From Bigelowiella natans CCMP2755 (taxonomy: Eukaryota > Protista > Cercozoa): a DNA stretch of 64,000 nt. The notes below the pieces were generated by a model. The model was not told where the DNA came from. It ran no database searches and was given only the letters and a program-made list of their open reading frames with translations. Position numbers and translations under genes: made by a program. The stretch spans positions 53,504 through 117,503 of the forward strand of contig ADNK01000342.1 of NCBI GenBank assembly GCA_000320545.1, read 5' to 3'. Positions 1-64,000 of this stretch are shown in pieces. The first letter of the stretch is position 1, and the number at the start of each line of letters is the position of its first letter.

Positions 1-1866
1 AATAAAAGGAAGATACGAGCAAACGTTTGGGGGTTGGCTATTGAGAAGATTGGAGATGATGATAACGAGGATGATGCTGCTGATAATTACAGAAAAGCAT
101 TGCGCAAAAACGTATATATTAATATTGCAGATAATACCCCCAGGCCGTAGAAGACGATACGCATTTGCTATGGCAGCATTGATTTCGTCATATCCCATTG
201 CGGATAAAACGAAGATCCTACAAACGGAAGAAGGGAAATCTTAGCAGAGATAATACAAATCGATTGAGCAGCAACACTAATAAGGTAGTAATTCAATGTT
301 TCTCTTCTCTTTTTCTTTATCGTGGCCATTAGGATTGCTGCTCGCCCCTTCCCCTCGCTACCAGGTACACGCAACTTCTGTAATATTCTCCGTGAAGCAA
401 GATAAAAAACGATTTGCGAGGTCGGAGTGAGCAAATCTTATTTTAATTTATACTGTTCGGAACAACTGTACATTATCACGATGTCGACTCCCTCGCTGAA
501 AGGAACAACATCTATTGTAATGATAGCAGCATTCATAGCACAATCAGTGAAATAACAGTTTATGTAGGAGTGGCAATGAAAGCAGCGATTGTAGTAATGA
601 TAGTAGCAGCAGCAGCAGCAGTAGTAGTAATAGTAGAAGTAGCAATGATTGTGCAGCATACCTGGAGATGAGACGTTGTGGACAAACACTTTGACTCTGT
701 CTTCCTCGCCTGTTTTTTCACCATTCAAACAGGATTACGAATCAAGGGGAAGAACTGGCAGAATGATACACGTTTCAAGTGTGTACGACAGTTGGAGAGA
801 ACATCTAAGGATATCGTTGTCCTCTCCAGTGAAAGAATGTGGGGATTTTTGTGCTTTTATCATCCCCTTTTTTTAAGGGTAGAGGGAAGGATTGCAATGC
901 GTGTTGTATTCAGCCATTGTGGTAATTGTAAATCCTAGAGAGAGAAAGGGAGAAAGGGGGGTGGAATCGAAGGGGAGAAAAATTTATTACCTATTTCTGT
1001 GACTCTTCTTTGAACGCTAGCAACTTTATTTCCAATTTCGTGTGGAAAATTCAATAAGAGATCGCCGATGGAGGAAAGAGAAAGACATATATAAATAGAG
1101 AGGGGGGGGGGGAGAGGGGAGGAAATAGATCATCATGATTACTATTATAACATATTCCCTCAGGGCCTCTTAATAATCATATTTTTTGTGACAATCGCCC
1201 AGGTATTGAATCGAAGAAAACACGAGCGAGTTCTCGCATGCAGTCATTGTTATATTGCAGAAACAATAGAGTCATAGCAACAATCTGCCTTATTTCAATC
1301 TGTAATTTAAGACATAGCACTAGGACATCGATTCGTAGAGAACACATCCATCGACGACTATGTGGATTTGAGAGGCATCTATCACCTGCTGCTTCTGAGA
1401 GATCACACCCGTAGTATCGTAGCTTTTCAGATCTAAGTTTGGAGAATTTGTGAGGAGGAATACGCCAGATAATACGACGGCATGATTTGTTAATTGCTTT
1501 TTGACAAATCAAGATGTCATATTTGATTTACGATATCACTATGTGGGAAAATTGCATGTCTCTATATGTGCTCAGCTAAGCATGAGCTCTACTGCATTTC
1601 CCAATCACAGCTTTATGATAATCATCACTACCGCTACTATCATTGCAAACGATATTATCATTGTCGTTGTATCATCAATATTGAACAAGAGCATCAACAA
1701 CCAATGACCTTATGCCCTTGAGAATAGGAATCAGAGTGCTGCCTGCCTACAAAGAGACGATTATACACAACAATAACAACAACAACAACAACAACATGGA
1801 TGATAAGGTCTTGGTGGTGATAGCTGCTGAGGGTCAAATACCAGAAACTTGATTTATTTTTCGTCC

Positions 1867-1937
<71 letters not shown>

Positions 1938-2926
1938 TGCGTGTCGTACATCAGGCACCAACAGTTTTAAAGGGAAATCAGTACCCCGCACCCCATTTCG
2001 AAAATACGATGCAAATCAGAGTAGTCTCCTTCATCGCCATCATCCTCCTTTTCCCTTTCACCGCCGGTATCCACTCGATCTTCCCCTTCCAGATTCATCA
2101 GATGTCTTCCTCCTCTTCTGGCTCTTGACGCTGATTCGATAACGACGATGATATTGGTGATGATGATAGTGGTGGTGGTAGTGCTACATACAATATACTA
2201 CGCTCATAGTCACAACAACTTTGAGCTATCGATAATAGTCTAGCACCTCTAAATACTTGAGGGTCAATCTCAGGAAAGTCTTTGAGAATCCATTTTCGAT
2301 CCTTAAAAAAGCGCTCTTCACTCTGCCTGCCAACATCATGTTCAACACCCGTGGCCATTAGTCACGTAGCAGCAGCAGCAAGCAGCTCAAAATTGAGGAA
2401 AGAGGGAACGATGGCACATTAAAGACTACAAGAATGAGATAAAATAGTGTTGGCGGAAGAAGAGAGAACAACCTGTAAAAACGGTTCCAGTGCTGACTGG
2501 ACAACTTGCGTGCTTCCTCTCTAAAACATATCACCCAAAAGTGGATAAGGCCTCATATGGTAAAGAACAGCAACAAGGTTATAATTCAAATGAGATACAA
2601 GGCGACGATAGCGCACAAAAGATGTTGAAGTTAATCATTCAATGAGATTTGTCTGGGTGCTGTGCATCATACGTTCGGAGTTGTCTTTGATCCTCAGGGA
2701 AACCGTTTAAATACGACAGGTCATTTGCAACCTGCGGCAGGTAACACCGATAAGTGACGGCAGAGGAGATGGTAAGTGGCAATAGAATCAGAAGAGCTTT
2801 TGGGGGAGGGGGTTGATCAAACTTTTTTCGAAAAATTTCTTTGATATTCCTCTGGGAGCGGCACATCGTCCCAGCCATTGAACTGCCATACATCGTCGTC
2901 GGAATTTAAGTACCTGAAACAAAGCG

Positions 2927-2973
<47 letters not shown>

Positions 2974-3420
2974 TTTCAAGTAATTAGAAGTAAACAGGCG
3001 TTCTAGTCGGTACTCACCTCTGGAGTTTGGAAGAAAGAACAAAGTCATCTTCAAGGTCTTATACCCTATCACATTTATATTCTTCTTCTTCTTCTTCCTT
3101 CTCCTCGCAATTAATTTTTTCGTCTTCCTCTTCCTTACTGAAGGGAGAAAATACCTGGTTCCCCAAGGTCCACTGTTGTTCTTCGCGCTTTCGCTGCGGT
3201 CGGTACCTGTAAATGGTGCTTCTTCTCCCTTCGCATCCTCCTCACCCCTCCCCCCTCCGACGCATCTCGGAACGAATTTATAGCGCCTTAGGCTCCGCGA
3301 TCCAAACGGTTTGAAGCTAGGATGGCGAATAGAATCGTAGCAGGTTGACCATCCATGCTCTAGTGCAACATTGACACATCGTTGTTGATTCTCCTCAGCT
3401 GATTTTCCTGTTCCTAGAGC
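1..3420 (-). CDS. METTL2: tRNA N3-methylcytidine methyltransferase, METTL2/METTL6/Trm140 family; multi-exon, 3' end runs off the window, start uncertain
   Basis: Spliced exons give RYLNSDDDVWQFNGWDDVPLPEE (~2915-2825), HWNRFY (~2480), RFFKDRKWILKDFPEI (~2310-2270), SAM motif I FEMGCG|AGSTLIPIL (~2000/1745), YYGCDLSEAA (~1400), VKVFVHNV (~690) and IFVLSAMGYDEINAAIANAYRLLRPG (~218-138), collinear with METTL2 motifs. Confidence 0.88.
2927..2973. repeat. (TAG)n intronic microsatellite; representative of many (TAG)n, (GAT)n, (GAA)n, (GAG)n and (TA)n tracts
   Basis: Read directly. Confidence 0.95.
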
Positions 3421-3680
3421 TATGATGATGACTGCTGAACCCAGCAAGCATTTATGAAGGGGGTGGCAATGGAAACGATTGTGTGTTGAGGACTTCACAC
3501 CACAACCACGATGATGTGTGCAGTGGGGGGAAGGGGAGGCGCTGCTCGGCATTTGGGCACTCGCAGAAAAAACAGAGGGGATTCATCGGTGAAGACCTGG
3601 TAAAATACTTGTCGAATGTGATCAAACCCATCTCACCATCACGTTCAATTTTCATGTCAGAAACATCTGCCACTAGTAGA

Positions 3681-4410
3681 GATTTCGCAAAGAACTTTCA
3701 TCACCAAGACATTGGTGAGACCTTCATTGGAGCATGCAGAGGCAGTGTGGAGTGGAGTCCTTGAGTCCTTTTCTTTCCAATTGATGCATGATGGACGTCT
3801 TCGTCTGGAAGGGGTGCGACAGCTAGTGTGCCGACTTCAAAATCTTGCTGGTCTTCACCAGTCAGTCCTCACTAGAGCTAGTTCGAGGCACTGCCTTTCG
3901 TGCATTGTGCGACTTTGTCTTGAAACACTTTGGAAACGTTGTTTTTCATCATTGTCTTTGTCTTTGCGAGTTCAACCGCAGGGTCCGTGCTCCCACCAAT
4001 GCCAACTTGCTTCGCAGCTCGCACACGTCCATCAAACCCGACATCCTCACTACCTTGACACCAGTGTGACCCGTCGCGGCATGATTGTGTGCATGCGATG
4101 ACTGCGCGTGATCAATGCGCATTCGTTGGAAGTCAATCCACATCGTTTTTTGTGCTCAACAATGAGCTTCTTTGTCTTGTTGGACACACATGCACCATTC
4201 CAATTGAACGTGTTTTTTCAATGGCACGCCTGCTGTGATCAGTGTTGTGTTGGGGTTCATTTAGCTGTCGTTTGTGCGTGCATGTCCATGTGTGTTTGTG
4301 TGCATGTGCGACACGCAGAGTGCACTTGAAATGTGGCCACATGAAATTTCCATTTGCTTTTGTGAGTGTCAAGTTGCGTCATTTGACATGCATGTGTCTC
4401 TTGCGATGGG
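3681..4410. other. TpA-depleted, TG/CA-rich intergenic block
   Basis: Manual count: 5 TpA in ~730 bp (3 CTAG, 1 TTAG, 1 CTAC). Confidence 0.9.
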
Positions 4411-4511
4411 GATGTGCTAGAACTTGAAGTAGCTAGTTTTGTGGGGAGCGAATTCTAAAATGACGATGATGTGATGATGAGTCTTTGTCATTTGTTCTCA
4501 TGGAGGATTTC

Positions 4512-4887
4512 TCAGGTCGCCACCGATCCATATGATTTTCTAGAACTTCTATCCAACATCAGCGAATTTTTCACCATGAAGCCTTTCCCACCCTATTTGT
4601 GTTTAACATCAGCTATGCACAAATTTAATACAATATGGCTACAGCTGCTGCTCAATTAGATAGAAGGATACGAGGTGTATATGGCTTTGAAAATAACCTT
4701 CTTGTTCATGTAGTATGGTGTAAGAAGCTAAGCATAACTCACCTTGGATCCATAGTTCTTACTTCCTTTTCTACTAAAGGGGTTTTTATGCTCTACAACA
4801 CATTTCTCTTCCTCTTTGTTGTCGTGCGCGCTGATTTCATCTAAGCCGTTCGGTTTGGTGGAGCTTATTCGCTGAGATACGCGCGCG

Positions 4888-4959
<72 letters not shown>

Positions 4960-5459
4960 TAAATAATGATGAAGATAGTGGCAAAGACGTATCTTGCTCT
5001 GGAAGTTACTTTAGGTGATAACTTCGTGTCCATTTCCGAGAAACTTACACTCGCCATTCATCTACTGTTTACTCTCTCATCTTCAAATGCATCTCTATTT
5101 GTGGTATGAAAACCCATTTCCCTGTCTAGCTAACGCGAACAGAAACCCCCTTATCACGAAATATAGTATGATAATCAGCAGCAGCAGCAGCTGCAGCAGC
5201 ACCACCACCACCACCAACAACAACATTAAATCACCTTAAAATCGATTTGTATGTCTTTGGGATAAAACACGGGAGCCGGTAACGTTTTGGAGAGGGCACC
5301 GTAGTCAAACGTGCTGCAAGGTTGATCGACGAGCAAGATGTAGCATGTAGAAGAAGCAATCAACAAGAAAACCATCAAGCGTGCGGATATACATTGAGAA
5401 CAGTATTAAAAATATCAGTTGTAATTTTTTTTTATATGCTTGTATCCATCTTATCCTTG

Positions 5460-5496
<37 letters not shown>

Positions 5497-5980
5497 GGCG
5501 TCGCCGTGGCACCATTGATAAAGTTAAGATAAGGTTATGCATATGATGTTGTCATTTGTTGGTCCGTCTCTCTGATGAGTATGATTTGTTGCTAGAACGA
5601 TGAACTTACGTGAGGTTGATATCTTCAAAATACTTAACCTAATTCATTTATTGATACTATCGTTATTTTTAATATCTTTTCAAAATGTTTGCTGTTACTT
5701 CCCTCTCCTATGTGTGGTATCAGAAAAACGCTTCATGCGGCAGAACTCACTCATATAATCCCATTCGTCATCATAGAAGCAGCATATTGATTCTTCTATC
5801 ACCTGATCCATAAACTTATACCCGTACTCGATATCCTCCGCGAAGTAACCGGTAGTTTTGACAAGCTACGTTTGTATTGCAACAAAGGGATGCGTTATTG
5901 ATGATCATCGTAGTAGAAAAAAGAAGGAAAGCGGTCAAGTGACACATCTGACGTAAATCAGGATGTGTGTGCGTTTTATT

Positions 5981-6013
<33 letters not shown>

Positions 6014-9000
6014 CAACTAGGCCTTTTGAGAAGCTCATTTGGTACATTGAGCCGATAAATACACGTGCTCATTGTTGCTGCTGTTCCGACCTGTTCCTCC
6101 GTAATAGCGTCGACTCCCATCACCGTGACGTAAATCATGCTTTTAACCTAAATCATTCCTTGGATGTTATCTTTTGTTCGTCAATGGACGATGTGTAGTC
6201 GTAAAGAAACATTATGCTTCGTATAAGCACTCCCCCTCCCTTTCTGGTAAGGTGTAGAAGAGGGTAATATTGGAAGAAAACAGGAAGGATGACCAGCCTT
6301 TAAAGGCTTTCTTTATGCTTCAACAAATCAATATACAAACTAATGCAAATGGTTACTCTTAAAAATGCTAGCACTGCAACATGCATGATTTACAACCTCT
6401 TTGATCTCGTCGTAGGTTTGGTAAAATAAGGGACTGTCGGGGTCGATTCGGTGCTAGAAAATGAATAGGAGGAAGGATGAAATGGTTGTTCACAAATAAA
6501 GACTGGTAGATCAAGCGAAAGAAACTGTAAGTGAGCATGTAAGAAGAAGGCTACAACCACTGATTGAATCTGCATTCTTGCAAATCAGTGTGAAGTTACA
6601 CTGCTATTATTGTGATGGTGCTATAAATGGCTTTTCTCGCCTCATCGGCTAGATGATTCACTGTGATCTCAGAAGTTATCTTAGTGTCATCGTCGTAGCC
6701 ATCTTCTATCTTTACTTATTTTCTACCTGAATAGTCCAGACATCTCTTAACTCGAACCTAGAGTCAATAACCTATGTGTTGAGATGAGGAGAGAAGAAGC
6801 ATGGAAATCAAGCACTATCCCGACAATAAGAAAAACATACAATGGAATGCATTTGTAGAAGTTTAGCAGTTTTAGATTCTACACATTACTAAATCAAGCT
6901 GATGCACAGCTCGGAACATCTTCCCTTGGTCATCCAGTTCCCTACGAACACCGACACACAGGTATAGCGAAACATGAAATATTAATGGGAGCAAATACTT
7001 TACAGAACCACCACACAGCTTAGCTAGAAAGGGATATGGGATGGCTCATATGCTTCATTTTTCTCTCTAGCTTTTTTTTTCCCTTCTTCTCTTTTTTTTC
7101 TTCTTATACTATCTTCCTCATTATTACGTCCGCTTTAAGAACATCGTCGCGGTGACACTGTGCATGTTATTGAATTCCCCGTCGATATTGCCTGTATGTA
7201 GAAGCTTGTGTTTCATATCTATTATGATATACGCTTTCAGTGACTACACAATGTTCAACTCACCAAAACGGACACAAAGAGTAGGAACATCTCGCACGTT
7301 ATAAACCTGGATCAAAGGTATCGTGTATCGTGATGATGCAACTACTACAACAACAACAAAACTACTACTACTACTACAACTACTGCTACAACTTCTACTT
7401 ATCCTACCACGATGACGTCCGAAAAGGCAAACTTCCACCTTGGTTTAATAAACTTCGTGAACACGACACCTATGTTGAATATGAAATTGTCGATAGAATG
7501 TCAGTCGAACATCGTCCAGAACCAAGAAAAGACCATCACACAAACTAGTTTACCGGCAAAAATGGTGGTGATGATCAAGTTATGGATCCCTAATAAAGAA
7601 TATCCATAATCAAAATAAAATAAAATTTGATATTAAATATGCTTAATAGGTCATGATAATTCCAGTCAAAGCTGACAGAATCCAGAAAAATCATATGTTA
7701 GTAGATTTTCTCATATTTGTATCCCTCTACCCTCCCCGTCTCCCCATCCAGATTATCCGGATCGTGAAGTTTTTGGGTTTTCTTGTCAATATTGTGCAAA
7801 TAAGACTCAAGTAATAATAATCATCACCACGGCCACTTAGCCTACCTTGAAAAAAATTGATGATGTTCGCTGCTGTGCCGTGGGGATATAATTCTCCATA
7901 GCTGATATTAAAACAAACAAAAGGAAGCAACGGCATCCCGACATCAACAATTGGCATTGAATGAAGGTTGTTCTCATATTTGATCATACTATTTTTAACC
8001 TATGTTCTCATTTGGCTTCCCCTACCCCCCCTCCTCTACGTTCTTTAGTGTAAACAATATCAAGACGTGACAACCCTGTTGTGGTGAAAGTCTGGAATGA
8101 AAAATTGAAGTTATCCCAAAAGTTGTTTGTCTCGTCGCAACAGCCTCCGACCAAGGTGAAGATCCTGAAGAATGACCAGAATGCCAATATTGGATGGAAT
8201 AAAAATAAAGGAAAGTGAAAGTGATTATCATATGCTGTATAGTGCTAGGAAATGTGATTCATAAAGTAGAGCAACTAATCGGCTAGCCTGGCTCCTCTCC
8301 CCCTCCGTTTCCTTCATCATTCTTCATCTTCTTTTTCATCTTCCCTCACTTACAGGGCGAAGACAACGTTGACGATGAAAATATAAAGTGTCATCTCGAA
8401 GAGGACTACGCCAAGATGGCCCTGGTGAAGAGGTAAAGGAGGAAAAGAAAGACGATACCGACGAAGACGAAAGTCGAGCAAATTATTGGCAGGAAGGCAC
8501 CAATGCAAGATCGAAAAATCACATTTACGGATGGGAAGTTTGTGAGGAAGAATAAATAGAAGAAAAATAGAGAAGAAATACCATGAGAATGTGCTTAAAT
8601 ATTCTTCCAGTCAATCCAGAGTCCTATGGGTTATACATTTGTGTTATAAATCGAGAGAGGATCGTTCGAGTAAGCCGTAAAACTATCACCTTAACATTTA
8701 AGTTCTTGCTATCCCAATTTAAACGTTTTTCTCTGCTAGATGTCGTTCGCGTATTGACACCTACAAACAAGGAGAATATGGTCACCACCCATGGCAATTA
8801 TTCTAAAAAATCATTTGTATGGATTAAAAGAAACTCTTTTGTCTTTCGTAAATTGAAGAGTGCAGATTTTGCAGGGTAAGGTCAGTTTGTTGCTGTCATC
8901 AGAAAAATAATGACAGAACCTTGAACGAGATAGAGTGTTTTTCCATTGCAATCGTAGGTTTTCTTCACGTCCTTGACCCTCCCTCTTTTCCTGTGTAATG

Positions 9001-9260
9001 TAATTGATTTGTTTGCCGGATTACTGTATGCATGTGAATGTGGACTGCTCACTCTTTGTAGATGCGTTCTTTCGTAGAGAATGAAGACTGGCGTTGTAGG
9101 TTCTTAGATTTACGATGCTGAACAAAGTGGCGGCGATTGATATCACTAGCCACAGCCCCGCTGGATGTCGCTGCCCTGATAATCGAATGACTACATCAAT
9201 ACAGGCTTAAAACAAGTAATGAATACACGTGTCTGATTCTTACACATGCGACATCGCAAT
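4512..9260 (-). CDS. Inward-rectifier potassium channel (Kir/KirBac-like), multi-exon; both ends approximate
   Basis: TM1 GHLGVVLFEMTLYIFIVNVVFAL (~8420-8355); pore FNFSFQTFTTTG|YGELYP split by an intron (8075/7901); TM2 ...TTIFAG|VVFTKFIKPRWKFAFSD; VYNVRDVPTLCVRF; HRIDPDSPLF; VTVMGVDAITEEQ|LVKTTGYFAEDIEYGYKFMDQ. All match the Kir transmembrane and cytoplasmic domains. Confidence 0.85.
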
Positions 9261-9904
9261 GGTTCGATAAGATTGATGCCCGCTTCCGGCGTTTTCTCGT
9301 TTTCTTCGTTTTAGAAACTTAATCGAGGATTCCCCTGTCCCCACGTTGGGGGGGAAGAGCACCAAATTGGATTTGGGTTTGAACTTGAAAACTTATGAAC
9401 TTAAAACGCTACGATCAAGTCGCTCGAGGTAAACGCAAGGGCGCTCGTACAGATGTGCTCTTTAGTGAGTCGTAGGATAAAATTGGCCATGAATATGAAC
9501 TTGAGACATGGTCAACGGTGGCGACGTGGTGGATACGGTACAGCCGTACCGGAATTTAGGAAATCTACCCCTACAGTTGAAGGCCTCTTTTGGTCATTTT
9601 CAGTTAAAAATACACGTCGCAGTAGAGATACCGTCTGCGTTGCTAGTGTTGAGCCGCACCGCGTGGAGATATTACAACTGAAGAATCAGAGGTTGGGGTT
9701 TGGGTACCAGCCTGTGATGCGGCGAAGAGAATGATGATGATGATGATGACAATGATGATGATGAAGAGTGTGAAAACTTACCAAGTGTTACATGTAAAAA
9801 TTCAGTGTAATACTTGAATGTTAGTTCACTGTTTTCATCGAATTTCCATATGGATCATCTTATGAAATGTGATTTGCCATGTGTTACTCACTCTTGCAGA
9901 AGAT

Positions 9905-12615
9905 ATGTTCGCTCGCACTTTCCGCGTCCCCGCCTCCAAAATCAAGCAGTTTGCTAAGAAGAACTCCAAGTTCCTTAGCATGGTATAAACGATGGAAGTG
10001 ATTTACACTGTCTATCATGTTTTGCAAAACAGTTCCCCAATAACTTCGCTACATTTGTTTAAAAGGGAGCTGTTGCTGGAGGCGTTGGATTAGCTGTTCT
10101 GGCTAACTGCACAGAAGTAGCTCGGGCAGACGAGAAGCCAATGTTCGTTATCAACGGTAATAAGCGTTGGTATTTCAACTTGAGCCGTTCATACGAGAAT
10201 ACACAGTGATGATAATGATGTAGATTATTCGTTTTCACATATCGGTCTAAACATATCCCAATAAATTCGTTAGGGTTCTACATGCAAATGCGCGAAGCTT
10301 ACACTGCTCCAGGAAAATCTATCCACTTTATGACTGTGGAATGGCCTGAGTCTGCCCTTGCTTGGGAAGGTGCTGCTCCCGTGGGATTATGATCCTCTGC
10401 AATGTTGTTTCAACTGAGCATACCAATGCTGACTTTCTTGCCTTACTGAGGGCGTGGTTTGGAAGGCATCGTTTTATTTTCCGTTGTCCCTAGAACTATC
10501 GTATGTATGTGCGGATTTAAAGTAATTGGTTAAACGCACATTCTCACATCTAATTCTAGATTTCCGTGGAAAGGTTCTTGGAGCAACTGATCCCAAGAAG
10601 GTGCGCACAGTTATTTTTCTGTCCTTTCAGAGGAGGATCTTTTTGACTCGCCTATCATAATTCAGGCTGCAGCTGGGTCTGTTCGTAACGATATTTTCTT
10701 GAAGTACAAGGAACTTGGCCTTAAGGTTACGACTTCGATTGTGTAATATTTTATGGTGTAAGCAGTTGTTGGTACGACTCTGACTGGTCCCTGTGTTATG
10801 TTACCGTATGATTGATGATCAGGGAGAGCCAAACACTGGTGATAACGGTAGTCTCATTCCCTTGAGAATTTTGAGGGAAGAAAAGGACAGGGAAGACCGT
10901 GGATGTCAAGGAGCGATAGATTGAAAACCTTTCGTCTATTCTTCTTTACCCCCTCTTCTAAATATGAACATTGCCACTATCATAAATGACAGCAACTAAT
11001 ACTTCTTATTTTATCACTAGGTGTCCATGCATCTGCGAGCCCTTTTGAAGCTATGGCTGAGCGATCAAACTGGTAATTTCTGCAACAACAGCATCAACAC
11101 ATACGTTCTGTCTCCAACCAACAGACATTATCAAAATAATTATCATTCATATTCACTGTGCCCTCACAATCAATGGCATCGTTGCGCATCTAGGCTCTCC
11201 GTGCCTATCGAAGATGACTACTTTGGCGCTGCTCTCCTCAAGGTAGAAGCGAATTTGAGTTAGGATCTAAATGGGAAATATATGGGAGACATAAAATGTT
11301 AGAGGCAATGAAATTATTCATATTACCACGATAAAACAAACAGTGCATGCTACTTCCATAATTTACAACTCCAACGTACTGGTGGTTAGAGCCAATGCGG
11401 TTCTTGACAAGCATTCTCAATTATCTATCTTCATTTGCGTCCCACATTTAGGCTGGAATCCCTAAGAAAACTCTCGTTGAATGGACTTACGACCCACAGG
11501 TCATCAGTGGTTTTGGGGTGGAGGGAGATTGGGATAACAAAGGAGAAATTATTTCTTGCATCGTATTGCCGTCTTGGAAATTCTGGAACTCACAAAGATG
11601 GCTACCGCAATATTATTCCCTGAAAATAGGTTTCTTTCGACGGCGGAAAGGCTTCCCTCTTCGATCTTCTTGAAGGTGTCTGTCACCCAATAGTGTAATG
11701 AGAGCATTGGGTGATGCCCTTCCGCATATCAATACACCGACGAAGAAGAAGACGCAGATTGCAGTAGCTGTAGTTAGGCTGGAGAGAGCCAGACAGCGTG
11801 TTTACTTTTGAGCGAATTTATGGAGTGTGGTGGTGTGTGTTCTCTGGTGATCTATCAATTTCATCATCCGAGAGTCGCCAATGCAGTAAAGCACAAAGCT
11901 CATCATGTGGAGATTGCTCTCATCATCAAAGTTGATTGATGATAATAATTGTGATTACTTTACAGACATGAACGCCTCTGAGTGCCTCGCTAAAGCCATC
12001 AAAATATCTGGTGCGCCCCCCCCCACCCCTTTCGAACATACGAGGGCAAGCGAGCTATCTCTAACATCTTATCGCTTCTCTTCTTCATCTTGATCTCTTG
12101 GCATCCATATTGCTACTGCTGAAGCCATGTGCTTGTTTTGCGCTAAAAACAGGCGCTAGTGCGGGCTGGGGTACCCCTAAGGTGGAAAAGAACACGGCTT
12201 ACGTCTTTGTCAAGTAATTATGTAGCTTTGTAGAGGCATGAAGTAATACGATAGTGAGCATGATGGTGATGATGATGATGATGGCCGCGATGAGGGTGGT
12301 CGCGATGAGGGTGGGAAAATAGCATAAAACACTATATGATTGCTTTCTTTCTATGTTTGAAAAAAGGCCGCATGCTGTCACCCCTGCCACTATCGCTTTG
12401 GTGAAGAACAAGTTCGCTTCCAATGGAATCGCTGTTACGTCTGAAGGCAGCCTCGACTCCAAGGAAATTGATGAGAAAAAGCTCATTGACCAGGTAATTG
12501 ATGAAAAAATATGAAATAATAGCTTAGAGGGATGATCACAAGGAAAGGGTGGTGCGAAAGATTTCCGACACAGAGTAGATTAGAGGAAGAGAGAGTCATA
12601 AAATATATATATCAA

Positions 12616-12654
<39 letters not shown>

Positions 12655-12659
12655 ATGTA

Positions 12660-12707
<48 letters not shown>

Positions 12708-13047
12708 ACTAACTCGTTTTCTTCCTCCCCCTCCTCTCTTCTTGCATTTGTTTCCTGTGGTCGTTGGTCCGCAGCACTACTATTCCATCGCTAACAAAGC
12801 CACTCTATCCAAGCCAAAGGACCTCAACCCACCGGTGCGAAAACTACCACATTTAATCAACTAATGGTACCAACTCAACTCAATGAGGTTAATCATCATC
12901 AACCAACCATAACCATGTTGTCAGGCCAAGAAAACGGCTGAATTTGCCAAAATGTTTGGCATGTCGTGGGAGAAGGTCGGTCGGTCGGTCGGTCGGTCAG
13001 TCTGTCAATAGCAGATACAATCATCAGTGAAGTTACAGAAAGAGAGA

Positions 13048-13087
<40 letters not shown>

Positions 13088-13482
13088 AGGGGAGATTTTG
13101 GATTTCAAAAAATCTTGTGGTTGTCGATCGGTGACAAACGCACACGGTCGTGACAAACACCATACAGGCTCTTGCGGATGGCCTTGTCTACAACGCTGCA
13201 GATGCATGCAAGGAGCTTGGTGTTGATGGTGGAGGTAATTGTCTTGTTGTGGTAGTAGTAGTAGTAGTTTTGTTTTGGTGGTAGAAGAAGAAGATGAAGA
13301 CGAAGACGAAGAAGAGAGTTTAACGCGGTGCATGGTGGCTATTCTGTGGTTACGGTCGGTTACGAAAGGGATGATGAGATTAGCGACGACTGTCGCTAAC
13401 GATAAGAAGAAGATAATAGACAGACTTCCTATCACCCAACAACGCGTTCACTGGAAATCGTCTATCTTGCCTCCTGCTCCCC

Positions 13483-13545
<63 letters not shown>

Positions 13546-13676
13546 TATGTGTGGGTCTTCTTCACTTAATTAATTGTTCTCTATTACATCTTTTTATCGC
13601 AGAAATGAACAAACTCTTTGGAGCGGCGAAGAAGGGAGGAAATAGCATTAAGTTTGGAGGTAGTGGTCGTAGTGGC

Positions 13677-13711
<35 letters not shown>

Positions 13712-14022
13712 TAGTAGTAGTAGTAGAATACGTACGATATATTACGTATGAGCAACCATCGCTGCCAGCCATTTACTATTCTACTACTACTACTACCACA
13801 AGTACGGTATATTGTTGACACGCTATCAATAAAGTCAACAAAAAGATTTAGGTTGCACAATAAGAGTATCAACTTTAAGCTCCAGTAGTAGTAAAGATGA
13901 AGAGTCTTTCGATGTATCCATTCAACACATTGAGGAAAAATCCATAAATTCCTGCTGGTAATTTGTTCTTTTCAGGAGGGTTCTACTGTGCTAAAATCGA
14001 TACTCCTAAGAAGGTAATCTAG
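9905..14022 (+). CDS. NDK: Nucleoside diphosphate kinase, long protist type, circularly permuted, with a mitochondrial-type leader; 18 coding exons
   Basis: GT-AG exons splice to MFARTFRVPASKIKQF...GAVAGGVGLAVLA...EKPMFVINGFYMQMR...FRGKVLGATDPKKAAAGSVR...NTGDNGVHASASPFEAMAERSNW...KNTAYVFVKPHAV...LIDQHYYSIA...KFGGGFYCAKIDTPKK. Stop at 14020-14022, or at 14115-14117 if one more intron is spliced. Confidence 0.92.
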
Positions 14023-14160
14023 TAAATGTCTCGTCAATTTTTTGCTATCCCATTCTCCTATAGGTGCATATATTCATTTCTTTCTGAACGTTTTTTTGAA
14101 CGTTTGCATGCAAGTAAATAACCTCCCTCTCATCTCCTACGCCTTATTTACTACACACTT

Positions 14161-15134
14161 CTTGTTGTGTCCAGTCTGGAGGAATTCTTGCAACAATTAA
14201 ATCTTTCTTCGGCGGCAAGTGATTTCTGTGACCGTGGCGAACAACGCGTCGAAGAATCGAATGTGGCAGCGAGCAAACAAGCACATCGTGAGTTTGTGTT
14301 GAGCCATTGCGTGCATGTGAACAGAACCAGAAACAGAGTCCGTTGAAGCAATTGTTGTTGAGCATGTGTCGCTTTTATTTTGCGAGACGGATGCAATTGA
14401 TCAATTAAACTTGTCAAATGGTCATATGGTCATCCTCATGCAGCTGTGCAATGCAGCGGCCACAACGCTAGTATTCAATCTGTTGGTCTCCGCCGTGATG
14501 TCTAGCAATGCTTTGGATTTGTGGCCAGCGCAAACCACAATCGTGTGAATTGCATGTCCCATGTCCTCGCCGCTAGCTCGCCATCGGCCTGGAATCACAT
14601 TTGCCATTCACGCACGCACGTGATGCACTCAAGCAAGTTCATGCACAAGACGTGCAACATCAATTGTTGACCGTGGCAACGCATGCGCGCACGCCGGTGC
14701 GCATGCACTGCGCTTGCGTGCTGGCGTGCATGTGACTGGTCGTGCACGCAAGTGCATTTTGCACGTTTTGATCCGCTGACCTGCTTGCTAGCTTGCCAGA
14801 CACGGGCGTCTCCGGACGTGACCACCTGTTCGTTCCCCGCAGCCATGTGGCAGCACCAAGTCAACAGCTGGCAAATGTGGCACGAGTCATTGAGCCGAAA
14901 CCAATCACCAATTGGAACCACTTGACCAAGAGCAAGTTTTCAGACAGAACACGCTCAACGAGGGGGAAGTGAAGAGGCGGTTGGAAGCCCTGATGAAAAA
15001 AGCACAAGCTCTCCTGAGGAAACCCCTCTTAGCTCTGTTCACTTTTGCGTCCGGAGACCACCAGACCTGCGTTCCAAGTGCACCAACATTTGGTCTCGTG
15101 TCCCGTGAAAGAACATGAACAATGAACAATGAAT
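14161..15134. other. TpA-depleted, TG/CA-rich intergenic block
   Basis: Manual count: ~10 TpA in ~970 bp, 4 of them in CTAG; only 2 between 14581 and 15133. Confidence 0.9.
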
Positions 15135-15158
15135 TAACCCTAACCCTAACCCTAACCC
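15135..15158. repeat. Interstitial telomere-type repeat (TAACCC)4
   Basis: taaccctaaccctaaccctaaccc read directly; complement of TTAGGG repeats. Confidence 0.9.
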
Positions 15159-15469
15159 CCCGCCCATCACCGCATCGGCGAAAGAATTGCTCCCATTGTG
15201 CTCATCACATCAAGTGGATGGTAATTTGCTGTCGCAATGGAGAAAATGCCCTCAATTTCAAGTTCTAAATGTGGTGATATCCTTGTCGCTCGACCATCTC
15301 GGAGGGACAAATTTAAGTGTTCGAACCCTGGTCCAGCAGCAACTCCCATCAGCATTTCGACACCTATGCACAGGAGGGGGATGCATTATTAGCGACATAT
15401 AACTACGACACTGGAACACTTTTGCTAAATCGGTTCTATCAACAGAGTATAATTTCCCCAAAGTAGAAA

Positions 15470-16556
15470 ATGGCGGAAGGAGGTCGTACGCCGGTAACCA
15501 TTATCAGCGGATTTCTTGGGAGCGGTAAGACAACGCTGCTCAAGCACCTGCTTGAGAATACGGAGGATTTGAAGATCGCACTAATCGTCAATGACATGGC
15601 AGAGCTGGTAATTTGAATGACTAGTAGACAGTAGGTAGATATCATCGGCATTGCTGATCCTACCGACTCTTCACGCCGTAGAACATAGATGCGGCTCTTG
15701 TTCGAAAGAAGGGGGCAGAACTTTCGAAGATGGAAGGTACCACGCTTGCAGAATCATATCGAAAGCGTCTGTAGATGATTCAGTTTATACCCGAAAATGA
15801 GAACATGTTGAATCTGAGAATGGGGGATTGCTCATCATCATGTTACTACTCAGGCGAGGACGGGAAGATGGTGGAACTTGACAACGGGTAAATGGTGAAT
15901 AAGTAGAGAATCACACGCACATACGTAGAGAGAGATACAGAGATCCGGGCGGGGGAGGGGGTAGGGGAAGGTGCTCGGGCAGGGAGAAAGACACATGTTT
16001 TCGAGGTAATCACAGTTGATATGATCTACTATTTATAGATGTATCTGCTGCTCTCTGAAACCGAACATGGTCAAAGAAGTCTCGAGGTAGTAATGGAAAT
16101 AGTAGCAGCATCGGCAACAGAAGTTTCAGAAGCCATGATAGTTGGTGTGGGTTTGTAGCGCCATATGATAAACGTCACCCATCGTTGTGGCAGTGCCTAA
16201 TCTCTATTCTGATTATTCGTAGGCTATCCAAGGCAGCTAAATTCGACTATATCGTCATCGAATCATCCGGTCATAATTTCATCTACACCAAAGTTAGAGA
16301 AACTCGCAATTAATTCTGACACAAACAAAAACATGATTGTGGGTGTGTGCTGCACTGTTATATTTCACACTCACTACTTCGATCCCGCAAAGCTATTAAT
16401 CCCTTCGGTTATCCTGGCAGGAATCTGCGAGCCAATGCCCATAGCTCAAGTGTTCTTTGAAGATCAGGATGATACTGAAGATGAAGCGCATGAAAGAAGC
16501 AACTTCGGCACGCAAAAAGCGCTCGAGATGCTCGGAGACCTTGCTAGGTGAGCAAA

Positions 16557-16595
<39 letters not shown>

Positions 16596-17079
16596 GTGTT
16601 GATTGTGAGGTGAATAAGTGTGAATTCATTATCAATATTTGTTTTTCTCCTGTGAGCATTCTCTCCTTCCTATCCCCCTTCTTCTTCTCCTCCTCTTCTT
16701 CATCTTCATCTTCTTCTCTTCCTCTCAGGCTCGACACAATGGTAACAGTGGTAGATGCTACGAGATTCTGGGAGAATATAAACAGCCTCAAGACAATTAT
16801 GGAGCACTACGGAAAGGATAAAATATCAGATACTGAGGTAGTAGCGTTTATATGAAGATTCATTGTTGTAGCAACAAGATTGCTATGATTGAAATGCTAC
16901 CGTCGTCAAATGTGAAGAAGTAGTAGTTGTAGTAGTAGTAGCAGTATTTGTATTCAGAATCACAACTAGTAATTAGGCAATAATTTTAGTAATAACGATA
17001 ATAATAAGAAAAATAATACTTCGGAGTAGTACTGGTAGTCATCACTTGTGTTTGTTCAATTTTTCCGTCTCATTTCACA

Positions 17080-17120
<41 letters not shown>

Positions 17121-19296
17121 ATGCGCTGCTGCTCTATTTGCTTAGGAAGGGAGGCGCTCAATAGCCGAGCTGTTGGTGGACCAAGTGGAATTTGTACTAC
17201 CTTCGAGAACTCACTCAAACTATTGAAGAAGAACACGAAGAATAACGCGCTTTCTCGTTTTCGCTTGAAGAAGCAGATGCACAGTACTAATACCATCCAA
17301 ATAAAATGTAGGCAAACGTCATCCTCATCAACAAAGCTGATCTGATGGATAAGGATAAAAAGCAATTTAACCAAGTTAAAGGTGCGTTGGTTCTTTGATG
17401 CTCATCAGACAATATCAGCGCTGTATACGTGGAATGGTGGATGAAATGGATGAACTATATGTTGTTGTTTTTATGCAGATATCGTGAAAGCTCTAAATCC
17501 AGACGCTGTCTCGCTAGAAACAACATACTCAAAGGTATTATTAGCTTCTCTTCATGTTTCCTCCTCGTGTCAGTATGATGTTGCTTGTGTTAAGATCCGT
17601 ATATTATGTGTTATGTGTGTGTGTGCGTGTGTGCGCGCGCGTGCGCGCATATATGCATGGGAAGCATATTGTAGCAGTACATTGTGCGTTGTTATTACGA
17701 CGTTAAAGAACATCATCACCATTAGGTGAAACCGAGCCAGGTTTTATCTACAGGTGTGACATGACAAGGAGTGAGAATCTTGATGATAGGATGACGATGA
17801 CGATAATGATGATGATGATAATGATGATGTGCCTAAATTACAACATAATAATGACAATAACAATAGTAGTAATATATATCATTATACTGTTGTAGCAATT
17901 ACCATCAACCAGTAGCAACGATCGTAGCATTGTATTGATGGTCAACGTCTATCGTGTACTTGCTACCACCATCATCTATACAGGACTCTTTGATTTAGAA
18001 AAAGCCCGTGTGGGGTCAGGCTGGGCAAGGGTATCCTTCTTCCAACAATATGTAGATGTGTGAAAGAACAAATCAATCTCTGCGAAAGATGTGTTCTCGT
18101 ATCTATCGTCTGATGTGGCGGTGTTTGATGTATTTGATGCCGCCATATTGCGACCTAATCTTGTATTGCCATAACAACGGATCTGGCCTTAGGCCTTACA
18201 GGAAGAGGAAGAGGCTGCTGCTGATGAGAAGGAGAGCAGCAGCAGCACCAATACGACGAACATGAAGAAGAAGAAGAAGATAAAAGGTCCTTTTATTACA
18301 GAAATAGATGTTCCTTGCTACTATCGCTGCAGCAAGCGGCGGTGATTTTGGTGGTGCTGAGGAAAGAGAAGGAGAGAGGAGTGCAAGAGGAAGGAGGATA
18401 AGGAGGAGGAGGAGGAGGAGGAGGAGGAGGCAAAAAATCGTATATTTATGATTTCAACCACATGGCCAGGCATCAAGCAAGAGATATTCTGAGAATTATG
18501 TGTCATTTTCATGAAATTGATGGAATCTTGCTTCTTTTTCTTCTTCTTCTTCTTCCTTTATCCATTGACATTTATAGAGGACGATGAAGGGCCTAATAAT
18601 GCAAAGGAGAGCATCCACCACCACCATCACCATCACCATCACCGTCAGCAGCAGCAGCAGCAGCAGCAACAACAACAACAACACAACCACCATCATGGTG
18701 ACCACTATGGAATAAAGTCCTTCATTTATAGAAGAAGGTAAAGCTGTCTAGTAGAAAGGAAGACAACAACAACAATAACAACAACGATTTCATTCTTTCG
18801 ATGTATAAAAATAAGGCGGCCTTTCCACCCCCAACGACTATTTGGCCTCCTCGATGCAAAGAAGGGCATTAATGGTACTACCGCTAGTCGTACAATGATG
18901 AAAACTAATACGCTATCTACTCAAGAGTCGGAAGATGGTTTTCTTCCCCCCCCTCCACCCCATTCCTCCCCCTCTTCTCAAACGCAAACTGAATTACATG
19001 AGGGCTGTGCACTATAGCCTCAGCAGCAGCAGCAAGTTGTCGTGATCCTCATCATCGTCTATATCATCGACCAACATGTAATGATAAATACTAGGATCGC
19101 TGAGATCTAAGGGTTTTTGCTGGATGGCTTCTCGTCATTCGGTAGTAGTAGTAATAGATGTTGCAATGATATAGTATAAGGAGTAATAGCGAAAATGTAC
19201 AATTGTATGTGCAAATGAGTGCGTGTGCGTGTTTGTTAGGGGAGATCGTCGCATCGAATTGGTGATAATTGGTGTAGATATGGATCAAGAGGTTGC

Positions 19297-19330
<34 letters not shown>

Positions 19331-19541
19331 CGTAGTAGTCGTAGTAGTGGTGGTGGCGGCGGCGGTGGTGGTAATAGTGGTGCCTGTGAAGATAACACGA
19401 ACTATGCTTATCTTTTCATCTCTTTTTCTAACATTATTTTCTAGTTTTTACCATCATCATGTTCTTTATGAAGCACTTTTAATCTTTCTTTTAGTTTGCA
19501 CTCTCTTAACCAGCCGCTAACTCACTCACACACACACACAC

Positions 19542-19580
<39 letters not shown>

Positions 19581-19588
19581 TATTTACA

Positions 19589-19631
<43 letters not shown>

Positions 19632-19869
19632 TTAGTATCAATCAATCTTCTTTCTCTTTCTGAAATAGGCGATTGAAAAGGAATTGGATGTATGTCTTTT
19701 GAATGACGAGGAGATGAAAGCAGGACCAGAGGTACGTAGAAATGAGATCAATTCATCGGATTTGACTCTTGTAGTAAAGTGAAATGATGCGGTGTAGGCC
19801 TGGGGCAAATACGTTGACACGTTCCCGGCTTTCGATGGCGACGACAGCGAGGACGATGCTGATGAGTGA
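15470..19869 (+). CDS. CobW/COG0523 (G3E) metal-chaperone GTPase with His-rich linker and CobW_C domain
   Basis: [17 protein letters not shown] (Walker A), [13 protein letters not shown]|CICC (CxCC), IVIESSG|[30 protein letters not shown], a poly-His tract, [10 protein letters not shown]|[16 protein letters not shown] and [11 protein letters not shown]. Confidence 0.93.
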
Positions 19870-20468
19870 TTGTTTATTGAAAAGAATACATAGACCTACT
19901 GAATGATGACGTACATTCGAATTCAACTCATCGAAACAAGTTTTTTGATTTATACCTGTCGTAGTTTATTTAGCTACTATTGAGTGATATAATTGCAAAG
20001 CCATGCACGCACGCACGCACCACACGCGCAACCTAGCAAGGTTATTTTTTGCGCATTCATATGCGGTCGCAGTATCTGATTGCATGAGCCTCTCGACTGT
20101 CCGCACATTTGGATTCAACATGTCACATATAGCATAGCGTTGACCGTTGCTCTCATTGTAAGTCAGTGCACATATGGCGTGTACGTGCCAAGATCATTTC
20201 TCCAGTAAGTACGCACGCGTCAAGTGGAGGTACATGTAGTCTACTAGATCGTGCTTTTTCCGCTGCGCCTGGCAGCAACTATTAACGTTGTGTGGCAACC
20301 GATTTGAGGAAATGTTGCCGGTGATAATGATGATGCATTTGAATGCTATTCGTTGGACATGGAAGGTTAGAATGTAATCTCTAGATGTGGGTACTCCTCA
20401 ACTGTAGTAGAAATTAAACTCGATATGTTGCTTGACTATTTCTTACATCTTACATAGCGTGCACTATC

Positions 20469-20708
20469 TCACTTCTGCTCAAGATTCAGAATATCCAGGT
20501 TCATGTCGAGTAGAGCATTTACCCAATTACTTAATGTGCCATCGTACGCGGATTGCGTGATTGGGTTGAACGAACTTAGACATTGTTGGGCGATGTTGCT
20601 GGCTGGGGGGGGGAAGGCGGAGCCAACCCAGTATCTTTCTACCTCTGGTGTCGAAGTTGTTATACGAAGGCGACGATTGGAATGTTGGACAACATCACGG
20701 AGGGATTC

Positions 20709-20739
<31 letters not shown>

Positions 20740-21096
20740 TGAGGAAGATTCAAGGCTACTTTACCACCTTTTCTGTGGGAAGAAGAAGCTGATGAGGCAA
20801 GAGAGGAAGTGGAGGAGGAGGAGGAGGAGGAGGAGGAGGAGGACCGAAATCGTGGTGGTGTATTGTGTACAAAACATGACCGTCCCAAGGATTGATCCTG
20901 ATAATTATCACCCTCTTCTGCCTTTTCTTCTTCCAAACTATTCCCTCTTGTTGTCACGTTTTGGATATTGCTCACTTGGGAGGAGGGGGAGGAGGGCGAC
21001 AAGGAGGAAGATGAAGGAGAACTTTTGATTTCAAGGTATGCGTCCAAATTGGGAGCGTTTGCATAGCCTAAGTATCATTCAATGATGACGATAGTA

Positions 21097-21138
<42 letters not shown>

Positions 21139-21148
21139 AAGAAAGAGA

Positions 21149-21183
<35 letters not shown>

Positions 21184-21570
21184 CACCGCACCAGGCTTGG
21201 TTTACATGAAAGGGAGAAGCAACATGAAGGGTCAGTAGCAAGATCGACCAATATGTTGTTGTTATTGCTGCTGCTGCTGCTGCTGCTCAAACTTCGGTAG
21301 ATAAACATATGATGACTACTACTGCTACTACCCTACTCTACTACTCCGACGACTACAACAATTAAACAAGGGAAATAATAGTACTAATGCAATCAGCTCC
21401 TACCCTACCTAATGCTGCGTTGGGGTCATAAATTTCGAGTCCAAATGCATATTTTGTGCGAACCTTACGATTGACGAGATTGCGTAAATGTAGGTACTCA
21501 TCATATGATGATAAGTAACAACGATATTGTCGAAATCATGCACACATAGACACAAAGCCAAACGCGCATA

Positions 21571-21610
<40 letters not shown>

Positions 21611-24543
21611 GAGAGAGAGAGAGAGAGAGAGATGCAGAGCGAGAAAGAGAGAGAGAAGGGAGAGGGGAAGCGAGGGATAATAGCTTTGATGTAGGGAAGA
21701 GAGATCACATCTCATCTCGTGGAAGTGAGGCCAGTAGCAGCCTACCTTATCGTACACAAAATCTAAACAAGTCCCAGGACACAAGTAGCCAAGTTCTCGC
21801 CCTGCAGGCCCTAGAATGATGGGGGGGGGGGGGGGGGGGTATAGGTGGTAATTAGAATCGTAAAAGAAGAGTTTACAGTGTTGATAGTTCCTATTACTAC
21901 CGTTTGCACATCTGCAGTATTTCTGGTTATTCGTCTGCAATACTTGAAGCATTTCGTATACATTGCTGGGCAACCCTTGAGGAAGGTGGTCTTCTGATAG
22001 AGAAGGAGGAAGTTCTAGAAGGACACGGGCATTCTCTTGCTCCTCGCCCCCCCCCTCCTCCTGTAAAAGGGAGGAGGAGGAGGAGGAGGAGGAGGAGGAG
22101 GAGGAGGAAGAAGAAGAAGACGGTGCACCAGGAAATTCCTCGGAATAAGCATGCGGAGTGTACATCCCTTTATACAATAACCACAAGAAGAAGAAGAAGA
22201 AGAAGAAGAAGAAGAAGAAGATGATGATGATGATGATGAAGATGAAGAAGGTGGTTAAGAGGGTCACCAAGACGACGATTGAGTTACAAGAATTTGACTA
22301 TTTATATGTATTCATACATATCCCTTGGGAGGATACAATCATCAATTTCCATGTTCATTTCCACTTTTCGTATTTTTCTCATCATCATAACCACAACCAC
22401 CAGCAGCACGAGCAGCAGCACCAGCTACCATCAGCGCGCATTGTTGTACCTAGCACTCCACTGTGCACGGTAAAAAAGATGTCAGGAGGGTCTTGAGTCA
22501 CGGATTCTCTTAATATCATCGTTTCGGACTCCGAAAAGCTTGAGTCTCCGCTCGTTCCGTCCCTATTGAGAGGAGAGAAAAGTCAACGATTAAGAGGAGA
22601 TACAGAGGATGACAAGATCAGTGATACCACCAGCAAAAGCAGCTACAAGTAACACTTTTCCATCTTCAGAATACGTTATAATTACCCAGTATGACTACCA
22701 CACCATCTCATGCATTCAACGAAAGAGCAACTATTAGTAACCGTTTAAGATTATCAGCTTCTCTGTCGTCATCTCCTTCTGCAGCAATGGGCGTTCGAAT
22801 CTGTGCCATAATTTGTGATAACACATATCTTATACTGCACATATTGGCAATGCATGTTGCTTGGTGTTACGTGATGACTGCCAAAACACCAAAACAAAAC
22901 GCCTAATGTTTGAGTAAACTAACCCAATGATCGTCCCAATTGCGATTTAAGTCCACCCCCCTCCCATTTGCTCTGGCCAACCAAAACAATAACACCACAT
23001 TAGTGATATTATGTGGAGTGATCAAGAAAACAAGTTAATGCTGTCCATAGTTTAATTGTCGCCGTTATTTATGGGAAGAATACTCTCTATCACTTAACAT
23101 TAGGCTCCTCCCCCCCCACCGAAATGCCATTCGCCAAATACCTCCAGCAATATTTCCCGTCGCGCTCTATTTTGGCCCTCCCTTCACACGAAACAAATCC
23201 AATTTACCAACACACACGCAAACACACACACCACACACATACACACACACACACACGTTTTGGTGTCATCTGAAATGAAACTCGTGCGAATAGTGTGTAG
23301 TAGACAAAGATTTCCCCTTCCGCGCCCCCACTATCTTTTATCAAGTTACTGATGTGTATATTGAGATCAGTACCTTTTACGTTAACGACGGGGTAAATCT
23401 TGAAGCTGAATGCAAGTGTAGTATTATAAGTGAGATCACATGGTAACAACTATGCTTCCAATGACTACTGATCTAGTGTCTTACTACTACAACAACATTG
23501 ATATATTAGAATACTACAGATATTATAACCATGATGTTCATTATCCTCGTCTTCTCTCAAATTATAAATTTAGAATAATATCTCGATTAAAAAAGATTTG
23601 GAATTTCATCAATTTTGTGGTCGTGTAACATGTTTACCTGATACTATTTAAGACCCTTTGAACTCTTTTATCATTGCCGTTGTTGCAAAGGTACTGGTAA
23701 AGTAATAGATAATCATGATCAAGTTGAATAATATAGACAATGTTATGCTCTTCCTTACTTCGTCTTTGCTACCTTCACAAAAGCCAGCCCGAGTTCGGGG
23801 GAGATGAGTTCTCTAGCATGCTCACCAAAAATGAGAAGGGAATTTAATTTCGCCTCTCGATTCTGGCTTTGTGAGGATGACATGGAAGCGTCAATTTCTG
23901 CTAGAGAGCCCTCGATTTCAGAAGAATTGGTGTTACTGTTTTCATTCTTTGCCTCCTGGCTACTGGCTTGAAGCTCAAGTCGAAAGACCTTCATGTTGAT
24001 GGAGACAGAAAAATCTCAAGCTCTTAACATATATAGTTGAATTGCCAGACAGAAGGACAAATTCTTAATATGTGTTAACATTTTTACACCGGATAAGTCA
24101 GTAACATACATCAACCTAGGAAGATATTACAGGTAAAGTTGTGTTTTGAAGTGTCTCTTGTTCCACTGTGAGATAGGAGCAGCTATTTGTGAGTTCTAGC
24201 GCCTCCTGAAGTAGTTACGTAGGTAATGTGTGGTAGGTAAGGGTTATCACGTCGATCCTCTTGCAACACAAAACCACTGGTCCTACCTTGATTATCTGCT
24301 CTGTTGTATGATAGAGATCACCGATTGAAGCCGAATCATAGAGTTCTGAAGTATCCTTACTCCTTGAGAGCGATGAACCGTAATTTCTCCCGGAATTCTA
24401 GCGGCACAATTGATAATGTAGGGGCACGATTAATTTTGTTTTTGCACTAGTTTCTCTTCCTTAGATAGTAACAGTACCTGTTTCGAGCAGCCGAAACCCA
24501 AAAATAAAAGCCAGCTGCAGAGCTGAAGCTGCAACCCCAGCAT
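20469..24543 (-). CDS. Secreted zinc carboxypeptidase, peptidase family M14; multi-exon, start tentative
   Basis: Signal-like MLGLQLQLCSWLLFLGFG; LIFGEHARELIS (HxxE); IYPVVN; GVDLNRNW; FSESET; TVHSG (third Zn ligand); GTCLDFVYD; AFGLEIY (catalytic Glu); C-terminal FNPITQSAYDGTLSNW. Confidence 0.87.
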
Positions 24544-25317
24544 ACAATGAGCTTTTGGCTGGGGAGGCCTTAACCGAGCTGTCTAGTTAAAGAGGGATTG
24601 AGGATGGGTTAGGTTCTGCTGCTTGATACGAGGCCTCCAGAGAAGTAGATCTAGAGCAACAGCGAAAGGGCAGAGGGAAACGGCAAAATTCCTAAAAACA
24701 AAAATTGATGTATTGTCGTCGTGGATAAGTATCACGCATTTTTATTATTTTGTTCGAAAGTAGAACGCTGACCGGTCGGATGTCTGTATTTTGAATACAA
24801 TTTCAAACTCATTTCAAAAATTTGGTTTAGTTTCGGCGATTTTTTGACGCCCTCGACTATGTCGCAGATACAAAAACCGCTCCCATTTTCTATTGCTTTC
24901 ATTATTTTTAAAAGTTCACAGCTGCACAAAAAGAGTATTTAAGACCATCTCCAGGCTCGAGGAAGATGAACTGTTGCGGTATCAAGTTAATCAAAACCTT
25001 AAACAATATAGCTAAAACCACGTCGTAAGAGTGTAAAGCCCTGGAAAATTGTAATAACCAGAATTTGTGATGTTTGATTTTTTCGGTCCATCGTATATTC
25101 AGCCCTTGGTGTGGTCTTAAATACAATTTGAGTGAATATTCGAGTTTTGCTTCGAACACAATTCTTGCTCGCGATGACATGAAGCCTTCCGAACTCACTT
25201 CACACGAGTCTTCCGAACGAACACCAAGGTTTGGCTTGCATTCCCTAAAAACGAGAACATAACAATTCACTCGCTGTGCTGTCTTGAGATGAACATCAAA
25301 TTGGACAGAAGCACCGT

Positions 25318-25397
25318 GGACGATCCAGGTAGTCTGGTTAATGCAACTATTTCTTGAGGACGATCCAGGTAGTCTGGTTAATGCAACTATTTTCTTG
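25318..25397. repeat. Tandem duplication, 40-bp period, 2 copies
   Basis: ggacgatccaggtagtctggttaatgcaactattt(t)cttg occurs twice. Confidence 0.95.
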
Positions 25398-26304
25398 GCA
25401 GGAGACTACGAAAATATAGAATAAATCACACGGATCAGATGGTCCCATTAGCACAGTTCCATGTTAGGTGGGATATTTGATTCTTTTACTCCAAAAAAAG
25501 ATTATTTACACCTCTGGTAAGCGCTGTACCTCGTGCAAAAAAATGTCGTATTGCCAAAGAGATTTGAGAGTATGTTAGCAGCTAAAATGTAAATGGCGGC
25601 CTACTCAAGTAAGACTTTCCCTTTGAGTTCAAACAATACTTTTTTCGTACCTCCATCTCAAAATAAGAGAGAGGCGGTGTTGATGATTATCATCTATCGA
25701 GTTCGGTGATACCCAAGACAATGTCTAGATTGTCCTAGCTAGCTAGTCGTCGATTGTAACACAAGACATGTCATGTCACTGCCTTAGCTTATTTGTCACA
25801 ACACTACGTAGACTACGACATCCTAGCATGGGTTTAAATTGCACACTTCTAGACTTGCATGTGCTATTGTATGCAGCATTGACATTGACAAGCAAGTACA
25901 ACTGACAAGCTAGCAAAGGCTAAACTAGCTGGACTTATGTTAGCATATAATGTGCGCACGATGCAAGAAGACTGACGGCTATAGCTAGTATAGATACAAA
26001 ATGACCCATGCATGCTGCTCAGGTGCCATTCAAATGCATGTGGTCCTATTTTTCACGTCATATTTTTCACGAAGTCTAATCATCTTTTTATGTACTTGTA
26101 GTGAATCAAAACAAATAATGTGAATATGCACGATCGAGAGGCAAAGAGAGAGAATGCATTGAGCATCATCAAGCAGTAAGCTCCACAAGGAAGGGCGAAT
26201 GCATAGAGCATGGCTTCAAGGTTGGTATCACTTCATTTTCGATACATCAATTTTATCAACTTCCGTCGCATAAGCTTCGGCGATTTAATGCATATCATCT
26301 TGCT

Positions 26305-27596
26305 CTATTCTTCCGAGAGTAATTTTGGCTCTTTTTTTATTTCTTTCTTAGAAATATTCTTCAATGCTTCCCTTTTTGAGAGATTTTGTAGTTCATTAGT
26401 TTCTTCCACAAACCTCCGGACTGCACTGGGGTCAGTGTATGCGTAGGATCGTAGGGACCAACCGATGGCCTTCGCGATAAAGAACTTATAATAAACATAT
26501 TTCGTGAGTAATAGAAATGGATTATGAGTTTGACCCTACTTCTCCATCTGACGCATGTTCCTTGCAGTACTGGAAGAGTCTTTTCACATCCGTTTTTGTC
26601 TTTCGCTTATTCTGGCATATTATCGCCACCCGTCTCACCCAAATAGAATCATCCTGAAAATATATGTTAATCATGCCTACCTATTGAAATAAAAGTTGAA
26701 ACCTTAATCCAATCATCCATAACATCGAGCATCCCCTCATGAGTCAGAGTATTTCCGACTATTGATGCGAGATAGTCGACAGTATCCCACCACGACTTAC
26801 TCACAACAAGCTCTTTCACGGCAGAAACGAGAGACTGTTGAATATCATTGTACGATGTATCAAATACAAATATAAGTGTCACCGCATGACATATGTGCCA
26901 CCTCAGCGTTCTCCTTGTTTGGAGTTTTGTGGAGAACCAGAATATCACACGCTGCGTACTTTCAATTCACATATCAGCTTTTAAAAGACGAAACAAAAAA
27001 GAAATAATCCAACCTGACACTCTCGCATGTCTTCATCCCATAAATATCTCGCGAGTTCGATGAGCTCCTGAGTCGTAGCTGTCCTGCATAACGTATCTTC
27101 CTGATTTTTCTTCGTGTATTCCAGTAGAATGATAATGTCCGCAGTTTTAAAAGGTTCAACCATATACTTATCTATTCTACCGCAGTATTAAAAGAATCAA
27201 CCAAATATGAAATCTTTTCTAAGCCAAGACTGAAAGAGGAGGGGAATAGAAATCTTGTTTCAACCTTGCAACAGCTTTATTTCCTCTTAGAAATGGTTTT
27301 AGCACATTACGTCGATCCGGTGCATTAACACCAAAAAAGTCGAACATTTCTCGCACGTACCTACATTATACTTGTTTAAGATAGTCAATTGTATTCTTAA
27401 CTTCCTAACTTCATTACTTTGTCATTGCTGCTGCTTTTGAGGGATCCTTGCAACTCCCTAATGCGTTGACAATATCCGACGCAGTAGTTTTCATCGGTGA
27501 ATGCTTCATCTTCTTTCGCCTGGAACCCGCAATTACAAGCATATCTCCATTCCCGTTCATGCGAATTTGCTTGTTACTTCGTTTACCCATTGACAT
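26305..27596 (-). CDS. DNA alkylation repair enzyme, AlkD-like HEAT-repeat glycosylase; multi-exon
   Basis: DPSKAAAMTK|YVREMFDFFGVNAPDRR, LWDEDMRECQ, SKSWWDTVDYLA, WIK|DDSIWVRRVAI, FFIAKAIGWSLRSYA and LSKREALKNI are characteristic AlkD-family motifs. Confidence 0.88.
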
Positions 27597-27640
27597 AGGA
27601 ACCTGCTTGCAACAAATACGCAATTGCATCTCAGCGAGAA

Positions 27641-27680
<40 letters not shown>

Positions 27681-28361
27681 AGTAATTTACCCTCGCCACT
27701 TTTCTCATGATTTGGCAATTGGTCACCACCAGCAATAAGAATGCAATCGCGATGGTGCCCGCAAGTTTACAAGCGTGGGAAGGAGACACTTCGAAGCTGG
27801 GGGTATCGAGAGGAAGAGCTTCCGACTGATGAACAATGTCCGTACTCGTAGGGTAACGCTTATCAGAAGGTTGTCGTTCCTGAGAAATAGCTTGCTCTAG
27901 AAGAACTTTGTTCCAATGTATGTCCTAGACGCAGATATGATTGCAAGTTGTATCATTTCATGACACAAAAAGTATCTGCGAGTACGAACGAATTTCCGTC
28001 GTTAGAATGTGCTCCTAATAACTTGCACCGCCATTTGCATCATTGTCATGTCAGGATGAATGTCGTACGACTCGAAGCGATGAGCTTCGCATTTAAATTC
28101 TCGTGTGCACCTCGTGTGTTCTCCCTTCTTCGTTCTTCCTTTTTTCCGTTGGAAGATTGTAGCAAAATCATCATGTCGCAGCAATGGAACAATGGTCAAT
28201 TTTGAATTCAGGTGCATTTTAACACAAGAATATGCCGGTATGCATGACGCTCTGGTGAATTCGCTTGGCGCAGGGATTCCTGGGATTCGCTACGTTTCTA
28301 CGAGCACGAGTGAAGCGCCCGTGCCCTAACATTTCTAAAGCCATTTGCTGATGATCAAATC

Positions 28362-29227
28362 ATGGAGGGCGTGGTCAGAAGGCGAACAGCATCGCTTCCC
28401 GATGGGAGATCTAAAACCTCGAATGGGTGCGCGGCTCCAGAACACGACCCTGAAGAGGTGGTTCCCCTTGATATCAGCATCTCATCTCTTCTAAGATCTA
28501 CTCTATTTTTAGGGCAGAGGGTTACTCAGTAGAAATTTTAGATCATGCATAAGGATCTGCATCATATTTGCTGTGCTATTTCTCGGTATGATAGTCATCA
28601 CATGCATACAGACGGACTACCGAATCCATCTAGCTGTGGCAACGGACACTGTCACTGGGCTCCCTTCAGACATGTATCGAATGTTGTTTGTTTTCAACAA
28701 TCCCATTGAAATAGTGCACGATATCCCGTCAATGAAGGCCGATGTGCTTGCAAATCTCTCTGGCTTTGCGCCAAATATCAGTGATGCGACTCAAAAGTAT
28801 ACTTTTTACGACTCCTGTAGCGCGGTGAATGGAAAGAAAATCCCCCCTCAGCGGTCCATGCAGACTGGCAATGATGAATGGGAAGCTTGGGTAGAAGCGG
28901 TGGGTACTCGCCACGCTCCTTTCCAAGTTGCGAGCATCCCTGATAATCGTGAGGAGCAGGAATTTCCAATATACTACTCGAATACACCATGCGGAATCCA
29001 CCAGGTTCAGTCGTCCCGTGTTGGGCCGTTCGATGCCATAGCTGACGATAACGGCTTGGAGGGATCGGGCGCAGCACTTGTGATGGAGTTAGAGGAGGAA
29101 GACAACCTCGGCCACTCCTTTCGAGCTGGTACGATGCTGTGCACTTATCTCTGGTTGAAACAGCTCAAAGAGCAGAGACAAGGCCGTCGGGGCCAACATC
29201 AGCAGAGCGGAGACGAGGGAGCATGGC

Positions 29228-29259
<32 letters not shown>

Positions 29260-30291
29260 CCCATCACGCTCTTGGTATGGTGGACGAACGAAGCAAAAAA
29301 GAAGCTTAAATATCCGGAAACAATGGCATTCAAACTTGAGATGCTCCGTGCACTTGTTGGAAGTGCATCAGGCCATGTGGAATACTTCGACAAGTCTACG
29401 TTTCCCCTTGAGAAGAAGAGGAGCAATAATAGCATTTCTAACCCTCCTGTATACTCTTTCGAATATCTATTCGAAGCTCCATGGAATGGGCGTCAGCACC
29501 AACGAGAGAACTTCCTTGCACAGGGGCCATTGCAGCAGAAATATGGCGAGATATCAATGCGTTTATCGATGTCGAGCGTCATTCTCAACAGGAAACCTCT
29601 TCAAATGTTCACGGGCCTTAGTAAGAGAATCAAATCCAATCTTAAAGTCCGCGATCGGAAAAAGGACGAAGGTGGTGTCTTGCTCTTTCAGAGAAAGATG
29701 TATGATGTACTGGAAGTAGATCCTGCAGAGTTCCATAAGAATGCCAAGAAGATGCGCTATCTCGTGGATAGCGTCACAGGCAGCACGGAAGGATTCCTCC
29801 AAGGACTATGCCACAAGACTGGTCTCCCCATTAAAAGCCTCGACTTTCATCCACGCAACCCCCGTTATCATTCCTTCCGCGAGCAGATGCAAATACTTTC
29901 TAACGCAGCTATTCTCATCGCGTCGCACGGTTCTGGCCTCTGGAACGCTTTATGGATTAGGCCAGGGTCCGTTGTGCTTGAGGTGACACTGAGGCCAGGA
30001 CATTGCTGCATGCCGATTCCAAGTCACATGTGGAACAAAACGGTTTGCAAGGAATCGTGTATTCCCTACAAGATGGTCAACATAGCCGATGGGATTCAGG
30101 CTGCTGGCGTGAGGTGGTTCTACTACGATCCACTTACGATAGATTTTCCAAGTGGTGATTCCAATCGCGCTACTACAAGAGTGCACGTCAATGTAGAGCA
30201 CTTCTCCAAGGTGCTACTCGGGGCTTATGCGGTCGCAACTGGGAGAAACACCGATAAGATCGTGAAAAAAAAGAAGCAATTACTTCAGTGA
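28362..30291 (+). CDS. Type II membrane glycosyltransferase, GT61 (DUF563)-like; one short 5' intron (~28459-28513)
   Basis: 572-aa ORF extendable through one phase-0 GT-AG intron to ATG 28362; N-terminal TM anchor ICIIFAVLFLGMIVITC; C-terminal SFREQMQILSNAAILIASHGSGLWNALWIRPGSVVLEV, the GT61 HGAGLTN-like motif. Confidence 0.8.
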
Positions 30292-31058
30292 CAATGACAA
30301 ATGGGCCCGGGGATTCGGCCCATGCAATGCAAATGGGAACAGAAGAACACGACGACAGGTTTCGACGAAGATGATGATCACATCCTCAATGTCCGAACTC
30401 TATTTCCAGTAAGAATAATTTAAAATAAATGGACATTGAAATTTTGTAGTGAGCAGTAGAGACATATCAAATGCTTGCAAGATGCTCACGCGTTGCAGCT
30501 GACAATGTGCAATGACGACCGCACCTATCGTGCGCGGCTAATAATTGTTCATGATCATGACATGTAATAATGCATGGTACACACACGGCACTTCATCTAG
30601 ATTGCTAGATTGGCATGCATTGTGCGCGCCATGCACATTGACACAAGTGATTTTCGCGCTGCTGTCTTTGATTTGGGTTCATCATTGAACATGCGAGGAC
30701 ACTACTAGACTACTTGGAAGGCAACAAGTGGTGTAGTCGCTTTGCATGTCTCTAGATCTACACACACGCCACGCGTAATCATGATAGACATGTAATATAA
30801 TATATATATACTATAGATGATATTACTGTGTCTATTATAATTTAGGTGCCTCGAATCTAAAAATGTACCTGCGATGCATACCTAGATTCACCGATTGTAT
30901 CTAGACATCTCGACATGCACTTCTAAACTTAGTAACAAATCTCTCGTATCGGACTTGTACGTATCTGCTCGTCATTAAAATGCAACAATTGCATTTGATA
31001 ATGTGTTTGCGATGCGGCTAGTTCTTATGTTACTTTTTTGAGAACATTTAAGTTGTTA

Positions 31059-34000
31059 TCATGACACATAAAGACTTGCAGCAAATACTATGTCTCGTTT
31101 GATAATCTCGGCACATGCCTCCATCTTTTGATACAGCTTGGGGTCACCAATCACGCGAGCGGCGTTTCGAACATCTTTAAGCGTTTCATGTAGCCTCAGG
31201 ATACATCGAACAATGCTCCCCTCAGGTATATCAGTCATCTCGCAGATTTGATAGAACTTGGTTCCCGCCGCCCATTCATACGCGACTTGCGCAAGGCCCG
31301 TATGGATCTGATCGCGAGCATATTGATCGGGTGACACGTCCATGCCGTATTTCAGCTGCACGTTTCCGATGGCTCGTGTGATCTTATTGAGTCTTGTGAG
31401 CGCTTTGTCGAGTTCAGGAGTGAGCTGCGGGTCGTCGTCGCTACGTCGTTGATACACAAGAGTAGACAGCAAGGCCACCGCCTCGGGGCCATCGAGCTCA
31501 TCTAGTACGTTCTCGAATATAAGCTCTGTAACAATCAGGCAGTCACACGTATTTATCTCACACGCCACACGCCCCTTGAGCAACACCGATTTGTCCTCTG
31601 CGATGTAATCGAGGGCCTTGAGGACGTTGGTTCGCTGTTCCAACTCTCCTAGCAGAGAGATGCGATCATCGCTCAGTGCCGCACGCAGTCTTGATATCCG
31701 CTTTTCCAACGCACCAGCAGCTCTTGCAGCTTCGAGGTTCGTTTTTCGTTTTTCAGGGTCACATAGGCAGACTGCGCATGTAGCTGTGCTCTTGAGCTGT
31801 TCCTCCATATCGAGCCTGTGTCTAAAGCTTTCGATGAATTCAAAGTCCTTGATTCTCATGTCCTTTTGCGGATTCAAAGCAGCGAGGCCAGCCATATATT
31901 CGCGCCCTTCGCCGCCGTACAAGATTCCAAGTTTTTTTTTCTTCTTCCCTCCTCCTCCTCCTCCTCCTCCTCCTCCTCCTCCGGTGTTTTTCTTGTAAAT
32001 CTTACCTAGCTCCCCTGCAGCAGCCTCAATGGCACCGGCACTCATACGTGCCGACATAGAGAGGCAGCTGTCAGCATCGACCCTAACCTTCAATTTGGTT
32101 ATCCTTGCCACATTCTCGGCCCGGATGGGAGCAAACATCCACCTTTCCCCTCTGGAGGTCTCCCCTTTTCTGTCTATGATGCCATCCCCTCCCATCAAAC
32201 TACTTCTATTTCTTGACCTACTTGATGCCGATACCTGCGAAGATTTAAAGTCCACACAGTCGCTCTCCGGAGCTATGAGTACTAAAGCCGTCAAGGAGTT
32301 GCTGTCTCGATCAGGGGTTTTCAGTACAACAGCTACGGCGGGATAATCCCTTGTGCCTGGAAGTGCAAGAGGGAGCTTTACGAGGAGGATGCGACCTGCT
32401 GAGAGGTGACGTGATGTGAGCGAGGTAGACCGAAGAATTGTAGAAACCTCCTGAGAATACAGATTTTCCACCACCTCGCGCATAGCAAGATAAGTCTTCG
32501 CTCCTTGACACCCAGGATCTGGGAGGATTTTCAGTTTTTCCTCGCTCAATGCCAATGCTTTCTTCTGGGTTGGTGCTGCACGCCGAGAGGGAGCTTCCGC
32601 ATAGGAGCGCTTGATAAACTCTTTCGTCTGTACGTCCTCTTGTCGTAGCAGGTTGAGCAGCATATTGAAGGTTAGGCGGAACTTGGATTGCAACCGAGTG
32701 GCTTTCCCTGTGAGAAGCTGCCTCGTCCCTGTCTCCTGAGGGATCTCGTCGTTTCTACAAAAAATTATCACCACGCCAAACAAATCTAGTCCACGGCGCC
32801 CTGCCCTTCCAGCCATCTGTGTGTACTCACTTGGAAGAAGTTCTCTGAACTGGGTGCCGTCATGTTTCCTCGTGCCATTGAAAACCACTGTCCTCGTAGG
32901 CATATTGACTCCCATAGCAAACGTCTCAGTTGCAAATAGAACCTTGATCACGCCTCTCGCAAACAGCATCTCCACAATCTCTTTCAACAAGGGCAGCATT
33001 CCAGCATGGTGCACTCCAATGCCTCTTGCTGCCAGCTCTCGCACACGGCGCACTTGTGGCAGCCTTCGGTCCACAGGCGCTAAGCGCGTAATAGATCGGT
33101 CAACGAAGGAGTAGACAAGACCCTTCTGTTTATGGTCATTTAGATCAAGCCCTGCCAACGTGTAGCTGAGTTCTTCACACACTCGCTTAGAAAAGGAGAA
33201 AATGACGACTGGTAAAAGGTCAAGCTTGGTGAGAAATCTAACGAGCTGCAACCAACGGCCACTTCCCAATCCACGATCCTTCTCCTCTTGCTTCTTTCCA
33301 AAGAGGCGAGCTTGGCGAAAACCCTGGGTGAGGAATGTGCCCTTGTCGTCCAGGATCTTGAATTCTTTGCCATGACACCATAGAAAGTGTTGCAATGGTA
33401 CTGGTCGTTTATAAGTACTGACAACATGCACGGGCTTCTTCTTCGTTCTTCCAACCCAATCAGCGAAATCGAAGGTATTTGGTACCGTGGCAGAGAGCAT
33501 AACGATGGAGACGTGAGAGGGCAGCATCATGATCACTTCTTCCCAAACGACGCCCCTGTCGCGGTCATTGATATAATGAACTTCATCAAATATGACCCAC
33601 TCGATATCCCTGATGAGATCTGCCCCTCTATACAGCATCGATCTTAGGATTTCTGTTGTCAATATCAAGCAAGTGCCCTCCGGATTTATGGACACATCAC
33701 CAGTAATTAATCCCACATCATTCTCCCCAAATGTCTTTCGAAACTCGCGGAACTTCTGATTGGAAAGTGTTTTGATTGGGCTCGTGTACACGGCTCGTGT
33801 CATATGACGGCATGCAAGTGCCACAGCATATTCCGCCACAACGGTTTTACCAGCGCTCGTGTGCGCCGCTACAAACACGCAGCGTGAGTTTTCGACGTGG
33901 ATGATCGCTTCCTTCTGAAATCTATCAAGCTCGAAAGGGTACTTAATTGCCATATCAGGGATTCGTTCGTGGAAATCATCAACTGGCTCCCGCGACATAA

Positions 34001-35522
34001 CAGCCCACACCTTCCTCTCGCCCCCCTCCTCCTTTTTGCGCTTAGCTTCCCTTTCCTCTGCTACTGGCACTGAATAACCTGCCTTTCGCAGCACATTCTT
34101 GACATCGCTATTTTCCTCTTCTCCATCAACCCCAATGTCGAGTACATCGTCGATGGTGAATTGGCCAAGCCCAGCACTACTGCCTCCACGAGACTGTCGG
34201 AGTTTCATCAGTTCGTTCATGAGAGAAGGTGTTCCCCTTCCCATCGTAGTAGCCTTGGATTGCCTTGAAATACGTGCCTTCTTTATCTCCTCCTCCTCAG
34301 CTTCTTTACGTTCTTTTTGAAAGTTTCTGTTGTCTTCTTCGATTTGTTTCTGGCTTCGATACTCCCTCTGCTGTTGCCTATACCGCAGCTCCTCTGCTTG
34401 TTGATAATCAGCGTCATTGATGCTTTGCTCTTCGTCTATCAGGCCTTGTCGATTCTCAAAGGCACGGTACACTCCACTGTGACTACCGCTATTAGTGCCA
34501 GTAGCATCGCCCAGTTTCCTATCAGCACTATTGTTCTTGATGTTTTTCTCGTCGTTTACCGATAGTAGGAAATCAATCCCCTGGAATCCCGCAGGACCCG
34601 TCAAAAGAGAGGTCATCCTTGTCTTCAACTTTGTTCCATGCTCCTCGTCCCCCCTCCCCCCTCCTCCTTCCCCGCCTCCTCCGCTTTTATCGTCCTCATT
34701 TATTCCAAAAGGAAGACATCCAACAAACTCCTCTTCTACGTTCTTCTTTGCGCCCTTTATTTCCTCATCGTTTGTGGATTTTTTTGCTGCGGTACCTGTC
34801 GTGGCATTGCCGTCGTCGCTGTCTTCGAAACCGCCGGGACGAAATGCTTTTTGATTTACAGATCCGCGCGAGAATTGCCGTGGGTTACGAGAGGCTACAC
34901 GAGCACCGCGCGAATTTGGATTTGCCTCGCTACTGCTACTGGCCTCTGTTTGAATGTCTCTTTCTTCCCATCCATGCACAATCCCATCGTTTCCTCTTAT
35001 AAGAACGATTTCACGCTGCGGGTGCGAAAGTTCTATTCTCATCGCCTCATCCGAAATGCCAGCTGGCAACAAAACCCTCCCCCCTCCCGACAAATCGCCT
35101 ATTATTGGCGGACGACAACGTTGTTCCGATGAGGAGTGGGTGGTGTCATTATTATTTCCGCTAAGCGGTGACCAAACAAGTTGCAATGCCTCCCTCGGGT
35201 AGACTTTGGATGGATTGAGAACAGCATCGCACCACTTGAGCACATCTGGCTTAGGTGGGGCGAGTGATGGAATGGTGGTGTGAAGCTGCACTATCTTCCG
35301 CGGGTTGGTGGCAATGCCATCGAAACTAGGGTCTGGAACGACTTGAAGCCTCCCTCTACGCCCGTCGAGTTGCAGGTGAAATGGCACTTCAAGTGTGTTC
35401 CTATCATCTATCGATTGCGTCTTGATTTTGGTTTTGTTTGCATACAGGCTGTCCAGTTGACTTAATACTGCCTCTACATCCAGCTTATTCGGTGTTACCA
35501 CCGCTGCTTCCTCCTCCTCCAT
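31059..35522 (-). CDS. SKI2: SKI2 DExH-box RNA helicase (Ski complex, exosome cofactor), single exon, 1487 aa
   Basis: Ski2 N-terminal RGS..AFRPGG motif, YPFELDRFQKEAI, AAHTSAGKT, DEVH, SAT, YTQMAGRAGRRG, arch domain and the C-terminal DSHCT end IKRDIVFAASLY. Confidence 0.96.
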   Translation of the reverse strand: MEEEEAAVVTPNKLDVEAVLSQLDSLYANKTKIKTQSIDDRNTLEVPFHLQLDGRRGRLQVVPDPSFDGIATNPRKIVQLHTTIPSLAPPKPDVLKWCDAVLNPSKVYPREALQLVWSPLSGNNNDTTHSSSEQRCRPPIIGDLSGGGRVLLPAGISDEAMRIELSHPQREIVLIRGNDGIVHGWEERDIQTEASSSSEANPNSRGARVASRNPRQFSRGSVNQKAFRPGGFEDSDDGNATTGTAAKKSTNDEEIKGAKKNVEEEFVGCLPFGINEDDKSGGGGEGGGGRGDEEHGTKLKTRMTSLLTGPAGFQGIDFLLSVNDEKNIKNNSADRKLGDATGTNSGSHSGVYRAFENRQGLIDEEQSINDADYQQAEELRYRQQQREYRSQKQIEEDNRNFQKERKEAEEEEIKKARISRQSKATTMGRGTPSLMNELMKLRQSRGGSSAGLGQFTIDDVLDIGVDGEEENSDVKNVLRKAGYSVPVAEEREAKRKKEEGGERKVWAVMSREPVDDFHERIPDMAIKYPFELDRFQKEAIIHVENSRCVFVAAHTSAGKTVVAEYAVALACRHMTRAVYTSPIKTLSNQKFREFRKTFGENDVGLITGDVSINPEGTCLILTTEILRSMLYRGADLIRDIEWVIFDEVHYINDRDRGVVWEEVIMMLPSHVSIVMLSATVPNTFDFADWVGRTKKKPVHVVSTYKRPVPLQHFLWCHGKEFKILDDKGTFLTQGFRQARLFGKKQEEKDRGLGSGRWLQLVRFLTKLDLLPVVIFSFSKRVCEELSYTLAGLDLNDHKQKGLVYSFVDRSITRLAPVDRRLPQVRRVRELAARGIGVHHAGMLPLLKEIVEMLFARGVIKVLFATETFAMGVNMPTRTVVFNGTRKHDGTQFRELLPSEYTQMAGRAGRRGLDLFGVVIIFCRNDEIPQETGTRQLLTGKATRLQSKFRLTFNMLLNLLRQEDVQTKEFIKRSYAEAPSRRAAPTQKKALALSEEKLKILPDPGCQGAKTYLAMREVVENLYSQEVSTILRSTSLTSRHLSAGRILLVKLPLALPGTRDYPAVAVVLKTPDRDSNSLTALVLIAPESDCVDFKSSQVSASSRSRNRSSLMGGDGIIDRKGETSRGERWMFAPIRAENVARITKLKVRVDADSCLSMSARMSAGAIEAAAGELGKIYKKNTGGGGGGGGGGGGKKKKKLGILYGGEGREYMAGLAALNPQKDMRIKDFEFIESFRHRLDMEEQLKSTATCAVCLCDPEKRKTNLEAARAAGALEKRISRLRAALSDDRISLLGELEQRTNVLKALDYIAEDKSVLLKGRVACEINTCDCLIVTELIFENVLDELDGPEAVALLSTLVYQRRSDDDPQLTPELDKALTRLNKITRAIGNVQLKYGMDVSPDQYARDQIHTGLAQVAYEWAAGTKFYQICEMTDIPEGSIVRCILRLHETLKDVRNAARVIGDPKLYQKMEACAEIIKRDIVFAASLYVS

Positions 35523-36421
35523 GCCACTAAGGATGACACCACAAGTTAATCATTATAATGATATGTATTGTTGGAAGTACCAAAAAACAGATGATTTGAT
35601 TCTATTACGTGAGAATGTTCGATAGCTTACACAGATACTAAAGGCAACACCACGCAAAAGCAAATACACGTGCATATAGATCAACGCACACACACACGCA
35701 CGCACAGACACGCACAGACACGCACAGACACAAACACAAACACAAAAGCACGCACACGCAGACACACAAAAATGTCACACAGCACTGCTGCTGCTACAAA
35801 TTCCTGAAAATTTGCGTTTAATTCAAGTCATTGACCTCCTCTTGTGAAGCCGTTTAAAGAAATATCGCCCTGCCGTTCGTGTCTCGTTGTAGTTGGTACT
35901 TTCTACAAATGTCGAGTGAACGATTGGGTCGTAGTCGTGGTCAATAGCTCTTCCTCTCGCTCTGGTTGCCACACCCCCTCAGTGCGTCTTGGCAGCAAGC
36001 CCAATTCTCGTGAAAATGCTCGAAGTTACAGGGAATATTACACAAAGATTGGACATACTTGCATGTCGTAGATAATAAATATGAAAACATTGCCTTCTAA
36101 TATCATGAACTCAGGCAATCTGTTCATCTGAATACGTTTAGAAAAGTTTTGATTGGATGTTTCTCCCTCCTCCTTCTTCCTATCGTACTTCGCATTCTCT
36201 GTTCTGTCCTCTCGCTCTCTTCGGAAAAGCGCAGTAGTCTTATTACTGGATCGTTTTTTATCGGTAATATATCTAGGAATAGGAGCGAAACAAGATCACC
36301 AAGCATCAAGTACGAGGTCCACGAAAACAGGACAACAGACCTCAGAAACAAGACATCTGTCTCTGGCAGTGTGCTTTTTACCACCCCCTCGTAGCTGCTG
36401 CTTGTTGCAGCACCCATCATT

Positions 36422-40349
<3,928 letters not shown>

Positions 40350-40948
40350 TTTGTATGACAAAAATACAAAGTTGTTCATAAGAACGCACATTTAGGCACA
40401 TATTTCTATCATATGCTAAAGTTAGCATGCACTGAAGATTGAAAATGTACAATTGAATTTGCAGCCGCTTTTGCCAGTAAATTTTATGCCTCCTAACGAT
40501 TGCATAGCGACCGAAATTTCTGTTGTATTATTTGGTTCCAACTGCTAGTGTGTCGCGTGATTGTGTGTGCGATGCATGTGTTACATGTTGTCATTGTTGT
40601 GATGCGATGCATGCTGCGTCCATCGTGCAATGTCTAGATGTGCCCCTGCATGCGCTCAAGTTTAACCCATAAAGATCGGCTTATCTCCCACCTAATACAA
40701 GTGTTCTATTTAGTGGCTAATATAAGTGTCTCTATGGACCGCCGGCTCATGCTACCTCGCGCTGATGTGCACCACAGGCCATATAATTTCACTGTTCACA
40801 TACTATAGACACCATATGTCTGTTGTACATTTTTATTATTGCGGATGATGAATCCCATGCCATGTTTTCTCGTTGCCGTGATGGATGAGGCACATGCAAT
40901 GAAACAATATCATTCTAAAAGATACAACTCCAAGGTTACAACACCGTG

Positions 40949-42385
40949 TTAAATTTGTGGCATGCTTGGCGATGTGTTTATCCCGATGCTCGCGCCTAAG
41001 TTTTGTTGTGGAACAGAGCCGGAAACAAAAAGCTTTTTCTCCTTACCCGACGAGGTGCTTGTCGAGGTATCCATGCTTTGAGCACTAGGCATCCGTGCTG
41101 TCGTCGAGAGATTTCCCGTACAATAATGTAGCAGTTTTCCGAGCCATGTTATATTGATTATCGAGATCAGTAGTACTACTAGAACAGCTAAAACGCTCGC
41201 ACACGCCTTTCCAACAATATAGGTATCGAACCCATAGAACTTTACATACAGCAAAGTTGCATTTGCACTTGAAGCAGAGGGAAATGTAAAGCCTGCAAAA
41301 CTAGAATGGAACCATAGATCTTTGAGGTGAGCCCTGCGCATAAATACGCACCATAAGGTTGAAAGCATCCCCAACATTGCCACAGCAAACAGTGCGTGAC
41401 CGACAAATAGAGGGCCTAATAAGAGTTGCTGCCTCTCCGAATAACTACTTAGACTACTCCACGACACTAGCCAGCATATGCATACAAATGAACCAGGTGC
41501 CTGTAGAATCCCAATTGACCCATTTATAGCGACTTCTTTAGATCGGTAGTAGCAACGAAAAAGAGCAATTGGCAACGTGACTAGCATCATGATTACAGCT
41601 GACCAAACACTTGTTGCTATAAGAGCTGCGGGGAACTTTAATGCCGCCCCTGCCATTGCAAATGTTCCCAAAGAAACGGTGGGAGGAAACCACGCAGGTT
41701 CAGGATAGAATCCCTCACGGTAACTTCGAAGTAGAAATGTAGCCATGACGACGAGCTGCATGGGAAAAAAGGAGAGTCAGCAAATTATAATAAAGAGAGT
41801 GGCAGTGGTGGTGTGGCAAAATGTGAGAATTTGTGTTGTTTTATATGGACCGACTTGCAATGTGCACCATACGGCGACTATCCCCTGGGCGATACGAAGA
41901 CCGAGTATGCCAATATCCAGGTTCATCATGTGAGTACTAGTGAGGAGCGAATACGTCGTGGATGTTAATAACGGGATTGTCAGGTGGGACACCTGAGCAG
42001 ATATTTGTTGTGGAGTAGATGCTTCTTCCCGAAGCACCTTACAGGGAAACACGCTTATTTTCGCCAAGTAGAGGATCTGATTGACGTATGCTACGAAGAG
42101 TGCAAGGATTGCTGCTACGATGAAACTATATTTTACTGGAGAAGGGGAAGGAGATAGAGATTCATTTAAATTGAGCAGCACGTTGCTTAGGCCAGTCATC
42201 CCTAGCGCAAACCCATTGCATGCTAGTGGAACTCGCAAAAGCTTTTGTAAGAGTCGCCCCGACAAGCCACAACAAGAGGAGCAGGAGGATAGCGAGACCG
42301 GAGATGTGCTATTCTTCTGTGTCACTTGTTCGATGTACGCTGCTACTACTACTTCCGACAATGCCTTCTTTTTATTTCGATCCAT
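40949..42385 (-). CDS. TDT/SLAC1-family (tellurite-resistance/dicarboxylate) membrane transporter; few introns
   Basis: Multi-TM ORFs of 203 and 270 aa with RVPLACNGFALGMTGLSNVL, PEPAWFPPTVSLG and FHSSFAGFTFPSASSANA (TDT FTFP motif). Confidence 0.75.
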
Positions 42386-42962
42386 CACCTCTTACCAGTT
42401 AAGTAAAACCAATTTCTAGATGATCATATGCTCTCGTTCCTACCCCCTCGTTCTCCCCTCCGTCGTCTTTTTGTCTTCTGGTTTCGGAGAAATGAGTAGG
42501 AATCTCTCCGCGGATGCACCCTCATGACAAAAAGGTAGTCGGGAGCCAAATAACTATCTCAGAAATGGAGGCCATTTTACCTAAGAATAGATTTTATCCG
42601 TAAGTCGCAGCATTAAACAATCAGCGGCACCAGAAATGATCTCAACAAGTACAATAACCAACGACAACAAATACAACAACATTGATCAGCAGAATTATTT
42701 CTCTTTGATGTTTTCGTGGTGTAGGAAATTTGAACGGATTTGTTTGAAAAAAGGGAGCCGAATCCCGTAACCAATGGAACGACAGGATATAGAATATGTT
42801 TAATCGTAGATATATCTCGCACATAGTTTGTACTTAATTTATACAATCCATGGTCGTCGGCTAGCAAGAACCAGGAGTGGAGTGTGACCCAAAATCAATT
42901 CATGAGCTCCATAAAGAACTCCAGGAGGAGGCCCTGAGCTGAAAAGGGCAAGAAAATTACTG

Positions 42963-44461
42963 ATGAGGAAAGGAAGGGGGGTTCAGTGGTGTTTGTTGGT
43001 GTTGGTCACATTCATTGCACTGAAGATTCTCCGAAGCTGTGAGGAGGAAAAGAGTAAGAACGAGAGTACCAGAAAGAAGAAGAAGATAGCCAATGTCACT
43101 AATAGCGAACGAAAATCCTTACAGTATAAGCGTTATCATTTTTTGGGGCTAAAAGTGGTCCCATGGTCATCGCTTACTTTAAAAAAATAAAAAAAAGAAC
43201 ACGGTGCAACGTGCATGCAGGTACTTTCCTCTCATCAGTGGGAAAATCAGCGACACGCAAATTCTCGTGGTCATCACCCTCTTGTTCCGAGGACAAGCCC
43301 CCAAATAATGCCAATGAAGGAGAAGGAGATGTCAGACAGACAGGAGGAGGAGATAAAAAAGATGGACTTTTTCGAGTGGGCGATAAAGTTTATGTTACTG
43401 TGAAAAAGGGGTCAGTTATGTGTGTTATTACTTCGTAGAATACTCCAGTAAATAAATATCTTATTTGCAGGTGGGCGAAAGATCGCTCGATCCGTGGAAG
43501 AATCGTGAGAAATAAAGACATTAAGACGCCACCAGGCCACTACTGGGTCCAGCTTTCACCTGACTCGCTCACTGCCTGCAGATTGGGGTAGATGTATTGC
43601 ACTTATCACATAGATGATACAAACAACAACTAAATCACGATTATCGACCTCACCATTAAGGCAAAGCAATAGTGGTAGTAGGATTAGTAGTAGTAGTGGT
43701 AGTAGTAGTGGTAGTAGTAGTTGTAGTAGTAGTAGTAGTAGTGCCAATAGCTTCTAACACGTATCATTGAGATTGCGTAATATTAATTGTTACAAAGATT
43801 CCCGCCAAACATGCGCCTACGGGTTGTCGAGAGCGCACTTTCAAGGATGCACAGCAAAGACTACGATGTGAATATTTTTTAAATTTATTCCGCTTGTTTG
43901 CATTCATACATTTCTATTTTTCAGTCTGAAGAGACTGGAAACAGGAGTGGCAGTCGAGAGGACGATGCAGAGGACGATGCAATCGCTAATATGGAGGACT
44001 CTGAGAACCAAAGCAACTACTTTCCACAAAGTATCATATTTTCTACGAGGTCAGGATTAGCTCCGAGTCTTGAAGATACGGTAGTTCTTCAAAATGCTCA
44101 TGGTTTTGGAGGACATGTATAGGCGCTAGCATAGTCTATCTTCAGGAATCACGGTTATGCAAGGGAATATTTGAATTTACATAAGAATTATTGATGGATG
44201 CAACCCACCATTCTACCCCCCTTTCTCAAGGTTCTGCGCGTGATAAAGAAGAGAGTAACGAGCAAAGAAAGATACTACACCAGACGGGAGATAAGGAAGG
44301 AACTTAAGGCAAAATGTGCTGTAAATGTGCATTTAAGGTCGGGCATTTGAATAGCTTTCATCATTATGTATTCCTTCTGAAGAATTTTATGTGCATGTTG
44401 TACTATTCAGCGCTCAAATACGAGATTGGTTCGAGAGTATCTTTCGTTTCGTCAGCACTAA
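42963..44461 (+). CDS. Hypothetical protein with an N-terminal hydrophobic anchor/signal; exon chain tentative
   Basis: MRKGRGVQWCLLVLVTFIALKIL start, a series of GT-AG-bounded open segments (FRVGDKVYVTVKKG|WAKDRSIRGRIV...HYWVQL, loosely SH3/KOW-like) and an acidic segment at ~43925-44010. No family recognised. Confidence 0.45.
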
Positions 44462-44580
44462 AACGCAATTATGAGCGTTGATAGCATTGAAAGAAAGAAA
44501 GAAAGAAAGAAACTTGAAATAGTCATACATAGTCACTATTTCCGTCTTTTGTGCTGAATTATCAGCACAGCACGATGCGA

Positions 44581-45520
44581 ATGACACATTACAAGAACTG
44601 CAACAGGTGTTTGCACTGACTAGCTGGAGATGACAATGCACAATGATTAGATGAAGTCATTGCAATCCGCAGATGCACAATGCAAAACCAATGGTGCGCA
44701 ATGTTTGCTAGGTTGCTGTGTAGTGAGCTCACACGTGCTGAGATGAACGGCAAATGTGCACCATTGAAGTGCAACACGCCAGCGTCATGCACGCATCAAA
44801 ATGCACTTGAGCTGCGATGAACAGACGACACATCTTGCAGGTGACAAATTGAGACGTCTCTGCGCTCACACGTTCTAGCTAGCTAGCGTTGTGTGCATGA
44901 TCATGTGCACTGTTCGATCGACTGGTGCACCACACTGCTAGACTGGCTAGCTGGCACTGCTCTAGCTGCTGGCACATGCCAAATGCGACAAGTGCCGCAC
45001 AGCATTGAAACGATTTTGTCCAATTTGCAAAGCAAACTTTCGGCAATCGTTGCCATGGTGCACCGCTAGAGCGGCTCCAGGCTAGCAGGGCTGGGAACTC
45101 AGACAAGACGCATGCGTCATCGACGTGGTTTCACGACACGTTTGCACGCGGCTGAGCTGCTGTGCTGGCGTGCACGCACACGAGCTTGTTGACGTTTGGG
45201 CACCCGAGTCTACAACCACCTCTCAGAACCTGCTGATCTCACTCATTGAAGATTTGCAAACCGTCCAGGCTGCCGTGGCACGTGGCCAAGAAAGATGGAC
45301 GCGAGCAGTCAGCATGGTCGCTGCTCGGTTGCAATGTTGACGGAAAAAAAATCAAGGCGATTTTAGCAAAATGAAAGCAAGGATGATCAGATTCTGACAA
45401 ATTTCCCCTTGCTGTTGTGGATTGCATGGTGCTCAGTTTGGTGAGCTCATCAGTGCAAAACACCTTGAAGAAGAACATTCAAGTGAGTCTGGCAGTGCGG
45501 ATCACAGACGGACGTTGCGC
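44581..45520. other. TpA-depleted, TG/CA-rich intergenic block
   Basis: Manual count: ~15 TpA in ~940 bp, 10 of them in CTAG. Confidence 0.9.
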
Positions 45521-45549
45521 TTCGCTACACTGGGACTCATAAATAGGCG

Positions 45550-45831
45550 ATGAAGTCGTCTCTCTTCAGTGCTGTTATCTATTTCTCTCTGTTGGTCGCA
45601 TGTGAGGCACAGGGAAAGGTCGCCCCGCTACTTCCTTCCGAGTTCTATGCGAATATGTTACAGAACAAGTTCAATCAGGTCTGTTATAATGCTTGACTCT
45701 TTTGTGTGTGCTATTCAAAAAGTGGTTTGCTACCACTGCATTGGTCATGTACAATTTGTGAGAATGTGCTTGCGTGTGTTTGAATGTGTATGTATACATG
45801 TGTGTTTGTGTTTGTGTTGTGTTTGTGTGTT

Positions 45832-45869
<38 letters not shown>

Positions 45870-47200
45870 CCGTGTACTTTGGAGTGTGTTTGGGATATAG
45901 GGGATAGGTAGAGTTTGTACGTGTAGCTGCATTTGCTCTAAAGATGAAATGGGTTGTTCCCATTCATATGAAAACGCACGGATCATCCCGCACACATACA
46001 CATACACTCATTTCCCTTTGTACATACTCGCCCAGCTGCACACTCATACGAAAATAAAACCTACAACAGAACGGCTTCGGTGTGAACCATACTTGCTCTG
46101 GAACATACTACAGCTCCCTTTCCCAAATGATGGTGCGCGCTGATTGCACTGCAGCTGGGTACATCAGCAACAATGCTAGTATAGTATCCCATCTCCTACC
46201 CAAAGTTCAGTAATTCTCTCCTTGATGGACTTCAAGAACAACTTGAACACGGTATGATGAAGTTTGCACAGACACGCAAGCTGCAATAATTTCTCTACCC
46301 GCGTCCATCTGATTTGCATGTGCACCCATCCGGGTCAATGTTTGTCCATCCTTCTGTCCATTTGTGTGATAGTATTGTGATCGTGGCATTAGGTTGTTAC
46401 CTGGAACAATCTCGGGTCGAATCCAACTTGTTGGAAGGGCCCATGCGGTTGGCTACCACCACTTGAGCCGACCTTTTTGAGGGATAACCATGCCATTTAC
46501 GGAGGCACTGAGAACACTAAATTCGATGGGGAGTGCGAGAAGTGGCAGTTCTTAGCTAAAGGGTATTCAAAAACACAGATATACCCACATTCCTCACAAG
46601 GCGTCTTCTGCTCAAAACCAAATTTGATAGAAGAATGCTCCGAGATGAAATTACATCAAAAATTCACACAAATCCATCCCTGAATCACTATCATGAGAAT
46701 TGTTCGTTTTTAGGAGCACGTTTTTCACATTCTACTTCAACAAGTTCCAGCAGTTGACTAGGTTCAACTTCGTCAGTTACGATCCAAACCAGCAAGAGGT
46801 CCAGGCCATTATGTTTCTTTATGCGTTGATAACGCCTTTGTTCTGGTGGCTATGAGTCGCGATGCTGTCATTTAATTGTAGATTTATTATCAGGTCGGAG
46901 TAAATAACCAATTTTTCAATGTGGTGACTGGAAACAGTTCATTACTTCCACCTGCGATCTTCTCAGGCTCCGGTATTGAAATGGTGATGTGAAAGAGGGT
47001 GTTGCATACTGTATGTGTTTCTTTGTGCGTGAAGAAGATGTATAAACATGTGTTTGTGTGCTAGTTGGTAACCCTGCGAGAGTTGTTTACAAATTGGTTT
47101 TGTGTTGCCACGTGCAGGAAACTGTCCAAACGGATCCGTGGAAGAGATTGCAAAGACGGAGATTAGTCTGACCAGTCTGTTTGCCACTGATGAACACTGA
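45550..47200 (+). CDS. Secreted protein of ~200 aa, probably ependymin-related/LolA-like fold; 7 exons, essentially missed by the ORF track
   Basis: Phase-consistent splice chain: MKSSLFSAVIYFSLLVACEA(signal)QGKVAPLLPSEFYANMLQNKFNQ|NGFGVNHTCSGTYYSSLSQMMVRADCTAAG|SVILSLMDFKNNLNT|VVTWNNL...CEKWQFLAKG|STFFTFYFN...|VGVNNQFFNVVTGNSSLLPPAIFSGS|GNCP...DEH*. The family assignment is inference. Confidence 0.78.
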
Positions 47201-48188
47201 GCATCATTTAGATATTATATGCATGTATGGGGCATGGGCTATTTTGTAGCGTGGCGCTTCATGTTACCTTGATGCCTTTCGTGCATTAATGAGCTCTTCA
47301 CATAGTCATAAAAATGGTTTTATGCGTAAAGAAAGTCGTTTTGGTGAAAACTTCCAGATTGCCTTCATTTGACTTTCGCGGTGTCGGGTACTTTTTTATG
47401 GCTTGCGGATGTGAAACCAATGATGGTGCAAGTTGTCTAGCTGCAATGTAGCATTTTTTGGCGAACTAGCGAGGCTGCGATGTCACGTACGCACTCGTCT
47501 GCAGACTTTTGCCATTGTTACGAAATGTTTGCTAGTGTGTTACTATACGCCTGTGCACATGCAAAACGTACATCCGCATCTCTCGAAATGAACACAATGC
47601 TAGAATGCGCCATCACCTTTGCTAGTCAACCACATGTGCAGCAATTATACAATGCCTAGGATCTAGAAGATATCATGCTGCTGCCTGCGGTATTTCGACT
47701 TAATACTTGCAAATGCTGGCACATCATAGCAGTACCAATGTATGCTCATGCATCCACTATGCAAATGGTCTTCGAAATTGTAAACAGTCTAACAGTGTGG
47801 TTTAACATGTGCAGATGTAGAAAGCAATTAACATGATTATAAATTAGACTTCATGATTTGCAACAAACATCTTATTTGTTTTCGATAAATTAAATTCCAA
47901 AGGATGCTTGAGTGGGAGCGCATCTAGCTCTTGATTAAAACGACAACATCTTACCATCTATTTGCACAATAAATCTTGGTGACAATACCGGACTTGTTAA
48001 ATAAAGATGGCAAAATGTGTGTATGCACTGTTTTGCATTGTATCTTGGCAGGAAAATATCTTCGTTTATTCCCTGCTCAATAAACAGAGTCAACTAAGCA
48101 CAGAACGCACAAGCCTAAGCTTTGGGTAAAAAATACCAACGGATATAAAGGGGGCAGTAGTTGTAAATACTAGTCGTGAGCCCGTGCA

Positions 48189-48486
48189 TCATGACGAGCC
48201 TAAATGATGGATGTTGTTGATTAATACCTACGAGATAATTCCGATCAAAAACTATCCGTTACCTTCGCATTTGAGTAGAAATTTGTGTTATGATCATAAA
48301 CCTGCATGGTCAGGAAACATCAGGAAGTAAGCAGCAGTGTATATTATTATCAATAAGCAAACCGTGCTTCTTCACTATCTTTTGTCCTCATTATTATGAA
48401 TGATGATCCAATTACTCATATTGTTATTATTAAGAATGATGATCCAATTAATCATATTCTGGGGAAATGTAGTACGGATAGGGTAC

Positions 48487-48532
<46 letters not shown>

Positions 48533-49710
48533 GAGAGACGGAGAGTTTTCAAAGCTTTTGCTTTGATTGCTGCTTAGTAATACCACTCCAGGAAATTCTT
48601 TTGCCTTTGGATCTAGCTTGGAAAGATCGTATCGTCGCTGAATACACGGATTGATATTGCTTGATCACATAATAACTGACATCAAACGTATGGCAACAAC
48701 TGCAATTCCGAGATGATACTCGTGAATGGAAATATTTTGTTGGATTTAATCTTACGAAAGGTTGAGCAAGCGTGATCGCTACAAGCAGTAGCAACGATCA
48801 GCAGCAACGATCATCACTGCTGCTACTACTACTAATACTACTACTACTACTACTACCTCTTGCCAACCGTAGTGGCTCGGTGTGAGTTCTATAACGGTGT
48901 TCTTAGGAATACGAATGGTGTGGTAGCTAAGAAGATCACATCACCACCGAACAAGGAAGAGTCAATCAATGAGAGAGAGAGAAAGAGAGAGAGAGGGGGG
49001 CTGGTGATGAGCTGAGCATTCTATATGTTGTGTTGTGTGTGTTTATGAGGTGGGTACAAAGCAAGGCGGCTATGATAATGCTAAATATACGAATAATAAT
49101 TATTAATAATGAAGAGCAAAAGCACATTAAAAATCTTGTACAGACGGGTGTCACGCATACATCAATGGATGATGCGTGTAAGATGGTATAGATGGCAGGA
49201 AACGTTGACTCAGCTTACTTCTCAGGCCTAAATTTATGTCCAAGGAAGTACCCATACAGGACCTTTCCAAAGGAATAAGAGATATTATTCATGATGATGA
49301 TAATGATGATGGCGATTTTTGCAAGGAAGAGGAGATATAAAGACGAAAAGTAGTATTTCTTTGTAGTAGGGAGGAAAAAGAACGATCACTGTGTACTGCG
49401 TATGGAGGAAGTGCACAACAACGACAACGACATAGCCCTCTCCTCCTACCCCCAATCATTATTATTATTATTATTATTATTATCATCATCGTTATTATTT
49501 TGTTATTGCTTTTCAACCAGCAGCGGCTATGACGTGGTTACTATAGGTGCGACTACTACTACTGCTACCACTACTACTAATACTACTACTACTACTGCTT
49601 ATACCTGCAGAGTGGACACATGGCTGATGACTGCAACAGGCCTCACATGACCTGTGATTTATTACTGTGTTCAGATACTGTAACCAACAAGGAAGAGAGA
49701 AGGAGGGAGG

Positions 49711-49757
<47 letters not shown>

Positions 49758-50416
49758 GCAGCAGCAGGAATATCCTCTTTTTCTTATTTTTCCTTTTTTA
49801 TACACATAACCACCACTAGTGTACGACTACGAGTATGAGTAGCAGTAGTAGTAGTAGTAGCAGTACCTTCAAGTTCCATGACTAATGTTTGTAGTTTTTG
49901 CACAAGGTCCTGTGATGGTGGTGGTGGTGGAAAATACATTTGTTGTTGTTATTGTGGACGGATCAATATCAAAGTAATTGTTTAGTTGTTATAACTTGGT
50001 TGATCTTTCTACTAATTTATCAGACATACTAAGAAGAAGGTGTGTGCAAGCAACTATCACCACCTTGACCATTGTTAATCTCTGTCATCTACTCTTTTAC
50101 TTACTATCACCATCTTCTTCCTCTTTCTTCTCCCCCCACTTAATAATAATAATAATAATAATAATATCGCAACAATACAAAATCATCATAGAAAAGTTGA
50201 CAACTGACTTGCTGCGACTCGCCGGCCGGAAATCGATACGTAAAAGGATTTTCCTTCCATTGGAAGAATCTTTGATGATCAAATTATTGTCCGTTAGATT
50301 GTAGTAGTAGCAGTAGTAGTAGTAGCAAGTAGTAGTAGTGAGTCAAATTAACAAAATCCAGACTTAACTAAATAAGTAGAAAGTCTACGAAGAATGTGGC
50401 AAAGCCATCATCATCG

Positions 50417-50456
<40 letters not shown>

Positions 50457-50669
50457 ATAATATATATGTTTCACACAAAGCCGTTCTTATCCTCTCTCTC
50501 TCTCCCTGTCTCTCTCTCTCTCCCTTTGCTCTTGCCTATTTTCCTCATATTTCATCGTGGACGACGTCGTAGTCGTGTTGTTTCAAGTACTACTAGTAGT
50601 AACTAGTCCCTTACTCTTCCGGCATGGCTTGTTCCATATCCTCATATGTCATTCCAGTGCATGCCCCTA

Positions 50670-50713
<44 letters not shown>

Positions 50714-50869
50714 GGTTATACAGGAAGAAAGAAAATGATTCTGCCCTTAGAAACAAATGATAAATTTAGTGTATATGTGTAGTAGTATGGTGATCTAATC
50801 CATTTTCTGATATCATAAACAACTTGACCACATTTTCCCTATTATCACCGGAATTCACATGCACCTACT

Positions 50870-50907
<38 letters not shown>

Positions 50908-51295
50908 CAAGGTGACAGAGATAGATAAAATATAGCACTTCTTGAAGTGAAGTGTAAGTTAATGAATGAGCACCACCAGCAGCACCACCACCATTACCTG
51001 CGTTGAGAGAGTTGAGAGCAGGATGGATAATAATGTTGGTAGGCAATTCTCTTGCAGTTGCTACCGCTCGTGGCTGACCCGATGTGTAGACAATAATCTA
51101 CGACGACGAGGAGGAGGAGGAGGAGGAGAGAGAAGATGCATAAAGGCAGACAAGTCATAGTGTACAGCTAATGATGAGAGAAGAAGAAGAAGAAGAAGAA
51201 GAAGAGCTGTACATATTATCATCTTGTGAATTCACGTGGTACTCAGCAGCACCACACACATACACACAGATACACATACACACAGCATACACGCC

Positions 51296-51329
<34 letters not shown>

Positions 51330-51774
51330 ATATACCACCTGCATTTCCTGACGATTGATAGACTTAGGTGGCCGATTCCTCCTTTTCACCTTCTCCTCCT
51401 TCTCTTCATCATTATTTCTTCTTCTTCTTCTTAATAGCATTTTGCCCTTGGAGGAATGATTCTCCTCCTCCTCCTCCTCATCATCATTATATTTGGCTAA
51501 CGATAGGTTGCTAATACTGTCCCTAGTGAAGGCCACTCTTGTTCTCTCCTCCTCCTCCTCCTCCTCCTCCTCGTCTTTATCTGCACTGCTAGCCGCCCCC
51601 ATGCTACTAATAGAACTGCTGCTAAAGTTTCTTTCAAAAGAGTTGGAGGAGGCAAGGGCATAATCATATTGAGTACTTGTCGTTCCCGAGGAGGAAGATC
51701 CTAAGAGGAGAGAGGGGGGGGGGGTGCCTGGAGTCCTTCCCGTTGTAGGTTTCAATGGGGGGGTATCTTGCTGA

Positions 51775-51805
<31 letters not shown>

Positions 51806-52572
51806 TCTGAAACTGAAAGGACTTGATAGTAAATTGTGTAGGAGCTCTCTCCTTACTCAAGGCGGGTGGGGGCAGCTTGCTAATAGGAGATCTCACCATC
51901 GGCATCTTCTTCTCCCTCAGTGTCCTCTCACCATCACCATGATCATAATCAAGAATAGCACCTCTTCGTTCTGCTGCTGCTGCTGCTGCAACAATATTAT
52001 CACTGCTAGTGCTTCTTCTTGGGATGCTCTTATTACTTCTGCGACAACGAATGATATTCTTACTACTGCTGCATCTTGGAGTGTTAAAACTAATACTACT
52101 GTTGCTGCTGTTGCTACTATGATCGCCAAAAGAAGAGTAGGAGCTTAACTTGCCATCCTTCTCCACTCTACTACCACCCTCCTTGCTGCTTCGAAACCTA
52201 TTCTTTCCTCCCCCTCCCTTCTTTCGTGAGGATGGTGATGACTCTGTTGTTGTCCTCCCCCCCTCATGCTGCTGGAAACGGGGTTCAGACAGGGACCTCT
52301 TTGAAAGAGAGAAGGAGGAGGAGAAGAAGGAGGAGGAGGAGGAGAAAAATACAACGATTCCAATGCGTGAATATACACACATATACAGATATATAAATAT
52401 AGAGCATGTTGCTGCGTTATGATGGCGAAATACAAAAAATCGGTGATCTCATCCTCCTCCTTTTCATACCCATTCTTCCTCCTCTTCTTAGTTCTAGTAC
52501 ACGCTGATAGGATCTATTTTATTGATTTAAAAATCGAGTATTTTTCTATAACCCGTGCAAATTCTTCTTCTT

Positions 52573-52606
<34 letters not shown>

Positions 52607-52973
52607 CATCCTCCTCGTAGTAGTAGCTGCAGGAGACGAAATATTGGGTGGTTTTGTGGCTGCATCATATCGAGGCAGTATATCGGCGTTCCAACGTTGG
52701 CACCTGTATTATTATGATTATCACTATTAGAGGAGGAGGAGGAGGAGGGGGAATAGTGATACATATCCACATTAACATGGATATATTCCACTACTACTAC
52801 TGTCAAACTCATCATCATCATCATCATCCTTTTGACGACGTCGTAAATTATAAAGGACTACTAGTGAACAACACCACCAACAACAACATAGACTACTTCT
52901 TCTACTACTACTACTTCTTCTTCTTTTTCCATCATCTTAATTATCAGCCAATGGGCTCCGCAGTAGGATGATA

Positions 52974-53009
<36 letters not shown>

Positions 53010-54616
53010 TGAAGTAATCAATGATCTATTGTTCCCACTGTAACTCTATCATAGTTGTCGAAGCCACTATCACCATCAATATCATCATCATCATCACCAT
53101 CATCATTACTATTATCATCCTCATCATTGACTAGATTTGGTAATTCAACAACTAGGTAGTACCAATCGATGCTCTTTCGAGTGAGGAACTTCGAGAGCGT
53201 CTTGGCGAATTTTTCTCCTCCTTTATCCAGCTTTTGTTGATCTTCGATGTCGCATGCTGTTGAACGAAGGGGAGGACGATAAAAAGTAGCAACATGACCA
53301 GGACGACGGCAGGGAGGAGGAGGAGGAGGAGGAGGAGGAGGAGGAGGAGGATGAAAAAGATTCTGCAATTTAATGCGATGGTCCTTAATTCATAGCCACG
53401 ATAAAAAATGTAGGCTAGTGGCGTGAGAATGATAGATGATGAAGAAGATAACGTGCTGCAAACAAACAATTTATAGTAATTATTCAACTAATTACCAACA
53501 CATCATTTGGACTAATTATTAACACACTTTATCCGAGCGCATTGAACCATACTACAATTTTCACCATCACCATCATGTGATGATGATGACAATGATGATG
53601 ATGACAATGATGATGATGACAATGATGATGATGATGATGATGATGATGAAGATGATATAGATACCGTTCAGCCAGGAGGAAAGGCTTTTAGGTGTCCTTA
53701 CAACTGGTCTTGACCTTCCCATCGTAGGAGCAGGAGGAGGGGTAGGAGGAGCATGGGATGGCACTGACGACGATGATGATGATGATGATATCACATAGCT
53801 TTGTGTTCGAGGATGATGATGATGATGATGATGACGACGATGCTGAGGATGTCGATATTGATGATGATGATGATGATGATAATGATGATGAGGGCTTGTT
53901 CTTGGTGTTTGGTGTTTGCGGCGAGATCCAGATGATGGTGATCTTGGTGGAGAAGAATACGGAGAAGTAACAGTAGTATTAGTCTTGTGCATCCCAATAG
54001 AGTGCGATTTCTCGCTGCTCGCAGTAGGACTCAAACACTTCCCATCCTCCTCAGTATAACCACCCTGCTGCTGCTGCTGCTGTTTCTGTTTCTGTTGCTG
54101 AGCCTTTGACTCTTTCCACTCGTCTATTATTAAAAAAACGCACATACAAAATGTTGGTTGTTAAAATCTAGATGACAGCAATGAAAGTAGTAAGGAGCTA
54201 CAAAGCTATTTTACTAGTGGATGCAGTAGGAAGAAAGAGATGGAAAAACAACAACAACTAGTGTGCCTATTCGAAGATTGATCATCTCCTAGTGATTGAT
54301 GATCATCTAGTAGTAAGTACGTGTTGCAAAGGATAGCATAGTGGAGTGATCTGGGGCTTGAGTGGTCCCGGTGAGGCAGAGATAGATTGGAGATAAGTAG
54401 ACGTGAAGGTTCATTAAGAACGATAAGATTAGCTGAGAAGAAGAAGCAGAAGAAGAAGAAGAAGAAGAAGAAGAAGAAGAAGAAAAAATATATATTACAC
54501 ATAGTAGAAGTGATGAACAACAACGACAAGATTAGCTGAGAAGAAGGAAGAATTCTTCATTCAAAGGATTTATTGCCGCAAACACACACAAACACACACA
54601 CACACACACACACACA

Positions 54617-54649
<33 letters not shown>

Positions 54650-55280
54650 TCTCACAAGTAATGTAAATCTCTTAACGACGCAGTGATGGCCTACCTGAGC
54701 GACGTTTCCATATAAGTTGTTGCAAATGACCTTCGCCTGCAGGTTGATGAGTTTGATGTAACTCAGATCGTCGGAGGATATCGTCTAAAGATGGACGTAA
54801 CAAACAATAATAATCAAAAGAAGAGAATAGAACGAACAAATATATTATTACAATTCTAAATCGATATGGATCACCAATGTTTAGCAGTAATATTACTACT
54901 GAAGTGACGACGACCTACCACTCTACTACCCATAAGAACAAGTGCTGCTGCCGCTGTATTATTCGATATTCGCTCACTCAGTATACTGTGTAGTTCTTAC
55001 ACTCATACCTCATATCTCTTCTCATAATTCGAAATCCGTGTTTTTAAATCAGCCATTGCAGCTGTAAAATTCCTGGCAAAATGCAACAAGAATAACAGCA
55101 GCAGTAACAGCAAAATGATGAAACATATAAATATTCAAGGTAAAAACAGCTAAATGGCTTCGACATCATCACGTTGGATATTATTCGACTAGCTTATTAT
55201 TCGTTCTGCAACATTATTGTTTTCTTCAGATAGAAAAATAAACTCTCCATTTATTCCATTTCCATAGTCGACTATTTCAG

Positions 55281-55328
<48 letters not shown>

Positions 55329-56567
55329 CAATTTTTGTAGTCGGGAGAATTCTTGATCTTCACCGCCATGTTATTCATCAGTACAGCCTCACTGTTGCAA
55401 ATTACCTGTTGTTTGAATATAGGAAGGAAGAGAAGGAGGAGGAGGAGGAGAAATATGGTTTGGGATAACAACAACATATCATGTCGTTCATCCTCAACAA
55501 AGACGCACATACACATCATTTCATTCACTATATGATGATACTAATTACTTCGTGTTTTACATTGTTCATACCCCATTTTCACATCAGTCAATCGTGTTTG
55601 TACATTGTCTATACGCCATTTTCACATTAGTCAATTGTTTTTCTTTTTTTTCTGATAGCATCATATTGGGTCACCTCTACAAAAACGACATTAAGGTGTG
55701 GTGACACCTCCTCACACCTGACAACCAAGCACGAAGATTAAAAACCAACAATTAACGATGAATTAACTTTCCAGGAAGCGAAGTGACGTTAATACCTTCG
55801 GAGGACGCCTCTGCGGCGTTTTTCCATTGAATTTGTGGCGTCTAAGATTATCACCTCACCACCCTGCCATGGCAGTATGGTTTAGTAGTATTTCAGCAAA
55901 GCATATCAAAATAAAAAGAGAAATTCAGTGATGCGACATACCCGGATCAAATATTCCAAGCCTCTATCCAGTGTCATAAACGCGATTTTCTCTCGCATTT
56001 CTTCGTTCTAGATGTAATTATGATGATACAACTTGTTGATAATGCACTCAAACACACGCAGCATATAATATGGACGCGTGCCTACTTTCACGTTAACACA
56101 CTCCATATTAGTTCACATGCAATAAGAAACAATAATTCCCCTAACACTCCATATTAGTTCACATGCAATAAGAAACAATAATTCTCCTAATACTTAAATA
56201 GTGGTAACAAATATTTGTAATACAGATACGTGGGGTGGGCAAGGTGGTACATATGCTTCTTCATGTTGCAAAATACCTGCCCTGTGGCGAAAAAATTTGC
56301 CTTCGATTTGCATCCGAAAAGCTATTCGGGATGAGGAAGAATCAACATACATTGCAGTTGATATGTTAATGTTTGTTGCAGATTACTCACTCACTCACTC
56401 ATTTATTGATTGACCGACCTCTCTTCTGGTTTTCCCTGCGTTGAAGATCTCGGATTCTATACCGCTCCAACATAGAAAGTTTACCTGATGATATCGAGAG
56501 CAAGATATTCAGTATTTCGGAACATGATAATTGCTTTCAACTGGAAACTAATTTCTATTGCACTGGT

Positions 56568-56637
<70 letters not shown>

Positions 56638-56760
56638 TATGCAAGTATCATAGCAAACCAGCTTGTGCGCTATGTAACTTTTCCCCCTTGCTGGTAGCCC
56701 CACTGTCGCGATCACCAGCTGGATGGCGTTGTTGTTGTTAGAATTAGCATTGATAAGATA

Positions 56761-56820
<60 letters not shown>

Positions 56821-57098
56821 CACTGCGTCCCGTTAACAGGTAGTACTTTTCGAAATTAGTCTCGGGATGTAACCACCAACCTTATTTTGCCAGGCAATGT
56901 CGCTGAAGTCGGTTTCCTCAATCCATACCCTGCGCGCTTCAGCATCGGTAAATGCTGCAGCAATCTCGCCCTAACATCATCATATAGAATGAGTGATACC
57001 TCGTCATTGTTCTTTCTCCTTAAAAAGAAAATGAGGAGCCATCTTACCTGGAGCTCAATTTCTCCGTTCACTCTTCCCTCAGGTTTCCCCGTTGTCAT
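48189..57098 (-). CDS. 6-phosphofructo-2-kinase/fructose-2,6-bisphosphatase family protein; phosphatase domain degenerate; 3' end approximate
   Basis: Kinase: LVIATVGLPARGKSYIAHKL, IFNAGKTRR, IILDATNS, VVFVE|VICN, KIKNSPDY, RISNYEKRYE, SYIKLIN. Phosphatase-like: MNLHVYLSPIYLCLTG, GEKFAKTL, VYTSGQPRAVATA, ALNSLNAG|ACTGMTYEDM, YRFPAGES, VAVISH, IPKNTVIELTPSHYG. Confidence 0.9.
48398..48460. repeat. Short direct duplication, ~36-bp period
   Basis: gaatgatgatccaatta(c/a)tcatatt occurs twice. Confidence 0.85.
56098..56190. repeat. Intronic tandem duplication, ~46-bp period, 2 copies
   Basis: acactccatattagttcacatgcaataagaaacaataattc(c/t)cctaa occurs twice. Confidence 0.95.
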
Positions 57099-57540
57099 AA
57101 TAAATGCTGGGGAATCCCCTCTGTGTGGAAGAGAAGGGAGACGGGATTGGAATGTTGGAGGGGGGGATACGATGAATTGAGTTCTGATTGTTCTTGTGTG
57201 ATCCTCTTCCTCTTCGTGTTTGCAACTGTTAGGAATTCACACAAGGAACTATCTATTACTACTACTACTACTACCGCCAAATCACCACATAATTTTGACC
57301 AACATCACTTTGTAGATTTCGTAGTTGAAGTTTCTTCGAAATTTGTCTTTTATTAGGGTTCAGAAGTTTGGTACTTTTAAAAGAGGAACAAATGCCACCA
57401 TTTTGGAGTGGTATTGTCATGGTTGAAATGCTCCCGAACTAGAATCGCACGGCATTCTGCATCCACAGTGGCAACTTGATGAATCAATGTCATCTTCATT
57501 GTTATTGTTGTTGGTGTTGTTGTTGTTGTTGTTGTCGTAA

Positions 57541-58500
57541 TCATGCTTCAAAAAGACCATGAAAAGTGCCAAAAACGTCAAGAAAAAGCAGGAAATGAAA
57601 ACCTGGAAATCCAGGAAATCCTAGGAAATCTTAGGAAATCCTGAAATCCTAGGAAATTGCTGGACCGTGTCGCAGCACAGCTAGAAGATTGCCAGAGAGC
57701 GAGCTGGAGGTGCTTGCATTTTTTTCGCGTGCGTGCTGTGCCAAAGCTTTTCAGCCAGGTTGATGAGGCGCAACTCGGGCGGGCAGGTGTCCGTGCCAAC
57801 ACCAGGCCGCGCCATGCTCTGGAGCTGGCTGCTGGGCGGTTTCACGTGCTGCTGTTTGTGCACTCCAGATGACTGTCTGCTCTGGTGCTGCGCTGTGTGT
57901 GCGTGTGACGTGCGCAATGATGAACAATGGACACGGCGATGTGGCACGTGTGTGTGCACGTGCACATCACGTTGCACGTTCATCGTGTGAATCAATGTGC
58001 TGCACTCGCTAGCTCGCTAGCTCGTGCACACATCTGATCAGCTGGCCAGCTCCACAGAGCTCCAGAGCTCTGCTAGCTAGCTAGCGCCACAGCTGGACAG
58101 CTAGCTCCAGAGCTGGCTGGCTAGCTGGACACCTGAACGCAACGTCTCTGGATCCACAGAACAGGGCACGAGCTAGCAAGCTCGTCACCGCATGCGCATG
58201 CATGATGACAATCCAGACAATGCCAGAATGAGGGGCGGCAGCTAGGCAGGCTGCATTGTCATCTGTCTAGCTAGCCATAGCTAGCTGTCTTGAGTCTAGT
58301 CATGCTGGCATGAGCTCCAGAGCTGTCTGTTGGACTAGCCATGCTAGCATGGCTAGTCTAGTTGACACTAGCTTGGACACACCAATCTAGCAATGAGCTA
58401 GCTAGCATGCTGCAAATGTCGATCTTTGATTTTGTTAGATGTGTGTCATGATGAACAGACCACAGCTAGCTAGCACAGTCAGCATCATGATGCGGCGGCA
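57541..58500. other. TpA-depleted block with extreme CTAG enrichment
   Basis: Manual count: 29 TpA, of which 26 CTAG, 2 TTAG and 1 ATAG; no TAC, TAT or TAA. Confidence 0.92.
57602..57657. repeat. Degenerate ~10-bp tandem repeat (CCTAGGAAAT-like, ~6 units)
   Basis: cctggaaat ccaggaaat cctaggaaat cttaggaaat cctgaaat cctaggaaat. Confidence 0.85.
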
Positions 58501-58880
58501 ACATTGACTGTTAGAGGCTATCACATGAAATGAAATGCTGAGTGCTTGTGAAATCCAGTTGCCTGCGCGAGGTATTTTGCTAGTTTAACAAGAAGGTCAA
58601 GGATCTAGCCATGTGCTCATTTTGCAAATACCAGCACATGCTGTCCAGTTGATGACGTAGCGTGGAGATGGAGCATTACCACTCAGCATCATGGCTGTTA
58701 CATTTCGTATGTTTAATCATGTCATCTCTTTAAATTTTTGACTTTACAACCTTACCATTATTAAACACTTCAAAACACCACCCCCCTTCATATAGCCATT
58801 TTGCTGCAATTTCCATTTCTACCACCACTATCATCTTACTAGCATCTCTTCCTTCTTCTCCTCCTTCGGTATATAGCTAT

Positions 58881-59366
58881 CTACCACCATGCTGGAACTT
58901 CATCTAGCTTCTTCAACTTACGATACGACGGAATAGTGCGGAGAGCCTGAGGAAGTAGACATCATAATAACCCTAATGTCTCGATTATCCTGCTACTAAT
59001 CGCATTAAGAAATGTATAATCTACTACTACTACTACTACTACTACCTACTACTACTACTGCTGACACAAATACTTATTCTTCTTTATTATAATATTACCA
59101 AGAATGCTGCAAGGGCAAACATGCCTCGTGATGCAACTTCTCTTGTAGCTTCACCGGCCAACAGTGAGAATATCCCTCCTGCTTAATATAAGTGGAACCA
59201 AAATACGAAGAACACATAATGGTACGATGAAAGGAATTGACACCCATTCGCGATATTAACACGACGAATACAGCACTTTTTGTGGGAAACTCAAATTAAT
59301 GAAATGGCGCACATCAATGCATAATATTTCAAAAGAGAGTAGTAATCCATCCATCCATCCATCACT

Positions 59367-59412
<46 letters not shown>

Positions 59413-60122
59413 TGGTTGAATAAATGAATACATAAATGGCATGTATGCATCTATCTGACCAGCAGCTGGAGGAAGAAGTGACAATAAAAGTCCTGTGTTG
59501 AGAGCTCCCCAAGCAAACAGAATTGATCCAATCATCTTGAAACTCAACTGATAATATTGTTACAATGAAATCATAATAACCAATATGAGAAGAGCTTAAG
59601 AATCACAAGCAGCTTCAATAGCAAATGGGTCGCCTATGATACATGAGTTAAATCAAGAGTAATAAAATAAATACCTCCAATTTCTGGGCCTGCTTTTCCA
59701 CCTCAAGGGCACGAGTTCTAAGCTTCAGATCTCCTTCCTCGAGCCGCTTGAGCACATCGGTCATGTATGCGACATTTCTTGGCTGTCGCCAGGCGTTTTT
59801 GAAGTCTACCGGTCTCAACCCCACGTCCTTGAGTCCTTGATTGATGAAACTCTTGAATCGATTCCCATCTTTAAGATCTACTAACTCGTTAAGGTATGGC
59901 GCAGCAAGGCGTGTGAGGTCGTACTGCGTGTCCAAACGCTTCCCAATTCCATCCAGCGACATGAATGATCGGTAGACAAACGTGAAAGCAGCGGGGAACT
60001 TGAAAGGTTTGTCGTTGTTTACAGAGAAGAAGTCGGATGCAAGACGCTGCCTGTTGTTATGTTCAAGATGTAGCGAATGATTGTGTAATGATAACTATGA
60101 TTCTGATTCATTTATCTTATGT

Positions 60123-60157
<35 letters not shown>

Positions 60158-60186
60158 ACTCATATACATACACAAATTCGAGTCAG

Positions 60187-60242
<56 letters not shown>

Positions 60243-60813
60243 ATTTAGAGTGAACCACGAGCACAGTGAAATGAATCTATCATTATCATTGGCAACAAAC
60301 ATATTAATATAAATAGTTACCTTCGTGTACGCTTGATCTTCTTTTGCTCCTCAGCCGACATTTCATTCTCCCATAAGTTTTCCTTCGCAGAAGAACACGT
60401 ACGTAAGAACAAAAAAATGAATTAGCTTATTGTACCAACATCCTCCTCCTCCTCCTCCTCCTCCTCATTATCATCAATCATCATCATTATCAACAATTAT
60501 GATAAACATCGTAGGTAACCTTTCCTTCAGCATCTCTCGGTTGAGCAAGCGTCTTGTCGAATTCCTTCACAAAATACCTCACCACTTTGATGATGTCATA
60601 CATATCAGCTCTAGGCTCGATGATGCCGGTATCCACCATGGCCTGCACTACAGCCCTCGCATCAACGTTGTATACGCCGAACACGAAGTCAACGAGCCCT
60701 TTGCGTGTCTTCTCAGGAATAACATCCATCATTCCGAAGTCATAATAGATTATACGTCCACCGTTCTTTGCGTCCACAGCAAGGTTTCTATGATAGGATG
60801 TTGTGAGGTTACC

Positions 60814-60849
<36 letters not shown>

Positions 60850-62494
60850 TATCATCAACAACACTGAATAAGAACAGCAGCCTACGGTTCATCGTCGCAT
60901 TATTTGGTATGTGTTGTTGTTGTGTATTATAATGTTGTTGTTATTGATGATGATGATGATGATGCACCAACCCTGGATGAGGATCACAATGGAAAAAACC
61001 ATGTCGACAGAGCTGTGTCATGTAGCTTTCCGCTGATATACGAGATATTTCTGCTGTATCCACCTGAACAACAACAACAATAATAATAATAATGATAATA
61101 AAAAGATCGTAGGAAGCAGCATGTGTTGCAGCGGCAATAAGTAAATCAATAACATGCTGACTGACTGACTCACCCCCATTTCCTTGATCTTATCCACATC
61201 AGTGATCTTCACTCCGGGGACATATTCCATCGTAAGGACTTTCTCGGTTGTTAGCGAGGGGTAAGTACCAGGCACCTTGATCCTTGAGAATAGTTCTGGA
61301 TTTTGCTCACGGAAGTTGTCTTCAAATCTCCGGGCATTGGCAGCCTCTAATGTGTAGTCGATTTCCTGATATCTGTGATGATAGTTCATCATAGCAGTGT
61401 CATCATTAATGTAATACTTATTGGATTGGAGAGGGAAGAGTAGTACTAAGAACAGCATGAAGAAAGACAGACCGACAATGTGTATGTATGTTTGTATTTA
61501 TGAGTAGTGAGAGAGAGGAAGAGAAAGAAAGAGAGTAGTGTTGAATAATATCGAGTTATTCTAGGATTGATCTCTATCATTCTCCATCATCAGTGCTACT
61601 TACAGAAGTCGTTCCGTCTCTTGGAAAATGTTACCCCAGTTCCGGTCAGCACCATCATATTTTGGATCGAATTTGTCCAATAGCGTAGCGAGTAATTTCA
61701 GATTGGAAAGGTCAGCCTTGAAGAGCTCTCTAAGCCCTCGACGTTGTATCTTCACTGCTAACTCTTTTCCATCCTTAGTGGCACGATGTACCTTTTTGAA
61801 TATTCGTAGAGTGAATTGTGGTGTATAGACAAGGACGACGATAATGATAGCAATGGCTACAACAGCTGCAGCCGTTTGACTTAGCACCGGCACCATGAGC
61901 ACCATACAGTATGTTGTTTTGTATGTGTTCTAGTCGAAGTAAGTACAACAACGACGACTACGCATATTAATACAGCAGTACGTACTCCTAGTCCTCTTTG
62001 ACCAACATTCATTCATTGATCCACAGAGAAGTAATAACATATAGAGCAGTAGCTAGCAAGCAACAACCAAGCACTATTATGCTGGGGGGGGGATTCTTCG
62101 TCATCACTGAATCATCATCATCATCATCATCATCATCCGTGAATTGAATCAATAGTAGTAACCACGAAGAGATACCTGGCCTAGCGAGGCAGCGGCAAGT
62201 GGGGTCTCATCGAATGTGTCATAGAGTTCTTCTACCTGTCATTGATGTTTGTTATTCAGTGCATTCAGTTAGTGATTGATAATGGCAGCGAAGAAATACT
62301 GTACGAAGAAGAAGAAGAAGAAGAAGAAGAAGAAGAAGAAGAAGGGAGGCCTAATAATAATTCACATTTGATAAAGCAGTAAGCACCGTTGTTCCAAATT
62401 CTTCCTCTATGATCTGCTTTGCCACGGATGTAGGAAACTTAGGGCAGTTATCCTGAAGCTGAGACAACTCCTCGATATATCTATTTTGTATACA

Positions 62495-62531
<37 letters not shown>

Positions 62532-63726
62532 GCAGTTCTTTTTTAAATTTCATGAATTATTAGTGAGTGAGTGGTACTTGATTCTCCTAACACTATTCTG
62601 ACTTATACTTATGGTTTCTTCTTCTTCGTGTAATTATTCATGCCAATCGTACTCTCTCGGAAGAATATCGATTCTCGTCGATAACAGCTGGCCGATCTTT
62701 ATAAATGTTGGGCCTAGCTTCAAAAGTGTACGACGCAATTGAGCACCCAATAGCTTGCGTGCATCCCTACACAAACAAACAAATAAATAAATAAATAAAT
62801 AAATAAATCATGATTGATCAAATTAATGAATAGTCAACACACTAGTGAGTGCCAACAAGGAGGAATCATTTTAGTAGTAGGATTATTTTAGTAATTCTGT
62901 AATATGTTGTTGTTCTCTTCGTTGTTTATTTCTTCTTTCAGCTTTTGAGCGGCATTAAGGAGGAGGAGGAGGAGGCGGAGGCAGGAAGGATTGTCATTGT
63001 TAAATACGTAAGTGTATTATTAAGTATAACTACCTCTTTGTATGCTGCTCCTCCTCCGTATTCTCGGGTAGAGCAGCAATCTGCTTCTCCCTACCAAGGA
63101 AATACACTGCATCCCCCCATATCTCTAACGTTCGAAGCAACTGGCTGGTTGAACTGCGCTTTGCCCATGTATCTATAGTTATTATAGTGAGACCACGGTA
63201 GGAGGGAGGGAGGGAGGGAGGGAGGGAGGGAGGAGCAGCGAGTAAGATAAGAAGGAAAGAAGGAAAATAGGGGTGCCTATTTATATATGTGATATGATGT
63301 GATGTGATGTATGTATGTGTCTATTTATATATGTGATATGATGTGATTTGATGTATGAATGTGATAAAAATGTGGTGTACTGACTGCTCAATAACTGCGG
63401 CATCATCGTCCTGCATTTTGGTGGACATTTGCGCCTTGATGTTCCCAAACATTGAGAGACCGTCCAGTCGAGCTTGTAATCGCCGTACCAACGCACCAAT
63501 TCCTAGCAGCAAGTAACCATCAACATCCATCACATCTACAACAATCATCATCTCCCAATTGCCACCACTATTTCTGAATTCTGTGCTGCATTTCAAGCTT
63601 GGTTTCATAAAAAAAATATCTTCTTTACTGTTGGGTGCGCTGAGACGGGCCCTTGCAAGGGCGGCCGATAGTAGCTGCAACCGAGTAACGGTTTGACCGA
63701 GATCGTTCGTTGCCCAAGTCGGAAGT
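58881..63726 (-). CDS. ABC1 atypical kinase, plastid ABC1K7/ABC1K8-like; 5' end probably beyond the window
   Basis: [45 protein letters not shown]|[40 protein letters not shown]|[24 protein letters not shown]; ends [10 protein letters not shown]. Confidence 0.93.
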
Positions 63727-63862
63727 CTTCACAACAACAATATCATCATCAGCAACAACAACAACAACAACAACAATATAAACCTCAACTATATGGAAGA
63801 AGAAGAAGAAGAAGGAGGAGGAGAAGAAGGTGGAAAAACGGAGAAAATACAATGCAACTCAA

Positions 63863-63931
<69 letters not shown>

Positions 63932-63935
63932 AAGA

Positions 63936-63973
<38 letters not shown>

Positions 63974-64000
63974 GAGGGAGGGGAGGGGAGGGAGGGAGGG

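Follow-up and report, generated by a model that had tools for sequence, protein, structure and literature searches.

A Probable Circular Permutant of Nucleoside Diphosphate Kinase in Bigelowiella natans and Its Protist Relatives

Gene Structure and Domain Order

The locus lies within a 64 kb stretch of Bigelowiella natans DNA, termed here the window, and very likely holds a single expressed-type gene for a circularly permuted member of the "long" nucleoside diphosphate kinase (NDK) family. An earlier sequence-only reading had described 18 in-phase exons. These exons do have AG/GT borders, one frame and no internal stop, but a 19th exon was missed (Table 1). Exon 18 ends at 14013, with a donor GT at 14014-14015, and the ending proposed earlier, TPKK-VI-stop, is read-through into the intron. 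Exon 19 contributes no NDK sequence, and the full protein has 379 aa.

Support for the gene model is comparative, and comes from a transcript-derived relative, P0169, and from a paralogue on C335. P0169 is encoded by a complete open reading frame in a related organism's transcript contig, L016, which is 1300 nt long, has no introns and carries an in-frame stop 5′ of the P0169 ATG. All 19 exons are collinear and abutting on P0169 residues 1-376, and the resemblance is not due to chance, because the exon peptides map in this orderly way with 274 of 371 residues identical (74%).

The reversed order of the two NDK halves that had been read from the sequence is borne out in the window exons. Motifs of the C-terminal half, namely FRGKVLGATDPKK (10562-10600), AAAGSVR (10666-10686) and DN/GVHASAS (10841-10847 and 11021-11040), precede those of the N-terminal half, namely YVFVK/PHAV (12197-12213 and 12367-12379) and HYY (12775-12783). 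The C module thus holds FVINGFYM, FRGKVLGATDP, GSVR and DNGVHASAS, with the catalytic His codon at 11026-11028, while the N module holds YVFVKPHAV, whose Lys codon is split (12212-12213/12367), HYY and KFGGGFYC. The short linker proposed between the old C- and N-termini has C-to-N counterparts of 14-19 aa in 72 proteins with the swapped, or CN, order. The N-terminal extension opens with basic residues, after which comes a hydrophobic stretch rich in Gly and Ala, GAVAGGVGLAVLA; its pLDDT is below 50 in the P0169 model. It is possibly a targeting signal or a membrane anchor.

Table 1. Features of the permuted NDK gene (positions in the window)
Feature	Position	Strand	Description
Whole coding region	9905..14222	+	GT-AG borders, single frame; 19 exons, 379 codons + TGA
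Exons 1-7	9905-9982, 10066-10156, 10274-10369, 10560-10600, 10666-10725, 10823-10847, 11021-11072	+	
Exons 8-13	11194-11242, 11452-11499, 11630-11675, 11966-12010, 12153-12213, 12367-12493	+	
Exons 14-19	12775-12834, 12925-12975, 13168-13234, 13603-13659, 13976-14013, 14175-14222	+	
N-terminal extension, ~50 aa	9905..10137	+	Spans exon 1 and the larger part of exon 2; conserved counterpart: P0169 residues 1-50
C module	10138..12010	+	Second NDK half and ~60 aa extension; from the last part of exon 2 through exon 11
Linker GASAGWGTPKVEKNTA, old C-terminus to old N-terminus	12153..12196	+	Start of exon 12; 16 residues
N module	12197..14013	+	First NDK half and ~85 aa insert; exons 12-18
Exon 19	14175..14222	+	15-residue C-terminal tail SGGILATIKSFFGGK, then TGA; acceptor AG 14173-14174, phase 0; matches P0169 residues 364-376

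Homology to Nucleoside Diphosphate Kinases

The permuted (CN) long-NDK subfamily is defined here by one C module, a linker of 14-19 aa and one N module, and by collinearity with P0169, P0111 and P0142. The tblastn results and the exon map place the window gene in this subfamily. In tblastn searches, CN proteins run collinearly across the window exons, while P0048, a protein with the normal (NC) order, maps to them in swapped order. Exon 13 alone is sufficient to retrieve the long-NDK relatives. The window itself was searched exon by exon, while folding, profiles and trees used P0169 in its place.

It had been expected that the Pfam NDK family (PF00334, gathering threshold 27 bits) would give two partial matches in swapped order. 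This holds only in part: P0169 (24.6 bits, profile positions 85-130) and P0111 (24.5 bits) match with the C-half alone and fall below the threshold, but alignment of a CN profile with hhalign against the canonical NDK encoded in this genome recovers both pieces, CN 93-149 on NDK 95-140 and CN 218-255 on NDK 6-43. In normal-order relatives the pieces align with canonical NDK in the canonical order. The N-to-C half order of canonical NDK is absent in the CN form, and this absence is the permutation itself. A six-frame search of the genome with the Pfam NDK profile gave no match at the locus but picked up five or six NDK genes elsewhere, and the same profile run on single window exons gave nothing relevant. 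Tandem relatives exceed the threshold (P0009, 59.1 bits; P0006, 42 bits).

Swapped pieces are also seen in a profile search of PDB sequences, which matches NDKs weakly (E 0.04-1); against the NDK chains 4dut and 1xqi both stretches are flagged as doubtful and the whole-chain E-value is 0.039. Because they are weak, these matches agree with the hhalign and Pfam results but do not carry the half order alone.

The predicted structure of P0169 is confident (pLDDT 85.4, pTM 0.78), and the 25 secondary-structure elements of this CN model correspond to those of the NC model, with their order rotated. For the NC model, Foldseek finds 114 matches at E ≤ 0.001, and all among the matches listed are NDKs (target-normalised TM 0.57-0.76). 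For the CN model, the sequential aligners Foldseek and VIA-align find generic ferredoxin-like folds only (Z ≤ 5.5). Engineered circular permutants of ribosomal protein S6 appear at Z 5.3; this match was put down to the common fold type and given no weight as evidence.

The chain would begin with the N-terminal extension and continue through alpha2, beta3 and the Kpn-loop region to beta4, which bears the catalytic His, and then to the family-specific extension of ~60 aa. After the 16-residue linker would follow beta1, which holds the KP motif, then alpha1, beta2 and the HYY helix, and last the family-specific insert of ~85 aa with KFGGGFYC at its end. The new termini would lie between this insert and alpha2, at the midpoint of the ferredoxin-like core, and therefore both halves could pack as in an ordinary NDK.

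Family Layouts and Origin of the Permutation

The swapped order is real, ancient and family-wide. Of 303 proteins fetched, 120 have the layout NC, 72 CN, 27 NCNC and 10 CNCN, and arrays of up to 7 units occur. The normal order is found mostly in diatoms. The CN order is found in haptophytes, euglenids and this chlorarachniophyte, and tandem arrays (NCNC, CNCN and up to 7 or more units) are found in kinetoplastids, diplonemids and dinoflagellates. A survey of protists, suggested when the locus was first read, thus finds that the permutation recurs in haptophytes and euglenids and that tandem NCNC and CNCN forms exist. The swap is not special to this genome, because CN is the common state in haptophytes, in euglenids and in the genome's other paralogues; the window gene is an ordinary member of the subfamily within its genome. 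A search for paralogues with single exons had returned the locus and one weak match only, a false negative exposed by the family profile.

The first reading had taken the (Y/F)V(I/F)NGF segment to follow KFGGGFYC immediately in long protist NDKs, and in normal-order relatives such as P0048 KFGGGFYC does continue directly into (Y/F)V(I/F)N(G/A)F. It had also allowed that the permuted order might prove to be the common, already described state of the subfamily. Common it is, but no description of this long-NDK permutant family was found in the NDK literature searched, which covered circular permutation, dinoflagellate polyproteins, haptophytes, diatoms, Bigelowiella and TcNDPK3.

Tandem duplication followed by loss of the outer halves, the route proposed from the gene alone, agrees with three observations: there are tandem proteins, both module trees place CN singles in the midst of tandem modules, and linker lengths correspond. 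The CN singles adjoin a CNCN group, and the NC singles form one clade (values of 98 and 99). The C-to-N linker has a median of 16 aa in CN singles and 15.5 aa in tandem arrays. Permutation by duplication fits the module trees and the linker lengths, and the swapped form apparently arose from tandem-repeat ancestors. NCNC arrays that lost their outer half-domains, in one event or in a few, would have given rise to the CN form long before Bigelowiella natans.

Because the module trees are FastTree trees, short and unrooted, to read the path as NC first, then tandem, then CN is to take the canonical NDK order as the ancestral one. Canonical NDKs of all domains of life keep the N-C order, which makes NC the simplest ancestral state. 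An unrooted tree could also be read in the opposite direction, with the swapped order ancestral in the long family and the normal-order diatom proteins as derived permutants; the NC singles are one tight clade, mostly of diatoms, and the CN and tandem forms span several supergroups. This reading is unlikely given the universal N-C order of canonical NDKs and the ability of NCNC arrays to supply both orders.

Catalytic Potential and Integrity of the Gene

The full catalytic set is present in window exons 4, 5, 6/7, 12/13 and 14, and its residues pair with those of this genome's canonical NDK. It comprises the Lys of the beta1 KP motif, the Tyr of HY, the Arg and Thr of LGxTxP, the Arg of GxIR, the Asn and His of Asn-x-x-His, the Ser and the Glu. 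Across the 64 CN proteins of alignment A1, K230, Y274, F58, R91, T98, R109, N130, H133, S135 and E144 (P0169 numbering) are invariant, and each of them has its equivalent in the window exons. The protein would fold as an NDK-like domain and, via a phospho-histidine, pass the gamma-phosphate from an NTP to an NDP.

Activity is often missing in group II NME proteins, and the permuted protein could likewise be a catalytically dead or re-purposed NDK-like module, e.g., a nucleotide sensor or a structural protein. The CN sequences are very divergent from canonical NDK and score below the Pfam cut-off, they carry the insert of ~85 aa and the extension of ~60 aa, and in Bodo saltans the modules lie within a 2366-aa protein named as EF-hand-containing. 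However, the invariance of the whole NDK active site in the 64 CN proteins, and its presence in the window gene, would be hard to explain without catalysis, which makes a loss of activity quite improbable.

It is hardly credible that the gene model is an artefact in which adjacent genes or fragments, or the middle of a longer NCNC gene, were wrongly fused into one frame: the intron between the two halves (12011-12152) was deduced from sequence alone and tandem NCNC proteins are known in other organisms, but the intron-less transcript contig spans both halves in swapped order, the paralogue on C335 carries the end of its C module, the linker and the start of its N module inside one exon (L017:2456-2971), no second copy of any exon and no additional N or C module exon was found in the window, and the downstream neighbour is an unrelated CobW-type GTPase gene. 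Tandem genes and misassembly were rejected on the window exon search, the P0169 map and the C335 paralogue.

Significance

NDK is among the best-studied small enzymes, and its fold, its assembly into hexamers or tetramers and its folding pathway are textbook knowledge. A permutant with the whole active site, widespread in haptophytes, euglenids and chlorarachniophytes alongside normal-order and tandem relatives, would give a clean natural case of permutation reached by duplication and then truncation. It would also provide a convenient existing system in which to relate chain connectivity to NDK folding, oligomerisation and regulation. Such permutants score under the Pfam threshold and are missed by sequential structure search; they are easily left unannotated, or labelled with the rearrangement unnoticed. 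On balance, these proteins probably represent a natural and undescribed lineage of NDK circular permutants, in which the NC, NCNC, CNCN and CN stages are all alive in protists and the ends lie beside the nucleotide-binding helix hairpin, and the permutant may differ from classical NDK in oligomer assembly, regulation or membrane attachment.

Comparison with Known Systems

Both halves of the window protein are homologous to canonical NDK (PF00334; Ndk, NME1-4), the full catalytic set is kept, and a ferredoxin-like core is predicted in the CN protein. Unlike canonical NDK, the window protein has swapped halves. Its HYY helix is followed by an insert of ~85 aa and its last NDK helix by ~60 additional aa, the N-terminus is extended by ~50 aa, and its closest relative, P0169, scores under the Pfam family cut-off.

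The normal-order long NDKs of diatoms contain the same two modules, including insert and extension, with ~35-85% identity per exon to the window, and their model matches solved NDKs. Their order is N-C, with a joiner of ~8 aa, and their chain ends at the position of the internal linker of the window protein. Examples are the P0048 cluster, which includes Gedaniella sp., Leptocylindrus danicus A0A7S2P314 (named "Nucleoside-diphosphate kinase" in UniRef), and proteins of Fistulifera, Skeletonema and Discostella.

Tandem arrays contain the C-linker-N arrangement internally, with a linker as long as in CN singles, but each chain is built from at least two units, in some cases seven or more, compared to exactly one C and one N module in the window gene. 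They include Bodo saltans A0A0S4IQT6 (7 units), the NCNC proteins of Lacrimia lanifica, Tripos fusus and Prorocentrum cordatum, and the CNCN proteins of Eutreptiella.

Group II NME proteins (NME7, NME8) also repeat NDK domains in one chain. However, these domains are in canonical order and are without the long-NDK insert and extension, and they have no close kinship to the window gene. An NME7-like gene with DM10 is found on C2415 of this genome. The long NDPK2 and NDPK3 of trypanosomatids were considered and set aside as DM10 fusions, which are not members of the permuted long-NDK family.

The CN single-unit relatives share the permuted layout and are collinear with the window protein over the full length. 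Examples are P0169, Prymnesium parvum KAL1528534.1 (= A0AB34K7T1), Eutreptiella gymnastica A0A7S4G7Y2, and proteins of Peranema, Neometanema, Rhabdomonas and Anisonema. In databases they are named nucleoside-diphosphate kinase or hypothetical protein, and the permutation is unmentioned. They differ from the window protein only in lineage-specific N-terminal extensions and tails, and the 74% identity of P0169 includes both its N-terminal extension and its C-terminal tail.

Gene Structure and Motif Order

The sequence-only reading had described a circularly permuted nucleoside diphosphate kinase (NDK) gene with 18 exons. These short exons, each with an AG acceptor and a GT donor, do form a single frame with 0 internal stops. 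The quoted motifs are found at their reported sites, and motifs of the second half of the NDK domain (C module) precede those of the first half (N module). The chain does not end at "TPKK", however: the next bases, GTAATC, are a donor and non-coding, and a 19th exon carries the tail. This exon follows an AG at 14173-14174 in phase 0, encodes 15 residues and a TGA, and matches the tail of P0169, the closest relative, which is itself of swapped order (CN). It brings the product to 379 aa and contributes zero NDK sequence. The introns are rich in microsatellites, including (AT)n, (CT)n, (GA)n, (GT)n and (GTA)n, and in poly-C runs. The downstream neighbour likewise has many exons.

Coordinates of the gene, its neighbourhood and related genes of Bigelowiella natans
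Feature	Position	Strand	Remark
Region first read as 18 exons	9905-14022	+	
FRGKVLGATDPKK	exon 4	+	C-half motif
AAAGSVR	exon 5	+	C-half motif
DN/GVHASAS	exons 6/7, His codon 11026-11028	+	C-half motif, split by intron
YVFVK/PHAV	exons 12/13	+	N-half motif, split by intron
HYY	exon 14	+	N-half motif
Exon 19	14175-14222	+	tail
Intron microsatellites	12600-12700, 13040-13075, 13480-13545, 13660-13725, 13775-13800		
(GAT)n run	9735-9765		just 5' of gene
CobW/HypB/UreG-type (G3E) GTPase gene	15467-17395	+	Pfam cobW, E 1.2e-14 (P-loop exon)
Second CN-type paralogue	G000:C335:1686-3365 (L017:1686-3365)		far fewer introns; junction exon precedes short microsatellite-bearing intron
Third, divergent member	G000:C2174:31105-31212 + G000:C2173:11-675 (L019, L018)		~30% identity; apparently split across contig gap
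Ordinary NDK gene	C1928:31469-31873		canonical, intron-less, 193 bits
Ordinary NDK gene	C2415		NME7-like, DM10 + NDK
Ordinary NDK genes	C1676, C2761, C1151		

Support for One Continuous Gene

The gene was searched one exon at a time, with the relative P0169 standing in for its product in folding, profiles and trees. Exon 13 (42 aa) retrieved 65 proteins from 1.84 billion representatives, and P0169 (377 aa) surfaced first in a word search with the swapped-order protein P0053. The 1300-nt contig encoding P0169 (L016, JGI sample 3300017173) is intron-less and therefore derives from a transcript, and an in-frame stop lies 5' of its ATG. All 19 exon peptides are collinear and abutting on P0169, with one-residue gaps exactly at split codons, and 274 of 371 residues are identical; the match takes in both the N-terminal extension encoded by exon 1 and the exon 19 tail. 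A scan of the 64 kb window found no second copy of any exon, and thus there are no hidden outer halves.

A family profile search of the genome found further long-NDK members, and all those found are of CN type: the gene studied here, the C335 copy and the divergent C2174/C2173 copy. In the C335 paralogue, the C-module end, linker and N-module start occupy one uninterrupted exon (L017:2456-2971), which makes the swapped junction independent of splice prediction. The divergent copy has the beginning of its C module in the last part of C2174 and its N module in the first part of C2173, an arrangement that suggests CN order there too.

Homology and Predicted Structure

On CN singles, the Pfam NDK profile matches the C half alone, slightly under its 27-bit cut-off (P0169, 24.6 bits, residues 93-149 on profile 85-130; P0111, 24.5; P0053, 25.3), while tandem relatives match clearly (e.g. 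P0009, 59.1 bits, best stretch profile 2-49). The predicted pair of partial matches in swapped order was obtained when a profile of 64 CN proteins was aligned to L001, a canonical NDK of the genome: CN 93-149 aligns with NDK 95-140 (E 1e-4) and CN 218-255 with NDK 6-43 (E 7e-3). The profile of normal-order (NC) proteins yields the equivalent two pieces in canonical order. The PDB NDK chains 4dut and 1xqi show the swapped pattern weakly (E 0.039).

P0048, an NC protein, was modelled with AlphaFold2 at pLDDT 85.2; the model has 114 Foldseek matches at E <= 0.001, and those listed are all NDKs (probability 1.0, TM 0.57-0.76 normalised by target). The P0169 model is of equal confidence (pLDDT 85.4, pTM 0.78). 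It has no significant Foldseek match, and VIA-align returns only generic ferredoxin-like folds (Z <= 5.5, residues 70-267); lack of an NDK match is expected of a sequence-order-dependent aligner facing a permutant. DSSP lists the same 25 elements for both models in rotated order: CN E52-55 through H199-210 equals NC E181-185 through H330-343, and CN E222-229 through E353-358 equals NC E42-48 through E167-172. The CN form would be equivalent in three dimensions. The cut falls between beta2 plus insert and alpha2/beta3, the midpoint of the pseudo-twofold symmetric beta-alpha-beta-beta-alpha-beta core, which may explain the sequential alignment to generic ferredoxin-like folds.

Active Site

All NDK active-site residues are invariant among the 64 CN proteins and present in the window exons: Lys (KPH), Tyr (HYY), Phe (NGF), Arg and Thr (FRGxxLGATDP), Arg (GS(V/L)R), Asn, His and Ser (DNGVHASAS), and a Glu after the last motif. 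Given this complete site, the product is most likely an NDP kinase using the usual ping-pong phospho-His mechanism. The first ~50 residues, conserved with P0169 and modelled as unstructured, have a basic start and then a Gly/Ala-rich hydrophobic stretch; tentatively, they might be a targeting signal or membrane anchor.

Family Layouts and Origin of the Permutation

Word searches with P0053 and P0048 each gave >2000 matches, exclusively in eukaryotes. Modules were defined on P0048, the N module (~127 aa) from AFVFVKPHA via HYY to KFGGGFYC and the C module (~156 aa) from (Y/F)V(F/I)N(A/G)F via LG(A/P)TDP and DNGVHASAS to ECL. Among 303 proteins fetched from two ranked searches, and so no unbiased census, 120 are NC, 72 CN, 27 NCNC, 10 CNCN and 10 CNC; several are longer arrays of up to 7 units, and the rest are fragments. 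NC members include the diatoms Skeletonema, Discostella, Fistulifera, Leptocylindrus and Gedaniella; CN members include the haptophyte Prymnesium parvum and the euglenids Eutreptiella, Peranema, Neometanema, Rhabdomonas and Anisonema. Tandem arrays occur in Bodo saltans, the diplonemid Lacrimia and the dinoflagellates Tripos and Prorocentrum. P0001 (Bodo saltans CUF98075.1, 2366 aa; UniRef name "EF-hand domain-containing") and P0002 (2306 aa) have 7 NC units each, and P0004 (3705 aa) has 18 stretches matching the module pair. In the normal-order P0035 (372 aa), the N module contains an odd low-complexity stretch and the C-terminus is garbled, as if intron sequence had been retained in the gene model.

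In the FastTree module trees, which are short and unrooted (C, 152 rows; N, 160 rows), the NC singles group in a single clade each time (98* and 99*), and one change between NC and CN suffices. CN singles lie among tandem-array modules, adjoining a mostly-CNCN group. Linker lengths agree with this placement: CN singles have a C-to-N linker of 16 aa (range 14-19) and tandem arrays one of 15.5 aa; the N-to-C junction is 8 aa in NC singles and 7 aa in tandem arrays. Both fit the proposal that the CN form would have arisen by tandem duplication and subsequent loss of the outer halves, a direction that follows from taking canonical NDK order as ancestral; the event, however, predates Bigelowiella natans.

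Relation to Known NDKs

Databases hold hundreds of long-NDK proteins, auto-named "nucleoside-diphosphate kinase" or "hypothetical protein". The swapped order is common, as the sequence-only reading had allowed, but full-text literature searches found no paper on a permuted NDK or the long-NDK family. The swapped form is real and widespread, probably functional, and apparently unremarked. The gene studied here is an ordinary member of this subfamily, and the interest rests with the subfamily rather than with the locus.
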